This document shows positions 1-64,000 of a stretch of 64,000 bases of DNA, one piece after another. A program made the translations under genes and the position numbers. The DNA comes from a virus (Duplodnaviria; Caudoviricetes). The number at the start of each line of letters is the position of its first letter. The stretch's first letter is position 1. Under the pieces are notes generated by a model. That model did no database searches. It worked only from the letters and a program-made list of their open reading frames with translations, and had not been told where the DNA came from. The DNA is taken from IMG/VR virus record IMGVR_UViG_3300037067_021792, one strand, 5' to 3'.

Positions 1-2
1 AT

Positions 3-965
3 TCCGGCGGGCAGCAAACTCCGGAGAATAGTATTGGTGGGTATATTGCCCCTAATGACGTGTATGTGTCAACTTTAATATCGGATCCAATATCAAAATC
101 CCAGATAACAATCCCATTGGCTTCTGGTTCAGACGAACCGCCATCTTCTGGATTGGCACAAGTTGGGTCAGAAATTATTAGATATACATCTGAAAATAAT
201 GATAATCTGTATGGATTAACGAGATCGATATTTCCGTCATCATCGTTCGCGGCGGTAGTTACTCCGCACGCAGATATAGTTAGATATTTAGATATAGATA
301 GGATATTTAATAAAAATCCGGTTTCTGGTGTGTCTCAGTATCGATGTATAGCCGTATTGCATGAATCATCGGACAATATGTATGTTGATGATGTAAAAAT
401 CCAATTAAAACAAAATTTAAACACAAACACTACAATAGATGTTGGAATTGAAGTTCCAAAATTTGATGTTCATAGTGGAACATTCTACGAAGACATGCTA
501 TCTGGATCAAATATATTTGAAAGTGCCGACTTGGATGGTTCAGGATATGACACTGGGTTTTTCGAAGGCGCATATATGATAATAAATCCATCGGCATCTG
601 CCAATGGCGTATTGGTTGATAGCTTTGACATTAACCTATCAGGCCGAGCTGAATTTATTATTGACAGAACCCTATCTATAGACGTAATAGCTGGTACTTA
701 TTTTAGAATAGTTCCGGCTCCATCTCAATCATCCCCGAATGATATTACTAGGCCCAATGAAAACAGCGGCAGATTCCTAGGTTTTATTGGGGAGGGAGGG
801 CAAAATAGTATTGGGTATGCAGGTATTAGAGAAAGGGGCGGAAGAATGAATAATCATGAGCTGTTTTATATTTGGATTAAAAGGTCGATTAAACAGAACT
901 CACCAGAAGATGACAGCTCCGGAGCAATGCTAATATTAGAGTTCAACGAATCTTCAAGGTATTAA
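3..965 (+). CDS. Putative virion structural protein (5'-truncated by window edge)
   Basis: Frame of ORF 60..965 is open back to nt 3 (SGGQQTPENSIGGYIAPNDVY...). Beta-rich S/D/G composition; coupled to the downstream structural block. Confidence 0.55.
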   Translation, partial: SGGQQTPENSIGGYIAPNDVYVSTLISDPISKSQITIPLASGSDEPPSSGLAQVGSEIIRYTSENNDNLYGLTRSIFPSSSFAAVVTPHADIVRYLDIDRIFNKNPVSGVSQYRCIAVLHESSDNMYVDDVKIQLKQNLNTNTTIDVGIEVPKFDVHSGTFYEDMLSGSNIFESADLDGSGYDTGFFEGAYMIINPSASANGVLVDSFDINLSGRAEFIIDRTLSIDVIAGTYFRIVPAPSQSSPNDITRPNENSGRFLGFIGEGGQNSIGYAGIRERGGRMNNHELFYIWIKRSIKQNSPEDDSSGAMLILEFNESSRY

Positions 966-966
966 A

Positions 967-2001
967 ATGGGGTATCTTTCGTCAGTAAAAGCTCACTGGT
1001 CGTTTAACAACAATATTGAGGATAGTGCTCTCAATAATGATTTTGTTTCATCTGGTCCTATTGTGTTATTTGGCAGATATTCTGTCTACAATATGGTTTC
1101 AAATCAAACAGAAACAAAATACGGGGTTTTATTAGACAATTATTATACTGCAAATTCTGTCAATCTTTTAAATCTAGGTAACACTGCCCATGATTTTACT
1201 ATATCTTTTTGGTGGTATTCACCATCTGTAGTTGGATATACCAGGCATGCAATTACCAGAAAAGAGACCAGCAAGGTAACCCCAATTGTGGGAAAAGGAA
1301 GAGTAGTTGAAGATGAATCATTTAAATTTGTCGATGATGGCGAATTTATAATTTCAGAAGTATCAGCATCTTCATCTTGTAATGCCATTAAACTGGAAAT
1401 ATGTACTACAAACAGCAGTCCGACTCATGAGTATCTTTCAAAATCATATATACCTGGCCTTCATCATGTGATGATTTCTTATAAATCTACTATAGATCCG
1501 ATTTCAGAAATAAAAATAATAATAGATGGAGAACAAGGAGAAACGCAGTTCGGTCCAGAATATAATATGTCCACAACCTTGTCAAATATATATGTCAATA
1601 GACTATATCATGGGTATCTTGCCCATGAAAGCAGGCAGGTTGGATCTTTTATTTCAGATTTAGTAATTAAAACTAGTAACGCAGATAATGCGGAACGTGA
1701 TGCCATAAGAAACATTAGATTTGGAACTAATTATATAGTAGATAAGAGTCTAGAACATGTTGAGCATGAATTTTTTGGATTGGGTTATTCACAGCCATCA
1801 ACTATTACGACTAAACAAATTTATGCATCGGGGGGAAACATATATGTCGCAAGATCAAACGGGGATATACTAAAAGGATATCGCCCTATATGGGATACAG
1901 AATCCAACTATGCAACAGACGGATCTAATTTAACCTCTAACCCCAAAATTACCGTGACATCAAATGGACTGAGGATTGCCGGAACCACCATAAGGATATA
2001 G
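967..2001 (+). CDS. LamG/concanavalin A-like domain virion protein
   Basis: AHWSFNNN, FTISFWW, GLHHVMISY, IIIDG pattern typical of LamG folds; starts 1 nt after the previous stop. Confidence 0.55.
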   Translation: MGYLSSVKAHWSFNNNIEDSALNNDFVSSGPIVLFGRYSVYNMVSNQTETKYGVLLDNYYTANSVNLLNLGNTAHDFTISFWWYSPSVVGYTRHAITRKETSKVTPIVGKGRVVEDESFKFVDDGEFIISEVSASSSCNAIKLEICTTNSSPTHEYLSKSYIPGLHHVMISYKSTIDPISEIKIIIDGEQGETQFGPEYNMSTTLSNIYVNRLYHGYLAHESRQVGSFISDLVIKTSNADNAERDAIRNIRFGTNYIVDKSLEHVEHEFFGLGYSQPSTITTKQIYASGGNIYVARSNGDILKGYRPIWDTESNYATDGSNLTSNPKITVTSNGLRIAGTTIRI

Positions 2002-2002
2002 G

Positions 2003-5000
2003 ATGGCGTATATTGATATAATACGAGTAAACGGGCAGCAATCTAGTGGCACTATAACTCCAGTAATTGCCGGGTTAAATCCCGTATTTACATGGGACTA
2101 TGTAGAAACCGCCGATGCCTTGTCTCAGATGACGTTTGAAATACAAATAGGAACTAGCTCCGACAATTGGGGCACAGATATATTCAACTATAATATTTTA
2201 CAGGATTCTGGGGAATCATCTAATTCCTATGAATACTATAAACACTCTCTTCTCAGGGGTGTTGTATACTATGGGCAAATTAGATCAATCGACGAGGACC
2301 ACGAGGAAACATCCTGGTCTATGTTTTCTTTTAAAATAAACAGGGTTCCCACAGCAATAAATCCTCACTTAACTCCATATAATCCAACGTCATCTGACCA
2401 TATAGATGTAAATTATACCTTTGCAGATCCGGATGGACATGAAGAATCTGGCACCAAAATCAGATGGTATAGAGATGGGTTGCCGGTCCTAGAATACGAT
2501 GATTTATGTACTTTGCCCGCATCGGCGACATATCCCGGAGAGTCGTGGAATGCCCGTATTATTCCAAGCGATGGACTAGAGTTTGGAATGGTATCAGAAA
2601 CAGGGTCGGTTGTAATAGGTCAATCCGATATCTACATATCCTATATTACAATATTACCATCCGATGCAAATGTTGATGATATTCTGAAAGCGGATTATGC
2701 TATTATTGATAATGAGTATTCTCCATTCACGGGGACTATATTAATCGAGTGGTATGTTAATGGGACTTTATGCTCATCTTCTAGCTCACAATATGTTAGG
2801 CTGTCTTTGGAACCGGGAGATTATGTTTACGCTGTGATTAAAATAATCGAGGGGAGTTCAATTATATCACAAAAACAGAGTTCTGCTGTGATAATTTCTG
2901 ACGTGGTTTGGCATTTAACATCTCTAGAAATAAGTGGTTTATCTAATCCAACGTATCTGAACGATTTAACTCCTATGGTAGAGTGGAAAGTCTTTAAGAC
3001 TACTGCGGAGTCCAGGGAAAAGCCGGACTATTTTAGGTTCTTTATAACTAAAACTCCATCCTTTGACGGTGCGGTATTTGATACAGGATATACTCAGTAT
3101 GTTAAGGACTCATATTCTATACCAGAAAATGTCCTATCCAGGGGAAACCAATATTTCATCCACGTAGGAGCCGGAGATACGACTCCATTTGATGAAAATT
3201 TATATATTACTAAAGAAATTAAAATATCAGGTTCTAGTTGGTCAGAAAATGTCAGTAATAATATTGGATGGACAATAGAGTTCCGGGCGGGAATTGAAAT
3301 CAATGATGACAATGGAGATCCTATAGACCCGACTAGCCTAGATTACACGCCTAATATTGGATTGTATATTAATGATGGAACGTATTTCTGTGCTGTTGTG
3401 CTAGGACTAAAAAACATAACATTCATATCAGATAGCTCAATAGTTTATACGTATGCATCTAATTTGGGCTCTTTGCAGATAACTGGAGCATCCACAGGAC
3501 ATACTTTCCAAATATGTGGGAAAGAAAATGATGTAAGAATATACATGGACGGAAAAGTAGTTTTAGATGCAATTGGACTGCTTACAAACAAATCTGCCCT
3601 TAAGAATATTGAATACGGGAACATTGATGGTAAACATGAGAATATTGCTGTTTTTAGATATTTTAGATATTCAACAAAGGGCGCGTATGGCCTAGACCAA
3701 AATGTGAACAATCCAAATTTGTTCTATTTTTCAAATATTGGGACCATAGATGGCGGATCGATAGAGTTTGTATACGATAATTTTATTTCATTTACATCAG
3801 ATAACGGAGTTGATTCCAGCAAATTAATAACGTTTAATGAGACTGGCGATACCATAAAACTCCCAACTGTAGTGAAAAATTATTCTCCTATTACATCAAT
3901 ATATATAGACGAAAATAGATCAAAATTTATTGGAACAGCCAATGGAGTAACTGCGATATACGGAGATAAACACGACCCCGATTACGTATTACTTACGAGT
4001 GGTTCAGACTTTAACGGAATAAAGCCTGAAGATTTTGATAGAATATCGAATGTACCGATAGATAAATTATCTCTTGTAGAACCAAATGCCAGAACTGGTT
4101 GGTTTACGATAGATACAACATATAGAACCATCGGAACGATAATTCCAGGAACTAGATTTTTAACAGGAGCAGGTGACCCTTATAATCCATATTCTCCGGA
4201 AATTTTAAGTCGTGCGATTCATTATTATAGCCAGAGGACCCACGGGCATTCTTGGTTTGACAGAGTTGACAACAAAATAGGTTGGCAAGTTGCATTTTCT
4301 TTTAATTTAGAGTATTTGGAAGCCGATGATTTTCAGGAAACAGATATTGATAAAACTGATTTTGGAATATATATTAACGATGGAACACGCCAAGAGATAA
4401 TATACTTTTACAAAGATAGGATACGGCTATATTACGCCAATATATATGTTCCTTTAGATACTACAAAAATCAGAAATTATGTGATATCCGGCAAAGATGA
4501 CAGTCTGCTTATCTACCAAAGATTGTTTAACTCTTCTACATCTGGATATCAACTGTCTCTCAATGGGGCGGGGTTGTTCACAACTCCATCAGACAAATCT
4601 GGAAACAGCAGAAACCCCAATATAGAGGTAGATAGTTTTGGGTTTTACCATGCAGTATGGCACGATGATGGGGATAGATGGTCTAAAATCGTATATTCTT
4701 TTTATGACGGCCAATCATGGTCTCAGCCCGAATCAGTTGTTGAGTCTTCAAAATTTAACTTGAGAAATCCTCGAATAAGCATTGACAGCCATGACCGAAT
4801 ATGGGTGGTATACGAAGACACATCTTGGGGTAATACGGAGATATCGGTTAGTGTCCGAGATACTGTGGGTTGGAATTCCAAAACGCGGGTTACAAATTTT
4901 TCAAGCCAGAAATCTAATCCTGATATCATAATAGACACTAACAATAACGTCCATCTAGTTTGGCAAGATAACAGGAACGGGAACTGGGAGATATTATGGT

Positions 5001-8000
5001 GCCAGTGGGATGATATAAAGAAAGCATGGATATCGAGTGGACATTTTGGGGAAGACGAAGTTATTATGTCATATGCGGAAGACGATCCGTATCAAAATGC
5101 CAGCGCAATTGATTATAAAAAACCCAGGATGTCAATTATATATCCATATTTGTGGGTTGTTGCCGAAGGCCACATAAAAGATGATAGCACATCAGCTATT
5201 TATATGGGGTATAGGGATTTGTCATCTGGATATTGGAACGGTCCCGGCAGCATAATAAAAGAAAACGGAGAATTTTATGCCGCAGGAATATCTAACATTG
5301 TAAGCCTGTCAGGAAGAAACTGTCTAAATCCAGATATTACCGGCAATGCTCTGACGAAAGATTTTGTGGTTGTATGGGAAGACCAAACTACACCAATTTC
5401 TCAAATTTGGGGAAGCGCGTGGTTTTATGATACGACGAATAAAGCCAGCGCGCAGCAGATCACCAGCCGAATACTAAACTGCAAAAACCCTGTATGCGGA
5501 TACGTCTCTAACCAGGTTGTAATATTATATGAGGCAGATAATGATATATATTTATCGTCTTATAATCCATCTTATTCTCAATTTTTAGGATCTTTTTCTG
5601 GTTACACAGACCAATTAATAACAATTGATAATGATAAAATCGTGTCTAATCCAGACTTACCAAGTAATAATATTTCTACAACATTTATACTAGCGTATGA
5701 TTTCCAAAAATCTAGAGATGTAAACTCTATAGAATCTGTGGAATATCCAGAATATCAGCTAATTGGTGATGCTGTTGTAGAACATAACCTAGACTCAGAA
5801 TTCTCTATTACATCAACAACTGAAACTATACAAAATGGAGATGTTAGTTGGATCGATACTAAGGAATTTGCTTTCGGAGATTTTTCGGAAAATGTTGGCA
5901 TAAGAGCGCATTGGAAAGACATAGAGTTTTATTTTGGCTATGACGCCAAGCCTCAAAGTGTTATCAAATATAATTCTAACTCTGTACCATCTTGGCCAGA
6001 TGATAGGGTTAATGATTTATTCGTTGATTCATATGGGAACATAGTATCTGCAACTTTTGGTGGATTAGTATATTATAACGTATTTACGAATCAACTAACT
6101 CTAATCGAAGGGCACACGCCGACATATTCATCCGACACAGGGTGTACCTCGGAAACATGTTTACTTGCGATGTCGGATGGATCGGGCAAATTAATAACAT
6201 CAGTAAAATGGGGAGGCAGTGGCATATGGTATGTTGGCACAGCTAGTGGATTGTATTACACAAATACCGCTGGTAGGACGTGGTTTCCAATTCAATCCGG
6301 TGGCCAACCTATTTTTAGCAATAAAATCATTAATGATATGGTTGTGGACCAGCACGGTAATGCAATTGTGTCAGCCATATCATCTGGATCAAGCTACGAT
6401 TCTAGTTTTGATGGAATATATGTTGTAAATCCAAAAAATTCTGCACAAACTCGTATACCTGTCAGTTTCCAAATTCGATGTGTGGCCGTTGATGAAAATG
6501 ATATAATTTGGGGTGGTGGTGATTCTGGTCTTATTCGAATTGAAAATTATAGTAATACAAACTTGATCACATTTGACCGATCAAATGGAATGAGATCATC
6601 CTGGGTTAACGACATTGCTATAGTAAATAAATATTTAAGATACATTGCTACTGCTGCGGGAATAGAGCGAATGCATGGAATGAAATTCGCCAGTATAAAC
6701 GTGAGAACTCATGAGCTAACAAATGACAATATAAATGTAGTGGAATGGCATAGCAGCACGAACAGTTTGTGGGTTGGGTCTTTATACTCACTACATGAAA
6801 TTATATTTAGAGATGTATTTCATGATATAATATCCGATGAAGTTACACACTATGATTCCAGTAATATTTCAACCGAAGAAGTTTACGACAGAAGCACCTA
6901 CATGATACTGGATTTTTCTCAATCCGATCAAAATGTAACCACGGAATCAGCATCTATATTTATAAATGGAAATGAAATAGAGTTTGGTTACACGGTTTCC
7001 AATAACTCCATTCAATTTTTAACAAATCTCCTGGTTAATGACCAAGTAGAAATAGAAATATCTAATAGATTTTTAACATTTAAAGATTTTAATCAAACTA
7101 ATATAGAAAAATCGGTTCTCGGATTTAAACGATCAGTTATTAAACAAATGATAAGGTCTAGCAAAAATCAATATCTGGTCAGATCCACTGGAGATAAGAA
7201 TACTATCATGCTATATGCCGGTGAATCTAGCCTTCCGTATGATACTATCTCTCTTGATTTGGTTGCTCCGGTAGGGTGTATAGAGCAACTAGATATTCTA
7301 TCTAGGAGTAAAATACGATTTCGTATTCTTGCATCTGATGATTTATCAGGTGTAGAGAGTTACATGCTATCTAATTATGAGAATTTTACATCTGATGGGA
7401 CTAATGAACTTGATTGGTCTCCGATAGCATCTGTAGTAGATCACGATATTGGCATGAACATAAATAATGTCTATGATAGTTTGTCTTTAGAAACCGGAAC
7501 TGGATCTTCACTAGGAATTTGGAATGATCAGCCTAATAATAAAATTTATTTATATGCTGGCACTAGTTCGCCTGCAGTTATATCAAGGTATGACCCAACA
7601 ACCGAAATTTGGACCAAACTGCTAGACATAAACCCTATTGACTCAACCACAATAATTACCGGGATAAAAACTATAGATAACGTAATTTACGTAACAGCCG
7701 GGTCGCCATCAGGGAGTGGAAGAATATACAAGTCGGTTGATGGAACCAACTTTGATTTGGTTAGCAGTATTTCCGGCGCATATGCCAGGGGCATATGCCC
7801 ATCAGATGACGGTCATATTTATTTTGGGTCAAGTGATGGCAGTGTTTATGCGTATAAAGATTCTATTTTATCGCTACCAGATTATCTAAAAGATATTTCT
7901 GAATCTATATATGATTTAAATATATTTAATAATATCTTATATATTGCCAGTGGAAACAAAGGCAGATTATATGCAATAGACCTGAAGAGTTATGATCATT

Positions 8001-10171
8001 TGATAATTTTTGATTCTCCCGGGACATATTTAAGATCTGTTTATACAGATTCTGAAACCACAACAGCGTCTAATGAGGTTAACGTGTTTGTAGGTGATGG
8101 AAGTTCCACTACTATATATAGAGCAGATGTTGACAATTTGGATTTTATAAAAAGTTATAGTTCTTTTGGAAAAAACATTTATAAGATTAGTGGCATACTC
8201 AAAAGTGTTCTGAATGGCGGATCACAAACATCAGACACGGGCAGAACCACAGTAGCAGCGATAGGGGATGGGCTATTTAAATATAACGGCGTTACATGGG
8301 AGATGTTCTATCAACACGACAATGATATCTATGATTTTATAGAATATACAACTGGTGGAGTGCCCGGAGTATGGGTAGTGTCCAAAAACAAAGTCACTAA
8401 GTGGACATCAGAACTTAGTACAAAAACCGTATACCTACGGCTAAAAGACAAGGCCGGGAATATTAGCCAAGTTTCAGATGAGTATTGTCCAACCAAAGAA
8501 TCTTTATGTTGCACATCCTACTCAATTAATATTTCTGATTTAAAAGATTTTGTTAACGCTAATAGGATTTTGAATGTTGATGAATACGGCGTTATTCAAT
8601 ATTCTTATGACTCTTTTAATGACCAGTCATTTTATTCAGCTGACCAGATAGACCAAGAAATTGGAATATACATATCCGAAGTTCTGAACGGGTCTAATGA
8701 CCTGGTGTCCTGGAAAACCATAACGTGGGAATCCGTCGAACCCGTAGGCACGTCCGTAAATGTCCAAATACGAAGTGGAGCAGATGAAACCGAGTGTGCG
8801 GCATCAAGTTGGTCTACAAATCTAATTAAAGATGATACTGGTTTTGTTTCAATTGAGCATATAACAGATCAATTTTTACAATTTAAAGTCATTTTGACAA
8901 GTCAAAGTCGAAATGTGTCTTCATCACTGACATCGGTTACAATAAGAAATATTACATCCCAGGCTAGCCACTTTTTTACAACCAATTTTATTTTGCCAAG
9001 TAGACTGGTCAAGGGGATAATGACTACAAATACTTTTCTACCAATTTCATCTGATATAGTATTTGGAATAAATACGACGAATAGCGTTGACTTTAGTGGA
9101 TACCAGATAATAGAACCTAATAGAATTTTTACAACTACCAAAAAACAGTTTGGCGAAAATTTAAGAATAGGAGCTAAACTTCTATCTCCGGGAATTCCTT
9201 CTTTATCTGTGTCGAATAACCCGGGAGATCCTTACGATGAGTCTTCTTTCTTGTGCAACATAGATTTTGACCACACGAATATTGGCTCTACCAATTATGA
9301 TTACCATTTTAGAATTAGATTTTATAACGACATATATAGAACTCAGTTGATTTATACTAGATTCAGCGGAAACGATCAAACAGGGTGGAAAGTAGGAGTA
9401 TCATCATTTCCATCCACTGGAGTCTCGATTTCTGCCGGTGAAACAAAAAGCATATCATATATGCCAGATATAGAACAAAACCAAAAGTGGTATGTCACTA
9501 TCGACGCCTGGAACGGTATAACATACGAAAACGTATTGAATAATATGTCATATATATGTGCAACATGTAATGTGGAGAATGATCCTGGCTTAATATCGGA
9601 ATATTACACGTCTTTCACGAACGTTGGAATAACTCTGGCATCTATGCCCATTTTTAGTGATTTTACACCAGATTATATTTTCACTGAGAAAAACGTAAAC
9701 TTTTCAGGAACTACTGCCCTATGGGCATCAACAGACAGTGCTGCTCCGGTGTCTGGAATACCAGGAACATCTTCTAATTTTGCAATTAGACTGAAAGGAA
9801 GGATATCATGCCCTTCTGGGGGAATTTACGGTTTTTCTGTAATTGCAGATGATGGAGCAATACTAAAAATTAATGGAGACATTGTAATAGATCCTGTCGG
9901 AAGCCACACAATGCTAGAATCTGAAACCGGAAGTATTAGTTTAAATGCAGGATTTAATGATATAGAATTGCAATATTATGAAACAAGTGGCTCCTCTGGT
10001 TTAATCTTACTATGGATGTTGCCGGGAGAGTCTGTGTATACCGTTATTCCAGAGGATAAGTTTTTCCATTCTACGGTATCAGAATATTGCGAATCTAATG
10101 CCCCTAAAATATTTAACATTGCTATTCAGGTAGAATTGGAAAACGGGGAAACCGTAAAATTCAATTTGTAA
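2003..10171 (+). CDS. Giant multidomain tail/baseplate protein (Ig-like repeats, LamG-like modules, beta-propellers, C-terminal PA14)
   Basis: 2722 aa. Ig-like YTFADPDGHEESGTKIRWY; repeated GW(T/Q)(I/V)xF..IYINDGT modules; (H/W)xVWxD propeller repeats; PA14 signature RLKGRISCPSGGIYGFSVIADDGAILKING...LNAGFNDIELQYYE near the C-terminus. Confidence 0.7.
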   Translation: MAYIDIIRVNGQQSSGTITPVIAGLNPVFTWDYVETADALSQMTFEIQIGTSSDNWGTDIFNYNILQDSGESSNSYEYYKHSLLRGVVYYGQIRSIDEDHEETSWSMFSFKINRVPTAINPHLTPYNPTSSDHIDVNYTFADPDGHEESGTKIRWYRDGLPVLEYDDLCTLPASATYPGESWNARIIPSDGLEFGMVSETGSVVIGQSDIYISYITILPSDANVDDILKADYAIIDNEYSPFTGTILIEWYVNGTLCSSSSSQYVRLSLEPGDYVYAVIKIIEGSSIISQKQSSAVIISDVVWHLTSLEISGLSNPTYLNDLTPMVEWKVFKTTAESREKPDYFRFFITKTPSFDGAVFDTGYTQYVKDSYSIPENVLSRGNQYFIHVGAGDTTPFDENLYITKEIKISGSSWSENVSNNIGWTIEFRAGIEINDDNGDPIDPTSLDYTPNIGLYINDGTYFCAVVLGLKNITFISDSSIVYTYASNLGSLQITGASTGHTFQICGKENDVRIYMDGKVVLDAIGLLTNKSALKNIEYGNIDGKHENIAVFRYFRYSTKGAYGLDQNVNNPNLFYFSNIGTIDGGSIEFVYDNFISFTSDNGVDSSKLITFNETGDTIKLPTVVKNYSPITSIYIDENRSKFIGTANGVTAIYGDKHDPDYVLLTSGSDFNGIKPEDFDRISNVPIDKLSLVEPNARTGWFTIDTTYRTIGTIIPGTRFLTGAGDPYNPYSPEILSRAIHYYSQRTHGHSWFDRVDNKIGWQVAFSFNLEYLEADDFQETDIDKTDFGIYINDGTRQEIIYFYKDRIRLYYANIYVPLDTTKIRNYVISGKDDSLLIYQRLFNSSTSGYQLSLNGAGLFTTPSDKSGNSRNPNIEVDSFGFYHAVWHDDGDRWSKIVYSFYDGQSWSQPESVVESSKFNLRNPRISIDSHDRIWVVYEDTSWGNTEISVSVRDTVGWNSKTRVTNFSSQKSNPDIIIDTNNNVHLVWQDNRNGNWEILWCQWDDIKKAWISSGHFGEDEVIMSYAEDDPYQNASAIDYKKPRMSIIYPYLWVVAEGHIKDDSTSAIYMGYRDLSSGYWNGPGSIIKENGEFYAAGISNIVSLSGRNCLNPDITGNALTKDFVVVWEDQTTPISQIWGSAWFYDTTNKASAQQITSRILNCKNPVCGYVSNQVVILYEADNDIYLSSYNPSYSQFLGSFSGYTDQLITIDNDKIVSNPDLPSNNISTTFILAYDFQKSRDVNSIESVEYPEYQLIGDAVVEHNLDSEFSITSTTETIQNGDVSWIDTKEFAFGDFSENVGIRAHWKDIEFYFGYDAKPQSVIKYNSNSVPSWPDDRVNDLFVDSYGNIVSATFGGLVYYNVFTNQLTLIEGHTPTYSSDTGCTSETCLLAMSDGSGKLITSVKWGGSGIWYVGTASGLYYTNTAGRTWFPIQSGGQPIFSNKIINDMVVDQHGNAIVSAISSGSSYDSSFDGIYVVNPKNSAQTRIPVSFQIRCVAVDENDIIWGGGDSGLIRIENYSNTNLITFDRSNGMRSSWVNDIAIVNKYLRYIATAAGIERMHGMKFASINVRTHELTNDNINVVEWHSSTNSLWVGSLYSLHEIIFRDVFHDIISDEVTHYDSSNISTEEVYDRSTYMILDFSQSDQNVTTESASIFINGNEIEFGYTVSNNSIQFLTNLLVNDQVEIEISNRFLTFKDFNQTNIEKSVLGFKRSVIKQMIRSSKNQYLVRSTGDKNTIMLYAGESSLPYDTISLDLVAPVGCIEQLDILSRSKIRFRILASDDLSGVESYMLSNYENFTSDGTNELDWSPIASVVDHDIGMNINNVYDSLSLETGTGSSLGIWNDQPNNKIYLYAGTSSPAVISRYDPTTEIWTKLLDINPIDSTTIITGIKTIDNVIYVTAGSPSGSGRIYKSVDGTNFDLVSSISGAYARGICPSDDGHIYFGSSDGSVYAYKDSILSLPDYLKDISESIYDLNIFNNILYIASGNKGRLYAIDLKSYDHLIIFDSPGTYLRSVYTDSETTTASNEVNVFVGDGSSTTIYRADVDNLDFIKSYSSFGKNIYKISGILKSVLNGGSQTSDTGRTTVAAIGDGLFKYNGVTWEMFYQHDNDIYDFIEYTTGGVPGVWVVSKNKVTKWTSELSTKTVYLRLKDKAGNISQVSDEYCPTKESLCCTSYSINISDLKDFVNANRILNVDEYGVIQYSYDSFNDQSFYSADQIDQEIGIYISEVLNGSNDLVSWKTITWESVEPVGTSVNVQIRSGADETECAASSWSTNLIKDDTGFVSIEHITDQFLQFKVILTSQSRNVSSSLTSVTIRNITSQASHFFTTNFILPSRLVKGIMTTNTFLPISSDIVFGINTTNSVDFSGYQIIEPNRIFTTTKKQFGENLRIGAKLLSPGIPSLSVSNNPGDPYDESSFLCNIDFDHTNIGSTNYDYHFRIRFYNDIYRTQLIYTRFSGNDQTGWKVGVSSFPSTGVSISAGETKSISYMPDIEQNQKWYVTIDAWNGITYENVLNNMSYICATCNVENDPGLISEYYTSFTNVGITLASMPIFSDFTPDYIFTEKNVNFSGTTALWASTDSAAPVSGIPGTSSNFAIRLKGRISCPSGGIYGFSVIADDGAILKINGDIVIDPVGSHTMLESETGSISLNAGFNDIELQYYETSGSSGLILLWMLPGESVYTVIPEDKFFHSTVSEYCESNAPKIFNIAIQVELENGETVKFNL

Positions 10172-10197
10172 ATGTTCATCATATTTATAACGCAAAG

Positions 10198-10205
10198 AAA
10201 GGAGG
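10198..10205 (+). promoter_or_regulatory. Strong Shine-Dalgarno AAAGGAGG serving ATG 10215
   Basis: Perfect SD 9 nt upstream of ATG 10215, which is out of frame with ORF 10327..17103. Confidence 0.7.
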
Positions 10206-10214
10206 TCAAGAGGG

Positions 10215-13200
10215 ATGCCTATTAATACAAAAAATTATTTGTTAGAGGCATTCCTCTGACGAGATTGATGGAGATGTTTACTCTGCCCTATCGGACAAAC
10301 GCAGATTTACCATTATTGATAACCATTTGTATCGGATATCCGAGATAATCGGAAACGGGAGAATTGACGGGTGGGATATCGAGGCTGGAATATTTCCAAG
10401 TGTAATCGTTTCTCGCGGAAGTGGTATTATTGATGGTTATTATTTAAACACATTTGATGATCAGGTATTTAATCTTACTCAGAATGGGAATTTTTATTTT
10501 TACGCACAAAGAAGAGTTGGAATTATCGGTTCTAACGGTCCCAAATCTGATGTTAGATCCATTCAATATATAGATTCCGGGCCACCTGGCGATATAACAT
10601 CAATTAGCATATCTTCTCCTGATCCATTTTCAGTGATTATTACATTCTCTGCTGTGTCGGATAATGATTTGGATTATTATGAAATTTATAGAAGAGACGG
10701 CAGCACTGGATCTTTTAATGTAATTTCAACCACAGAGGAAACTACCTTCTCGGACTCAGTTGACGAGTTCTCGCAGTATGATTATCAAATATATGCTGTA
10801 GACCAGAGCGGAAACAGGTCGGCCAATCCAGCCACAGCTTCAATAACTACGGACTTGGCCAGTATTTTACCACCTAACCCAATCAATGTTTTAATGCCTA
10901 CGTCTAAATCTTCAGTTAACATTCTGTGGTCGAAGCCTCCAACCTTAGATATTGATCAAATAAACAATTGGAAGATTTCTTATGTGGAGCTAGATAGTGA
11001 GGACGCACCGATTGATTCTACCAGAACTGATTTTTTGATCAATAGATCGCTCTACAGCGATAGAATAGATGATCTTAAAATCGGACAGAAGTATCAGATT
11101 GCATTGCAAACAGTAGATTTATATAATAGGGAATCTATCGGGGTATCAAAGAATATAGTGCCACAACCGAGTTCTGGACCCAACGATCCAGTGGTTATTA
11201 CGTATTCCCAATCTAAATCAGACGAAAGTGGTATACGAGTTGATTTGTCATGGACGGATGGAGATACGCCATATTACCCAATCAAATCAAGACGGTATAA
11301 AATATATACTACGATTGAAGGGCAAATAGAGAGTGACGCTATCAATGTCCCAATTGGATATACCGATGAACAGATTTCTTTAGTTCCATACAACAGTGCA
11401 TCCGAATATAGAATAATCCCGGAGAATACTTTGATAACTTTCAGAGTTGTTGCTGTGGATGATCAGGAATACGAAAGTTCAGGAAATTATGTTAGATTTG
11501 TGACCGACATAGTTTCACCCACCCTTAGATTAGAGAATGTTCAATCTACGTTTGATTTGGACACTGCCAAAATCAGAATTACGTGGGACAATCGAAAAGA
11601 TACATACCAAATAAACATTATTATATTAGATACCGACTTAGAAGATCCATATACCACCGATGTAATAGTTATTAATACCATTGTCAGATCATCGCTGTAT
11701 GAATTTAACGGAGCTGAAATAAACCATAAATACAAGATATATCTTACTCCATATAACGTGGCGGGTAATGCTGGACCAGTATCCAATAAAACAGTGCTTA
11801 CAACATCTGGAATTGTGGGAACAATTCCAAAACCTAGCCCTCCAGATAAAATAGACATTAAGTCGAACGACCGGGAAATATCCATTGCATGGAATGATTC
11901 CATGTCTAATTTGACAACGGAATATAGAATATACAGAAAAGCAGGCGACATAAGCACTAGATATTCAGATTGGAAAATGATAGATCAAGTGCCTAGAAGT
12001 TCGCGGTTATTTACGGATTACGGGCTAGAAAATGACCAATTATATTCTTACTATTTAACAGGAGTAGATATATATGGAAATGAATCTTTGCATTTACTAA
12101 ACGGAGTTATAAATCTAGCATATGTCCAGGGCACACCCAAGAAAGAAGGGTCCACCACAGAACCTGACAATGTTCAACTGTCATTATCTAATGGACATAT
12201 TCTTATTACTTGGGACTCTTTACTTGAAGAATTTGATGGTTTCTCTATATATAGAAGTCATAATAATTTGCACAGCTGGGTTAAAATTGCAGATGTAGGC
12301 AGAGATACATTTTCCTTTTTGGATATAGAAATGCCAATGATAGATGGAACTATTATATATTATATGATAGATAAAACCGTCAACGATACGGATATAGTAG
12401 TCCAATCCTTTGACGTTTTGCCAGATCATTCTATTTATTTGGGCGCTGTTAGCACATCGGGATCTGAATTCGCCAGCATCGACACAGCATCCAGGCGCGA
12501 CATAAAGGATATGTTAGACCCAATATCCGAATACACAAATCAATACTTACTTACTCACAAACACTCGGGGATTGAAAATAACCCCGACAGGATTGATCTA
12601 AACTCTAAGCTAATTATAACCAAGTGGAGTACGAATGATGGTAAAACATTTACCACTCAAGAGGACATCCGAAATGGCACATCTTATGTTTTAAAAGTCA
12701 ACGGAAGAATCCCGAGTGTTCTATATGAGATAAATGTCGATGTCGGAAGTATTACTTTCGTTGATAAAATAGCAGATATAGAGACGGGCACGACTACAAA
12801 TATTCCAGATATAGAATTGATGGTATTCGGAGTAGAAGAAGTACAAGGTGTTTTGCCGGTTTCAGGGTTTAATGATATCCATGCAAGACAGGTAAGGTAT
12901 GGAGTGCTCACATCTGAGCAGATTCCTGATTTAGATCACGAAGGCAGAATATTTGAATCTGTATATCCAGATAGATATTTACTGGAGAGATATAGCAATC
13001 ACACTTTTTCAATCCCGCAATATAGTAGGGATTTAGGTAAAAATTTTGGGAATGGAACCACGTTTTATTCAATCATAGACGGCGATGGAGAGATAGAAAC
13101 CCTTGTAGATTGGGACAAGTACAATAATGGTGAGCGAGTTATGTTCCAGAAGCCATCCTATTCTGGGACTACTTTGCATAATTTGAAATTAAATACAGCA

Positions 13201-16200
13201 CAAGAAACTGTAAATACTTTTGCTGATAACGCGGTATACGATTCTGGTGGAACTTGGTATTCAAATCCGACTTATTTATACCTTGGGGATAATGCTACTT
13301 TTCAGTCTGATATTTACCTTCGATTTCCCATTAACTTTATATCCAGTTTTTCATTAGTTTCTGCAACAGTCCCATTCACCGCCCATGAATCTTTTGGTAG
13401 TCAGGTTGTGGTTAAAATTTCATACTTGGATCCAGCATCATATAGTGACTCGCTTGATTTGGATACTGATGCTGCGAGGTTTGTCCAGGGCAAGGGTTCT
13501 ATAATATGGAATCCTCAGAACTGGGCAGATGGGGCAACCGAATCTGTTGATGTGACATCATTAATCAATCAGTTCATGCAAGAATCGGATTATGCAGACG
13601 GTAACCATATTATATTAAAATTTGAAACTATAAGTTCTGGTGTGGGACATTATAGATCTGCTTACTCTTTTAATGATATAACCCTGGCACCAACCCTTGA
13701 TTTGCGTTATACTGTAGATTTATCAGAGGTAACCAGTAGTATACAATTTCAAAATCTTAAATCGTATCATTTACAGTTTGAATTTGAAGATAACTCTACC
13801 ACTAGATGGGTAAGGATCACAACTTCTGATTCAGGAATATTTCCAAATCCGATTATTAATTTGAAAAAAAGATTGAGATTTAAAATATATTTACCATCCC
13901 GATCCATACGTATGGGAATTGGAATTAGAGAGGTATTGGGAGAATCGCTTCAAATCGGAGAAAATGGTGGCATGTCAGGCGCCATTGAGTGGGTTAATGT
14001 GCCTGATTTTGTAATAGATGAGAACAACGTGGTTCCGGTGGGTCAATCTATATCCCCTGGCATATGGCATGATATCGATATAGACTTCTCTAACACCAGC
14101 ATATTAAGTTTTGAAAATGGGAACGGACAAATTAGCGAGAAGTATGGAGTATTAGAGCATTTAGCGTTTACTGTTGATCCAGAAAACCCATCGTCTGGAC
14201 CATTTGATGTGTATATAAATAAAATTGAGCAATCAAGCGATTTGTTAGTGTCTGGAACAAGCAATGGTATACAGATATCAGACGATTTTGGAAGTTCATG
14301 GAAGGTATCAAGGCTCACGGAAACTCCTGTGCATAAATTTTATAAATCTAAGAATAGCAACTTTTTGTGGGCAATTTCTTCAACAGAAGTGTTACTATCT
14401 ACCGATCCAGTTAAATGGTATACAATCAAAGGTGTTACAGGCGTACAAAGCATCAGAGACATAGCAGAAGATTCTGTTGGTAATATTTATATTTCTACTG
14501 AGCGTGGAGTTTTTACTTTAGACATATCTAGAATATATAATTTTGCCCTGTTCGAGCAGACTCAACCGATTGCTGCATTTACCACTGATTGTTATGGGCT
14601 ATACCATAACAATATATCTTCTGGAATTGACGAGATATGGGTTAGTACTGAATTTGGGATTTATAGAACTTCCGACACCGGTTCTACGTGGGAAGATACA
14701 GGATTACGAACGTTGGGCTTGCCTGTCTTTCAATTTCAAAATATTGGGACATCTCAAAACCCGAATATTATAGGAATGACCAGAAAACACATCTTGCGCA
14801 AGCGACATACTGACGATCAGTTTTATGCGATAACCAACTTCGATGACCAGCATGGAATTTCTGATAATTGGACATTTGAATATTTTTCTGAAAAACTATA
14901 TGTATCTAATGGCGGTGGAGTCTATGCTAATGATAAGGATTTAATTTTTACGCCCGGAACAGTGGATATTTCCTTTAGCAGAGTGATGCCTCAGCTTGAC
15001 AGAAACGGACACATAGCCACCACTTTCTGTTTAAATAAGGTTATATCTGAATCTAACAATTATGTTATGTTTGCTGGTCAAGAAAATAGGTTATTTTTAG
15101 TTGATAATGATGATAAAGTTCATACTAGATCGGTATTTTATGGGGAGCTTCCTAGTTTTTACGTGGACGATGTAGAACAAAATATCGGCTATACTTATAA
15201 TAATTTTAATGGTGTTATATCATTCAGAGAATATATAGGGATAAATCAAATAGTATCTTCTGCAACTTTGCCTCGCAGAGTTTTCCATGCATCCAACGGT
15301 GGTTGGGCCCTCACAAATCCAATGGCGGAAATATTTATATACATAGATGGTAACCCGACATGGTTGTTCTTTCAAATCAACAGCAGCAGGATATTGAATG
15401 AAATACAATTGATAAAAAGCGATATAGAAAATTTACCAGATTTAGATGACTTCAACAGTATTTTACCACAGTCTCAACAATACATGGATAGTACTATAGG
15501 AGACATAAATACAATATTAAGTGGTGGAAAAGATGGAACGCCGTTAATATCAAATGACACTATAATAACATTTCTGGATGATTTTACTAGATTTAAATCT
15601 TTATTAACTACTGATATTTCTGCAACCGTCAAGAATCCTGAAATAATTATTTCTGGAATCCCTAGATCAGAGGCTTTAGCCACCAGCAGGGGAGTGATAC
15701 TAGAACTATCTGAAGATTTTTCATCGAGCCATAGTGTGGGCATAGATATAAGTACATTTAATGGCGTGATAGATTTCAGGTCTGCATATGCGAATGCCAC
15801 GACTCCGGAAGATAGAGATTTATTTTCTTTTGATAAATTTGATCATATGAATATCACAGTATTTAATTCCAATATAAAAAACACCGGCGAACTGACACAC
15901 CGACAAACTGAGGATAAAATGGAGGAAGTAGGTACTGGACTGTCTGAAAATATGTCCAGATCATTTTACACGAATTTAATAAAAACAGGTATTTTTGCCG
16001 AATTAAATAATCATTTTTTGTTCGACAGATATAATGTGTCAAATATACAAAGTAAGTTTTACGCCGCACATACGGCATCCTGGTATGATTTGGTGAATTC
16101 TACAATAGACTATGATACAGTAATCGAGGTTGATGCTGTTTTGGAGTCGAGATTTGTCAATGTAATTATACAGACGAGTGGTGACCCGTATTTGCCCAAT

Positions 16201-17103
16201 AAAATTTGGATTGGAACAGACAGGCACATTTCACAATATGACATAGTTAACGACCCATACTTTGGCACGGAAGAGCTTAGCATGACGGGAATTATAATTC
16301 CTGGTAATTATGATTTTATGTCAATATGGGATATCTGGGAGTATAATGGTAAAGTATATGCTGTTGCATCTGATCCTGATCAATCTGGTCACATTTATTA
16401 TACATCAGATTATGGAATAACATGGAACGAGATAGAAACAACAAATTTGCCTAATGAAATATATTCTTTCAGAATGATCAATAATATCAAAATAGTTGGA
16501 ACGCAGCAGGGAGTATATTACTGTGACAACGATTTGGAGGAGTGGTATGCTGCGGATGTTGTTTTATCCAAATACTTGTCTGGAAAAGACCCAATAAATG
16601 CATTTGGACGTTCGATGTGGAAGTTGGTTCATTCTAATTTTTTGACGTGCGAATCTGACCGGTGGTTCTACACGTCTGGATCTGGCAAAGAGTTCTTTTG
16701 CCCCGGACGTATGTCAGAGAACAAGTGTTCTTCCGTGAACTCTGTTCTTCGTTTTAAAAACTTAACATGGATTGCCACAAATAAAGGATTATATAATGAT
16801 GGTAATTCAATATTATCTGACAATGTTCAGTTCGGCCTGCAAATAATTGAGGCAACAGAGGAGTCCTCTTTACTACCTATAAATGATATTACAAACAGCG
16901 CCGACTCTGTGTATGCGTGCTCAAGCAATGAGTTTATTTATCGATTTTGGGACGGCATTTGGGACAAATATTTTGTTCCAGACTTTGGGCCAATTCATAA
17001 ATTGTTTTATTGTAATACAGAAGTAAAACAATTGTTAATAGCTATTTCTTATGATAAATCAAAAGTAATAGACGTGACACCTGGCATTGGAGTTTTTGGG
17101 TAA
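10215..17103 (+). CDS. Giant tail-associated protein with FN3 repeats and BNR/YCF48-like propellers; probable start at 10215 with a +1 frame change near 10254-10266
   Basis: ORF 10327..17103 (2258 aa, TTG start, no SD) has FN3 motifs (YEIYRR, YQIYAVDQSGNRS, YYLTGVDIYGNES) and Asp-boxes (SDDFGSSW, TSDTGSTW, TSDYGITW). Its frame is open from 10246; the SD-led ATG 10215 frame stops at TGA 10257. Confidence 0.7.
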
Positions 17104-18101
17104 TGTCAATAGATCTTATTTCTGCTGCCAACACGGCTTATACGACAGGGACCATATTAGGACAAATTGTCCGATTCGAAGATGGTGATATATATGACCC
17201 GTATGGGACAAGAAAAAAAGTAGACAAGGTGTCATTAAATCTATCTGTAAATACTGCAGGAAGGAAGGATTATGTTGAGGAATCGGGTGGATTGGCAGCA
17301 TTTCAGGCTGCAAACTTTCAGGAGTCAAGGGATGGATGGGTATTTCAGCCAACAATTAATTGGCAACCGGGTAATAGTTGGGAGAGTAGTGGCACTCCGA
17401 TTGTAAATTCTTTTCAATCTCAATATTACAGTGGGTGGGATGACTCTGTTGTTAACGCATCATTTATAAAATACGAAATTCTTTTTAGTACTGTCGGTAA
17501 CTATGACGTATGGGGATATGGAAAAACATCCGGCGGCAATGCATATTGGTCATTCCAAAATAACATAAGTGATATATATGATTTTACACTCGGAGAGATA
17601 ACCGACAGTAGACCAAGATGGACCAAAATAGGAAGCGTAGATATAGAGGAAGGAGGGGTATACACATTTACTGTATATTTGTCTGATGCATCCCTTGTAT
17701 TGTTAGACCAATGGTGTTTTGTTAGCTCTGTTCTGGGTAATATATTTGCAGGAAGCAATGTCCCTGTGACAAACTCGGTCGGTCCTTTTAATACTGTTGT
17801 TCGAGTAAGGAGTTTATCATCAGACGACAGCGTTGACAGTATAAATTCTCCGACTTCTATTGGCCCTAAATCTATATCAGCATGGCTTCCATCCAAAAAT
17901 ATTATTGCGTCAGGAAAACATAATTATGCCATCAAAGGAATTTCTGATACATATTTTGTTGGTGGATTAACCATAGAATACTGGCAAATTGGTGGGAGTG
18001 AAGACCATTTTGCTGCATGGCGGTATTCGTTTCCGAGTACAAGTGTGGGGAAATCGTTTATAAGCAATGATTTGGGTCAGAATTATCAAGTATCGGAATA
18101 A
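17103..18101 (+). CDS. Putative virion protein with carbohydrate-binding-like beta-sandwich
   Basis: 332 aa, TAATG-coupled; YEILFSTVGNYDVWGYG...WTKIGSVDIEEGGVYTFTV...LLDQW resembles a CBM-type module. Confidence 0.5.
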   Translation: MSIDLISAANTAYTTGTILGQIVRFEDGDIYDPYGTRKKVDKVSLNLSVNTAGRKDYVEESGGLAAFQAANFQESRDGWVFQPTINWQPGNSWESSGTPIVNSFQSQYYSGWDDSVVNASFIKYEILFSTVGNYDVWGYGKTSGGNAYWSFQNNISDIYDFTLGEITDSRPRWTKIGSVDIEEGGVYTFTVYLSDASLVLLDQWCFVSSVLGNIFAGSNVPVTNSVGPFNTVVRVRSLSSDDSVDSINSPTSIGPKSISAWLPSKNIIASGKHNYAIKGISDTYFVGGLTIEYWQIGGSEDHFAAWRYSFPSTSVGKSFISNDLGQNYQVSE

Positions 18102-18102
18102 T

Positions 18103-21100
18103 ATGAGCGATATGAATTATTCATTTGAGATATACACTTTCAACGAGGCCATTACTCCATACGGAACCCTGGAAACACGATCGCCTCCTCTTGAGCCTTA
18201 TGTTTTAGACGATTTTACGCCAGGGATACACTTCAGAACAGGCCCCGACCCAATTACAAAAGCACTGCAACTAGAGTTTGATAATAGATTGTTGACGATA
18301 CTATTGGATCAATCCGGGTCTCTGACTTGGAACGACCAAAGTCGGGACAGATACACGTATTTATCACGATTTTTAAGTAAACTAGAATCAACTTATCCGG
18401 GATCAATTTCTACTAACTTAATTGGATTCGGCGGCTCGTTTGTAAAAACATTCATACTTTTATCTGCATCCAATGATACTTCCGTTTCTTCTGATTTTAA
18501 CCAGCTTCTTCGAACATCGTTTCAAAATAGTGTATATGATTTTGCCGGAATAAGAGTCGTCAGAAGATTAGACAGGTTCCCACTGCATCCTGCAGATGGA
18601 GCTGTAATACTAGATGGAATATTCGAGTCAGTGAAAGACGATGATTTAACAGATGGAACCCAATATTATTATGGAGTTTGGACATATAATAAAGACGAGC
18701 ATTTTAGTGTGGGACAATTCATATCTGGCACACCAAGGGATAGAATATTGCCAAAGGGAGTGAATTTTGCAACAGCAACACCCAGAGTACTGCCAGGTGT
18801 GGCAAGAGATTCCTACACCGAACTAATATATAATTTTTCTGATAGGTCAGGGTCTATTATTTTTGATTCATCTGGAAACGGTATGCACGGAATTCTGGGT
18901 GATGAAGTTATCGAGGAAAATTTTTGGATTGGTGATGGAGTAGATGGGTATATCACCAGCGATGGATTAAAAAAATCAAGCGGCGTAAGATTCGATGGTT
19001 CATTCGACATAATTGAGGTATCTAGTTCTGTCGGAACTTCTTATGTTTCAAGTCGTGCGACTACAATAAACCTGTGGATATATAAAAACGAACAAACTGC
19101 GCAGTCTTGGGTGATTGGGACATCGTCTCAATCACCGTCAACCAATGTCGGGTGGGCTATCGGATTAGATACTAACGGTGGTTTATTGTTCCATATCAAC
19201 GGAGATATTGTTTCTGGGTTTAATGAAAACACGGGCGTAGTAGTCCCGACCAGAGAATGGACGATGGTAACGTTTGTTTTGTCAACAGCAGGACAAATGG
19301 CATCTCTATATATTAATGGATACTTAACTTCATGGTCAACTGTAATGCCCGTTGCGGACACATCATCTTATGACCGAATTTATATTGGTGCTAAGCCAGT
19401 AGATAATAGTTCCGTGTGGGCTGGGGTCGATTATTTTGGAGCCTTGAATCTAATTAGTATTCACAGCACAATTCGAAGCGCCGAATATATACTCCAGTTA
19501 TATGATCAAGAAAAACTAGTATTTAATCGTACTATTAAAGATTCTGCGCAGAAACTAATAGACAACAAACAAAGAGAGGTATTGATAAGCTGGAACACGG
19601 AGTCTGGGTATGATTATGAAAATGGCTATATTAAAGTATTACGGAAATATAACAGTATTCCATTTAATGTTAGTGATGGTGACACTGTTTGCATGGTATC
19701 TCCGCAAGTTGGAACTGCATATTATTTAGATACATATAATTTTATACATAATGGAAACTATTACTACAGAGTGTTTACTATTAATGCTATGGGCAACCCA
19801 TGCGATTTGCAGGAATCTAGGATTATGTCTGTGCATATACCTAGATCTGACAATGCTACTGCATCTCTTTTGTCTCCGGTATCCAATCCTAGTGTGACAT
19901 TAGGGAATAGAAAATTGTATTTGCAATGGACCAATCCTTTGGATTCTAGGTGGCGTGGTACCAAAATTTGGTATAGTAAAAAAACGTTTCCAAAGATAAG
20001 CAAGTCTGGCGAAAATACGATAGATGTATCCGACGGAGTGCTTTTGCTGGATACAACACAGTCCGGTTTTGTTCACAAAGAAGACGGCAAGAGTGGTACA
20101 AACGCGACGATTGCCCTACAAAACGGAGTATCTTATTACTATACAATTCTAACATACGATGAATATGGAAGATATTCTGATCCTGCATATTTAGTGGGAA
20201 TTCCATCATCAGAGTTAGACTCTGCATTTATCCCGGAAGAAATAAAAAATCTCAATCTATCTATACTTAGTCCTAATACTATCGTTTTGCAGTGGAATAA
20301 TCCAACAATAAAATCCGAGCAATTAAATCTGTGGATGAATGAGTTGGCGGTGGCATTTATTAGCATCAAAGACGCGTATGGGGATGATTTAGACGATATT
20401 AGTAACCTGCAGGTTCAAGTATGCACTGACATTACAACAAGAGATATTATAACCACTGAAATTCCTCTGGATAATAGCAATTTGTACCCCGGAGGAACAG
20501 AATGCATTGGCAAGGGATGTGTTTCGAGGGGCTATACCTTTGATGCAAATTGCAATACACCGGAAGAAGATGCAGAAACAGTTGTTCAGTTTACTACGGA
20601 GACAGGCGGAATTATAAAAAGTATTGTTACTCATATTGGGGATAAATCAGTATTATCCCGAAGAGAGCAATACACAATGAACATACGGGCCATATATAAA
20701 ATCAAAGATCCATCAAACTCAGAAAATAATTTGTTTGAGTTCTATACCGATGGAGTTACAGTGTCTTTTTCTCATCCTATTAAAATGTCTCTTGTTAATA
20801 AATCCAATTCCGTAGTCACGGTTAGTTGTCAGTCTGAAGGAGCACATCGGGGAGAAGAGCCTTGTAAATGTTTATCTCAGCAAGATCATCCTACTTGTCA
20901 AACAAAAACATTTAATGGAGGGTTTGCAGGATCATCTACCCCATACGTGTGCCGGTGTGAGGTGCAATACAAAGGTGAATCGCTGCCAGAAGGTGTTTTG
21001 GTTAATGTGACTGCATGGAAACATACAGACAATTACTCGTTGAACGAAAAATCAACTATTACATCTATTAGGGAGGGATATTATAGCACAAAACCAATAT

Positions 21101-24100
21101 TATCCGAAGAAATAGACATTAATGGAAATCCCACCGGTAGATTGGTGTCTAAAAGCATTGTAGACATCGAAGTCCCTCATCCATCTTTGCCAGATTGGAT
21201 AGACATTTATGTTACCATAGACTACAACGGACTGTTTGTTGATGCAGTGCATACTATTCGGTTTATAAGTGTTTTGTTTATATCCGCAGAAGTTAATCCA
21301 GCTCTACCGGATGGCATAGATGTTTCAGAGCAAATAGCTACGGTCTGGACCGTTAATCCAGATTATCCTGACGATGTTTCAAAAAGGCTGCCCGTGCCAA
21401 ACGATACCCTAGTTAAGTGGGAGTTGGTCAAAATACAATTTGGGAGGGATCGTCCGTTTTATAGTACTGAAAACGTTCCGATAAGCGGAGTATACTCAGC
21501 AACAGTAAATGGGGTCGCTAGAAATGTATTCTTTGGTCCTGTTGGCAATATGGAGCCGCACATTTTTAACAAATCATGTGGAAAAGATGAAGCCCCGGAG
21601 TTGTGTTGTTTGTCAGAACATTATGCAATTAAGGCCAGCGCAACCTATAACGGTGAAACTGCCCAAGATTCATATCAATTTTTCTATGAGTGTGAAATAC
21701 CAGGTGGGTTCACAAATAAAAGGTTCTTGATTAACGCGGCACACAACCAACCCGGGCAATGGCCTCATTGGGTAACATGGGCCGACGGAGAGCACTTGCT
21801 CAAATTCCAGATTGCCCAGGACGCAGCTATTTTAGACGATTCACAAATGCTTGATGTAGAAAATTTTGTTGACTGCGTTGAGAGAACTGTCGGTGGGCAA
21901 AGTTTCTTTTTACCATTAGGACATATTGTTCAAGTATATGCTCCAGGCGAAATCCTATGGGATGTAATATTTCAAGAAGACCCATATACTGGTGAGGAGA
22001 CGATATATTCTTATGAGTCTATATCGCCTAGTTTGGCAGAAGATCTTGGTGTCCCATTTGTGGCAAATATACCAATACGAGGGGCGGTAACAGATTTCTA
22101 CGTGAGATTGAATGCATTTGTTGGGGACAAAAGTAATCCAAAACCAGATGTTTGCCAGAGTAGCAATGAATCTGGTGGTGGGAATATAGACCTATTGCCA
22201 TGCGAATGGAGATATATATGTGACAATAATTCTTACCAGAAGTGGGTTAGTGTATCGCCTATATCGGGTTATACTACAATTATGGTTAATAACAAATCTG
22301 TTTCATTGCAAGCAGCGGGAAATTACGATGTGGGCATTCCTCCTGTATATATTGGATGGAAGGAGCCGCTCGATGTGAGAATTATTGAGGCCAGAGCAAA
22401 TAGTCAGAGAATTAATGATCTCATCGTAGATGGGGTTACAAGGCATACTTTTGTGGTAGAGGCCACATTTGCTGGTCTGCCAGTTCCGGATGGCACACCT
22501 GTAATACTTCAAGTCATCGATGAAGGACAGAGCATAGTTAGGCTGTCTAACTGTGTTGGCATACCAGAATGTAGTCCATCGTCTAATGGTATTATTTACA
22601 CAAGGCAGGTTAACGACAGCATTTTAAATCCAACCGGAAATAAAAGATCTCTTGCTTATTTCAGTATAGAACCACTTGAAGGCTCAGTACAATTTTATGC
22701 AAAAATATTAGTAAGATGTTCTTATGATAAATTAGGCACGGTCTCCAGAACAATCGAGAGGTGTATAGAGATAAATAACACTATAAACTCCGATGAAAAC
22801 CCAGAGACCAATCCAACTATTGCGAATTGTCCAAATCCGCCGTGTTCCAATCCACAAACAACATCAGTTACTACCAATGAGTTGGTGATATATGACACAA
22901 TACATCAGTCCATCGGCACAGCAAATAGCAGTCAATTGCACAGGATGTCTCATTTTGTATCATATTTGGATACAACCGGCGGATTCAGCATGTATGTTTT
23001 CGGAGGATTCACCGGAGGTGCTAATTCATCCACCGCACCATATGAAAGATTATCAAATGATTATATAACTCCAACTTGCGAAGAACTCAATTTAATAACT
23101 ATGGAGTGGGAATTCATAACCAACATGCCTACTCCTAGATGTTCTGGTATGACCGCGTCCAAAAATGGCATCATATACTGTATTGGAGGAATTGAGCGGG
23201 ATGAAATACTGTCTCAGTATACAGTGTCTAGAAAGATAGAAGCATATAATACCGATTCGGGGTCGTGGGATTCTACACTATCTTCAATGCCGGAAGAATA
23301 TGGAGTGGCCTTTGGAACTGCCCAAATTGTCGGTGATTATATATATGTCACATGTGGAATTAATACAATTATTAATAATTCTCAACCAGATAAGCTAAAT
23401 GATCGTATCCTAAGATACTCAATAACTAAGAATAAGTGGGACATAATTACACCGAATAACGTCGCGACATGCCAGCGAATATCGCCATTTGGTTTTTACA
23501 GAAGTAACGATTCTAGTGGATACGGCGATTCAAACAGTTATTATGTAGTGTGCGGGTCGTCCCCAAAAGGATTATCGGAAATTGATGCAGAAAGGTCTGC
23601 GATTATAGACCAGAAATTGAGTGATTTAAAATCAGAGACAGAGGCCTCTTTGTATTTTTCGAAACTCACTCTAGATGAACAGTCCGAGTTTTTATCTAAT
23701 ATGGATAAACAAATTAGGAGTGAAACTCAAGTATCTCCATTCGAATATTTTAAAACCGGTTTCAAATTCGTTCCTGGAACAGAGTTTGAGTCTGGCGGAA
23801 CGTGGTTAATTAATATTATTTCGATAGATGATGAATGGAAAATAATGCCGTTCCCAAGAGACAGAGGACAATCTGTTTATATCCCACATCAAGACGTTGT
23901 GTATTTTATCGGTGGCTCAAATCAGAATTTTTCTACAACACTCAGCAAAGTAGAAGCTATCGACCTCAGAACTAATTCTTACTCCGTTTCTGCTCCGTTA
24001 AAGAGGGGAAAATCAATGTTTGGGGCGGTTGCTATTGATGATTCTATTTATATATCTGGAGGGTTTACAAGCGGACACAGGGAGGGGTTTGTAAGAGTAT

Positions 24101-27100
24101 CAGTTCAAGCTCAGCCAGATTTGGTCTTAGCGACAGGCGTAGAAAGCAGCGGTATCGTAGTTGCGCTTTACAATGATTCGGGGGAAATAATAAACGACGA
24201 TGTGGTTGTTAGTATACGTGGTCAGGTCCGAATAAAAGAAATAACAACGCGTCTTATAGACTTTCTGTCGAAGCGGGGTGCGGATCGGGCTTTGGGCGGC
24301 GATGGCACAGGCACGGCAACTATTCCTGCGGGTGACGAAATTGACTATCAACGACTAATAGATGCCCAAAATACTGTTGTAGATCCGAATAGTGATGAAT
24401 TCCAATTTAATGCTGTAAAAAACCTTGAGAACCAACTATACCTGCTTCCTGTCATTTTTACTGAACAAAACATATTGGTTTCTGGCGGTTCTGGTGGAGC
24501 CACGGTATTTCCACGATCGGAAGATCCACTCTCTGGGTTTAATAAGATGGGAGATTTTATTACCCAAATTCTTCAAAACATACCCGAAAATTCTGATGAA
24601 ACCTTTGAAGGTGGATTGACAAGGGACGAAATGGCCGCGTTAGGGGATGTCTTAAACACAATTGATACTCCGACCACAACAATTGATGCTGGATCTTTGC
24701 GGGATTTATATGATATTGAAATTATAGCAACTGTTGTAGACGATTATTACTTCGGACAAACCATAAGCGGTTTTGACCTCGAATTGCAAACGTCTATTAG
24801 TTATCGCATCGTAGATCTTTTAACTCCAGATACTACATCAGATGGCGGAGTATCTGGCATTGAAGGATCCGGTATTCCCCCAGTGGAAGCTATTCAAAAC
24901 TCGACTTGTTTTGTTTTACAGCACTTGGCACAACCAGACGTGCCATCATCAAGCACTCCTACTCCGTCAGAAGACAGCCCTAATAATACCGGAGGATATG
25001 GACAGTCGGGACAATCGCTGTGGAGTAGCAGTTTAATTCCATTAAACACCCAAAGGTTGTCTCAGCTCTACTCTCCATCTATAAAATATTATAATGTATT
25101 CGACTGGATTCCACAGATTAGGAAGTACCTATATGGAAATAATTCCAGTATATCAGATGTTTTATCTGAAATTAACCAAATTAAATACGACATTCCATTT
25201 GGTGCTAGCAACTTATATTCTGCGTTATCTTATAGTAGTGAAATTATGTCGAATGAGGACATTATTGCTCCAAAATCTATATATGTCTGTTCGGATAATG
25301 AAGAAAACACGTCATCTGTTACCCGAGACCAATCAATCGAAAGCATAAACTCAATTGATGGGAATAGAAATACACCTGTGGTTTATGTTTTATTTAGTAC
25401 AGCCAGACCACAATCGTTGTCATCAAAATTTAACCAAGTCGAGGTTGGTGATATCGAAAAGATCGTTAAAAACACCGGTGGTCAGGCTGTGGTTTTGATT
25501 TCCTCTTTGTTTCTGGATCAAATACTAAATCTAACAATTGGGGCTGCTGTTGGTGGATTGGGATACGGCATATACACTCGCACTATAGATTTTGGCGAAA
25601 TTACGGCATTCACGTCGATGATGCCGACTTATTCTCTTCCTTTAAATACTAATGGTTATATACGGTTCAGGTATAGCGAGGACGGACACAATTTTACGGA
25701 TTGGACTGAAAAATTCATAGGAAATGACATCTCTGATTTTGTCCAATTTTTTGCCCAAATAATTGAGATAGAAATTACATTGATGACCGGATTTTCTTTA
25801 GATACTTCAGAGGAATATGATACAACACCTACAGGAATTCCGCAGCTTGTAAATATTGTGTGGGATATATCAAGTGAAAAAGAAGATTATATATATTTAA
25901 ACGAAGAAAGCACTATAAGCAACATCCAGCAAATTGCCGTGGCAATGGAGGGACATGTTCCAGACAATGCTCTGATTGATATAGGAGTTGCAACGTCTGT
26001 ATCAACCAATTGGTCTGATTTTGAAAGCAAAGCAAGACCATCGGTACGAGAATATGGAAAGATAGTTCTATTAAATAGAATTAATGATGCGGCATCGATT
26101 GTCTCTGCTGAAAAACTGACAACTAAAGATCAAAAATTATATTCATCGGAGTATGGATCATGGGACCCAAATGCAAGAATAACGGTTTATGAAAAGGTAT
26201 CTGGTGGATATACTGAAATTTTATCTGGTTTCAAACTATTTCCTAGACAGGGACAAATATATTTTGACACTCGACAAAATCCTGATAAATACTTTTACGT
26301 GCAAATAATAAATGATAATACTGCCAGGGTAGGTGTTAAGATTAGAAATAGATTGCACAATGATAGTGTTACAGTATCCGGAGTGGGATATATCTATAAT
26401 ACAAATAATGTAAGACCGGCAGCACTTGCGCAGGTCGCACCGCAGGCTAATAATTTGTCTATACAGCCTGCAGAGCCGAGTGCAGTTGATGATATATTCG
26501 CGGTTTATTCATATATAGATCTGAATGGGAACGTAGAAACTGGCAGCATTATAACTTGGTATAAAAATAGCAGAGTGTTGTTGGAAATCCAAAACAAATC
26601 ATCTTGGAATAACGTCGATCTTCTTCCTTCAAATAAACTAGAGCCTAATGACAAGATATATTTTACCGTGTCCCCCAGTGACGGCATAGATTTCGGTCAG
26701 GTTTTTTATTCTCCGTCGGTATTGATAGTCCCGCAGCGCCCGTCTGTCGATGACGTTCGAATAGTCCCAATAAGAAATCAATCAACCAATGACAGATATG
26801 ATACTGGTAGTATATTCGAGTTAACATATATTTTCAGAACAGAGGATATTGGCGCTCAATCCACAGAAGACGGAACCCGAATAGAGTGGTTTGTTAATGG
26901 AGTATCATGGAAAGTCGGAACGTTCTCTGCGTCGAATCCACCCGATGAATTTGATGATAGCAATAATGCTTTGCCTGTTCCATATAAAATAATTCCTGGT
27001 GAGGTAAATAATGGAGTGTCCGCCCATATTATTGGGAACCAAATATATGTAGAAGTCACTCCTAAAAATGCATCATCCACCGGGAATGTAGTTAGAAGTT

Positions 27101-27426
27101 CTACTATTACGGTCGAGAATGCGGTCCCGATCGTTGTCAGTGCGGAAATATCTCCCAGCAATCCGACATCTCAATCTACCCTTGTTGTTGATTATACTAT
27201 AGATGATCCAGATATGAGTGTTGGAGTGCAAACAGATCAGAGTGACATCAAATGGTTTAAATCGTTAGACGGTATTGATTTCTCTGAAGCAATAGCCGTG
27301 GCAAATAAAACGTCGGTTCTTTCGGACATGATACGAACAGGAGAAAAGTGGTATTGTGAAATATATCCATTTGATGGGCTAGATACTGGCACAACCAAAA
27401 GAAGTGCGACTGTTACGATTAGATGA
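18103..27426 (+). CDS. Giant multidomain virion protein (split vWA, LamG, FN3, Ig-like, Kelch repeats)
   Basis: ORF 18067..27426, likely ATG 18103 just after the previous stop. MIDAS-like LLDQSGS; LamG (YNFSDRSGSIIFDSSGNGMHG, WTMVTFV); Kelch (IYCIGG, VYFIGG, IYISGG); C-terminal Ig-like repeats resembling those at the N-terminus of ORF 2003. Confidence 0.7.
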   Translation: MSDMNYSFEIYTFNEAITPYGTLETRSPPLEPYVLDDFTPGIHFRTGPDPITKALQLEFDNRLLTILLDQSGSLTWNDQSRDRYTYLSRFLSKLESTYPGSISTNLIGFGGSFVKTFILLSASNDTSVSSDFNQLLRTSFQNSVYDFAGIRVVRRLDRFPLHPADGAVILDGIFESVKDDDLTDGTQYYYGVWTYNKDEHFSVGQFISGTPRDRILPKGVNFATATPRVLPGVARDSYTELIYNFSDRSGSIIFDSSGNGMHGILGDEVIEENFWIGDGVDGYITSDGLKKSSGVRFDGSFDIIEVSSSVGTSYVSSRATTINLWIYKNEQTAQSWVIGTSSQSPSTNVGWAIGLDTNGGLLFHINGDIVSGFNENTGVVVPTREWTMVTFVLSTAGQMASLYINGYLTSWSTVMPVADTSSYDRIYIGAKPVDNSSVWAGVDYFGALNLISIHSTIRSAEYILQLYDQEKLVFNRTIKDSAQKLIDNKQREVLISWNTESGYDYENGYIKVLRKYNSIPFNVSDGDTVCMVSPQVGTAYYLDTYNFIHNGNYYYRVFTINAMGNPCDLQESRIMSVHIPRSDNATASLLSPVSNPSVTLGNRKLYLQWTNPLDSRWRGTKIWYSKKTFPKISKSGENTIDVSDGVLLLDTTQSGFVHKEDGKSGTNATIALQNGVSYYYTILTYDEYGRYSDPAYLVGIPSSELDSAFIPEEIKNLNLSILSPNTIVLQWNNPTIKSEQLNLWMNELAVAFISIKDAYGDDLDDISNLQVQVCTDITTRDIITTEIPLDNSNLYPGGTECIGKGCVSRGYTFDANCNTPEEDAETVVQFTTETGGIIKSIVTHIGDKSVLSRREQYTMNIRAIYKIKDPSNSENNLFEFYTDGVTVSFSHPIKMSLVNKSNSVVTVSCQSEGAHRGEEPCKCLSQQDHPTCQTKTFNGGFAGSSTPYVCRCEVQYKGESLPEGVLVNVTAWKHTDNYSLNEKSTITSIREGYYSTKPILSEEIDINGNPTGRLVSKSIVDIEVPHPSLPDWIDIYVTIDYNGLFVDAVHTIRFISVLFISAEVNPALPDGIDVSEQIATVWTVNPDYPDDVSKRLPVPNDTLVKWELVKIQFGRDRPFYSTENVPISGVYSATVNGVARNVFFGPVGNMEPHIFNKSCGKDEAPELCCLSEHYAIKASATYNGETAQDSYQFFYECEIPGGFTNKRFLINAAHNQPGQWPHWVTWADGEHLLKFQIAQDAAILDDSQMLDVENFVDCVERTVGGQSFFLPLGHIVQVYAPGEILWDVIFQEDPYTGEETIYSYESISPSLAEDLGVPFVANIPIRGAVTDFYVRLNAFVGDKSNPKPDVCQSSNESGGGNIDLLPCEWRYICDNNSYQKWVSVSPISGYTTIMVNNKSVSLQAAGNYDVGIPPVYIGWKEPLDVRIIEARANSQRINDLIVDGVTRHTFVVEATFAGLPVPDGTPVILQVIDEGQSIVRLSNCVGIPECSPSSNGIIYTRQVNDSILNPTGNKRSLAYFSIEPLEGSVQFYAKILVRCSYDKLGTVSRTIERCIEINNTINSDENPETNPTIANCPNPPCSNPQTTSVTTNELVIYDTIHQSIGTANSSQLHRMSHFVSYLDTTGGFSMYVFGGFTGGANSSTAPYERLSNDYITPTCEELNLITMEWEFITNMPTPRCSGMTASKNGIIYCIGGIERDEILSQYTVSRKIEAYNTDSGSWDSTLSSMPEEYGVAFGTAQIVGDYIYVTCGINTIINNSQPDKLNDRILRYSITKNKWDIITPNNVATCQRISPFGFYRSNDSSGYGDSNSYYVVCGSSPKGLSEIDAERSAIIDQKLSDLKSETEASLYFSKLTLDEQSEFLSNMDKQIRSETQVSPFEYFKTGFKFVPGTEFESGGTWLINIISIDDEWKIMPFPRDRGQSVYIPHQDVVYFIGGSNQNFSTTLSKVEAIDLRTNSYSVSAPLKRGKSMFGAVAIDDSIYISGGFTSGHREGFVRVSVQAQPDLVLATGVESSGIVVALYNDSGEIINDDVVVSIRGQVRIKEITTRLIDFLSKRGADRALGGDGTGTATIPAGDEIDYQRLIDAQNTVVDPNSDEFQFNAVKNLENQLYLLPVIFTEQNILVSGGSGGATVFPRSEDPLSGFNKMGDFITQILQNIPENSDETFEGGLTRDEMAALGDVLNTIDTPTTTIDAGSLRDLYDIEIIATVVDDYYFGQTISGFDLELQTSISYRIVDLLTPDTTSDGGVSGIEGSGIPPVEAIQNSTCFVLQHLAQPDVPSSSTPTPSEDSPNNTGGYGQSGQSLWSSSLIPLNTQRLSQLYSPSIKYYNVFDWIPQIRKYLYGNNSSISDVLSEINQIKYDIPFGASNLYSALSYSSEIMSNEDIIAPKSIYVCSDNEENTSSVTRDQSIESINSIDGNRNTPVVYVLFSTARPQSLSSKFNQVEVGDIEKIVKNTGGQAVVLISSLFLDQILNLTIGAAVGGLGYGIYTRTIDFGEITAFTSMMPTYSLPLNTNGYIRFRYSEDGHNFTDWTEKFIGNDISDFVQFFAQIIEIEITLMTGFSLDTSEEYDTTPTGIPQLVNIVWDISSEKEDYIYLNEESTISNIQQIAVAMEGHVPDNALIDIGVATSVSTNWSDFESKARPSVREYGKIVLLNRINDAASIVSAEKLTTKDQKLYSSEYGSWDPNARITVYEKVSGGYTEILSGFKLFPRQGQIYFDTRQNPDKYFYVQIINDNTARVGVKIRNRLHNDSVTVSGVGYIYNTNNVRPAALAQVAPQANNLSIQPAEPSAVDDIFAVYSYIDLNGNVETGSIITWYKNSRVLLEIQNKSSWNNVDLLPSNKLEPNDKIYFTVSPSDGIDFGQVFYSPSVLIVPQRPSVDDVRIVPIRNQSTNDRYDTGSIFELTYIFRTEDIGAQSTEDGTRIEWFVNGVSWKVGTFSASNPPDEFDDSNNALPVPYKIIPGEVNNGVSAHIIGNQIYVEVTPKNASSTGNVVRSSTITVENAVPIVVSAEISPSNPTSQSTLVVDYTIDDPDMSVGVQTDQSDIKWFKSLDGIDFSEAIAVANKTSVLSDMIRTGEKWYCEIYPFDGLDTGTTKRSATVTIR

Positions 27427-27435
27427 TTCTGCTCC

Positions 27436-27464
27436 TTGTATATTGGGATTGTCTTGTCTATAAT
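27436..27464 (+). promoter_or_regulatory. Sigma70-type promoter TTGTAT-N17-TATAAT, likely giving a leaderless mRNA
   Basis: Near-consensus -35/-10 with 17-nt spacer in an intergenic gap; ATG 27471 lies 6 nt after the -10 box; no SD. Confidence 0.6.
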
Positions 27465-27470
27465 ATATGA

Positions 27471-28217
27471 ATGCACCCCATAACCGACATAATTTGTTTA
27501 GTGCACAATCAACTTCCTGTGACCAAGGGATTCATCTCTCAACTATTTAAAAGTACTGAGAACTTCCGGTTAATATTTGTTGATAACGGCAGCACTGATG
27601 GAACGAATGAGTTTTTAACGTCCGGTGGCGATTGGAGTGTTATTTCCCCCGGCGAAAATCTCGGTATTATTAAAGGACGAAACCTTGGAGCACAATCTGT
27701 TCAATCTGATTATTTTCTAAACATTGATAATGACCAGTATGTCAATAAGGGGTGGCTTCAGTCTTTACACGACAAAATGAGTAAAGGGTTTGATATAGTT
27801 GGATGCGAGGCATGGAAAATGGTTCCTCCATTCAATAAAACAGATTCTGTCGTGGTGAGTGGATCGACTATAAAAGATAATCGATATTTTCCGCACAAAA
27901 GATGTGTTAATCCAAATGATAAGTGGACATATGTGGGGTGTGGGGGTATGCTCATTAAAACAGAAGTTTATATCAAAATAGGATTATTTGACGAAAGGTT
28001 CTCTCCCGCCTACTTTGAGGATCCTGATCTGAATTTCCGGGCATTTCAAGCTGGATTTAAAATCGGATGGGAACCTAAGTGTTCAATAAACCACCTAGCA
28101 CATCAGACCATTAACATCCAGAAATTGTTCTCAAAAAACCCGCAGTTTTTGCAGAGCTGGGGCCGATTTGTTGAAAAATGGGGTGACTATTTTCCGGAGT
28201 ATGCCAAAAACAAATGA
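27471..28217 (+). CDS. Glycosyltransferase family 2
   Basis: IFVDNGSTDGT, NLGIIKGRNLG, LNIDND, GLFDERFSPAYFEDPDLNFR. Confidence 0.9.
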   Translation: MHPITDIICLVHNQLPVTKGFISQLFKSTENFRLIFVDNGSTDGTNEFLTSGGDWSVISPGENLGIIKGRNLGAQSVQSDYFLNIDNDQYVNKGWLQSLHDKMSKGFDIVGCEAWKMVPPFNKTDSVVVSGSTIKDNRYFPHKRCVNPNDKWTYVGCGGMLIKTEVYIKIGLFDERFSPAYFEDPDLNFRAFQAGFKIGWEPKCSINHLAHQTINIQKLFSKNPQFLQSWGRFVEKWGDYFPEYAKNK

Positions 28218-28471
28218 AACTTGACGACAGAAAAATAACAGCCATCGGGTGGGGACCGTCCGAAAATATCCCGAATCATTATGAGTGGGTTACAGTTGGC
28301 TCCGAGACAATGGGACGCAAGGTGACCCAAATTAATTGCGCAGAGCAGTATTGCGGGGAATACAGTATTTACTGGATACAAGTATGGTCTAATGACACGT
28401 TGGTTTCGCGGTATAATGCAAGAAGCGTAGATACAATTCTATACGATGAGGATGAGGATGAAAATGAGTGA
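28214..28471 (+). CDS. Hypothetical protein
   Basis: 85 aa, ATGA overlap with the GT2 stop. Confidence 0.6.
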   Translation: MKLDDRKITAIGWGPSENIPNHYEWVTVGSETMGRKVTQINCAEQYCGEYSIYWIQVWSNDTLVSRYNARSVDTILYDEDEDENE

Positions 28472-28646
28472 GCATAGAACCAGAATAAGTATTGAAAATA
28501 ACTTGACAGAAATAAAAGAAAACAAATCAAGTCCTGCTACCCAGGATTTATTTTTAGTTGAATGTGAACTACTGTTAGATATACGTGATTTACTATATGA
28601 CATAGCAAGAAATTCTGGTATTTTAAAATGGGGAGCAAAAATATAG
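28464..28646 (+). CDS. Hypothetical protein
   Basis: Fills the gap in the operon; GAGGA SD favours ATG 28464 (ORF track start 28446). Confidence 0.5.
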   Translation: MSEHRTRISIENNLTEIKENKSSPATQDLFLVECELLLDIRDLLYDIARNSGILKWGAKI

Positions 28647-28647
28647 C

Positions 28648-29769
28648 GTGAAAATAGTTATTTGTGTAAATCATTATGCTCCGCTTTTAGGTGGATGTGA
28701 AATAGTCACTCAACATATATCGGAGTACTTGTCGCAATATCACGAGGTTTTCGTCATAACCAGACGAGTTCCTGGCATATCTCGTAATAACTCTGGTCCA
28801 GTAAAAGTTTTGGAATACATTCCAAATAATTCTGTTGGATTTGAAAAACAAATTAAATCTATTAATCCTAATGTAGTATTAGTATATAGTGATGTGTTTG
28901 ATTTTTTCAGATACTTCATTTATAATCAAAATCCTACATGGAAATTAATATTAGCTCCTTGTGGTGCAAATTTTCTGTACAATAACAGGACAATGGTTAA
29001 TAGAGTTTGTTCTGGACCTGTGATACAAAGAATTATCTGTCATTCCAAATCCGACAGAGACTATAAAATATTTAACTCAAATATAACACCAGAAAAAATG
29101 ATAATAATACCCAATGGAATTGATATTGATGAATTTGATGAAAATAAACTTTCCAGAGAAGAGATAGTACATTCTGCCAACATTGATGAGAGATTTATAA
29201 ATCTTCGATGGGTATTAAACGTGTCTAATTTCTTTCCTGGAAAGGGACATAATCATATGCCACATATTTTGTCAATGATTCCAGATCCGCATAAATTTGT
29301 TTACATTCAGGTGTGTAGTCAGATGTCTTTTCCAATCGGAGAACAAATAGAAAACGACTGGTATAAAAAAATGAAACTAACAACAGTAAATACTGTTCTT
29401 CTTAAAAATATCAGTCGTCAGATTACGGTGGGGTTGTTTAAGAATAGCAATGTTTTTGTTTTCCCGTCAGAAAAAGAGGTAGCCCCATTGGTATTACTTG
29501 AGTGTATGGCTGCTTGTCTGCCGTGGGTGTCGATGGATGTTGGGAATGCTATTGAATTAAGTGGCGGAAAATGTATTCCATCTGCGAAAAATTCGAATTA
29601 TCAGAGCATATTTAGTGAGAGAGTCTGCGGAGCGTTCTCTAATTTTATACAAAACATATGGGAATCCCCATCGATTGCCAATGATGGGAGGATGCAAGTT
29701 GAGAAAGATTTAAATTGGAAGAATATATTGCCCAGGTATAAAGATGTAGTAGAAAGTTGCTGTGCATAA
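28648..29769 (+). CDS. Glycosyltransferase family 4 (GT-B)
   Basis: GGCE N-terminal motif, IIPNGID, FVFPSEKEVAPLVLLECMA (EX7E). Confidence 0.9.
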   Translation: MKIVICVNHYAPLLGGCEIVTQHISEYLSQYHEVFVITRRVPGISRNNSGPVKVLEYIPNNSVGFEKQIKSINPNVVLVYSDVFDFFRYFIYNQNPTWKLILAPCGANFLYNNRTMVNRVCSGPVIQRIICHSKSDRDYKIFNSNITPEKMIIIPNGIDIDEFDENKLSREEIVHSANIDERFINLRWVLNVSNFFPGKGHNHMPHILSMIPDPHKFVYIQVCSQMSFPIGEQIENDWYKKMKLTTVNTVLLKNISRQITVGLFKNSNVFVFPSEKEVAPLVLLECMAACLPWVSMDVGNAIELSGGKCIPSAKNSNYQSIFSERVCGAFSNFIQNIWESPSIANDGRMQVEKDLNWKNILPRYKDVVESCCA

Positions 29770-30556
29770 ATTAAGTGTCATTGTGACTGTGTTCAATGCC
29801 AAGCCGTATCTTTGCGAAAGCTTGGATTCTTTATTTGGACAATCTTTTCAGGATTTTAACACTATCTTGGTCAACGATGGATCCACAGATGGCAGCAGAG
29901 AAATAATGATTGAATATGCAAAAAAAGACAATGTAATTATGCTAGAAAACAAGCATAATGAGGGTATTCCTGTTGCCAGAAATAGAGCATTATTAGAATC
30001 TCAATCAGAATATATTGCAATACATGATGCTGATGATGTAAGCCTTCAACATAGGCTTGAGAAGGAAGTATTGTTTTTAGACGAGCACCCCGATATTGAT
30101 GTTGTTGGAGGACATGCATTAAAAATAAATGCCGCAGGAGAACACATTGGATATATGAGCTATCCTCCGGAGTCTACATCAAAGGCATTTGTTGTAATTA
30201 GTAGGTTTAAATTAAATCCTATTATTGACCCATCGTGTGTTTATCGCAGGAGTTCGGTTCTTGTAAGAGGGGGATATTCGATGGACCCTAGTATGAGAAC
30301 TGTATTAGACTTTCACTTATGGTGCAGAATGTTGTTGTCTGGACAAAAACTGCACAACATTCAAGAGCCGCTTATAAAATATCGAATAAACCCCGATGGT
30401 GTAACCAGGAGAGAAACATCAAATATGCTGCAAGCTACTGATATTGTTTGGTCTGCTTTTGTTAGAAGACAGGGCTTCTCAGAAACACAACTGAATAGCG
30501 ACATATTCCGGCAGGATTGTTTTACGAAATTGCCGAAAAGTAAACAGGAGAATTAA
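29762..30556 (+). CDS. Glycosyltransferase family 2
   Basis: SVIVTVFN, VNDGSTDGS, ARNRAL, HDADD. Confidence 0.92.
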   Translation: MHKLSVIVTVFNAKPYLCESLDSLFGQSFQDFNTILVNDGSTDGSREIMIEYAKKDNVIMLENKHNEGIPVARNRALLESQSEYIAIHDADDVSLQHRLEKEVLFLDEHPDIDVVGGHALKINAAGEHIGYMSYPPESTSKAFVVISRFKLNPIIDPSCVYRRSSVLVRGGYSMDPSMRTVLDFHLWCRMLLSGQKLHNIQEPLIKYRINPDGVTRRETSNMLQATDIVWSAFVRRQGFSETQLNSDIFRQDCFTKLPKSKQEN

Positions 30557-31810
30557 ATGATTGAACCAAAAGATTCCGGCACAGGGTCCAAGTGGATGTC
30601 TGATGAAATGATGATGCTTTATCATCTCAAGACAGCGGGACATAAATATCAAGAGATTTCTGATATAATGTCTCAAAATTTAGCACGAAGAGAGTATAGC
30701 GCAAATCTATGCTATAAAAAATGGCAGAATACGGATTGGGTGGAGTTCCTAGAAAAATTCGGAGAGAAGGAATCCCAACTTCAGGCAATTCAGGATAGAG
30801 ACGAAGAAAAACAAAAAATAATAGAGAATACATTAGCCAATCAAGAGAAGTTAGTAAAAAGGGAACACATAAGAACCGATTTAATTATAGACGCTATTAA
30901 AAGCTCAATATGGAGATTACCCAGACCTAGACCTGTAAGCCTTGAATACAGGGAACGACTTAACCCCAAATACAGAGAAGAGCACATGGGTATTGCGTTG
31001 AGCGATATTCATATTGGAGCGTCTTATACCAAGGAAGATACGGGAGGACTATCTGAATATAATTTAGATATTTTTCGCAAGCGACTTGGTATACTTGAAG
31101 ACGCGGTGCTTGAGATTGCCGAAAGGCACAGGCATGTGTGTGACATTCCGCATTTACATGTGTTTTGTTTGGGAGATATTGTCGCTGGAATGCCTGATGC
31201 GGGCGCGTGGTCAAGTAATTATATTGACTTAGATATCTATGATCAAATGTTTGCTGGTGTATCATCTCTAAGGGATACATTAGCCAAATGGTCCCGTGCG
31301 TTTGACAGGGTTACGTTCTATGGTATATTTGGCAATCATGGCCGTATCGGTAAAAGGGGGTTGGTGAAAAATTCGACCAACTGGGATCGTATATGTTACG
31401 AATTTGTAAGAATATCTCTATCAGAGTATGACAACATTGACTGGAAAATTCCTCAGTCGTGGTGGTTAATGGAAAAGATACAAAACCATAACTTTTATTT
31501 GACACATGGCGACGGGATTAAAGGATCAATGGGAATACCATATTACGGTGTCGAAAGAGCAGAAAGAAGTATATTAGGCCTCATGCCGAGCAAGCCAGAC
31601 TATTTAATCTTGGGACATTTCCATTCGCCTGCTGAAATACAAACCAATAGCGGCAGAATTATTATGAATGGGAGTTTCATCGGCGGAGACATTTATTCGC
31701 TCAATGACCTAAAACGAAAAGATAAAGCAGAACAGAAGCTGTTTGGTATTCATGAAAAGATGGGTATTACATGGACATATAATATTCATTTAAATAAAGA
31801 GGAGCAATAA
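30557..31810 (+). CDS. N-terminal HTH plus calcineurin-like metallophosphoesterase
   Basis: SDIHIG, LGDIV, GNHGR, THGD, GHFH metal-binding motifs; N-terminal helical HTH-like segment; AGGAG SD. Confidence 0.8.
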   Translation: MIEPKDSGTGSKWMSDEMMMLYHLKTAGHKYQEISDIMSQNLARREYSANLCYKKWQNTDWVEFLEKFGEKESQLQAIQDRDEEKQKIIENTLANQEKLVKREHIRTDLIIDAIKSSIWRLPRPRPVSLEYRERLNPKYREEHMGIALSDIHIGASYTKEDTGGLSEYNLDIFRKRLGILEDAVLEIAERHRHVCDIPHLHVFCLGDIVAGMPDAGAWSSNYIDLDIYDQMFAGVSSLRDTLAKWSRAFDRVTFYGIFGNHGRIGKRGLVKNSTNWDRICYEFVRISLSEYDNIDWKIPQSWWLMEKIQNHNFYLTHGDGIKGSMGIPYYGVERAERSILGLMPSKPDYLILGHFHSPAEIQTNSGRIIMNGSFIGGDIYSLNDLKRKDKAEQKLFGIHEKMGITWTYNIHLNKEEQ

Positions 31811-32242
31811 ATGTTACCATTGTGGAAGTATTTACCAAAATGGATGACAAATATAATCAACAGCAAGTTGTGCTCTCAATGCCATCACCTCGCTAATAAA
31901 TCGGAGATTATCGCCGTAGGTGTTAGAAAAGTTAAGGATGGTATGTATTCATTTTATGTTGAGCACTGCTGCTCAAATTGTGAAAAAAGGGTGATTACCT
32001 GTTTTTCAAAAGAAAAGCAGGGTAGCCCAGAGGATCTTTGTTATCTTTTGATTGAAAATCTTCAACAGTATAGAAAGTCAGAAAAATCCAAGCAAATAGA
32101 TAAGGGCAAGAACAAGAGCCCGATTGGAGACGATGAGGTTGACGATTTCCTTAAATTTTTATACAATAACGACGACTACCAGGAGTTTATGAATTTCATT
32201 GGAGCACAGGACATACCCAACGAGGATATAGATGAAACTTAG
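31811..32242 (+). CDS. Hypothetical zinc-ribbon protein
   Basis: CSQC...CSNC; GAGGAG SD. Confidence 0.65.
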   Translation: MLPLWKYLPKWMTNIINSKLCSQCHHLANKSEIIAVGVRKVKDGMYSFYVEHCCSNCEKRVITCFSKEKQGSPEDLCYLLIENLQQYRKSEKSKQIDKGKNKSPIGDDEVDDFLKFLYNNDDYQEFMNFIGAQDIPNEDIDET

Positions 32243-33359
32243 TGATATACAGTTTGCAAAGTATTTTTTATCACCGATGCTACCCAGCGAAGAGTTGTGT
32301 AATGTGTTAGATAAAAAAATTGATATACAAAGCGGAGAGACAGACTCTGTTGTAGTTAGAGATGGTTCTATTTCTTATTGTAGCCCATCTTCGATTACAA
32401 TGTTTTTGTTTACTCTTCTTTATAATATTCTCTCCCCTCGGGCAATAAATGGAACAACCAGGGATATGCTCGGATTGGGATTGTTGCAAATGTGTCATGA
32501 GTATATCTATAACGACGGCAAATTAAAGGCAGATCGTCCTCCGGTGGTAGTCAGCATGGACAAACTACCCATTCCGTCAATTATAATCAGAGAAATTGTT
32601 GAGCCAATAGTTGGTAAAATAAATGTTTGTCAAATATTGTTTTCTCCTTGTAATTTTACCGATGCTGCTCGTATAATTGATTCGTCTAGCCAACTGAGTA
32701 GCGAATACGACAATTATAGGTTAAGGAGAGACTTATTCCCAGTTATTTTAGTTAATGATAAAATTGACAATCACGCTGCAGTTCAATCTCATTTGTTCAA
32801 AAAAATTATGGATTGCTCATTTGGGTCAGAAAAATCCAACGGGATGATCAGAAGTATTCTATTGAATGACAGCATAATGTCTCATCTAATATCTATTCTA
32901 AAAATGCTTAATGGAGATCCTGGTTTTATAGTGGATTTTATGGAGTATTTAGAGAGTAATATAGATATCCAGTCAGAAGATTTATCGAGCATATCAGATG
33001 TAAAATTTAATATTTTTTCATCTGATGATTACCTTAGAAAATATGTTAAGGTCGCGGACCAAACAGGTCAGTCTATTCAGATAAACAAGCAATGGTCGCA
33101 GTGGTCGATGTTAATGGGACTAATTGAAAAACAACTGGAGCCGATGAGAGGATCTATGTGGCCGGCATCTGAGAATATAAAACCACATGAAGATAAATTA
33201 AGGGCCATAATTAAAGAGAGGTCTGACCAAAAAGGAAAGAACCAGGCGAATTTTGAGGAAATGCTTCAATGTGCCAGGGACACGTATAATCATAATGCAG
33301 TCGAACCTGGACATCTAATTGAGATGATGTTGAAGGAGAATAGAGTATGGAAGCAGTAA
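32232..33359 (+). CDS. Hypothetical protein
   Basis: 375-aa ORF with GAGGA SD, overlapping neighbours; no motif recognised. Confidence 0.7.
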   Translation: MKLSDIQFAKYFLSPMLPSEELCNVLDKKIDIQSGETDSVVVRDGSISYCSPSSITMFLFTLLYNILSPRAINGTTRDMLGLGLLQMCHEYIYNDGKLKADRPPVVVSMDKLPIPSIIIREIVEPIVGKINVCQILFSPCNFTDAARIIDSSSQLSSEYDNYRLRRDLFPVILVNDKIDNHAAVQSHLFKKIMDCSFGSEKSNGMIRSILLNDSIMSHLISILKMLNGDPGFIVDFMEYLESNIDIQSEDLSSISDVKFNIFSSDDYLRKYVKVADQTGQSIQINKQWSQWSMLMGLIEKQLEPMRGSMWPASENIKPHEDKLRAIIKERSDQKGKNQANFEEMLQCARDTYNHNAVEPGHLIEMMLKENRVWKQ

Positions 33360-33559
33360 AATTGTGCAATGCGCTGTATGAACTCTTAATAGAAATTCAA
33401 AGAGCAAAAAATCTTGTCGATGATGGGAAAGAGGTTTTGTGCTCAAATCGTTTACAAGGTTCATTTACAAAATGTAGAAACCTTTATATCACAGTCAAAG
33501 AGGAAATAGAGAGTGCAACCAACATCGTGGCTGAGCCGAATATCGAAGATAAGCCCTAG
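33347..33559 (+). CDS. Hypothetical protein
   Basis: 70 aa; AAGGAG upstream; operon packing. Confidence 0.55.
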   Translation: MEAVKLCNALYELLIEIQRAKNLVDDGKEVLCSNRLQGSFTKCRNLYITVKEEIESATNIVAEPNIEDKP

Positions 33560-33743
33560 GACTGAAACAGGTCTACAGGATGGGGGTGCTAACATAAGCT
33601 ACACCGGAGAGAGCAGTGGTGTTGGTGGTATGTTTACTGTTCCTGAAAAAAGAAAGAATAGATATGTTAATAAAAAGATCAAACCCAAAACAGACAAACG
33701 TCAAGGTGAGCCGGAAATTAAAAAAATGTTGCAAGTGCGGTAA
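33513..33743 (+). CDS. Hypothetical basic protein
   Basis: 76 aa, GTG start, fills the gap; overlaps both neighbours. Confidence 0.4.
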   Translation: MQPTSWLSRISKISPRTETGLQDGGANISYTGESSGVGGMFTVPEKRKNRYVNKKIKPKTDKRQGEPEIKKMLQVR

Positions 33744-33828
33744 ACCAATGGCTAGTGATGCTGAAACTGAAACCATCTGCGATGAATGCTTGAACAGGGA
33801 CAATGACAAAAAATCCAATAGAAATTAG
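33664..33828 (+). CDS. Small zinc-ribbon protein
   Basis: CCKCG...ICDEC; ATG 33664 within ORF 33616..33828. Confidence 0.5.
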   Translation: MLIKRSNPKQTNVKVSRKLKKCCKCGKPMASDAETETICDECLNRDNDKKSNRN

Positions 33829-36787
33829 AATAGGAAATGTTGTTTCAGATATTCTGGGTGATCTATCTCCTATCCATTGGAAAGAGATAGAGAAAAGAAT
33901 GTCATTTCGCCCCCAGAACTATATTTTCACTCCATCGTATAATAAAATCATCCACACAAAGGATGGTCGAAGATTTAGAATGTGGGATGGATGGAAAAGA
34001 TTAATACACAAAAACACTAAGCGAACCTATTTTCCAACTGGACTTTATTCTATAGCATCTTCTTTTTTTAAAGAAGAATTAATACCATATAAAGTGGTCG
34101 ATACTAGAGTAAAACCTTGTCCCAATTTAAATTTATCTCTTTCAGAATATTTGATACCCAGAGATTACCAAAACAAAGTTGGGTTAGATTCTGTTATAAA
34201 GGAAAGAGGAATAATTCAGGCGGCAACTGGAAGTGGCAAAACCGCAATATCGGCGATAGTTATTGCTAGTTTGAAGGTCTCCCCGTTTTTATTTTTTGTC
34301 ACATCTATCGACTTATTAACACAAGCCAAGTCGGAGCTTGAAAAATTCCTCCGAATAGACGGAAAACCATTTGAGGTCGGTCAGATCGGTGGTGGAAGTG
34401 TCGAAATTAGAGATATTAATGTTATTACGGTCCAAACCGCTGTGCGGGCGCTGGGCAAAAAGTGGGACAATAAAACTAAATTCGATGATGATGACACAGA
34501 CGACCCAACTCCCATAGAATCTAGATCAGAAGAAATAAAATCACTTATTCGACACGCAAAGGGTGGGGTTTGTGACGAAACCCAGCATTGGAGGTGTGAC
34601 ACATGTCAAATTATAGCAAAGGAATTGGTTGAGTGCTATTATATTTACGGCACAAGCGCCACACCTTATCGAGATGAAAGCGATGACTTGATGATTCAGT
34701 CTTGCTTTGGTAAAAAAATTGCCGAAATTACAGCCAGTGAACTGATACAAAAGAATTGGCTGATAAAACCATCTATAAAAATGGTTCATATTCGACAACC
34801 TAAGACCAAGTTCAGACAGTGGCATTCAATTTACAAAGAATGCGTAACAAATAATGACTACTACAACAACGTAATATCAAATATAGCTAATGCCTACATT
34901 GAGCAGGATAGGTTAGTTTTAATTTTAGTCCAACAAATCAATCACGGGAAATTATTGGAAAGTATGATACCTGGATCAATGTTTTTATCAGGGAAAAGTC
35001 CCAAACAAAAAAGAATAAACACGCTTAATAAACTACGAAATAAAGAAATAAGTTGTATTATATCGAGCAGCTTACCCTATAATGAATTATTGTTAATTAA
35101 ACAAAATGGAGTTATAAAACAAATAGAGATTGGTGACTTATGTCACAATTTCGCTCCCCAAGTGAAAAATAATGAAATAGATGTTTGCTGTTCTTTTGAT
35201 GGTAAAAATGCATCTTGGAGTAAAGTAACAGACATTCATATACATCGAAGATCAAACAACATTGTTCGAGTCGAAACGAATCGAGGAGAGGACATATACG
35301 TAACCGAGAATCACTCGCTAATTAAATCAGATTTATCTCCCGTCCTCCCCCAAATATCAGGGGGCGCATGCGTACCAATCAATGTGCCACCTCTTGATTA
35401 TCCTGTTAATATAATTAACGTTGCCGAATTGCTTAAAGATATAAACGATCCATCAATAGAGGTAGAGGTTCTAGGTATTACACAGCCTATGATTAGAAAG
35501 ATTAAAAGTGAGTACACTTATGTTTATGGCGGAAATCATAAGATATCAAAATCAACTCGATGGTTGGTAAAAAATCGTATTCATAATAAAAACCAGGAGT
35601 ATTTTACTGCAATATATCAATTGATTAACAACTTCAAGTATTATAAATATAAGTACAGAGCAAGGTTATCCGATGTTTGGTGGTGTAAGGAGCTTTTTAA
35701 TGAATTTAAATGTCGTATTTATATTAGACGAAGCCGAAAAGAATTCTCATTACCCGTGCTGATTCCCATAACAGATGATTTGGCAACTCTTTCTGGACTA
35801 ATGTGTGGTGACGGTCATATTAAAAATCACACTAGAGGAAAATCCTGCAAATCAATATATTCCTTTGAATTTGCAGGATTAAAAGATATGTCAACATCTC
35901 CGGAGGGGCACAATGATCCCAACAAACTAGCGGTTCGGGATATATTTAAAAGATGTTTTCACGGTGTTTTTGGTGACACGAAATTAAGAGAAACAGATAC
36001 ATTAATTTTGTTTAGGAGTAAATTAATGTACTATTTATTTTGGAAACTGGGGCACATTGATACATATGGGCAAAAAAGAGTTCCAGACTATGTATACAAC
36101 TCGGCACCTTCGATACAAGAGAAATTTTTATGGGGGATGTACTTAAGTGATGGAAGTCTAAAAATAGACTATAATAGTAAATCTAGAAAAACATCAGCTT
36201 TTATTATTCATAACACTAGTCGCCCTTTAGTAACCGGAATACAATATGTTCTAAGAATGTTGCGACTTCCTTTTTATGTCAATACCAGTTATTGTTATAA
36301 TCCTAAACGAAAAAGAGTATACAACATAAGTATCGTAAGGTCTACCTGTGATGTTAAAATAGACAGAACTGGTCGAGATAAATTAAACTATAACGATTCA
36401 AATCGTTATCAGAAAACAGTGGAGTTTATAAACAGTACGCCTGAATTTGTGTATGATATTTCGGTTGATAAATGTCATAATTTTATCGCAGGATGTGGAG
36501 TTTTAGCACATAATTCGATCTTTGATGAGGGGATTGATGTTAAGCCGCTTGATACATTATTGCTGGCCGGACAGGGAAAAAGCAGAGTTCGTGCTATGCA
36601 GAGAATCGGGAGAATATTAAGGCCATTTAAGGATACCAATGGACGAGAAAAAACCACTGCTACAGCCATTGATTTTTGTATTCATCAGAAATATCTGGAA
36701 GATCACGCCAAAGCTAGGGAAAAAATGTATTCAACAGAACCCGAGTTTGTGGTTGAGAACATAGACAACAAGGCAATCCACCTATGA
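33803..36787 (+). CDS. SF2 DExH helicase (UvsW/XPB-like) containing an intein
   Basis: PRDYQ, AATGSGKT, DETQH, SATPYR, (S)IFDEGIDV, QRIGRILR. Confidence 0.9.
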   Translation: MTKNPIEIRIGNVVSDILGDLSPIHWKEIEKRMSFRPQNYIFTPSYNKIIHTKDGRRFRMWDGWKRLIHKNTKRTYFPTGLYSIASSFFKEELIPYKVVDTRVKPCPNLNLSLSEYLIPRDYQNKVGLDSVIKERGIIQAATGSGKTAISAIVIASLKVSPFLFFVTSIDLLTQAKSELEKFLRIDGKPFEVGQIGGGSVEIRDINVITVQTAVRALGKKWDNKTKFDDDDTDDPTPIESRSEEIKSLIRHAKGGVCDETQHWRCDTCQIIAKELVECYYIYGTSATPYRDESDDLMIQSCFGKKIAEITASELIQKNWLIKPSIKMVHIRQPKTKFRQWHSIYKECVTNNDYYNNVISNIANAYIEQDRLVLILVQQINHGKLLESMIPGSMFLSGKSPKQKRINTLNKLRNKEISCIISSSLPYNELLLIKQNGVIKQIEIGDLCHNFAPQVKNNEIDVCCSFDGKNASWSKVTDIHIHRRSNNIVRVETNRGEDIYVTENHSLIKSDLSPVLPQISGGACVPINVPPLDYPVNIINVAELLKDINDPSIEVEVLGITQPMIRKIKSEYTYVYGGNHKISKSTRWLVKNRIHNKNQEYFTAIYQLINNFKYYKYKYRARLSDVWWCKELFNEFKCRIYIRRSRKEFSLPVLIPITDDLATLSGLMCGDGHIKNHTRGKSCKSIYSFEFAGLKDMSTSPEGHNDPNKLAVRDIFKRCFHGVFGDTKLRETDTLILFRSKLMYYLFWKLGHIDTYGQKRVPDYVYNSAPSIQEKFLWGMYLSDGSLKIDYNSKSRKTSAFIIHNTSRPLVTGIQYVLRMLRLPFYVNTSYCYNPKRKRVYNISIVRSTCDVKIDRTGRDKLNYNDSNRYQKTVEFINSTPEFVYDISVDKCHNFIAGCGVLAHNSIFDEGIDVKPLDTLLLAGQGKSRVRAMQRIGRILRPFKDTNGREKTTATAIDFCIHQKYLEDHAKAREKMYSTEPEFVVENIDNKAIHL
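35069..36514 (+). mobile_element. Intein with in-frame LAGLIDADG homing endonuclease (482 aa), in helicase motif V
   Basis: Starts SLPYNE; block B VTENHSL; LAGLIDADG motifs LSGLMCGDG and FLWGMYLSDG; ends VYDISVDKCHNFIAGCGVLAHN before Ser+1. Removal restores IISS-SIFDEGIDV. Confidence 0.9.
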
Positions 36788-38214
36788 AAAGGCTGCAAGA
36801 ATTTACTAATATTGCGGGCAAATATAACCCTAACATAGAAACCCACATCAGAAGAGTGTCCAAACTTCCTCTTCCTTACACTGGAAATAAAAAGAAAATA
36901 TTATTTCAGATATATAAAGTCATATCAAACATCGACATGGAATTTAATACAATTATAGATGCATTTTCTGGCAGTTCTTGTTTTTCCATGCTCATGAAAC
37001 TAATGGGAAAAAGAGTAATATCTAACGATATTCTCACCAGTTCCTACTTAAACTCAGTGGCATTTGTCGAAAATCCGGGCATTAAATTATCAGATGATGA
37101 GAAATCCTTTCTATTAAATAACAACAACCCCAACAAATCAACCTTCGTAGAGGATAATTATCTGGGCGGATCTTCTACGAGTAGGTTTAGTAAATTTACC
37201 CTGAAAGAGTGTAGACATCTTGATAATTTTAGAGCCAATATAGATGAACTATGTGGGCTATATAGACAAAGCATAGGGATGAGCGCAAATGCTGCGGTAA
37301 TAATGCGGCTGCCCTTTGGAAATGTAGACGCAAGCGTGGATGTCCTAAAGCACAGAGTAAAACAAGAAGAGCATTACGGTAAGTTATCAAAAAACCACGA
37401 CAGAAGAATTGGCATCTACTATGATGATAAGTTAAATTTACTATTCAGTAAGTGGTTCGTTAAATATCTAGATGATTTTACATCTGGGATTAACTCAGAG
37501 TGTGCCCCAGAAAAAATCAAAAGAGCGTCTTTTCTCGTAAATCTTCAACAACATATATTACGAGATTGCATGGTTCAAGGAAGACTTAATAACGGACAAT
37601 CCCTTGCGGAGTTGGATGTCAGGTTATCTCATCCTAAGAATCAGTCGAAAAACAATTGGGACAGGAAGTCTACCGAGATGGATTTCCACACTAAATCAGG
37701 AAAATGTGCATCGGGCGGCACCGGTGGAGCGCCGGGGCAAGGGTTAAAATGGTGGACGTTTTCAGACATCAATACGGATGGATCCTGCGTATCTACGAAC
37801 ATGGATGTCATAGACCTCTTGAGAATGAATATCAAAGCCGACTGCATATACTTTGATCCTCCATACGGTGGGCAAAGTTCCGATTATGCAACTATATACA
37901 GATTCCTGGAGGAGTATATATATAGTGAGCAATTGGAAAACTTGCCGCATATACAATCTGCCAGTAGATTCTCCAAAAGAGCAAACTATGAGGATAATTT
38001 CATCGAAATGCTGACATGTGCAAAATACATACCTATATGGTTGTTTAGTTATAATGACTCATCTTGGAAAAGTATCGAATACATATGGGATATGATACGG
38101 CAGTTTAAAACAAATGTAAAAGTAGAAACACTAAATGATTCATATAGATACAACTATCGTAAGAAACAAGGTAGAGAAAAACGCAGTATAGAGTATTTGA
38201 TAGTAGCATATTAA
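36784..38214 (+). CDS. DNA adenine methyltransferase (D12/alpha class)
   Basis: LPYTGNKKK, DAFSGS, ISNDIL, YFDPPY, SYN, EYLIVA. Confidence 0.85.
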   Translation: MKRLQEFTNIAGKYNPNIETHIRRVSKLPLPYTGNKKKILFQIYKVISNIDMEFNTIIDAFSGSSCFSMLMKLMGKRVISNDILTSSYLNSVAFVENPGIKLSDDEKSFLLNNNNPNKSTFVEDNYLGGSSTSRFSKFTLKECRHLDNFRANIDELCGLYRQSIGMSANAAVIMRLPFGNVDASVDVLKHRVKQEEHYGKLSKNHDRRIGIYYDDKLNLLFSKWFVKYLDDFTSGINSECAPEKIKRASFLVNLQQHILRDCMVQGRLNNGQSLAELDVRLSHPKNQSKNNWDRKSTEMDFHTKSGKCASGGTGGAPGQGLKWWTFSDINTDGSCVSTNMDVIDLLRMNIKADCIYFDPPYGGQSSDYATIYRFLEEYIYSEQLENLPHIQSASRFSKRANYEDNFIEMLTCAKYIPIWLFSYNDSSWKSIEYIWDMIRQFKTNVKVETLNDSYRYNYRKKQGREKRSIEYLIVAY

Positions 38215-38224
38215 TATATCACAA

Positions 38225-38509
38225 TCCGGGTCTTGGTCCTCGTTCCCCGAACCAATGTCGAGGAGTTTGTAGTACTGTAACTATGTGGGAGAAAACCCAT
38301 AAAAAACAAGGGAGATATAGGAGCACCTATATGACCATAGGAACACGGGCTCTAAATCCAGGCTACGGGGCAGTAGTAGATCTGCCAACAACAACGACGT
38401 CCTGGTCCAAAGTGGTTGAGATAATCCCTTACGTGTAAAAACGAGATTGTGCGATCAGCCAGGCGAAGAAGGTTATGACCACAAGGGACGTTGTACGCGA
38501 ACTTGGCGT
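38225..38509 (+). ncRNA. Candidate structured non-coding RNA (unclassified)
   Basis: Longest intergenic gap, GC-richer, with many helices found by eye (see findings). Strand assumed from context and G-U pairs. Confidence 0.45.
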
Positions 38510-38537
38510 TGATTATTGCTCTTAGGAGTAGTATAAT
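38509..38537 (+). promoter_or_regulatory. Sigma70-type promoter TTGATT-N17-TATAAT
   Basis: -35 at 38509-38514, -10 at 38532-38537; GGAG SD and ATG 38554 follow. Confidence 0.65.
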
Positions 38538-38553
38538 GCCTGTGGAGAAACGT

Positions 38554-39405
38554 ATGGATGAGACTCGAATTATTTTGGGGTGCTTATTGGGCGATAAGCA
38601 TGGTGGAAAGAACAAACGGAAGAAACTCAAGATCAACGAGATAGACCCAATAAGCAATGATTGCGGTAGTGGTGACGCCATTACGAGAATGGCAGATAAG
38701 GCTGTTGCATCTAAGAGAAACAGAAAAGATTTTAAGTATAAAGTGATAGATAAATGGGGCAATCGTGATTTTCTAGTATATATTGATTCTCTTTTATCTC
38801 AACACGGTTTGGAACTAAAAACTTCTGGCATTCATGATCAGGATTTAGTAAATAAACTATACGACTGTTTGCTAATAAAAGTGGGAGAATCTATGAATAA
38901 TAAGATTCTCAAAGAATATATTGAATGGTGGATTGCATCTAAATCTCGTAAATATCAACACAAGGATATTTATATGCAAAGTCTTTTGCGAGACAGTTTT
39001 ATAGACGAATATATCACGGATATAGTTGGAAATGAAACGTGCGTTGTGCAGCCGCCTATTGGTTCTGTTAATGTGTTAGATCTTTATAAAGCAGGCGGAA
39101 TAAGTGCCGTGCTATTATCCAAGGGAATTGTTATTTGCTATAATCTGTTGAAATCAAGGCAGGAGCGAGATATAATAAACAGAATATCAGCATCGTTGCG
39201 GTCGTTTTCAAAAGAAATGATTCAAACATCAATGGACGCGACCGTTGGGAATGCACCTTATGATACTACAGATATTGTTGATTTTATGTCCATCGCAAGG
39301 CAATCTCTTGAATATCACGGGATAAAGAAATATAGTTTCATAGAATATAAAAACATGTTTGTAAATCAAAAAGAAGGGAACAATGAGGTGTTACGAAGTG
39401 ATTGA
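38554..39405 (+). CDS. Hypothetical protein heading the replication operon (possible initiator)
   Basis: ORF 38491..39405; SD supports ATG 38554 (or 38536). Function inferred only from position. Confidence 0.6.
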   Translation: MDETRIILGCLLGDKHGGKNKRKKLKINEIDPISNDCGSGDAITRMADKAVASKRNRKDFKYKVIDKWGNRDFLVYIDSLLSQHGLELKTSGIHDQDLVNKLYDCLLIKVGESMNNKILKEYIEWWIASKSRKYQHKDIYMQSLLRDSFIDEYITDIVGNETCVVQPPIGSVNVLDLYKAGGISAVLLSKGIVICYNLLKSRQERDIINRISASLRSFSKEMIQTSMDATVGNAPYDTTDIVDFMSIARQSLEYHGIKKYSFIEYKNMFVNQKEGNNEVLRSD

Positions 39406-39883
39406 AAATAATGTGCTAGTTATAGACCATAATGGTTTAAATTTGGGGGCCATGTCTTATTCACAGGCAAAAGTACTGTCAGATCAATTGGGACTTGATT
39501 TGGTTGAAGTGAGCAAAAAAGGCGAAACCCGAGTCCTGCGAATTATGGACAAGGGAAAATGGGAATTTGAAAAGAGAAAAAAAGAGAAAAAAGACAGGCA
39601 CCACAACAGCGCACAAACCATAAAGGAAATTAAATTCCGACCAGTTATTGAATCGCACGATCAACAAACAAAAGTAAAACAGATTGAAAAGTTTCTCGAA
39701 AAAGGATATGGTGTAAAAATATTAGTGTATCTAAAAGGTCGGGAAAAATCTTCTCCGGAAAACGCAGACATAAAACTGCAAGAAATATTGTCTAGTTTTG
39801 AAGGAAGGATCAGAATTGATAACGTGTCCAAATCTAAGAGCAACAACGGTTGCAGTGTTATTGTATATCCAAACAAACATTAG
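39383..39883 (+). CDS. infC: Translation initiation factor IF-3
   Basis: VLVIDHNGLNLG, LGLDLVEVS, RIMDKGKWEFE, IKEIKFRPVIESHD, KFLEKG, KGRE: both IF3 domains. Confidence 0.9.
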   Translation: MRCYEVIENNVLVIDHNGLNLGAMSYSQAKVLSDQLGLDLVEVSKKGETRVLRIMDKGKWEFEKRKKEKKDRHHNSAQTIKEIKFRPVIESHDQQTKVKQIEKFLEKGYGVKILVYLKGREKSSPENADIKLQEILSSFEGRIRIDNVSKSKSNNGCSVIVYPNKH

Positions 39884-39900
39884 TAATTGCAAGGATTGAA

Positions 39901-41616
39901 ATGCAAGAAAAACAAACCATCATCTCCAAAGAGGAACAGAAGAGTCTTCGACAACACTTGTTGACAATAGGAGATGGAAATATAGGTCGAGATTTATTTC
40001 ATTTTATCAAGAGTCGATATAGAATACTGTATATCAGGTCCCCTGAAGAGAAAAGAATTATCGAAACGTTTAAGATTATATCCAAATCCGAAGGTTATGA
40101 TCTGTTCCAATGGGATACCAGCAGAGGAATGTTAAATTCCTTCACAATGGAGAGTGTCACATCAGATGGAAATGAGGTAAATACTAGCGAAGAAGCTGTT
40201 CTTGATTACATCATTCAGCAGGCCAAGAGCGATAATGAGAAAATGAATAAACAAAAGGCCAATAAACAACAAATTAAGAGCAGTGGTGGTCACATTTATC
40301 TTTTGCTAGACTATCATTATTTTCTAGAGGGGCAACCAGTTATTGAGCGCAAGTTCAAAGAATTTGCGTCCTTTTCTTCTATTTCGCACATAATAATCGT
40401 ATCTCCGGTATTTATTTGCCCGCCGTCACTTAATAAAGAGTTTACGCTAATAGATTTTCCTCCACCATCACAAGTGGAAATTGCAGCTAAGTTTGATGAA
40501 ATATGCAGTGAAATTCCCGCTAATTTCCCCGATGCAAAATTAGCTGCCAAGCATCATCGAGAAGAACTCTTAAAAGCAACTGCTGGTTTGACACTGCCAG
40601 AGGCTGAGAACGCATATGCTAAATCTCTTATTAAAAAGAAAACATTCGATGTTCCAACCATCCTTGATGAGAAAAAACAGATTATTCGTAAGGGTGGAAT
40701 ATTAGAGTGTAGGGACTCTAAATTTAACTTTGATCAGGTCGGTGGTTTGGAGTCTTTAAAAGAATGGTTGGCTACCAGGCGTTTGGCATTCAAAGAAGAT
40801 GCTGCGGCTTTTGGCATTGACTCGCCAAAAGGTGTGCTTCTCGTTGGAATTCCTGGAAGCGGTAAGAGCATGGTTGCCGATGCTGTCGCTAATTTATACC
40901 AAATGCCATTACTTCGATTAGATATTGGGTCTATATTTTCAGCTCATATCGGAGAAAGCGAGATGAATACTCGCACCGCTATTCAGATAGCTTCCGCCGT
41001 ATCCCCGTGCCTTCTTTGGATCGACGAAATCGAAAAAGGGCTAGGGGGAGTTCAAAGTAGTAATTATACGGATGGCGGTGTTACTAACAGGGTTTTCGGA
41101 ACTATATTGACATGGATGCAAGAAAAAACTGATCCCGTATTTGTTATTGCTACTGCAAACAATGTGGAATCTATTCCACCGGAGTTTATGAGAGCAGGAA
41201 GATTTGATGAAATATTCTTCCTAGATCTACCCGATAAAGATCAGAGAATCGACGTTTTGACCTGTCTTCTTAGAAGAAAAAAAAGAGATCCAGAAAAATT
41301 TGATCTTGGAAAAATTTCTGAATCTGCACCCAATTATTCTCCTGCCGAATTAGAGAAGGGCATTAACAATGCCTTGTTCGTGGCATTCGCCGATAATTCC
41401 AGAGAGGTCACCACCGAAGATATAGTTTCTGAAATACATAAGTTTCAGCCGCTGTATAATTCTAGGCGCGAGGAAATTGAAGCGATGAGGGCATGGGCGC
41501 TGGGAGAAGGTGGGAAGGGTGGCAGGGCCAGGTTGGCCAATGAGATAGGTAAAAATAAACCATATACAACTAAAGAGATTGGCCGACAAATAGATTTAAC
41601 GGCAGAGGATCTCTAA
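39901..41616 (+). CDS. Ycf46-like AAA+ ATPase
   Basis: VGGLESLKEWL, PKGVLLVGIPGSGKS, LWIDEIEK, FVIATAN, PPEFMRAGRFDEIFFLDLP; Ycf46-type N-domain. ATG 39901 preferred over TTG 39850. Confidence 0.85.
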   Translation: MQEKQTIISKEEQKSLRQHLLTIGDGNIGRDLFHFIKSRYRILYIRSPEEKRIIETFKIISKSEGYDLFQWDTSRGMLNSFTMESVTSDGNEVNTSEEAVLDYIIQQAKSDNEKMNKQKANKQQIKSSGGHIYLLLDYHYFLEGQPVIERKFKEFASFSSISHIIIVSPVFICPPSLNKEFTLIDFPPPSQVEIAAKFDEICSEIPANFPDAKLAAKHHREELLKATAGLTLPEAENAYAKSLIKKKTFDVPTILDEKKQIIRKGGILECRDSKFNFDQVGGLESLKEWLATRRLAFKEDAAAFGIDSPKGVLLVGIPGSGKSMVADAVANLYQMPLLRLDIGSIFSAHIGESEMNTRTAIQIASAVSPCLLWIDEIEKGLGGVQSSNYTDGGVTNRVFGTILTWMQEKTDPVFVIATANNVESIPPEFMRAGRFDEIFFLDLPDKDQRIDVLTCLLRRKKRDPEKFDLGKISESAPNYSPAELEKGINNALFVAFADNSREVTTEDIVSEIHKFQPLYNSRREEIEAMRAWALGEGGKGGRARLANEIGKNKPYTTKEIGRQIDLTAEDL

Positions 41617-41637
41617 TCGAAATATAAGCGAACAACT

Positions 41638-42465
41638 ATGGTATCATACGAACAATATTGTAACTATTTTGCAAATAAATGTAAAACCTGTAAAGGCGAA
41701 AAAAGAATAAATATTGATGGGTTTTGGAGATGCTGTGCGTGCCAGCACATAGCATCTACTAAGTGGGAATACGACCAAATCAAAGTTGACCCTCCATCGT
41801 TAAAGTGCTTAACATGGGACGATTTTACAGGTGCTATCAAAGGGAAAAAATTTGGCATATTAGAAGAAAACTCCTTTGTTCAAGCAAAAGAAAAATCCAT
41901 GCGATATTGTTTTGGGGATGCCTGCTACGATGGCCCCAAAAACAGACCAGATAATCTGATAATTCAAAACAAAATCACTTCCGGTCAGAATGTGGTCATT
42001 TCTGGTAGTTCAAACACAGGAAAATCATTAATAGCCCTGCTGATAATAAAAGAAGTTATATACACCTCTATTATTCATAAGAGTAATATTAAATTTAAGT
42101 GGACACAAAGTACAGAATTGGCCCATGCTGGGAGGTGGGATAACACGTCTGGCGTCGATCATGATTTTCTAAATGAAATATCGGAGGTAGAATTTTTAGT
42201 TCTAGATGGACTGGACATGTCGTTTGCAAAGGGACATACCACACCTCCTGATGCCATTGCGATGGATATGATTTTTGAAGCCCGTCGAATGTCTGGTCAT
42301 CCGACTATTTTTATATGTTCATCATCATTCAAGTTCACAGACAAGTATATATCCCAAACGATATCTAAATTTTGGGGCAACGGAATTTTGAGATCGATGG
42401 TATACTCTGATAATGTTTTTATAGACTTACACAAGAAAGAGGCAGAATTAGATGTCAAAGGATAA
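41638..42465 (+). CDS. DnaC/IstB-like helicase loader
   Basis: N-terminal CxxC...CxC zinc site, Walker A GSSNTGKS, FLVLDGL, PTIFICS; directly before DnaB. Confidence 0.7.
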   Translation: MVSYEQYCNYFANKCKTCKGEKRINIDGFWRCCACQHIASTKWEYDQIKVDPPSLKCLTWDDFTGAIKGKKFGILEENSFVQAKEKSMRYCFGDACYDGPKNRPDNLIIQNKITSGQNVVISGSSNTGKSLIALLIIKEVIYTSIIHKSNIKFKWTQSTELAHAGRWDNTSGVDHDFLNEISEVEFLVLDGLDMSFAKGHTTPPDAIAMDMIFEARRMSGHPTIFICSSSFKFTDKYISQTISKFWGNGILRSMVYSDNVFIDLHKKEAELDVKG

Positions 42466-43906
42466 TTATTTAAATATAGAAAGACAAATAATTCATCTAA
42501 TGCTACATAACCTTCCATCTATAGATGAAATGCTTGAAGGCGGATTCGGTCCAGAGTTTTTTGATCCAATCCATCAATATCTTGTCCGTGCTATTTTTGA
42601 TGAGTATGATTCAAGTGGGCACAAGAGACTATTGACAAGAGACGCATATCGGCAGAAATTGAAAGATGATAATATTTTAGGTGACTCGATTGCAAGATTG
42701 AGTATTCATGATAAATGTAGCGTAGGAGTATACACTGACTCAAACGATTTGGGGATGCTTAAAAAACAATTAGTAGAAGCGTTCATGGCTAGAAATGGAC
42801 AAAAATATATCCAGCAATTTGCCGATGAATCAAAAGACAAAGGGTTTCTCGCCGCATCTCAAAATCTCATGGATAGAATGCAAACGTCTCTTGGGATAAC
42901 CGAGACAAGAAGAGTGGTGTACTCATCTGTTAAAGATTTAAAATCCGAGTATATTAAGGAAATAAACGAAATGAAAGAAAATCCATCTGCGTTGATTAGG
43001 TGTGGTATACCAGAAATAGATGATGTTGTAAATATTGGATTTAAACCACAGCATTTAACTTTGTTCGTGGCCGATGTTGGTGGTCACAAAAGCAATATGA
43101 TGATTAATATTGCAATAAATCTCGCTAAATTAAAACACGATGTATTATTTGTTCCACTAGAAATGAATCGATTTGATTTAATGAACAGAATAATATGTAA
43201 TGAAACCGGGATTGACAACTCTTTATTATTTCATCCAGAAAAAATGTCTGCCGAAGATATGCATCTGATAGATTCTCACGAAATGTGGAACGGGTATATG
43301 CAATATTTCCACATTTTGGATGCCGATGAGCGAACTACTGTTTCTGCACTAAAAAGAGAAATAGAAAATAAAGCTATGATTGTTAAACCAAAGGTTGTAA
43401 TAATAGATTACGTTGATAATCTGCAATCTGATATATTGTATGGTCAAAAACACATAGAAATAGGTGAAATACTCAAATCATTACGATTTCTTGGTAAAAA
43501 ACACAAGTTTCATACTATTAGCGCCGCCCAAATGGGACGGGCAGCAATCAAGGCTTTGCGTGAGGGCAAATCAGATGCGGTTGATTCTACGTCAATACAT
43601 GGGTCACATCAATATTCGGCGGATTCCGATACCATATTTGCATTAATGAAAGTTCCTAACGAAATAAACAGAATAAAAGTATATACCATTAAAGCCAGAC
43701 ATGGTCCGTCGGGTCAAACTCAGGAATTAAAAGTAGATCCAACAAAATTTAGAATATATAGTACCAAATATGCGGTGGATAGTTTGGTTGATACGGGCAT
43801 AGATATTGTTTCGTCAATGGATATTTCGGAGTCAGAGATAAAATCTGGTACTTCTGAGGAGATAAGTTTTAACAACATACTAGACTTAGATGATGAATTG
43901 TCATGA
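42452..43906 (+). CDS. dnaB: Replicative DNA helicase DnaB-like
   Basis: IERQII...FFDPIHQ N-domain, CGIPEID, PLEM, VVIIDYVD, SAAQMGR, KARHG; variant Walker A ADVGGHKS. Confidence 0.85.
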   Translation: MSKDNYLNIERQIIHLMLHNLPSIDEMLEGGFGPEFFDPIHQYLVRAIFDEYDSSGHKRLLTRDAYRQKLKDDNILGDSIARLSIHDKCSVGVYTDSNDLGMLKKQLVEAFMARNGQKYIQQFADESKDKGFLAASQNLMDRMQTSLGITETRRVVYSSVKDLKSEYIKEINEMKENPSALIRCGIPEIDDVVNIGFKPQHLTLFVADVGGHKSNMMINIAINLAKLKHDVLFVPLEMNRFDLMNRIICNETGIDNSLLFHPEKMSAEDMHLIDSHEMWNGYMQYFHILDADERTTVSALKREIENKAMIVKPKVVIIDYVDNLQSDILYGQKHIEIGEILKSLRFLGKKHKFHTISAAQMGRAAIKALREGKSDAVDSTSIHGSHQYSADSDTIFALMKVPNEINRIKVYTIKARHGPSGQTQELKVDPTKFRIYSTKYAVDSLVDTGIDIVSSMDISESEIKSGTSEEISFNNILDLDDELS

Positions 43907-44529
43907 GAATTATATTATTAAACGATGTAAGTACCGATTTGGAACAATTTAATAGTAGCATTGTGCTAGGTGATATTGATGTTCCAGTGAATGATGTCGG
44001 GAGACAAGAATCGATAATTATTGGCAAACACTTGTCAACAGAGACAATTCATTTAGTTGTGTCTAGTCCTGCTGATAGATTAATCAAGCTTCTACATAAT
44101 CTGCGGCAACGTGAGGACTCGCCCGTATTAGCCCGAACGAGTTCATCAATTCCTGTTTATATTAGCTCTGACCTTAAAGAGAGAAGCTTCGGAGTTCTTA
44201 ACGGAACAAATATTCAATCAGAATCCAGTATATTTACGCATACGAGAGTATGTGCAGAGGGTGGCGAGTCGGTTGAACAATGTCGGATACGAGTGCGCAA
44301 TTGTATCGATTCTTATTGTGACAAATATATCGATAAGAATATAGTATTTGTGTCTCATCCACATTTGTGCCAAATCTTATTTAATTCACTTACGAACAAA
44401 GACCCGAGTTATGTATCTGGTTTTTGGAAACTTAAAGGTTCCTGTGCGTTTTTTGACTATAGTGATTCGACATGGAATCTTGAGAAGTCATATAATATAG
44501 TGCAACACGAGAAGAGAGTTAACCCATGA
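43903..44529 (+). CDS. Histidine phosphatase (phosphoglycerate mutase-like) fold protein with degenerate active site
   Basis: DVPVNDVGRQE, SSP, LKERSFG, GGES, VSH present; RHG replaced by LND. Confidence 0.7.
   Translation: MRIILLNDVSTDLEQFNSSIVLGDIDVPVNDVGRQESIIIGKHLSTETIHLVVSSPADRLIKLLHNLRQREDSPVLARTSSSIPVYISSDLKERSFGVLNGTNIQSESSIFTHTRVCAEGGESVEQCRIRVRNCIDSYCDKYIDKNIVFVSHPHLCQILFNSLTNKDPSYVSGFWKLKGSCAFFDYSDSTWNLEKSYNIVQHEKRVNP
44467..44496 (+). promoter_or_regulatory. Possible sigma70 promoter TCGACA-N18-TATAAT
   Basis: About 30 nt upstream of ATG 44526. Confidence 0.35.
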
Positions 44530-45137
44530 GTGAACAATCTCTAATACATGCGATCCTTAAAAAGAAATCGATAGTTGAGTATCTAGAGAAAAGAGGTCAT
44601 CAGCCATATAAGTCACTTAGCGGCGGAAAACTACAATATTTGTGCCCATTTCCAGACCATAAAGAAAACAAGCCATCTTTTGTGGTTTGGACTAATGATG
44701 AATTTGAAAAATTCTATTGCTTCGGATGCCAGAGAAACTATAATATAATTAATCTGGTTGCTGGATTAGAAGGAATATCTTTTAGAGACGCCGTTGAAAT
44801 CTTGGGCGACGGCATGGAAATAGGCATACATGAAAGCATCGAAATAGAATTAGAACGTATATCAAAACATACGGGCAACATAGACAGGGATATGGGCATG
44901 CCAGAAACTCTACTTTCGATTAGTAATTTGTGCCGATCTTATTTAGACGGAGTAAAAAACGATCCAGAAGAGCAAAATCTGATAGACAAACTGTTTTCTG
45001 TAATAGACAGCGATGTTAGAGAATTTAAATTTGATGAAGTATCTCAAACGCTTATTAATCTCCCGTCCGTGTTATATAAGAAGCAACAGAAGTTCTATCG
45101 CGAAAAGAAATCTAACTATGTGCCAGAAGATAGATAA
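44526..45137 (+). CDS. Primase CHC2 zinc-binding domain protein (no TOPRIM)
   Basis: CPFPDHKENKPSF...FYCFGC...EGISFRDAVEIL, then a helical tail. Confidence 0.85.
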   Translation: MSEQSLIHAILKKKSIVEYLEKRGHQPYKSLSGGKLQYLCPFPDHKENKPSFVVWTNDEFEKFYCFGCQRNYNIINLVAGLEGISFRDAVEILGDGMEIGIHESIEIELERISKHTGNIDRDMGMPETLLSISNLCRSYLDGVKNDPEEQNLIDKLFSVIDSDVREFKFDEVSQTLINLPSVLYKKQQKFYREKKSNYVPEDR

Positions 45138-45714
45138 TTATACGAAATATGGCATTACCAGAAGTAAGTTCGATAAGGATTCGTATGACAAATACGACCA
45201 TAAAGCACGGTCTGTTGTAAGACGATTCGCGGAATCTTATGGATGGGATGTTAAGGACAACGATTTGATCGACTGCCAGCAGCCAGATATTTTGGCTATC
45301 AAAAATAATCGCCAAGTTTATATAGAAGCAGAAATGAAAAACAAAAGAAACTGGAGCAAAATAGAAAACGATGGATATATCCAGATTCCAGCAAGAAAAA
45401 TGGATTATATTCCAGGGAGTGGAGAAAAATTATTTGTCCATTGCATGGTTTGTAGTGATGAAAAGGAAATATATATAACAACACAGTTGGCGTTTTACGG
45501 GATGGGATTTGATAAGAACAAAAATGGATGCTGGTTACATTGCAGAAAGTGCAAGCAAGTGGACCCGGACGGAAAAGTAAAAGACAGGGGTAACGACACT
45601 TTTATGTGCATTCCTTATAAATACTTGTCATTATATAAGTTTGTCGATGAGAAATGGATCAAATTCAAGCAGCCAGAGAAAGTTCCGTATGATTATAAAA
45701 CGTGTAGGAGGTAA
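45118..45714 (+). CDS. Putative PD-(D/E)xK nuclease
   Basis: QPDILA...IEAEMK motif; likely ATG 45118 within ORF 45013..45714; overlaps the MTase start. Confidence 0.55.
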   Translation: MCQKIDNYTKYGITRSKFDKDSYDKYDHKARSVVRRFAESYGWDVKDNDLIDCQQPDILAIKNNRQVYIEAEMKNKRNWSKIENDGYIQIPARKMDYIPGSGEKLFVHCMVCSDEKEIYITTQLAFYGMGFDKNKNGCWLHCRKCKQVDPDGKVKDRGNDTFMCIPYKYLSLYKFVDEKWIKFKQPEKVPYDYKTCRR

Positions 45715-46567
45715 ATACAAAATCACTGATTGGATTTGTGACAATATTCCATCCGGAAATATTTTTGTGGATGTTTTCGGAGGATCTGGTGTTGTTTTGG
45801 ATTCTGTAATGAGTAGGTTCCAAAACGTTCCTCGTCAGGATATGAGGTTTGTGTTTAATGATCTTGACGACAAGATTTACAATTTGTTCAAAGTACTACG
45901 GGATAATCCGCTAAAATTGGCATATCAAATATTATCAACACCCTATAGTCGTAAAGAATTCAATGCTGCAATAGGTATTTTGAGCAGCTCTCAATACCGG
46001 TTGCTTGATGACATTGAAAGGGCAAGAATTTTCGTAATCGCCAACCGCCAGAGCTTTGGTGCCACAATGTCCAAACCCTGGAGTATAACCAAAGATGGGG
46101 AGATTAATTACAAAACCTGGGATCAAATGCCTGATATAATAGTTGAAACTGCAAAGAAATGGAAATCAGTATATTTAGAATGCTTGGACTATAAACAAAT
46201 CCTTGATAAATGGGATAGTGAAAGGACAGTATTTTATTTAGATCCTCCATATGAGGGGGTGGAAAAATCATATTATGATGTTAACAAAGACCACGGGTTT
46301 GATCATATTGAAATGTTCAAGGCATTACAGCAGATTCGAGGATCATATGCTGTGAGTTATTATGGCGGCGACGATGAAAACCATGATACAGATGTGGTTA
46401 GAAAATATATCGAATCTGGATGTAGGGATATTAGACTAGCAGTTAAAAAACACCTAGCTAAATCTGACAAAAAAACATCGGCCACGGAGATTCTACTTGT
46501 TAAGGGTAAACACCGTCGCATTAAAGCGAAGAACGGATACCAGGTTGGGGATATTTTTGGAGTATAA
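45689..46567 (+). CDS. Dam-family (D12) DNA adenine methyltransferase
   Basis: RVGGK, FVDVFGGSG, FNDLD, FYLDPPY, SY, TEILL; ATG 45689. Confidence 0.9.
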   Translation: MIIKRVGGKYKITDWICDNIPSGNIFVDVFGGSGVVLDSVMSRFQNVPRQDMRFVFNDLDDKIYNLFKVLRDNPLKLAYQILSTPYSRKEFNAAIGILSSSQYRLLDDIERARIFVIANRQSFGATMSKPWSITKDGEINYKTWDQMPDIIVETAKKWKSVYLECLDYKQILDKWDSERTVFYLDPPYEGVEKSYYDVNKDHGFDHIEMFKALQQIRGSYAVSYYGGDDENHDTDVVRKYIESGCRDIRLAVKKHLAKSDKKTSATEILLVKGKHRRIKAKNGYQVGDIFGV

Positions 46568-46568
46568 A

Positions 46569-46865
46569 ATGTGGATGAAAATAAAAGATAGAAAATGGGA
46601 ATTAAAACATAATAATGTTGTATTGGCAACCATATTTCACAGGCCCACTGATGGGTTGTGGTCCTTGTATATTTCATCTCCAATAATATATGAGTATCAC
46701 CATATAACAGGAAAAACCCATAGATTTCAGTCAATGAAAGAGGCACAGCAGGCATTTCTGGAGTTAGGTACAAAAATGGCGCTACCTTGGTGTAGGTCAA
46801 TGGTAGATTATTTCTCATCAGAGCAAAAGGAACACTATTGTTTTCAGGAAAACTCCGAAGTATAA
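46569..46865 (+). CDS. Hypothetical protein
   Basis: ATG 46569 immediately after the MTase stop, within ORF 46497..46865. Confidence 0.55.
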   Translation: MWMKIKDRKWELKHNNVVLATIFHRPTDGLWSLYISSPIIYEYHHITGKTHRFQSMKEAQQAFLELGTKMALPWCRSMVDYFSSEQKEHYCFQENSEV

Positions 46866-46866
46866 T
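46838..46866 (+). promoter_or_regulatory. Possible sigma70 promoter TTGTTT-N17-TATAAT, leaderless udg
   Basis: ATG 46872 is 5 nt after the -10 box; no SD. Confidence 0.4.
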
Positions 46867-46871
46867 ATGGC

Positions 46872-47603
46872 ATGGACTATATCCGCAGAAATATTAACAA
46901 CCCGTCAGATGAGTATTATAAATTCTGCGAAGAGAAACTCAAATGTCAGTGTTGCCAAATATTTGATTGTGCAAAACAGCCTGTCATCTCAGAGGGCAAT
47001 GGGAATAACCCAATTTTTGTTATAGTAGGCGAATGCCCCGGCAAGGATGAAAGCGATGCTGTTAGGCCATTCATAGGTCGTGCCGGACAGCGACTAAGGG
47101 AGGAACTCCGTAAGTACTCAAAAACTTTTAACCGGAAGACTTGTTTAATTACAAATGTTATGGCATGTAGGCCGGAAAATAATGAATTTCCGCGTATCTC
47201 TGAATGCTTCGAAATTAGATGTGGAGCCAAATATACAGTCAAAGGACGAGAATTGGTAAACTTCTGTGCAACCAAGTGGCTGCGTAAAGAAATCAAAATG
47301 TTGAATCCCAAGGTTATTATTACACTTGGGTCTAAGTCTCTAGAATATGTTAGAGGGGATTCCGGAATTACGTCTAATCGTGGTGCTTGGAAGTTTTTAC
47401 CCGAATATAAAGCATGGTCTTTTGCTACTTATCACCCATCATATGTTCTGCGTTGTAGCAACGACCCAAACAAAGAATACGTCGTAGAGCAGTTCGAAGA
47501 TGATTTTAAAACAATATCCGAAACGTGGTTTTTGACGGTCAATAATGATCCGTGTATAAAAATGTCTCCACAGGACTGGGAGCTTGAGAAGTCGATAGTA
47601 TGA
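46872..47603 (+). CDS. udg: Uracil-DNA glycosylase family 4 (Fe-S)
   Basis: CQCC, VGECPGKDE, PFIGRAGQRL, NVMACRPENN, ITLG, TYHPSY. Confidence 0.9.
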   Translation: MDYIRRNINNPSDEYYKFCEEKLKCQCCQIFDCAKQPVISEGNGNNPIFVIVGECPGKDESDAVRPFIGRAGQRLREELRKYSKTFNRKTCLITNVMACRPENNEFPRISECFEIRCGAKYTVKGRELVNFCATKWLRKEIKMLNPKVIITLGSKSLEYVRGDSGITSNRGAWKFLPEYKAWSFATYHPSYVLRCSNDPNKEYVVEQFEDDFKTISETWFLTVNNDPCIKMSPQDWELEKSIV

Positions 47604-48034
47604 TTGAGTTTAGTGATCCAACTGTTATTGAAGGACATGGAAATTATCTTTTAATAAAAGAAATCATGAATGCTCCACAGTGGATGCTAGAGACAAATGC
47701 TACAGTAATAGAGTCGGATATAATCGGGAATTACGTTTTGCATCTGTGGGAAAATGGTACGGTTATGATAATGAATACAGATCATCCAATAATAATCGAT
47801 GCTCCGGATAGTGACTTGCGCCGCATTAGAGAGTGGTGTGAAATCAATGGATGGAATCTACCATTAATTAGTAATTATTTAATAGATGATCAGCAGGGTT
47901 TTGATTTTTGGCTGAGAATGTATCAATCTGGAATTATTCGTAATGATAAATTACAAAAATACGATGATGATGATATGAAAAGATTGTCTGATATAAACAA
48001 GGAGACAGAAGATGTCCATCAAAGAGAAGTCTAA
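47600..48034 (+). CDS. Hypothetical protein
   Basis: 144 aa, ATGA-coupled. Confidence 0.65.
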   Translation: MIEFSDPTVIEGHGNYLLIKEIMNAPQWMLETNATVIESDIIGNYVLHLWENGTVMIMNTDHPIIIDAPDSDLRRIREWCEINGWNLPLISNYLIDDQQGFDFWLRMYQSGIIRNDKLQKYDDDDMKRLSDINKETEDVHQREV

Positions 48035-48587
48035 ATTTGTGAAACATGAGTTTGAATATTCCAGTCCAGATGGGGACAAATGGGATTTTGTTATTGTAGA
48101 GTATCTCGGCAACAAATTTGTTCAATTTCAAAAAATAGCGGATGATCCGCAAAATCGCCCCGATCCAACTACCATTGATGGCAATATGCTATTAGACATG
48201 GCAGATGCTTACAGGAAGGTATTTTCTATGATCTCATCGTCTTTGACATCAAATCCGGCAGCAGTGGCGGGTTTGAGAACCCCTGTTATACAAGATCATC
48301 GATTGTCGGCAGCAATACAATCTAGTGTTGATGAAACCATGAAAAACCAAGATCCGGATGTTAAACCTTTTCAAACTCTTTCTAATGAGAAGGCAGAGTA
48401 TGCTAAGTTTAGAACCGGACTTGATATAGAGAACAGAGGAGACGTTCCAGAAACACCACCAGAATACGAAATAAAAGAAAACGAAGGGGTCCAATGGAAA
48501 AAAGATGTTATAGACAGAAAACACAAAAAAATTCAGATTAATCCAGAATCAGAAATTAAAAGAGTGGGCGCAGGGGATCTAATATAA
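48012..48587 (+). CDS. Hypothetical protein
   Basis: 191 aa, AAGGAG SD. Confidence 0.7.
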   Translation: MSIKEKSKFVKHEFEYSSPDGDKWDFVIVEYLGNKFVQFQKIADDPQNRPDPTTIDGNMLLDMADAYRKVFSMISSSLTSNPAAVAGLRTPVIQDHRLSAAIQSSVDETMKNQDPDVKPFQTLSNEKAEYAKFRTGLDIENRGDVPETPPEYEIKENEGVQWKKDVIDRKHKKIQINPESEIKRVGAGDLI

Positions 48588-48863
48588 ATGGATTACGATT
48601 GTCAACTGGCCATAATTGACAAACTACCAGTTGGAGCAATTGGGACAATACCCCCATTATGCAATGACTGTAAAACGCCGGACTGCACCAATCCTATAAG
48701 AGAATTTACCATTTCTGTTTTTGGAATTCCCCGAAAGATGCGACTGTGGGTTGTGAACAATCAAATCAGGCAGGTCGTTTCATGCAAAGGATATGTTGGA
48801 GAAAAAGATGTCGTTTTGGACCCAGAGGATGAATTTGAAGAAGAACCTGATAAAACAGTATAA
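48588..48863 (+). CDS. Small Cys-rich hypothetical protein
   Basis: CNDC..DC...SC, acidic tail; abuts the previous stop. Confidence 0.6.
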   Translation: MDYDCQLAIIDKLPVGAIGTIPPLCNDCKTPDCTNPIREFTISVFGIPRKMRLWVVNNQIRQVVSCKGYVGEKDVVLDPEDEFEEEPDKTV

Positions 48864-49632
48864 TGAATATGTATCGGAATTAAATAGCAATGTTGATAAA
48901 ATAATCAAAAGCAAATCTACAGTCAGAAGACACATTGTTGATTTTCCGGCAGTTCAGCAATATTTACATGGAGTATTTCCCGATGTTGATGTGTCTGATA
49001 TTCCCATATATTTGACCACACCTGGGATTATGAGAAAGTATGGGATGTATGGGTGTATGGGATGTTATGTCACCAATTTAAAAGTTATTGTAATGCAGAA
49101 TATTATCACAACAAAATACAAATTGAGTGACAAGTTCAGTCAATTGCTTCAAGACGAGATGAAGATACAAGTAGATGTCGAGGATGTTGTCGTGCATGAA
49201 ATGCTTCATGCTATTTCCCATAAAATCAATCGTCCCGGCAGAAAGTTTACATTTAATGAAGAGGAATTCGTGTATACTAATTGCGTGGACTTTTATAGAA
49301 AAAAAATGTCAGAAGATGCGATTGTGTCCGGAACTATGCTGCCATTCTGTGTGAATGATATTATGAAGGATAAATCAGCGATGATAAAAATATGGGAAGA
49401 CATTGGATATCCGAAGATATACTCATTACCAGCAAAAAAGATAACAGAGATAGCCAACAGGCACCCTGTCGCTCTAGTCCATCGTATTATTGATGCTGCC
49501 AAAGACAGAGCAGCAAAAATGATTAAACTTTACGAACAGTATGGCAGACAATCCGTGAATGCCAATGTTGCACCAGACGATGGCGCATCACTAAGGATAC
49601 AATTTTTGGACATAGACGATTGCGATATCTAG
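48793..49632 (+). CDS. Putative zincin metallopeptidase
   Basis: VVHEMLHAISH (HExxH) and downstream EEEF; real start may be ATG 48808. Confidence 0.65.
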   Translation: MLEKKMSFWTQRMNLKKNLIKQYNEYVSELNSNVDKIIKSKSTVRRHIVDFPAVQQYLHGVFPDVDVSDIPIYLTTPGIMRKYGMYGCMGCYVTNLKVIVMQNIITTKYKLSDKFSQLLQDEMKIQVDVEDVVVHEMLHAISHKINRPGRKFTFNEEEFVYTNCVDFYRKKMSEDAIVSGTMLPFCVNDIMKDKSAMIKIWEDIGYPKIYSLPAKKITEIANRHPVALVHRIIDAAKDRAAKMIKLYEQYGRQSVNANVAPDDGASLRIQFLDIDDCDI

Positions 49633-49641
49633 GGAAACAAA

Positions 49642-50049
49642 ATGCCAATATATGAATATAAATCGATAGATGCGGACAAAGGTTGTGAATTTTGCATAAA
49701 TATATTTGAAATTCAACAAAAAATGTCAGATAATACACTAGAGAAATGTCCACAATGCGGAGCTGACATTGTCAAAATTATGTCTCTTATCGGCGGTGTT
49801 ATTATGAGTGGCAAAGAAATAAATCAATACAGCGATGTGAAGGGTGCAAAGTATTGGAGAGACAGCAACGGAGTGAGACATAAAGTCACAAATAGTGATG
49901 GCAGTTCTAAGTCGCCGACAATTTCAAATAGGAATTCAGCACCGCAGGAAACGATCAAACGGCGTAAGATGATAGATGCAGCAAAGGATAAACGAAAGAG
50001 GCGAATAGAATCCTATAATCGGGCAAAGAATGCGATATGTGGCAAATAA
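49642..50049 (+). CDS. FmdB-family zinc-ribbon protein
   Basis: MPIYEY...CEFC..FEIQQKMSD...CPQCG. Confidence 0.8.
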   Translation: MPIYEYKSIDADKGCEFCINIFEIQQKMSDNTLEKCPQCGADIVKIMSLIGGVIMSGKEINQYSDVKGAKYWRDSNGVRHKVTNSDGSSKSPTISNRNSAPQETIKRRKMIDAAKDKRKRRIESYNRAKNAICGK

Positions 50050-50380
50050 AATAACAGTGGTTAAAATTGTGGATCAACAAATTACCGATATTGATCTAAT
50101 TCGGGATATTCTGGTATTTATTAAAGAAAAAGAGCTAGATTGTGCTGTAAGGCTCCTAGAGCAAAACTTATTTAATAAAGTTAGAATTGTAAATATCGAT
50201 GGAGACGATATTACTTGTCATATTATTAAATCCAGTGCCTGTTTAAAAAAACACATAAAAATTTCTGATATAGCATATTTAGAATTAACAACCGAAGATA
50301 GGATATTGAATAACTTTAAACCAGGCACCACTAGATGGAATTTATTGAGTGCTAGTGATATAGATGAAACAGGAATTTAA
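50030..50380 (+). CDS. Hypothetical protein
   Basis: 116 aa, TAATG-coupled to dnaE-N. Confidence 0.6.
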   Translation: MRYVANKITVVKIVDQQITDIDLIRDILVFIKEKELDCAVRLLEQNLFNKVRIVNIDGDDITCHIIKSSACLKKHIKISDIAYLELTTEDRILNNFKPGTTRWNLLSASDIDETGI

Positions 50381-51672
50381 TGGTAGATTTTGTACATATA
50401 CATTCGCATTCGTCATTTTCAAAATTCGATGGCTTTTCTAAGATAGATGATACCCTAGACAAAGATGATAACATCGTCATGCCTGGCATAGTTGGCACAG
50501 CCAAGCGAATGGGCATGCCAGCAGTCGCGCTAACAGACCACGGCACCGTTGCCGGAGCAATTACATTCTTAAAAGCTTGTCGTAAGGGTGATGTAGGTAT
50601 CAAACCCATTCTGGGAATGGAAGCATACCAATCCAGAGATCACGCGTGCCATTCTACGGAAGGGCAACCAGATAAACGGCGAGGCAACAGGCATGTAATT
50701 ATCTTGGCGAAGAACTCTCAGGGATATGCCAATCTGTGCACATTATCTCAGATAGCATCCCTCGAAGGATACCATTATGATCCTCGTATTGATATCGATC
50801 TGCTCGATAAATATAAAGAGGGGCTGATTGTTTCGACCGCATGTTTATCAAATGTTGTTAACTGGAATCTATCCATAGACAGATACGAAAAAGCAAAAGC
50901 AGCAGCAGCAATCTACAAGGATATTTTTGGAGATGATTTTTATCTTGAAATGATGTATCATGGACTAGATTTGGAAGCAAAAGTATTGCCAGGTATACAA
51001 AAAATTTCCAAAGAACTCAATGTCAAATCTATTGTGACAAATGACTGTCATTATGTTGAAAAATCGCATGCTAAGTATCATGAAACGCTTATGTGTATGA
51101 GTTCGGGACGATCCATTAAAGACCCTAAACATATTAAGTTTCCATACGATGAATTTTATTTCAAATCTGGCGACGAAATGGCTGAGGTGTTCGGCCATCT
51201 GCCAAGGTCAATGGCTAATACATTAGAAATTGCTGAAAAATGTGATTACTCTGATATGAATCTCGGGCAGAGAATGTTATTGCCTAAATTTGATCTACCA
51301 GAAGGATATGCGCTTTCATTTGATTATCTAAAAGACATGGCGTGGAAAGGACTACAATCGAAAGGATTAAATGATTCAGTTCCTCACCGAGAGAGACTTC
51401 AGAGAGAACTTGATGATGTCAAGTTGATTTGGGATACACAAAAATTTGGATTTGATACATATTTTCTAATAGTGCGTGATATAATTGAATTTACTCGCAG
51501 AAAGAAAATACCCGGCGGTATTAGAGGTTCGGGATACGGATCTTTACTTTTGTACTGTCTCGGTATATCAGAAGGCGTAGACCCAGTGCGATACAATCTC
51601 CTTTGGGAACGGTTTTTGGGATTTGAATGGGCTTATAAACTATTTCGATCTGATTTTGGCATAAAAGATTGA
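50380..51672 (+). CDS. dnaE: DNA polymerase III alpha, N-terminal part (PHP domain and start of palm)
   Basis: HIHSHS, ALTDHG, IKPILGMEAY, NDCHY, RGSGYGSLLLYCLGI, LLWERFL; stops before the catalytic PDxDxD. Confidence 0.9.
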   Translation: MVDFVHIHSHSSFSKFDGFSKIDDTLDKDDNIVMPGIVGTAKRMGMPAVALTDHGTVAGAITFLKACRKGDVGIKPILGMEAYQSRDHACHSTEGQPDKRRGNRHVIILAKNSQGYANLCTLSQIASLEGYHYDPRIDIDLLDKYKEGLIVSTACLSNVVNWNLSIDRYEKAKAAAAIYKDIFGDDFYLEMMYHGLDLEAKVLPGIQKISKELNVKSIVTNDCHYVEKSHAKYHETLMCMSSGRSIKDPKHIKFPYDEFYFKSGDEMAEVFGHLPRSMANTLEIAEKCDYSDMNLGQRMLLPKFDLPEGYALSFDYLKDMAWKGLQSKGLNDSVPHRERLQRELDDVKLIWDTQKFGFDTYFLIVRDIIEFTRRKKIPGGIRGSGYGSLLLYCLGISEGVDPVRYNLLWERFLGFEWAYKLFRSDFGIKD

Positions 51673-51697
51673 TACGAATGTAGAAAATTTTTAGAAA

Positions 51698-52090
51698 GTG
51701 AACATGCTTAATATAGTCGTGACAACACCAAAATCTGAATTAGAAAATTCCAAACAAGAAGCTACTCGATGTCTCAATAATGGGGGTGGATACTATTTTC
51801 GCAGATTACCAACGCGTCCCAAAAATATAGATGTTGGGAGCAAAATATTCTATGTGGAGGATGGGTATATTCGCGGGTTTGGTGTCATAAGTGATATTGA
51901 AGACAAATCAGACGGTATGGAATGTTCTACAACGGGGACTAAGTGGCGTCCCGGCACATATGTTACCATCCCGGCTGATTCGTGGAAATGGATTAAACCG
52001 ATTCCAATGAAGGGGTTTCAGGGCTGGAGATATTTAAATAATGTAGAAGTTGAGATTGTTGGGGGATGGAAAGATCCTAAACCGGAGTGA
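51698..52090 (+). CDS. PUA-fold (ASCH/EVE/DUF1489-like) protein between the dnaE halves
   Basis: GSKIFYVEDGYIRGFGVI and terminal PMKGFQGWRYL resemble PUA/ASCH-superfamily signatures. Confidence 0.55.
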   Translation: MNMLNIVVTTPKSELENSKQEATRCLNNGGGYYFRRLPTRPKNIDVGSKIFYVEDGYIRGFGVISDIEDKSDGMECSTTGTKWRPGTYVTIPADSWKWIKPIPMKGFQGWRYLNNVEVEIVGGWKDPKPE

Positions 52091-55000
52091 ATATGTCTAA
52101 AGAACGAGATAGGGTAGTATCTATAGTAAAAGAAATAAATCCACCCGAGCTGATATCTCAGAAAGATAGATTAAATTCTGAATTATCCAGAATGGATGAT
52201 ATGGGGGTTCTGCCTAATCTGCTATCAATATACGACGATATTAAAAAGAATCCAAATCTAAAAGGAAACACAAACGTCCCTAATTCGCTTCTAGTATATT
52301 GTATGGGTATCACATCAAAACATCCGGATGGGGAATTTACTCTTGAAAAACGACGAGTTTATGGCAGAGATGGATGGCCAGATATTGATATGGATTTCTG
52401 TTATGAACGCAGGCATGAGGTTATAGAGTATTTAATTGAGAAATATGGTCGAGATAAAGTTGCAAATATAGGAACCGTGCAAACTCTAAAAACTAAATCT
52501 GCTTTGCGTCGTGTCATCCGGGCAGTAGATCCGGAAGGGTCTGTGGCCCAGGGTGATCCGAGTAGAAATTTTCAATTTCAAAATGAAATTCTTAATACTC
52601 TTCCCAAATCCAGTATCATGAAAAGAGCGGATGGAACAATCATAGAAGATCTACAGCAAGCATATGATGAGTTCTCAGAATTTCGAAGATATATGGACAA
52701 ATATCCACAAGTATTCGAAATGGCAAAAAATTTAGAAGGTGGCATTTCTGCATGGGGCGCACATGCAGCCGGAATTGTAATATCTCCAATACCCCTGTCT
52801 GAAATATGTCCGTTGCATGTCACAAAAGGAATGGCAGATGATGACACGGCAGAAAAGACCGAATACCAGCCAGAAAAAATGGTTGCTACTCAGTTCTCAA
52901 TGAGCGATGTGGAATCTGTCGGACTTATTAAAATGGATATCCTCGGTTTATCTACCAAGACTGCTATTAATTTAGCTGTAGAGTTAATCAAACAAAACCA
53001 CAGCATCGATGTAGATGTCGCTAATATTCCATTGGATGACAAATTGACTATCAATTTGCTGAAATCAGGACACACCGATGGATGCTTCCAATTAGAAGAA
53101 GTTGGCATGAAGCAAACTATCCAACAAATTGACATAGACTCTTTCGGCGATTTAATGATAGCAATAGCAATGTATAGACCGGGGCCCAAAGACTATATAC
53201 CAGAGATTGCCAGTCGTAAAAAGGGGCAGAAAAAGATTGATTATCCCCATCCTCTTATGGAAAAAATAACCAAAGAAACCTACGGTATTATGTCTTATCA
53301 AGAGGAGGTTATGCAAGTTTTTATGTCACTTGCTGATCTACCACCATCAGAGGGATACACTTTCATGAAAGGTTGTGCTAAGAAGAAAAAGAAATTAATT
53401 CAAGATGCTAAGGATAAATTTATTAAAGGAGCTGTTGCCCGTGGTGTGCCTAAACAGACAGTTCAAAAAATATGGGGGGACATGGAAAAATTCGGTGGAT
53501 ATGCCTTCAACAAGTCACTGTCCCACAACGAGAAAATCATAACCTCCGAAAAGGACCTCTCTATCCAAGAATTGTATAATAGAAAGACCAGAGGAGAAAA
53601 ACTGCCGAATGTATATAGTCCAGACGGAAAATCAATTAGAATTGCAGATGTATACGATCATGGTGTAATTCCTGTTTGGGAGGTTATATTTAGTGACGGA
53701 AGTATTCATAAATGCTCGATGAATCACAGATTTTTAACCACTAGCGGCGTTCTGCCTCTGCATGATATTTTAAAACATAAAGTATCAGTTATACAGAATG
53801 CGGAGATATTACATGCCCAAAAGGAAAGATTGGATTTGTTCAGGATGCCAGGCTCTTTTGACGAACCGCCGGCTTTTCGATGTCCACAAACGGGAATGCA
53901 AGAAGTACCATCTAAGCAAAAAACACTTCGAATGCCAGGGTTGCTATCAGAAGTTTACAAAAAGGGGACTGTGGAAGCACAAGAGAGAATGTGCTCTGTG
54001 GAAATCTCTCAAATCAGACCACTACTCACAACCAAACTCAATAAATTCAAGAAAATTTTGGGATCAAATACACCAGGATCCTACACAAATGGAGGCATAC
54101 AAAAACAAGGTGTCGATATCGGTATCGTTGTCGATTCTTGCAAATCAAACAGAGAGACAGCGCAGGTCAATATTGATGTCCAAATTAAACCAGAATTATT
54201 ACGATCTATTTCAAAAAAATCGATCCGACACAGCAGCAAAAACATCCGCAAGACCGGACATACAAAAGCAAAGAGCCATGCGATTGAAGAAATGGAGAGA
54301 AGAGAATCCCGAGAAGTTTATGAAAATAATCAGCAGTTGGCAATCAGCCCCGGAATGCATGCTCAAAACTATATTGTTGCCAATGGGATTCAAACATTCT
54401 CAAATAGTGAAAAGTCAAAAGTTTACATCCAAGTCAAAAAGAAGACAAATAGATTTTATGGATCAATCCCGCAAAATAGTAGTAGAATACGATGGACAGT
54501 ATCATTTCTCGAACAGAGATGCTCTCAGATTCAACCAAGAGAAACAAAAGGATTTGGAGGTAAATCAGGTTCTTTGCAGCAGAGGATATCTAGTGATACG
54601 AATGTCTTACGATGTATGGAGGTATTCCAAAAAAGAGTTCAAAAACGAAGCTTTAGGAATTCTTTTCAACCTGATTTGCAATTGCTCAGAAAGAAGTATA
54701 GTCAAAACAATTGGAAAGAAGTACAAATCATAGGTATAAAATACGTAGGGATGGAACAATGTTATGATTTGGAAGTGGACAGTCCAGAGCATCTTTATTG
54801 TTTGTCATCGGGTATTATTAATAGCAATTCTCATGCCTGCGCTTATGCATATGAAAGTTGGAAAACTGCGTATCTAAAGGCCCACTTTCCTGTTGAATTT
54901 GTTTCGGCCCGTATGACTGTTGAAGCTAAACGCAGAAAATTTGATTATGTAGAGAAGTGCGAAAGAGATGCCACTAGTCATTTTGGCATTAAAATACTCC

Positions 55001-55341
55001 CTATAGATTTGAATAAGTCCAAGATGTCATATACAATAACAGGGGACAAAGAGTTGCGTAGACCTTTGATTATTAAAGATATTGGTGATAAGGCTGCTGA
55101 AGAGATAATTAAACACCAACCTTATGATGTTCAGGACTTGTTTTATTCGTTTGCTTCTGTGGTTGGTCCCGCTGTTAACACCAGAGTTATTGAGGCATTA
55201 TGTGATGCCAAATTATTCGGTGACATAAAGAAAGCTAAAGCTTTGAAAGATTTCGATGATATCAAGAACGATAGAAAGAAATCAGTGGGCAGGCAAACTG
55301 GGGATATTTTTGGCTCTAACCGTGTATCCCGGAAAAAATAA
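52087..55341 (+). CDS. dnaE: DNA polymerase III alpha, C-terminal part (catalytic palm, fingers, HhH) with intein; no OB-fold
   Basis: PDIDMDF, HAAGIVIS, GLIKMDILGL, GCFQLE, YRPGP, YQEE, YAFNK|SHACAYA, YLKAHFP, IKDIG. SD favours ATG 52093. Confidence 0.9.
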   Translation: MNMSKERDRVVSIVKEINPPELISQKDRLNSELSRMDDMGVLPNLLSIYDDIKKNPNLKGNTNVPNSLLVYCMGITSKHPDGEFTLEKRRVYGRDGWPDIDMDFCYERRHEVIEYLIEKYGRDKVANIGTVQTLKTKSALRRVIRAVDPEGSVAQGDPSRNFQFQNEILNTLPKSSIMKRADGTIIEDLQQAYDEFSEFRRYMDKYPQVFEMAKNLEGGISAWGAHAAGIVISPIPLSEICPLHVTKGMADDDTAEKTEYQPEKMVATQFSMSDVESVGLIKMDILGLSTKTAINLAVELIKQNHSIDVDVANIPLDDKLTINLLKSGHTDGCFQLEEVGMKQTIQQIDIDSFGDLMIAIAMYRPGPKDYIPEIASRKKGQKKIDYPHPLMEKITKETYGIMSYQEEVMQVFMSLADLPPSEGYTFMKGCAKKKKKLIQDAKDKFIKGAVARGVPKQTVQKIWGDMEKFGGYAFNKSLSHNEKIITSEKDLSIQELYNRKTRGEKLPNVYSPDGKSIRIADVYDHGVIPVWEVIFSDGSIHKCSMNHRFLTTSGVLPLHDILKHKVSVIQNAEILHAQKERLDLFRMPGSFDEPPAFRCPQTGMQEVPSKQKTLRMPGLLSEVYKKGTVEAQERMCSVEISQIRPLLTTKLNKFKKILGSNTPGSYTNGGIQKQGVDIGIVVDSCKSNRETAQVNIDVQIKPELLRSISKKSIRHSSKNIRKTGHTKAKSHAIEEMERRESREVYENNQQLAISPGMHAQNYIVANGIQTFSNSEKSKVYIQVKKKTNRFYGSIPQNSSRIRWTVSFLEQRCSQIQPRETKGFGGKSGSLQQRISSDTNVLRCMEVFQKRVQKRSFRNSFQPDLQLLRKKYSQNNWKEVQIIGIKYVGMEQCYDLEVDSPEHLYCLSSGIINSNSHACAYAYESWKTAYLKAHFPVEFVSARMTVEAKRRKFDYVEKCERDATSHFGIKILPIDLNKSKMSYTITGDKELRRPLIIKDIGDKAAEEIIKHQPYDVQDLFYSFASVVGPAVNTRVIEALCDAKLFGDIKKAKALKDFDDIKNDRKKSVGRQTGDIFGSNRVSRKK
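53572..53586 (+). promoter_or_regulatory. Promoter-like TTGTATAATAGAAAG inside the intein
   Basis: Identical 15-mer occurs in the intergenic region at 55384-55398. Confidence 0.45.
53813..54733 (+). CDS. Nested +1-frame homing endonuclease (two zinc fingers and a Vsr/DUF559-like nuclease)
   Basis: CSGC..H.REC and CQGC..H.REC repeats; QIDF....IVVEYDGQYH...KD......GYLVIRM. GGAGA SD 6 nt before ATG 53813 (ORF track start 53798). Confidence 0.8.
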   Translation: MPKRKDWICSGCQALLTNRRLFDVHKRECKKYHLSKKHFECQGCYQKFTKRGLWKHKRECALWKSLKSDHYSQPNSINSRKFWDQIHQDPTQMEAYKNKVSISVSLSILANQTERQRRSILMSKLNQNYYDLFQKNRSDTAAKTSARPDIQKQRAMRLKKWREENPEKFMKIISSWQSAPECMLKTILLPMGFKHSQIVKSQKFTSKSKRRQIDFMDQSRKIVVEYDGQYHFSNRDALRFNQEKQKDLEVNQVLCSRGYLVIRMSYDVWRYSKKEFKNEALGILFNLICNCSERSIVKTIGKKYKS

Positions 55342-55383
55342 TTTCAAAAATTTTCAGATTTTTCGCCAAATCGTAAAATTCTG

Positions 55384-55420
55384 TTGTATAATAGAAAGTA
55401 TTAAGTAAATAGGAGATATT
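55384..55420 (+). promoter_or_regulatory. Promoter (-10 TATAAT) and SD for the recombination operon
   Basis: AT-rich intergenic gap, TATAAT 55387-55392, AGGAG before GTG 55423. Confidence 0.55.
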
Positions 55421-55422
55421 CC

Positions 55423-55785
55423 GTGGGTAATGAAGGATTGCAGACTGAAAAAGATACTGACGTAGATCACACCTCTCAAGTAATCGAAACAACAAAAAAA
55501 CGACAAGGTAGAATCAGGATGGGTATTCAGCGCACCCTGCCTACTGCTCGTTTTGAAAGCGTTGTTATCCATTATGAAATTGATGAAGAAATTGCTTGGG
55601 ATAAGACAGAAGAACGATACAGTAAAGTAATGAATTGGGAGGCAGTTTTGGCCAAAGAATTCAAAGTGATTCATGATAAGGTATTGGAAGAACTGGAATT
55701 GACACACAAGAGAGCCTACTTCAAAGACAACAGACCAGAACCTTATCCAGAGAATAGACTTGACGATCTTGATTCACTAGACTAG
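55423..55785 (+). CDS. Hypothetical protein with acidic tail
   Basis: 120 aa, AGGAG SD. Confidence 0.7.
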   Translation: MGNEGLQTEKDTDVDHTSQVIETTKKRQGRIRMGIQRTLPTARFESVVIHYEIDEEIAWDKTEERYSKVMNWEAVLAKEFKVIHDKVLEELELTHKRAYFKDNRPEPYPENRLDDLDSLD

Positions 55786-55793
55786 GATATAAC

Positions 55794-56990
55794 ATGGACA
55801 AAGACCAAATGGCGTTGTTGTTTGATATCGATATTAGTGATTCACCAAATGAAAAAAAGGATGAATCATCGGATTATTCAACAACCGCAGAAGACAAGGC
55901 CGTGCAAGAATTCGGCGAAAAAATTAAAGATATGAGAGTATTTATGGAACCAGAAACAGATAATGATATAATCAATAAAGCAATTGAACAAGCTGATAAT
56001 CCTGCCGCTAAAAAACCAAAGCGTCAGGTAGAGGAGATTGAAAGCGACGGAAATATTGTAACTGAAGACTTTACAGATGAAATACGTAAAGACATGAAAG
56101 AGTTTGAAGTTAGTGATGACAGCAGTTTTCAAGATGCATCTCCGGAAATACTAGATGGACCCGGTAGCGATGAAGATATCCCTGATCCCGAAGTTATTAT
56201 TCCGGATGATTCAAACGATCTAGATGAAGATATTCCAGATTCAAATTCAGGTGAGAGTGATTCAAATCCGCTAGGACTTTTTCCTTCAGAACTGAAAGAA
56301 TATGATAGAATTAAGAAAGACTATCCAATGTTTCCTCTTTATGATGGGTCCGTGACTTTCAGAGAATTTTATCATTATAAATTTATTACATTGAAATCCT
56401 TACTCAATAGATTTAGACTTTTAGATTTGAAGTCTATTAAAGATGAAGTGTGTGAGATAAATCTAGATCACTACGTTGGCGATGACTACATTTCCCCTGA
56501 AATTCTACAGCGTAAAATAGACCAGACTTATCAAGCAAGAGTACGTTTGTCATCTCTTTTAATTTCGATATTTGAGCAGCAACCCGCATGGGTTAGATGG
56601 TGCGAGATGCTACGATCGAAGTTGTGGAAAGACCACGACTTAAAAGGGGCGCATCGTAGAGATGGATTAACTATTGAGCACATGGGAGATGTAGAGGATT
56701 ATGTATCGGTTATGCAGGGTGTTTTAGAGTCCGCAAAACATGCTGATACAATGTTAAAAGCTGCGTCTGAAAGTCTCAGCAGACAGCTAACTTGTTTGCA
56801 GATTAAACAGGCAACAGGATTCATAGATGAACCTGTTCATTCTAAGAAGAAAAATACCTCAAATAAATTGGACGGTTTTGATGATATAGAAACCGGAACA
56901 TCAATTAGCGCACCTAAAACAGACAGGAAGCCAGATACAATAGCATTTGGCAGCGATATTGAGGTCGATGATCTTTCACAACTAGGTTAA
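55794..56990 (+). CDS. Hypothetical protein, acidic N-half and helical C-half (possible recombination mediator)
   Basis: 398 aa; lies directly before SSB and recA; function is positional inference. Confidence 0.65.
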   Translation: MDKDQMALLFDIDISDSPNEKKDESSDYSTTAEDKAVQEFGEKIKDMRVFMEPETDNDIINKAIEQADNPAAKKPKRQVEEIESDGNIVTEDFTDEIRKDMKEFEVSDDSSFQDASPEILDGPGSDEDIPDPEVIIPDDSNDLDEDIPDSNSGESDSNPLGLFPSELKEYDRIKKDYPMFPLYDGSVTFREFYHYKFITLKSLLNRFRLLDLKSIKDEVCEINLDHYVGDDYISPEILQRKIDQTYQARVRLSSLLISIFEQQPAWVRWCEMLRSKLWKDHDLKGAHRRDGLTIEHMGDVEDYVSVMQGVLESAKHADTMLKAASESLSRQLTCLQIKQATGFIDEPVHSKKKNTSNKLDGFDDIETGTSISAPKTDRKPDTIAFGSDIEVDDLSQLG

Positions 56991-57003
56991 ATGGAGAAAA
57001 ATT

Positions 57004-57639
57004 ATGGCTACTGAAATTGATTGGAATTCCGTAGGAGGAAAAGAGTCCAAGTCCAAAGTCCGATTCATCAAATTCGCTAGTGGGAAACTGGTTGTATTTC
57101 GCCCGATTGGCAAAGGCGTAGAATTTGTTAAGTTCTTCGTTAAAACACCGTCAGGTTCCAGGTCAGTTTGCGTCAACCCTGCCGATGGAGAACAGGCCGC
57201 AGCTATGCTCACCGAACATACTGGGCAAGAATACACATCACAGCCACGGTATGCAACCAATGTAATTGACCGCGCCGATGGCGTTCTTAAAATTCTTGAA
57301 GGTGGGTCATCTATCTTTAAGCATTTCCGGAATTGGGTTGTGGCCAACAAAGTACATCTTGGACATCGAGCTGGTGGGGATTGGGCCATTACAGCCGATG
57401 GCGAAGGAAAGGCCCGAAGATATACAACTTCGCTCGTAAAACTTTCTCCTATTACCGAGAAAGAAGAAGCCGATTTTAAAGCTCTTAAAACGAATGGATG
57501 GGTTCTAGATGAGGTTTACAAGTCTGTTCCTTTGGAAGATTTAATTGAGACTGTATTTGGGGAGAAAAACACCAGTAATTCAACAAAAGATGCTGGTAAA
57601 ACTGTCGGCGGAATCGACGACGATCCGATTGACTTCTGA
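57004..57639 (+). CDS. Putative phage single-stranded DNA-binding protein (gp32-like)
   Basis: PRYATNVIDRADGVLKILE, GEGKARRY, acidic-aromatic tail DDDPIDF; next to recA. Confidence 0.65.
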   Translation: MATEIDWNSVGGKESKSKVRFIKFASGKLVVFRPIGKGVEFVKFFVKTPSGSRSVCVNPADGEQAAAMLTEHTGQEYTSQPRYATNVIDRADGVLKILEGGSSIFKHFRNWVVANKVHLGHRAGGDWAITADGEGKARRYTTSLVKLSPITEKEEADFKALKTNGWVLDEVYKSVPLEDLIETVFGEKNTSNSTKDAGKTVGGIDDDPIDF

Positions 57640-57652
57640 TTCTGATTGCTGT

Positions 57653-57688
57653 GCAGAGATGCCAGTCTTAAATGGTTGGCATCTCTGT
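57653..57688 (+). terminator. Strong intergenic hairpin (terminator/attenuator or processing site) between ssb and recA
   Basis: GCAGAGATGCCAGTC-TTAAAT-GGTTGGCATCTCTGT, ~15-bp stem including G-U pairs; weak U-tract. Confidence 0.6.
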
Positions 57689-57713
57689 TACTATGAATAT
57701 TTAGGAGAAAGAT

Positions 57714-58955
57714 ATGTCTACCAGAAATCTGTCCAAAAAAGCTAGGGATGAAGTTCTCAAAAAGTTGGTACAAAAATTTGGAGAGGGATTCATTGAAACA
57801 GGAATACCCAACCGAAAACTAGAGGCCTGGCCAACCGGAAGCGATGATCTTGATGAGGTTCTCACTAAGGGTGCAATGGGGTTTGCCAAGGGTGCCATTG
57901 TTGAGCTTATTGGTGGTGAGGCTGCTGGAAAATCTTCTGTGGCTTTACGAACTGTGGGGTTGGCCCAAAAAGAAGGGAACCAATGTGTTTGGTTTGATGC
58001 TGAGGCATCATTTAGCAATGACCTTGCCATAATTAATGGTGTTAAACCGGAAGAATTATTAATGCCGAGCATGTCCACTGCTACCGAAAAAGCCGATGAT
58101 GGCGCATTTTTTAATTCATCGGAAGTGTTGAATATGATTTATATGGCAGTTGTGTCGAATGCTTTCGGAATTATTGTTCTTGATTCGGTTGCAGGATTAC
58201 TTCCAGATATGGCGATAAAGGATCCCGATCCCAATAAGCAAAAACCAGGCGAAGTAGCCAATAGCATGTCAAGGCATTTGGGTAAAATAGCCCAAGCCTG
58301 CAAAGCTACGTCTACAACTGTTATTTTTATTAATCAGCTCCGAGACAAAATCGGAGAATACAATAAGCATTCTATGGCGGCGAGATTTCACTCCCCTGGT
58401 GGACGTGCTCTCAAGTTCTTCGCACATCAAAGAGTGGGATTAATACAAAAGGGTGGTGACGCTGGTAAGATATGGGCACCAGATGAGGACGGGTCGTCAA
58501 TATTAATTGGACATTATGCTCGGGCATCTGTAATCAAGAACCGGATGGCTCCTCCAGTTCCTCCCGATGTGAATATTGAGATTCCGATTTATTATCGGCA
58601 CTATGATCCGGATAACGCAAAGAAGTGCTATGATGCAGCCAGATTGTTGAAAGTAATTACGATTCGTAATGGCATTTTAACATGGAAAGATGACAATCGC
58701 AATATAATTCTTCAGGTAGAGGGCGAAGGTTCTATGCTTAAACTAATTAGAGACAATGGTCTTGAACCTCGATTAGCATCAGTATGTGTCGTCGCCGCAG
58801 CAGAAGGTAAAAAGTCTAAAAATCCGGTTAAGATACCAAAATCAGTTCAAGATTTGGCTGGGACGTATGTGGATACTGGAGAAAAAATATCAATTAAAAG
58901 CGATGTTCCACAGCCAGACGAAACAGAGGTTTCCGAACACGACGACGATCTATGA
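57714..58955 (+). CDS. recA: RecA recombinase
   Basis: PTGSDDLD, GGEAAGKS, WFDAE, IVLDSVAGL, IFINQLRDKIG, SPGGRALKF, KNRMAPP. Confidence 0.92.
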   Translation: MSTRNLSKKARDEVLKKLVQKFGEGFIETGIPNRKLEAWPTGSDDLDEVLTKGAMGFAKGAIVELIGGEAAGKSSVALRTVGLAQKEGNQCVWFDAEASFSNDLAIINGVKPEELLMPSMSTATEKADDGAFFNSSEVLNMIYMAVVSNAFGIIVLDSVAGLLPDMAIKDPDPNKQKPGEVANSMSRHLGKIAQACKATSTTVIFINQLRDKIGEYNKHSMAARFHSPGGRALKFFAHQRVGLIQKGGDAGKIWAPDEDGSSILIGHYARASVIKNRMAPPVPPDVNIEIPIYYRHYDPDNAKKCYDAARLLKVITIRNGILTWKDDNRNIILQVEGEGSMLKLIRDNGLEPRLASVCVVAAAEGKKSKNPVKIPKSVQDLAGTYVDTGEKISIKSDVPQPDETEVSEHDDDL

Positions 58956-59650
58956 AACGGTTTAGCGAAGCTCACCGCGAAGAATTGCTATTGAAATCCC
59001 AAAACTGTCTACTGACAAAGGAAGGTGCCCCGGGGATGGAGTATCTTACGGAGCACCGTAAATTGGATTTGGAGACTATACAATCTTTTGGACTTGGATA
59101 TATCCCATCAAATGTAAAACATCAATTAGCCGGGCGGATCGTTATTCCACTATACGATCCAAGTGGAAATTTGATCGTTCTTGCGTCAAGGATGATAAAT
59201 GATGAACCATCTGATCTGCCAGTATATTGGCATGAAAGCTATGAAAAAAGTTATTATCTATATGGGTGTAATTTAGCTAAAAATTGGATGCGGAAATGGA
59301 ACGTAGCTGTGTTGTGCGAAGGGCAATTTGATGTTATGCAAATGCACAAGAACGGAATTAGAAATACGGTTGGCCTTTGTTCCAACAAATTTTCTGATAT
59401 ACAATTATCTGTAATACTCAGGTATTGTGATGAAATCGTCGTTTTGTTAGATTGTGATGAAAATGAAGCCGGACAATTGGCATCCGAAAAAATAATATCC
59501 CACCTAGTTCCGAGAGGATACAAGATTATATCTGCTGAGATAATCAAGGGATATGACCCAGATGACTTCCTTAAAGAATTTGGCGATCGTGATTTGAAAA
59601 AAATAATTAATAACAAAGTTAAAGAGTTAAGGTACAATGCCGAAAATTAG
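58952..59650 (+). CDS. dnaG: DNA primase catalytic core (TOPRIM) lacking the zinc-binding domain
   Basis: EYL..RK, FGLGY, RIVIPL, LYG, LCEGQFDVM, LLDCDENEAG, YDPDDFL. Confidence 0.85.
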   Translation: MKRFSEAHREELLLKSQNCLLTKEGAPGMEYLTEHRKLDLETIQSFGLGYIPSNVKHQLAGRIVIPLYDPSGNLIVLASRMINDEPSDLPVYWHESYEKSYYLYGCNLAKNWMRKWNVAVLCEGQFDVMQMHKNGIRNTVGLCSNKFSDIQLSVILRYCDEIVVLLDCDENEAGQLASEKIISHLVPRGYKIISAEIIKGYDPDDFLKEFGDRDLKKIINNKVKELRYNAEN

Positions 59651-60554
59651 TTTATTGAAGGGTGTCGAAAAATACCTCACTGAGAAAGCAAAAAACAATC
59701 CTCGTGATAATTCTCATTTTCATCCGTCTTCCTGGGATGATTGTAAACGCAAAATTGCTTATCAGTTTTACGAAGCAAAAGGATATATTAGTGTCCAAGA
59801 TAATGCCATAAAAGTAAGTCCGCAATTGGAGCGTATTTTTGATAATGGGCATTTTGTTCATGCTCGTTGGCAACAGTATTTGTCTTGTGCTGCTCCGCAG
59901 GCTGTATATGGTAGGTGGTTATGCGCCAATCCTTTATGTGGTTTGGTATATGGCACTAATAGCAAATTGGGCATTCCTAGGCCCCAGAAATGTACTACAT
60001 GCGATAGTCCGGAATTTAAATATCAAGAGGTAGGATTTTTTGACGAAGAAACAATGTGGGGAGGGCACGTCGATGCCATTGTAGATGTTCGTAAGTGGAA
60101 TGAGGCCATAGTCGGGCGACTGAATCCGCAGAATTCAGACGAGATTGCAGACGAGATTGCAGACGAGATGATTGCAGTTAATGTTTTCCAATACCCAGAT
60201 GAAGATGATAGTATAGCAATTCTTGATTATAAATCGATGAATCCATTTGATTTTAAAAAGCTAGATAAGCCAAAAAGTGAACATATAACCCAAATACAAA
60301 TATACATGTATTTGTCTGGGCTGAAATACTCAAAATTCATATATGAAGATAAATCGAATCAGTCAGTAAAAGAGTTTCTTGTAGAGAGAGATGATAATCT
60401 TCTGCAAGTTAAAATAAACGAAGCCAAGGAGTTAAAATATGTCGTATTGAACATGAAATCATCTGGGAAAAGAGCACTTCCCGATAGAGGATACCGAGAA
60501 AAAAGCCATAAAAAATGCCTTCGATGCAAATATCGAGGACATTGCTGGAAATGA
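59637..60554 (+). CDS. Cas4-like PD-(D/E)xK exonuclease with inserted zinc ribbon
   Basis: PSSWDDCKRK, GHVDA, LDYKS, QIQIY, CLRCKYRGHC (Fe-S cysteines); extra CANPLC...CTTC. Confidence 0.75.
   Translation: MPKISLLKGVEKYLTEKAKNNPRDNSHFHPSSWDDCKRKIAYQFYEAKGYISVQDNAIKVSPQLERIFDNGHFVHARWQQYLSCAAPQAVYGRWLCANPLCGLVYGTNSKLGIPRPQKCTTCDSPEFKYQEVGFFDEETMWGGHVDAIVDVRKWNEAIVGRLNPQNSDEIADEIADEMIAVNVFQYPDEDDSIAILDYKSMNPFDFKKLDKPKSEHITQIQIYMYLSGLKYSKFIYEDKSNQSVKEFLVERDDNLLQVKINEAKELKYVVLNMKSSGKRALPDRGYREKSHKKCLRCKYRGHCWK
60136..60169 (+). repeat. 12-nt tandem repeat (CAGACGAGATTG x~2.8)
   Basis: In-frame DEIA-DEIA-DEM in a loop of the Cas4-like gene. Confidence 0.85.
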
Positions 60555-60568
60555 TATGGAGAATTTAT

Positions 60569-61675
60569 ATGTCCAGAATGCACTATTGTATGAATGGAGT
60601 TCCTGTAACTCAACAGGTTGTAAAATACCAAAAGACCCATGATAACAGGGATTATTTGCCCATACAGTTGTATTATGAGAGGTATAAAGACAAGTGGTAT
60701 AACAAAATTAAAGACCATATTGATCGGGTTTCTTTTGATTCTGATTATGATTATCGTCTTGTAAAAGCGGTTGACAGCTTTAGTATGTCAAAAGCCAAAC
60801 TTATTGCAGATAAAAAGGGATATGGTTCTTTGGCCGCGTTTAACGGATGGTTTTACTCATGTCTTTCAAATTGGAGCAACAATATAATTACATCATCGTA
60901 TCGTATGAAAAAAAGGCCATCTGTTTCATGCCCAATTTGCGGTCGAATGGTGACAAATATCACTGAGGATCATTTAAAGCACTACAAAACAATTGGCGAT
61001 TTACCTAAATTTGTAACATGGAAAAATAAAATATACGAGGTATGCCCGATCCCTAAAAATGTCATAACATGCTGGGGCGATTATGCCATAACCAAAATGA
61101 GGAATCTGAATAAAGGCATTTCGAAACCTTATTTAAATGACAAACACAAGGTATTGTGGCCTTGGCATGATTCCAATGGTGACCCGCGGGTCATATGTCC
61201 GTTTACTCGCAAGATGGTCAAACAAATTGATGATGAGTATATTCAATCTTTGCCAAATGAATATAACCGATATTCAGAACACATAGAATGGTCATCATTT
61301 ATTGAAAAGTATCCTGGAACTTTACTTCACGCAGATATATATAGTTTAGACCATTTATCATCGTCTAATGATATATCTCTTGCTGACTATGTGTCTACAG
61401 ATTTAAGGGTAGATCAAGGGAATTCCTATATGGACTGGCAAATGATTAGGAATGGAGTAAGTAATACAAAATACGACCATGTGTTTAAAATTATTGATAG
61501 ATATGTAGATGAATCTGACAGAGATATATTCAAGCTACTTGCAATTGGTTATACTGTAGATGACATAGCTGACACTTTAAATATCGACAAAAAATCAATT
61601 AAGGATTCAATGAAAACCGCAAAAAGCCTCGATGAAATGAAGCAAATGCTGATTGAATCTTGTTGTATAATATAA
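60569..61675 (+). CDS. Sigma70-like factor with Cys/His insert
   Basis: Region 2-like AFNGWFYSCLSNW; region 4 HTH DRDIFKLLAIGYTVDDIADTLNI; CPICG..HLKH insert; GGAG SD before ATG 60569. Confidence 0.6.
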   Translation: MSRMHYCMNGVPVTQQVVKYQKTHDNRDYLPIQLYYERYKDKWYNKIKDHIDRVSFDSDYDYRLVKAVDSFSMSKAKLIADKKGYGSLAAFNGWFYSCLSNWSNNIITSSYRMKKRPSVSCPICGRMVTNITEDHLKHYKTIGDLPKFVTWKNKIYEVCPIPKNVITCWGDYAITKMRNLNKGISKPYLNDKHKVLWPWHDSNGDPRVICPFTRKMVKQIDDEYIQSLPNEYNRYSEHIEWSSFIEKYPGTLLHADIYSLDHLSSSNDISLADYVSTDLRVDQGNSYMDWQMIRNGVSNTKYDHVFKIIDRYVDESDRDIFKLLAIGYTVDDIADTLNIDKKSIKDSMKTAKSLDEMKQMLIESCCII

Positions 61676-61689
61676 CAGAGGAGAAATTT

Positions 61690-62205
61690 ATGAAAACCGA
61701 AGAACAAAGTATGCCAGATATAGTGAATGAAAACGAGGAAATTCAGAAAAATTTTGAGTCTTTTAGGGACCACAAATCTGATCCAGGTTTTTTGGTGGCC
61801 AAGGGTCGATTTGATGCCAGCAACGACGATGAGCGACAGGAAATGCGCAGAAAGCATGTTAAAAAACTTGCGTCAGCCATTTTTATGGCAATGACAAATC
61901 ATGGTTATGCGACAATTCGGGCTGTCGGACCATTTGCGAACGACAATGCTGTAAAAGCACTGACATTGGCAACTGGATATTGCGTTTCTAGGGGCATAGA
62001 GTTATGTTGGACATCATCCGAGTCTACAGGGAATCTCGGAAGACTCCGAAAAGAAGGGCATGTTGATTCAGTGAGTGCTACTTGCTATACAGTTAAAGAT
62101 TGGAAGGACTGGAAAGAAACGGACCTATCTAATATTCCCACTAATAATCTAGAGGATGAACTTGCTCGACGTAAACGCGCTGTAACTAATATAACAGGAG
62201 AGTGA
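61690..62205 (+). CDS. SpoVS-like (Alba-fold) protein
   Basis: KKLASAI...ATIRAVGPFANDNAVKALTLATGY matches the SpoVS core; GAGGAG SD and TATAAT (61666) upstream. Confidence 0.7.
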   Translation: MKTEEQSMPDIVNENEEIQKNFESFRDHKSDPGFLVAKGRFDASNDDERQEMRRKHVKKLASAIFMAMTNHGYATIRAVGPFANDNAVKALTLATGYCVSRGIELCWTSSESTGNLGRLRKEGHVDSVSATCYTVKDWKDWKETDLSNIPTNNLEDELARRKRAVTNITGE

Positions 62206-62798
62206 TGATGGAATATATGGATAAAATACCAGAATTTTTGCAGCCGGATTTGCCCGTTGATTATGTTTTAAGTTCCGTATTTGAAATCGAGAATGTAATG
62301 CTACATTTGGAGGAACTTGGGAAGAGGCTTGAGCACTTAAAGGGGCTCAAGAAATACCGAGCACAGACGATTGATCAGCAAATTCATACGATTGAGTCCG
62401 ACGTGGACTATTTTAGAAATATTATTTTGCGAACAATGCAAAAGGCCAATGAAAAAACTCTTCAATTCCCAGATGTTGGCAAAGTCAGTAGAAGAAAAGT
62501 TGGCGCTGGATGGTCTATTGAAAATGAAAATGATTTAATCGCATTTTTTGATAGCCGAGGAGAAAAGGGCTCGATTGTCAAAGTCAAAGAAGTGTTAGAT
62601 GTTCGAATTGCAAAGAAATTAGCTGAAACATATATCGAGTCTGGTGTTACAGTTCCTGGTGTGGCGGAAATCCCAGAAAGTGAAAGTATTAGCATATCAT
62701 TTGAAAAAGAAGATGCGAAGCCGCAACCTAAGTTATCAGTAAAACCAAAAAACAAGGCTGCGGTTGATGCGGTAGAATTCAACGAGTCTGAACTATGA
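62202..62798 (+). CDS. Gam/siphovirus gp157-like coiled-coil protein
   Basis: Coiled coil, then KTLQFPDVGKVSRRK...VKEVLD...GVTVPGV. Confidence 0.6.
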   Translation: MMMEYMDKIPEFLQPDLPVDYVLSSVFEIENVMLHLEELGKRLEHLKGLKKYRAQTIDQQIHTIESDVDYFRNIILRTMQKANEKTLQFPDVGKVSRRKVGAGWSIENENDLIAFFDSRGEKGSIVKVKEVLDVRIAKKLAETYIESGVTVPGVAEIPESESISISFEKEDAKPQPKLSVKPKNKAAVDAVEFNESEL

Positions 62799-63577
62799 GT
62801 AACGTCCATATTTTTGGTGGAGAGAAAAAAGATACCCCCAGCAAGAATCCATATGGCATACCTACAACCGACGATAATATAGGTGCGCCTGTTGTATCCC
62901 TTAATATTTTGTACGAATCACTCCCGGCAACGGAAGGGTGTGAAAATTGTCTATCTTGTCATTCAGAAAAGGATTGGTGTTGCCTTCATATTAATCCCAG
63001 TATGTACTACGTTGAATTTTTAAATGTTTGGAAAGAAGTCCAAAAATGGAGCAAAGAAAAACGACTCCAGATAATTTTGCGTGCGATTAAAAACTATTTA
63101 AGTAATAATGACAGCAAAGGATGTATTTTTTACGATTCAAAATGTTTGGTCTACAAATCTAGACCTTTGCAATGTAGGTTTTACGGTGTTATATCCGAAG
63201 AGAGCTGGAACAAAAGGTCGGAGTCTATAAAGAAGCAATATGATGTCGAAAATATGTCTGAAGAATTTAGGGCTAAATTAGTTCAATGTAATTTAGTAAA
63301 ATGCAAAGGTGAAGATGATTGTATATCAATACAAAATGAGAATAAATGGTTTATCCACGCTGCGAAATGTGAGGCCAGAATAGGAGTTAATCCTAAGACC
63401 ATATTAGAGCACGATGGTCCCAAGGGTTCTTACAGAACATTCCACGACCATATTATGCTAGAATTTTTTGAAAATGAGTCTCTGAATAAATTAACTCAAT
63501 TTAAAATGTCTATGCCAAGCGACGATGATATAGATAAATTTGCTAATATTTTAGTCGGGATGCTGAACAATGAGTGA
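62795..63577 (+). CDS. YkgJ-like (CxxCxxCC) Zn/Fe-chelating protein
   Basis: CENC..C....WCC and CIFYDSKCLVYKSRPLQCRFYG. Confidence 0.75.
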   Translation: MSNVHIFGGEKKDTPSKNPYGIPTTDDNIGAPVVSLNILYESLPATEGCENCLSCHSEKDWCCLHINPSMYYVEFLNVWKEVQKWSKEKRLQIILRAIKNYLSNNDSKGCIFYDSKCLVYKSRPLQCRFYGVISEESWNKRSESIKKQYDVENMSEEFRAKLVQCNLVKCKGEDDCISIQNENKWFIHAAKCEARIGVNPKTILEHDGPKGSYRTFHDHIMLEFFENESLNKLTQFKMSMPSDDDIDKFANILVGMLNNE

Positions 63578-64000
63578 GCCGTATCTAGTAAAATGTCTTC
63601 AGTCGAAATTTGATCCAGACAATGGTATGCTCGTATTGGACTGCCTGTTTGAGCACCAGAATATTCGGAGAATTGTTTATTTTTGCAGGGATGATTTTCA
63701 TTATCATGGGAATCCAGTGCCTGACAATGAGATGCACAAGACCGCATCCCTTTTTAAAGGAAAGCGATTTAATTTAGTAGTTGAAAATGATCCTGAACTG
63801 GAATCTCTTACTCCCGAGAAACAACAAGAGTATGCGGCGACATTCAACAGCAGAATTGCGCAAGAAATGAAAGATGTGCAGGAGGGGTTATCTAGCGAGG
63901 AAGGCCAAATTCAGCGGAAATTGGGTAGACTTATGGATGCCGGCAAACTAAAATTAGATGCAGGGACTCTTTTGGGTAAAGAGATAGCTATTAGAGCTAA
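63570..64000 (+). CDS. Hypothetical protein (3'-truncated)
   Basis: MSEPYLVKCLQSKFD... open to the window end; not in the ORF track. Confidence 0.6.
   Translation, partial: MSEPYLVKCLQSKFDPDNGMLVLDCLFEHQNIRRIVYFCRDDFHYHGNPVPDNEMHKTASLFKGKRFNLVVENDPELESLTPEKQQEYAATFNSRIAQEMKDVQEGLSSEEGQIQRKLGRLMDAGKLKLDAGTLLGKEIAIRA

Follow-up and report, generated by a model that had tools for sequence, protein, structure and literature searches.

The polymerase gene and its intein

The window, i.e. the whole stretch of 64,000 nucleotides that was analysed, carries a gene for the C-terminal part of the alpha subunit of DNA polymerase III (dnaE), with an insert that has the features of an intein; a second gene is nested inside the insert, in the +1 frame. 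The polymerase gene and the parts of its intein are located as follows:

52087–55341, + strand: dnaE C-terminal gene (DNA polymerase III alpha: palm/NTPase, fingers, HhH), an open ORF of 1084 codons including the intein
53515–54828, + strand: intein of 438 codons at FNK|SH, with boundaries taken from the alignment with intein-less homologues
53515–53814, + strand: IntN, the N-terminal splicing part, about 100 residues, pLDDT 86–96
53815–54711, + strand: the nuclease gene as read in the host frame, giving a linker of about 295 residues, pLDDT about 32, 25% identity, zero stops
54712–54828, + strand: IntC, the C-terminal splicing part, 39 residues, pLDDT 85–95 from residue 400

The Pfam matches of the polymerase ORF are DNA_pol3_alpha, DNA_pol3_finger and HHH_6. 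A first-pass annotation, made from the sequence alone, had described an intein frame that stays open for 438 codons at this site, and the description holds: the ORF is open throughout, while the intein-less homologues P0021 and P0026 read across FNK-SH without interruption. FNK-SH is uninterrupted in more than 60 homologues, i.e. the insertion occurs at a conserved site, as is the case for class 1 inteins. The splicing residues of the intein are Ser1, His71 of block B, His426 of the F block and the C-terminal Asn438, followed by Ser at position +1 of the C-extein; His71 and Asn438 are invariant in nine intein sequences, with Thr1 found in three relatives (L006, L007, L010), and the identity of IntN among relatives is 40–64%. 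The penultimate residue, Ser437, is invariant in the family, and the typical penultimate histidine is absent; this histidine is not universal among active inteins.

In the predicted structure of the intein, residues 1–100 and 400–438 (pLDDT about 90) form a Hint fold, which Foldseek matches with the Npu and Ssp DnaE and the DnaB mini-inteins (E 2e-6, probability 1.00) and also with the gp41-1 intein. Structurally, the splicing domain is most similar to the cyanobacterial split intein of Npu/Ssp DnaE (E 2e-6, 25–29% identity). The halves of that intein are of similar size, about 100 and 36–39 residues, but they are encoded at distant loci, and no nuclease gene accompanies them; its insertion site is probably located a few residues upstream, before CFNK. 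By site, nucleophile, block-B histidine, asparagine, +1 serine and predicted fold, the insert qualifies as a class 1 Hint-fold intein, and its splicing is predicted.

The middle of the intein, where the earlier annotation had recognised no domain, is equally featureless here: it has no Pfam or PHROG match, and residues 102–396 are without predicted structure (pLDDT about 30–35). At the far end of this region, the first 22 nt of IntC (54712–54733) double as codons of the nuclease C-terminus (IGKKYKS), so that both frames are constrained along the shared stretch: IGKxYK is conserved in the +1 frame, and NW.EV / EQCYDLEVD in the host frame.

The nuclease gene in the +1 frame

The features of the nested gene are listed below:

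53813–54733, + strand: nested homing-endonuclease gene, 306 codons plus TAG, +1 frame; the ORF spans 53798–54733, with a conserved ATG at 53813
53831–54001, + strand: two C2HC zinc fingers (C9/C12/H25/C29 and C41/C44/H56/C60), with beta-beta-alpha elements in the predicted structure
54335–54724, + strand: Vsr-like (DUF559 / EDxHD-type) nuclease domain, from structural alignment and conserved residues

The proposal that this frame encodes two zinc fingers and a Vsr/DUF559-like nuclease is borne out by a Pfam DUF559 score of 24.3 bits (cut-off 20.6) and by a predicted fold with a mean pLDDT of 92.6, in which two beta-beta-alpha zinc fingers are followed by helices and an alpha/beta nuclease domain. 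The zinc-finger region obtains C2H2-type matches in a profile search of the PDB, and Pfam ROS_MUCR is matched in 12 of 38 family members. The fold check that the first-pass annotation had suggested for the +1 frame returns a Vsr-like nuclease: the VIA-align Z of residues 175–304 is 12.0 with 1cw0, 11.4 with 1vsr, 10.6 with 3hrl (a DUF559 protein) and 10.2 with 3r3p (I-Bth0305I). Among the 38 family members, the putative catalytic residues D214, E225, D227 and D247 show no variation, and H231 is kept in 90% or more; we infer that D214/E225/D227/H231/D247 constitute the composite EDxHD catalytic set, its metal-binding Asp included, with a one-to-one pairing to the residues of Vsr or I-Bth0305I.

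Homing endonucleases of the EDxHD type have I-Bth0305I as their prototype (Taylor et al. 2011, PMC3239194; PDB 3r3p). The nested protein resembles it in the Vsr-like catalytic domain (Z 10.2, with 95 of 97 residues aligned), in the conserved acidic and histidine residues, in the order of a DNA-binding N-terminus and a nuclease C-terminus, and in its residence in a self-splicing element of a phage replication or repair gene. I-Bth0305I, however, belongs to a group I intron of recA and carries NUMOD/HTH motifs, which are not present at the N-terminus of the nested nuclease, where the two C2HC zinc fingers are found instead, and no significant sequence match was found between the two proteins. 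Searches of the PDB with the nuclease domain (phmmer and a 14-sequence profile) gave 3hrl as the best relevant match, at a non-significant E of 0.66; the tie to I-Bth0305I is one of predicted fold and conserved residues only. NUMOD/HTH motifs are a typical feature of the EDxHD family, not a defining one.

An exhaustive HMMER search was needed for the recovery of the nuclease family, which comprises 188 cluster representatives, 153 of them below 1e-10; a word-seeded protein search with the nuclease found no match. No DNA or protein match was obtained from GenBank phage records, nor any match from an IMG/VR scan with the single nuclease protein or from scans of GTDB genomes for which P0024 and the intein alignment served as queries. 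A nested gene is annotated in none of the 11 public records that we examined. Homing endonucleases in phage inteins are under-counted, because gene callers miss nested genes of this kind, and the inteins that contain them are mistaken for decaying ones.

The comparison with related sequences bears on whether the two frames are what they appear to be. Neither frame is interrupted by a stop in 13 independent assemblies, which were obtained from different samples and centres and have exteins that are 46–61% identical, while the third frame contains 27–42 stops. Over the same columns, the +1 protein is 50% identical and the host-frame middle 25.5%; across deep divergence, the identity of the +1 frame is 46–56%, and the nucleotide differences at nuclease codon positions 1, 2 and 3 are 0.42, 0.32 and 0.60. 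The avoidance of stops that had been noticed in the nuclease codons before AA, AG or GA is pronounced: not one of the 107 such codons in the window has a final T, whereas 59 of 204 do elsewhere. When codons were resampled among synonyms (20,000 trials), about 29 stops were expected in the polymerase frame, with a minimum of 15, where zero are observed; the analytic probability is about 1e-18. The same bias recurs in each nested copy, with no T at the third position in 80–113 contexts (Fisher p 1e-8 to 1e-17), whereas fractured, free-standing and in-frame homologues have no T avoidance and 8–62 stops in the corresponding frame. As judged from these comparisons, protein-level selection acts on the +1 frame, the host-frame middle being merely purged of stops, and the nested layout is confirmed as genuine and as maintained by selection in no fewer than 13 related viral sequences. 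The insert has the marks of the non-canonical inteins: a complete out-of-frame endonuclease ORF between splicing blocks, an uninterrupted host frame and purifying selection on the nuclease frame rather than on the host-frame middle.

Two compensating indels of assembly or sequencing, masking an ordinary in-frame endonuclease domain, would mimic this layout, and an IntN-nuclease fusion does occur naturally in frame in another phage (L027/P0133). We consider such an artefact practically negligible as an explanation: the frame layout is identical in the 13 assemblies, the host frame bears the codon signature of long-term stop avoidance, and stops of the +1 frame closely precede the conserved ATG. 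Quite improbable, too, is a dead relic, i.e. a nuclease that is no longer made in an intein that persists by vertical descent alone. The shorter inserts at the dnaE site (292, 215, 184 and 146 aa, as proteins) may be taken as decay, and L010 is without a canonical start codon; the comparison of these short variants (P0024, P0025, P0044, P0093) covers their proteins. A relic, however, would soon accumulate stops, because the host frame gives the +1 frame no protection, and the +1 frame is open and conserved across deep divergence, with its putative catalytic residues invariant (H231 at 90% or more) and its fold confidently predicted; the intein and extein trees, moreover, disagree.

Candidate expression signals of the nuclease

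The elements that could direct the expression of the nested gene are the following:

53802–53807, + strand: Shine-Dalgarno-like GGAGAT, 7 nt 5' of the nuclease ATG, read in the sequence
53572–53586, + strand: promoter-like element TTGTATAATAGAAAG inside IntN (codons L-Y-N-R-K), an exact 15-mer repeat about 230 nt upstream of the nuclease start
55384–55398, + strand: second copy of the 15-mer, intergenic, 5' of gene 55423, the best sigma-70-like site in the region

Both ribosome-binding sequences that had been reported are present: GGAGATATTacATG at 53802–53815, in the start region of the nuclease, and GGAGATATTccGTG, which precedes gene 55423. Purine-rich motifs (GGAG, AGGAG or GGAGGA) occur at the equivalent position in most relatives, and in the first eight relatives examined the nuclease ATG follows the intein start by 283–298 nt, with Shine-Dalgarno-like motifs upstream; L010 has no ATG, GTG or TTG at the conserved nuclease N-terminus.

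The 15-mer TTGTATAATAGAAAG was also reported correctly, with exactly two occurrences, at 53572 and 55384. Within it, the codons TTG TAT AAT are invariant in all genomes that encode L-Y-N, the sole invariant run of two or more codons among 212 columns with an invariant amino acid, and TTGTATAAT is the sole run of codon-invariant positions across the whole gene (7 genomes). The earlier idea of an own promoter has gained support from this invariance and from the recurrence of TTGTATAAT as the conserved -10-like element downstream of dnaE in relatives; TGTATAAT or TGnTATAAT is found at the place equivalent to 55384 in 10 of 11 relatives. The internal TTGTATAAT is absent from the three Thr1-type inteins (L006, L007, L010), no sigma-70 -35 partner was found for the internal TATAAT, and TGTATAAT is not enriched across the window (4 on the + strand against 3.4 expected). 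Taken together, the conserved ATG, the Shine-Dalgarno sequences and the codon-invariant TTGTATAAT suggest that the nuclease has its own expression signals.

Instead of internal initiation, a programmed +1 ribosomal frameshift could make a fusion of the N-extein, IntN and the nuclease, and L027 encodes exactly such a fusion in frame. The ATG and the Shine-Dalgarno-like sequences of the eight relatives stand against it; in addition, L003 and L006 carry a +1-frame stop directly before the ATG and therefore leave no room for the ribosome to shift, and no conserved RNA structure occurs upstream of the nuclease start (0 consensus pairs). Frameshifting is, in our estimate, very improbable. Folded by itself, the window sequence shows a weak hairpin there (z -2.4).

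Mobility and relation to known systems

The intein is patchily present on the extein tree, where at least 13 gains or losses are forced. The histories of intein and extein also disagree: P0006 and P0012 have exteins that are 91% identical and inteins that are 54% identical, while for P0011 and P0012 the exteins are 58% and the inteins 74% identical. From the patchy presence and from this disagreement we conclude that the intein-nuclease unit has moved between genomes. At the same dnaE site, the insert is missing in more than 60 homologues, measures 146, 184, 215 or 292 aa in the short variants (the 146-aa mini-intein being that of P0093), and reaches 410–450 aa in others; in L030 a fractured, split-intein form occupies the site, with the host gene in two ORFs that each contain an intein half, and L027/P0133 has the fused form.

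A domesticated nuclease that has lost homing and is of use to the phage, for example because it cuts the DNA of competitors or of the host or stimulates recombination near the replication module, would fit the long association of the two genes, since the divergence of intein and nuclease resembles that of the extein; phage homing nucleases mediate the exclusion of relatives, which counts in the same direction. Homing is, however, classically recognised by just such a patchy distribution and by inteins exchanged between near-identical exteins; the nuclease never occurs outside the dnaE site within the loci of the clade, and we hold domestication to be unlikely.

The caution of the first-pass annotation with regard to novelty was justified, as inteins with the endonuclease in another frame or strand have been published (Gosselin, Arsenault and Gogarten, bioRxiv 10.1101/2025.01.02.630785), and a cyanobacterial dnaX intein contains a LAGLIDADG gene that its authors call '+2ORF' (bioRxiv 10.64898/2026.09.14.751524). 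Between them, these reports describe an endonuclease VII-like gene in frame 3, an antisense LAGLIDADG, an antisense Vsr-like gene and the dnaX LAGLIDADG (10.1101/2025.01.02.630785; 10.64898/2026.09.14.751524). The out-of-frame endonuclease ORF between splicing blocks, the uninterrupted host frame, the middle without a fold, the sporadic distribution and the proposed secondary invasion of a mini-intein are common to them and to the present intein, which differs in its sense-strand, +1-frame, Vsr-like nuclease with C2HC zinc fingers, in its location in dnaE of uncultivated giant phages, and in the fractured sibling at the same site. The layout as such was thus already published in 2025–26, and the dnaE case adds a further member.

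Fractured genes, in which a free-standing Vsr-like or GIY-YIG endonuclease gene lies between the halves of a split intein (Dassa et al. 2009, PMC2677866), share with our locus the nuclease type, the class of host gene (three of their loci are DnaE), the phage origin and an overlap of the nuclease 3' end with the start of IntC, of 6–69 bp in the fractured loci and 22 nt here. Unlike them, the window has one continuous host ORF rather than two, stop-free across the nuclease gene, so polymerase and intein would be made as one chain. In the ShiLan domain (Arsenault et al. 2025, PMC11855218), where an HNH gene is concealed out of frame within an insertion of a phage methylase, an endonuclease gene is likewise overprinted on an in-frame insertion with a stop-free host-frame reading, but that insertion lacks a splicing domain and remains part of the host protein.

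We assign a probability of roughly 0.85 to the reading that the two overlapping genes form a mobile unit that an uncultivated giant phage (a contig of about 270 kb) carries in its polymerase gene. The first gene would be a class 1 mini-intein of about 140 residues, whose halves are bridged by the linker of about 295 residues, i.e. by the structureless -1-frame reading of the second gene, in which selection would purge stops only. The polymerase precursor would be translated straight through, IntN and IntC would associate in the manner of split DnaE inteins, and intein and linker would be spliced out of the protein, joining FNK to SH. The second gene would encode a homing endonuclease of the free-standing type, built from zinc fingers, a helical part and a Vsr-like/EDxHD nuclease domain. 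Its translation would begin in the +1 frame at an ATG and a Shine-Dalgarno sequence of its own, and its transcription probably at a promoter within IntN. The enzyme would cleave the dnaE of co-infecting relatives that have no intein, close to the FNK|SH codons, and repair would copy intein and nuclease gene jointly, as the nuclease family and the patchy, incongruent distribution suggest.

That a free-standing endonuclease sits out of frame in a mini-intein, with the host frame kept open, had been proposed from the sequence of this locus, and the comparative data support it; the invasion of a mini-intein is supported by the P0093 mini-intein and the fractured L030 at the same site. The overprinted layout would be the unbroken counterpart of a fractured gene, the fractured form being that of L030. 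Against the preferred reading count the serine in place of the penultimate histidine, the length of the linker, which could slow splicing, and, for expression, the start codon missing from L010, the Thr1-type inteins without TTGTATAAT, the lack of a -35 element and the lack of TGTATAAT enrichment in the window; for the nuclease domain, it is the want of a significant sequence-level link with a solved structure.

More tentatively, and at somewhat less than even odds, the dnaE site may record how three forms are converted into one another: the mini-intein, the contiguous intein that carries an overprinted nuclease gene, and the naturally split intein. The overprinted form would be a stable intermediate, and a promoter brought by the nuclease into the middle of an essential replication gene would allow the nuclease to be timed independently of the polymerase. 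One nonsense or frame change would then be enough to turn the overprinted form into a fractured gene, or the reverse, and, if true, natural sequences of this one site would make the origin of split inteins testable; the single-site series of intein-less, mini-intein, overprinted, fractured and in-frame fused forms bears on that origin. The clade is also a natural experiment on dual coding, as one nuclease family occurs both overprinted (no host-frame stops) and free-standing (8–62 stops). Lastly, the splicing domain, which resembles the fast Npu DnaE intein and is predicted to splice with a linker of about 295 residues, may interest protein engineers.

The polymerase gene and its insert

DNA polymerase III alpha is encoded by two genes in the window, the second of which, running from the rest of the NTPase domain onward, carries the insert:

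2003-27426, + strand: three ORFs of very large size (2722, 2258 and 3119 codons)
33803-36787: helicase gene of ResIII type, carrying a second intein (Pfam Intein_splicing, residues 441-904)
50380-51672: N-terminal polymerase gene (PHP and the beginning of the NTPase domain)
51698-52090: DUF1489-like gene between the two polymerase genes
52087-55341, + strand: C-terminal dnaE gene (Pfam DNA_pol3_alpha, fingers, HhH)
53515-54828, + strand: dnaE intein
53813-54733, +1 frame: nested nuclease gene, 306 aa (Pfam DUF559 above cut-off)

A protein identical to the window's dnaE product is encoded on a contig of 270,634 bp, and ORFs of 2,200-3,100 codons are all located on one strand; the source is therefore an uncultivated giant phage. 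The two-gene layout is shared by the relative L008, while an AAA_28 gene precedes the C-terminal dnaE gene in most other relatives, and DnaE is unsplit in L016 (1521 codons). The helicase intein amounts to about 460 residues, judging by the Pfam span; no nested ORF of at least 150 aa was seen in the helicase gene.

The dnaE intein consists of 438 extra codons exactly between FNK and SH, as is revealed by comparison with the insert-free homologues P0021 and P0026, where GGYAFNK-SHA is uninterrupted; in the polymerase frame, the insert starts with SLSHNEKIITS and ends with GIINSN, followed by SH. Structure prediction with nine relatives yields structured ends (residues 1-100 and 400-438, pLDDT 85-96), which Foldseek matches (E 2e-6, probability 1.00) to the Npu/Ssp DnaE inteins, DnaB mini-inteins and the gp41-1 intein, and a middle (residues 102-396) of pLDDT ~32, for which no family match was found in the polymerase frame. 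The insert with a featureless middle that the first-pass annotation had described is thus borne out, and so is the Vsr/DUF559-like nuclease with two zinc fingers that it had read in the +1 frame: the predicted fold (mean pLDDT 92.6) combines two zinc fingers and seven helices with an alpha/beta domain, for which structural alignment gives Z 12.0 and 11.4 to Vsr, Z 10.6 to the DUF559 protein 3hrl and Z 10.2 to the catalytic domain of I-Bth0305I (95/97 residues). An exhaustive HMMER search has returned 188 cluster representatives, mostly of 250-350 aa, and the nuclease therefore belongs to a real protein family; D214, E225, D227 and D247 do not vary in the family alignment, where H231 is nearly constant. 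The last 22 nt of the window's nuclease gene double as the first structured residues of IntC, the C-terminal splicing part.

Dual coding and selection

A polymerase-frame stop requires a nuclease codon with T at its third position, directly followed by AA, AG or GA. The avoidance of such codons, already noticed in the first reading, is complete in the window: T-ending codons occupy 0/107 such contexts, against 59/204 elsewhere (analytic probability ~1e-18), and resampling of synonymous codons gives ~29 polymerase-frame stops on average, with a minimum of 15. The polymerase search has returned many homologues of the same length, with DNA for eight of them; four further loci from scans of IMG/VR and JGI metagenomes bring the set, with the window, to 13 distinct assemblies. 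The relatives' exteins (the polymerase parts flanking the intein) share only 46-61% identity with those of the window. In 13/13 assemblies the +1 frame stays open over 279-328 codons, and T before AA, AG or GA is absent at all 80-113 nuclease contexts per assembly (Fisher p 1e-8 to 1e-17); the third frame contains 27-42 stops in the first nine genes analysed, and likewise has stops in the four later-found loci.

Over the same columns, identity is 50% in the nuclease frame against 25.5% in the polymerase frame, and nucleotide differences at nuclease codon positions 1/2/3 are 0.42/0.32/0.60; these values indicate selection on the nuclease at the protein level, with the host frame only kept open. 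Natural controls are provided by homologues that are not overprinted, i.e. free-standing genes (L013, L017, L020, L022), a gene between split-intein halves (L030) and an in-frame fusion (L027): they have 8-62 stops in the corresponding frame and no avoidance of T, and an indel artefact as the source of the frame layout, the compensating-indel explanation raised by the first-pass annotation, is therefore ruled out. The earlier observation is confirmed, and its interpretation, i.e. an out-of-frame endonuclease gene in a mini-intein, is supported by these comparisons; splicing of the intein, and expression of and cleavage by the nuclease, are predictions of this reading.

Signals for expression of the nested gene

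The nuclease ATG is found 283-298 nt inside the intein in the eight relatives that were checked first; the four later-found loci likewise start with ATG, and the N-termini of all these copies read M(P/A/G)(K/T/A)R(K/Q/R)DW or nearly so. This conservation places the predicted start at 53813, as had been proposed, and not at 53798. GGAG-type motifs are found upstream of the ATG in most copies. At the conserved N-terminus of the L010 nuclease, no ATG, GTG or TTG was found; GGAGGA is situated there 6 nt upstream of ATT.

The 15-mer that had been reported both within the intein and in the intergenic region recurs exactly. In a codon alignment of seven genomes, 17/212 amino-acid-invariant columns are codon-invariant, and TTG TAT AAT, within the 15-mer, is the whole gene's only run of at least two such columns (product of the genomes' own codon frequencies ~2e-7, independence assumed). 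The motif TGTATAAT, or TGnTATAAT, is located 30-45 nt upstream of the next gene after dnaE in 10/11 relatives. Together, the codon-invariant run and the same motif before the next gene make a promoter for the nuclease, internal to the intein, plausible. No -35 element was found with the internal motif, and the motif is absent from three Thr1-type inteins. Between dnaE and the small downstream gene (55341-55422 in the window, and equivalents in L003-L015), nearly all relatives have a conserved T-rich stretch, then (T)TGTATAAT, then a Shine-Dalgarno sequence; this region is probably a clade-wide promoter.

One insertion site, several arrangements

The dnaE site is occupied in 23 of the 120 best polymerase homologues, by inserts mostly of 410-450 aa, with others of 292, 215, 184 and 146 aa. 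Presence is unclustered on the extein tree (FastTree), with 19 changes, at least 13 of them forced by well-supported branches. P0006 and P0012 have exteins that are 91% identical and inteins of different subtypes (54% identical), while P0011 and P0012 share 58% of extein and 74% of intein residues; such mismatch is the pattern that would be expected of homing. The 146-, 184-, 215- and 292-aa inserts (P0093, P0025, P0044 and P0024), with the same site and intein ends, are probably a mini-intein and inteins whose nuclease has decayed to different degrees. A subtype that starts with Thr, an unusual first residue, instead of Ser (TLYFSEG/TLHFSEG; L006:2893-4122, L007:2620-3849, L010:2908-4140) has a nested nuclease with one zinc finger. 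Besides the FNK|SH intein, a second, more upstream intein (ISAYG|C...HN|CHAAG) occurs in dnaE of L011 (1361-5032), P0006 and P0007.

In L030 (IMGVR_UViG_3300050025_000103, 1-3824), dnaE is fractured at the same FN(K/A)|SH site, with three overlapping ORFs in successive frames:

1-1818: N-extein and IntN (the N-terminal splicing part), closed by a stop
1781-2785: free-standing Vsr-like nuclease, 335 codons, next frame; homologue of the window's nuclease (32% identity, E 4e-43)
2730-3824: IntC (EQCYDLEVD...TSN) and C-extein, overlapping the nuclease ORF

This is the arrangement of the fractured genes of Dassa et al. (PMC2677866), who describe Vsr-like genes in DnaE, the 3' end of the nuclease overlapping IntC. 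In L027:3001-5340 (P0133), IntN at an FNR|T site continues in frame into a zinc-finger Vsr-like nuclease, with which the ORF ends; neither IntC nor C-extein was found within 3 kb downstream, where the next gene is Pyr_excise. The fusion may be either a partner for trans-splicing or a gene that has decayed; the DnaE fragment also contains a mini-intein upstream of it.

Out-of-frame and antisense endonuclease genes in inteins have already been published (bioRxiv 10.1101/2025.01.02.630785): in actinophage inteins, endonuclease VII-like genes lie in frame 3 and Vsr-like genes are antisense, and antisense LAGLIDADG genes are also reported, a case that the authors trace to Gorbalenya 1998. A cyanobacterial dnaX intein has a LAGLIDADG gene named "+2ORF" (bioRxiv 10.64898/2026.09.14.751524), and a related case is the HNH gene hidden in an insertion of a methylase (PMC11855218). 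The window's intein joins this published type; absent from those papers are a Vsr-like gene with zinc fingers in the +1 frame of the sense strand of dnaE, the series at a single site with a fractured sibling among its members, and the promoter-like motif with its invariant codons.
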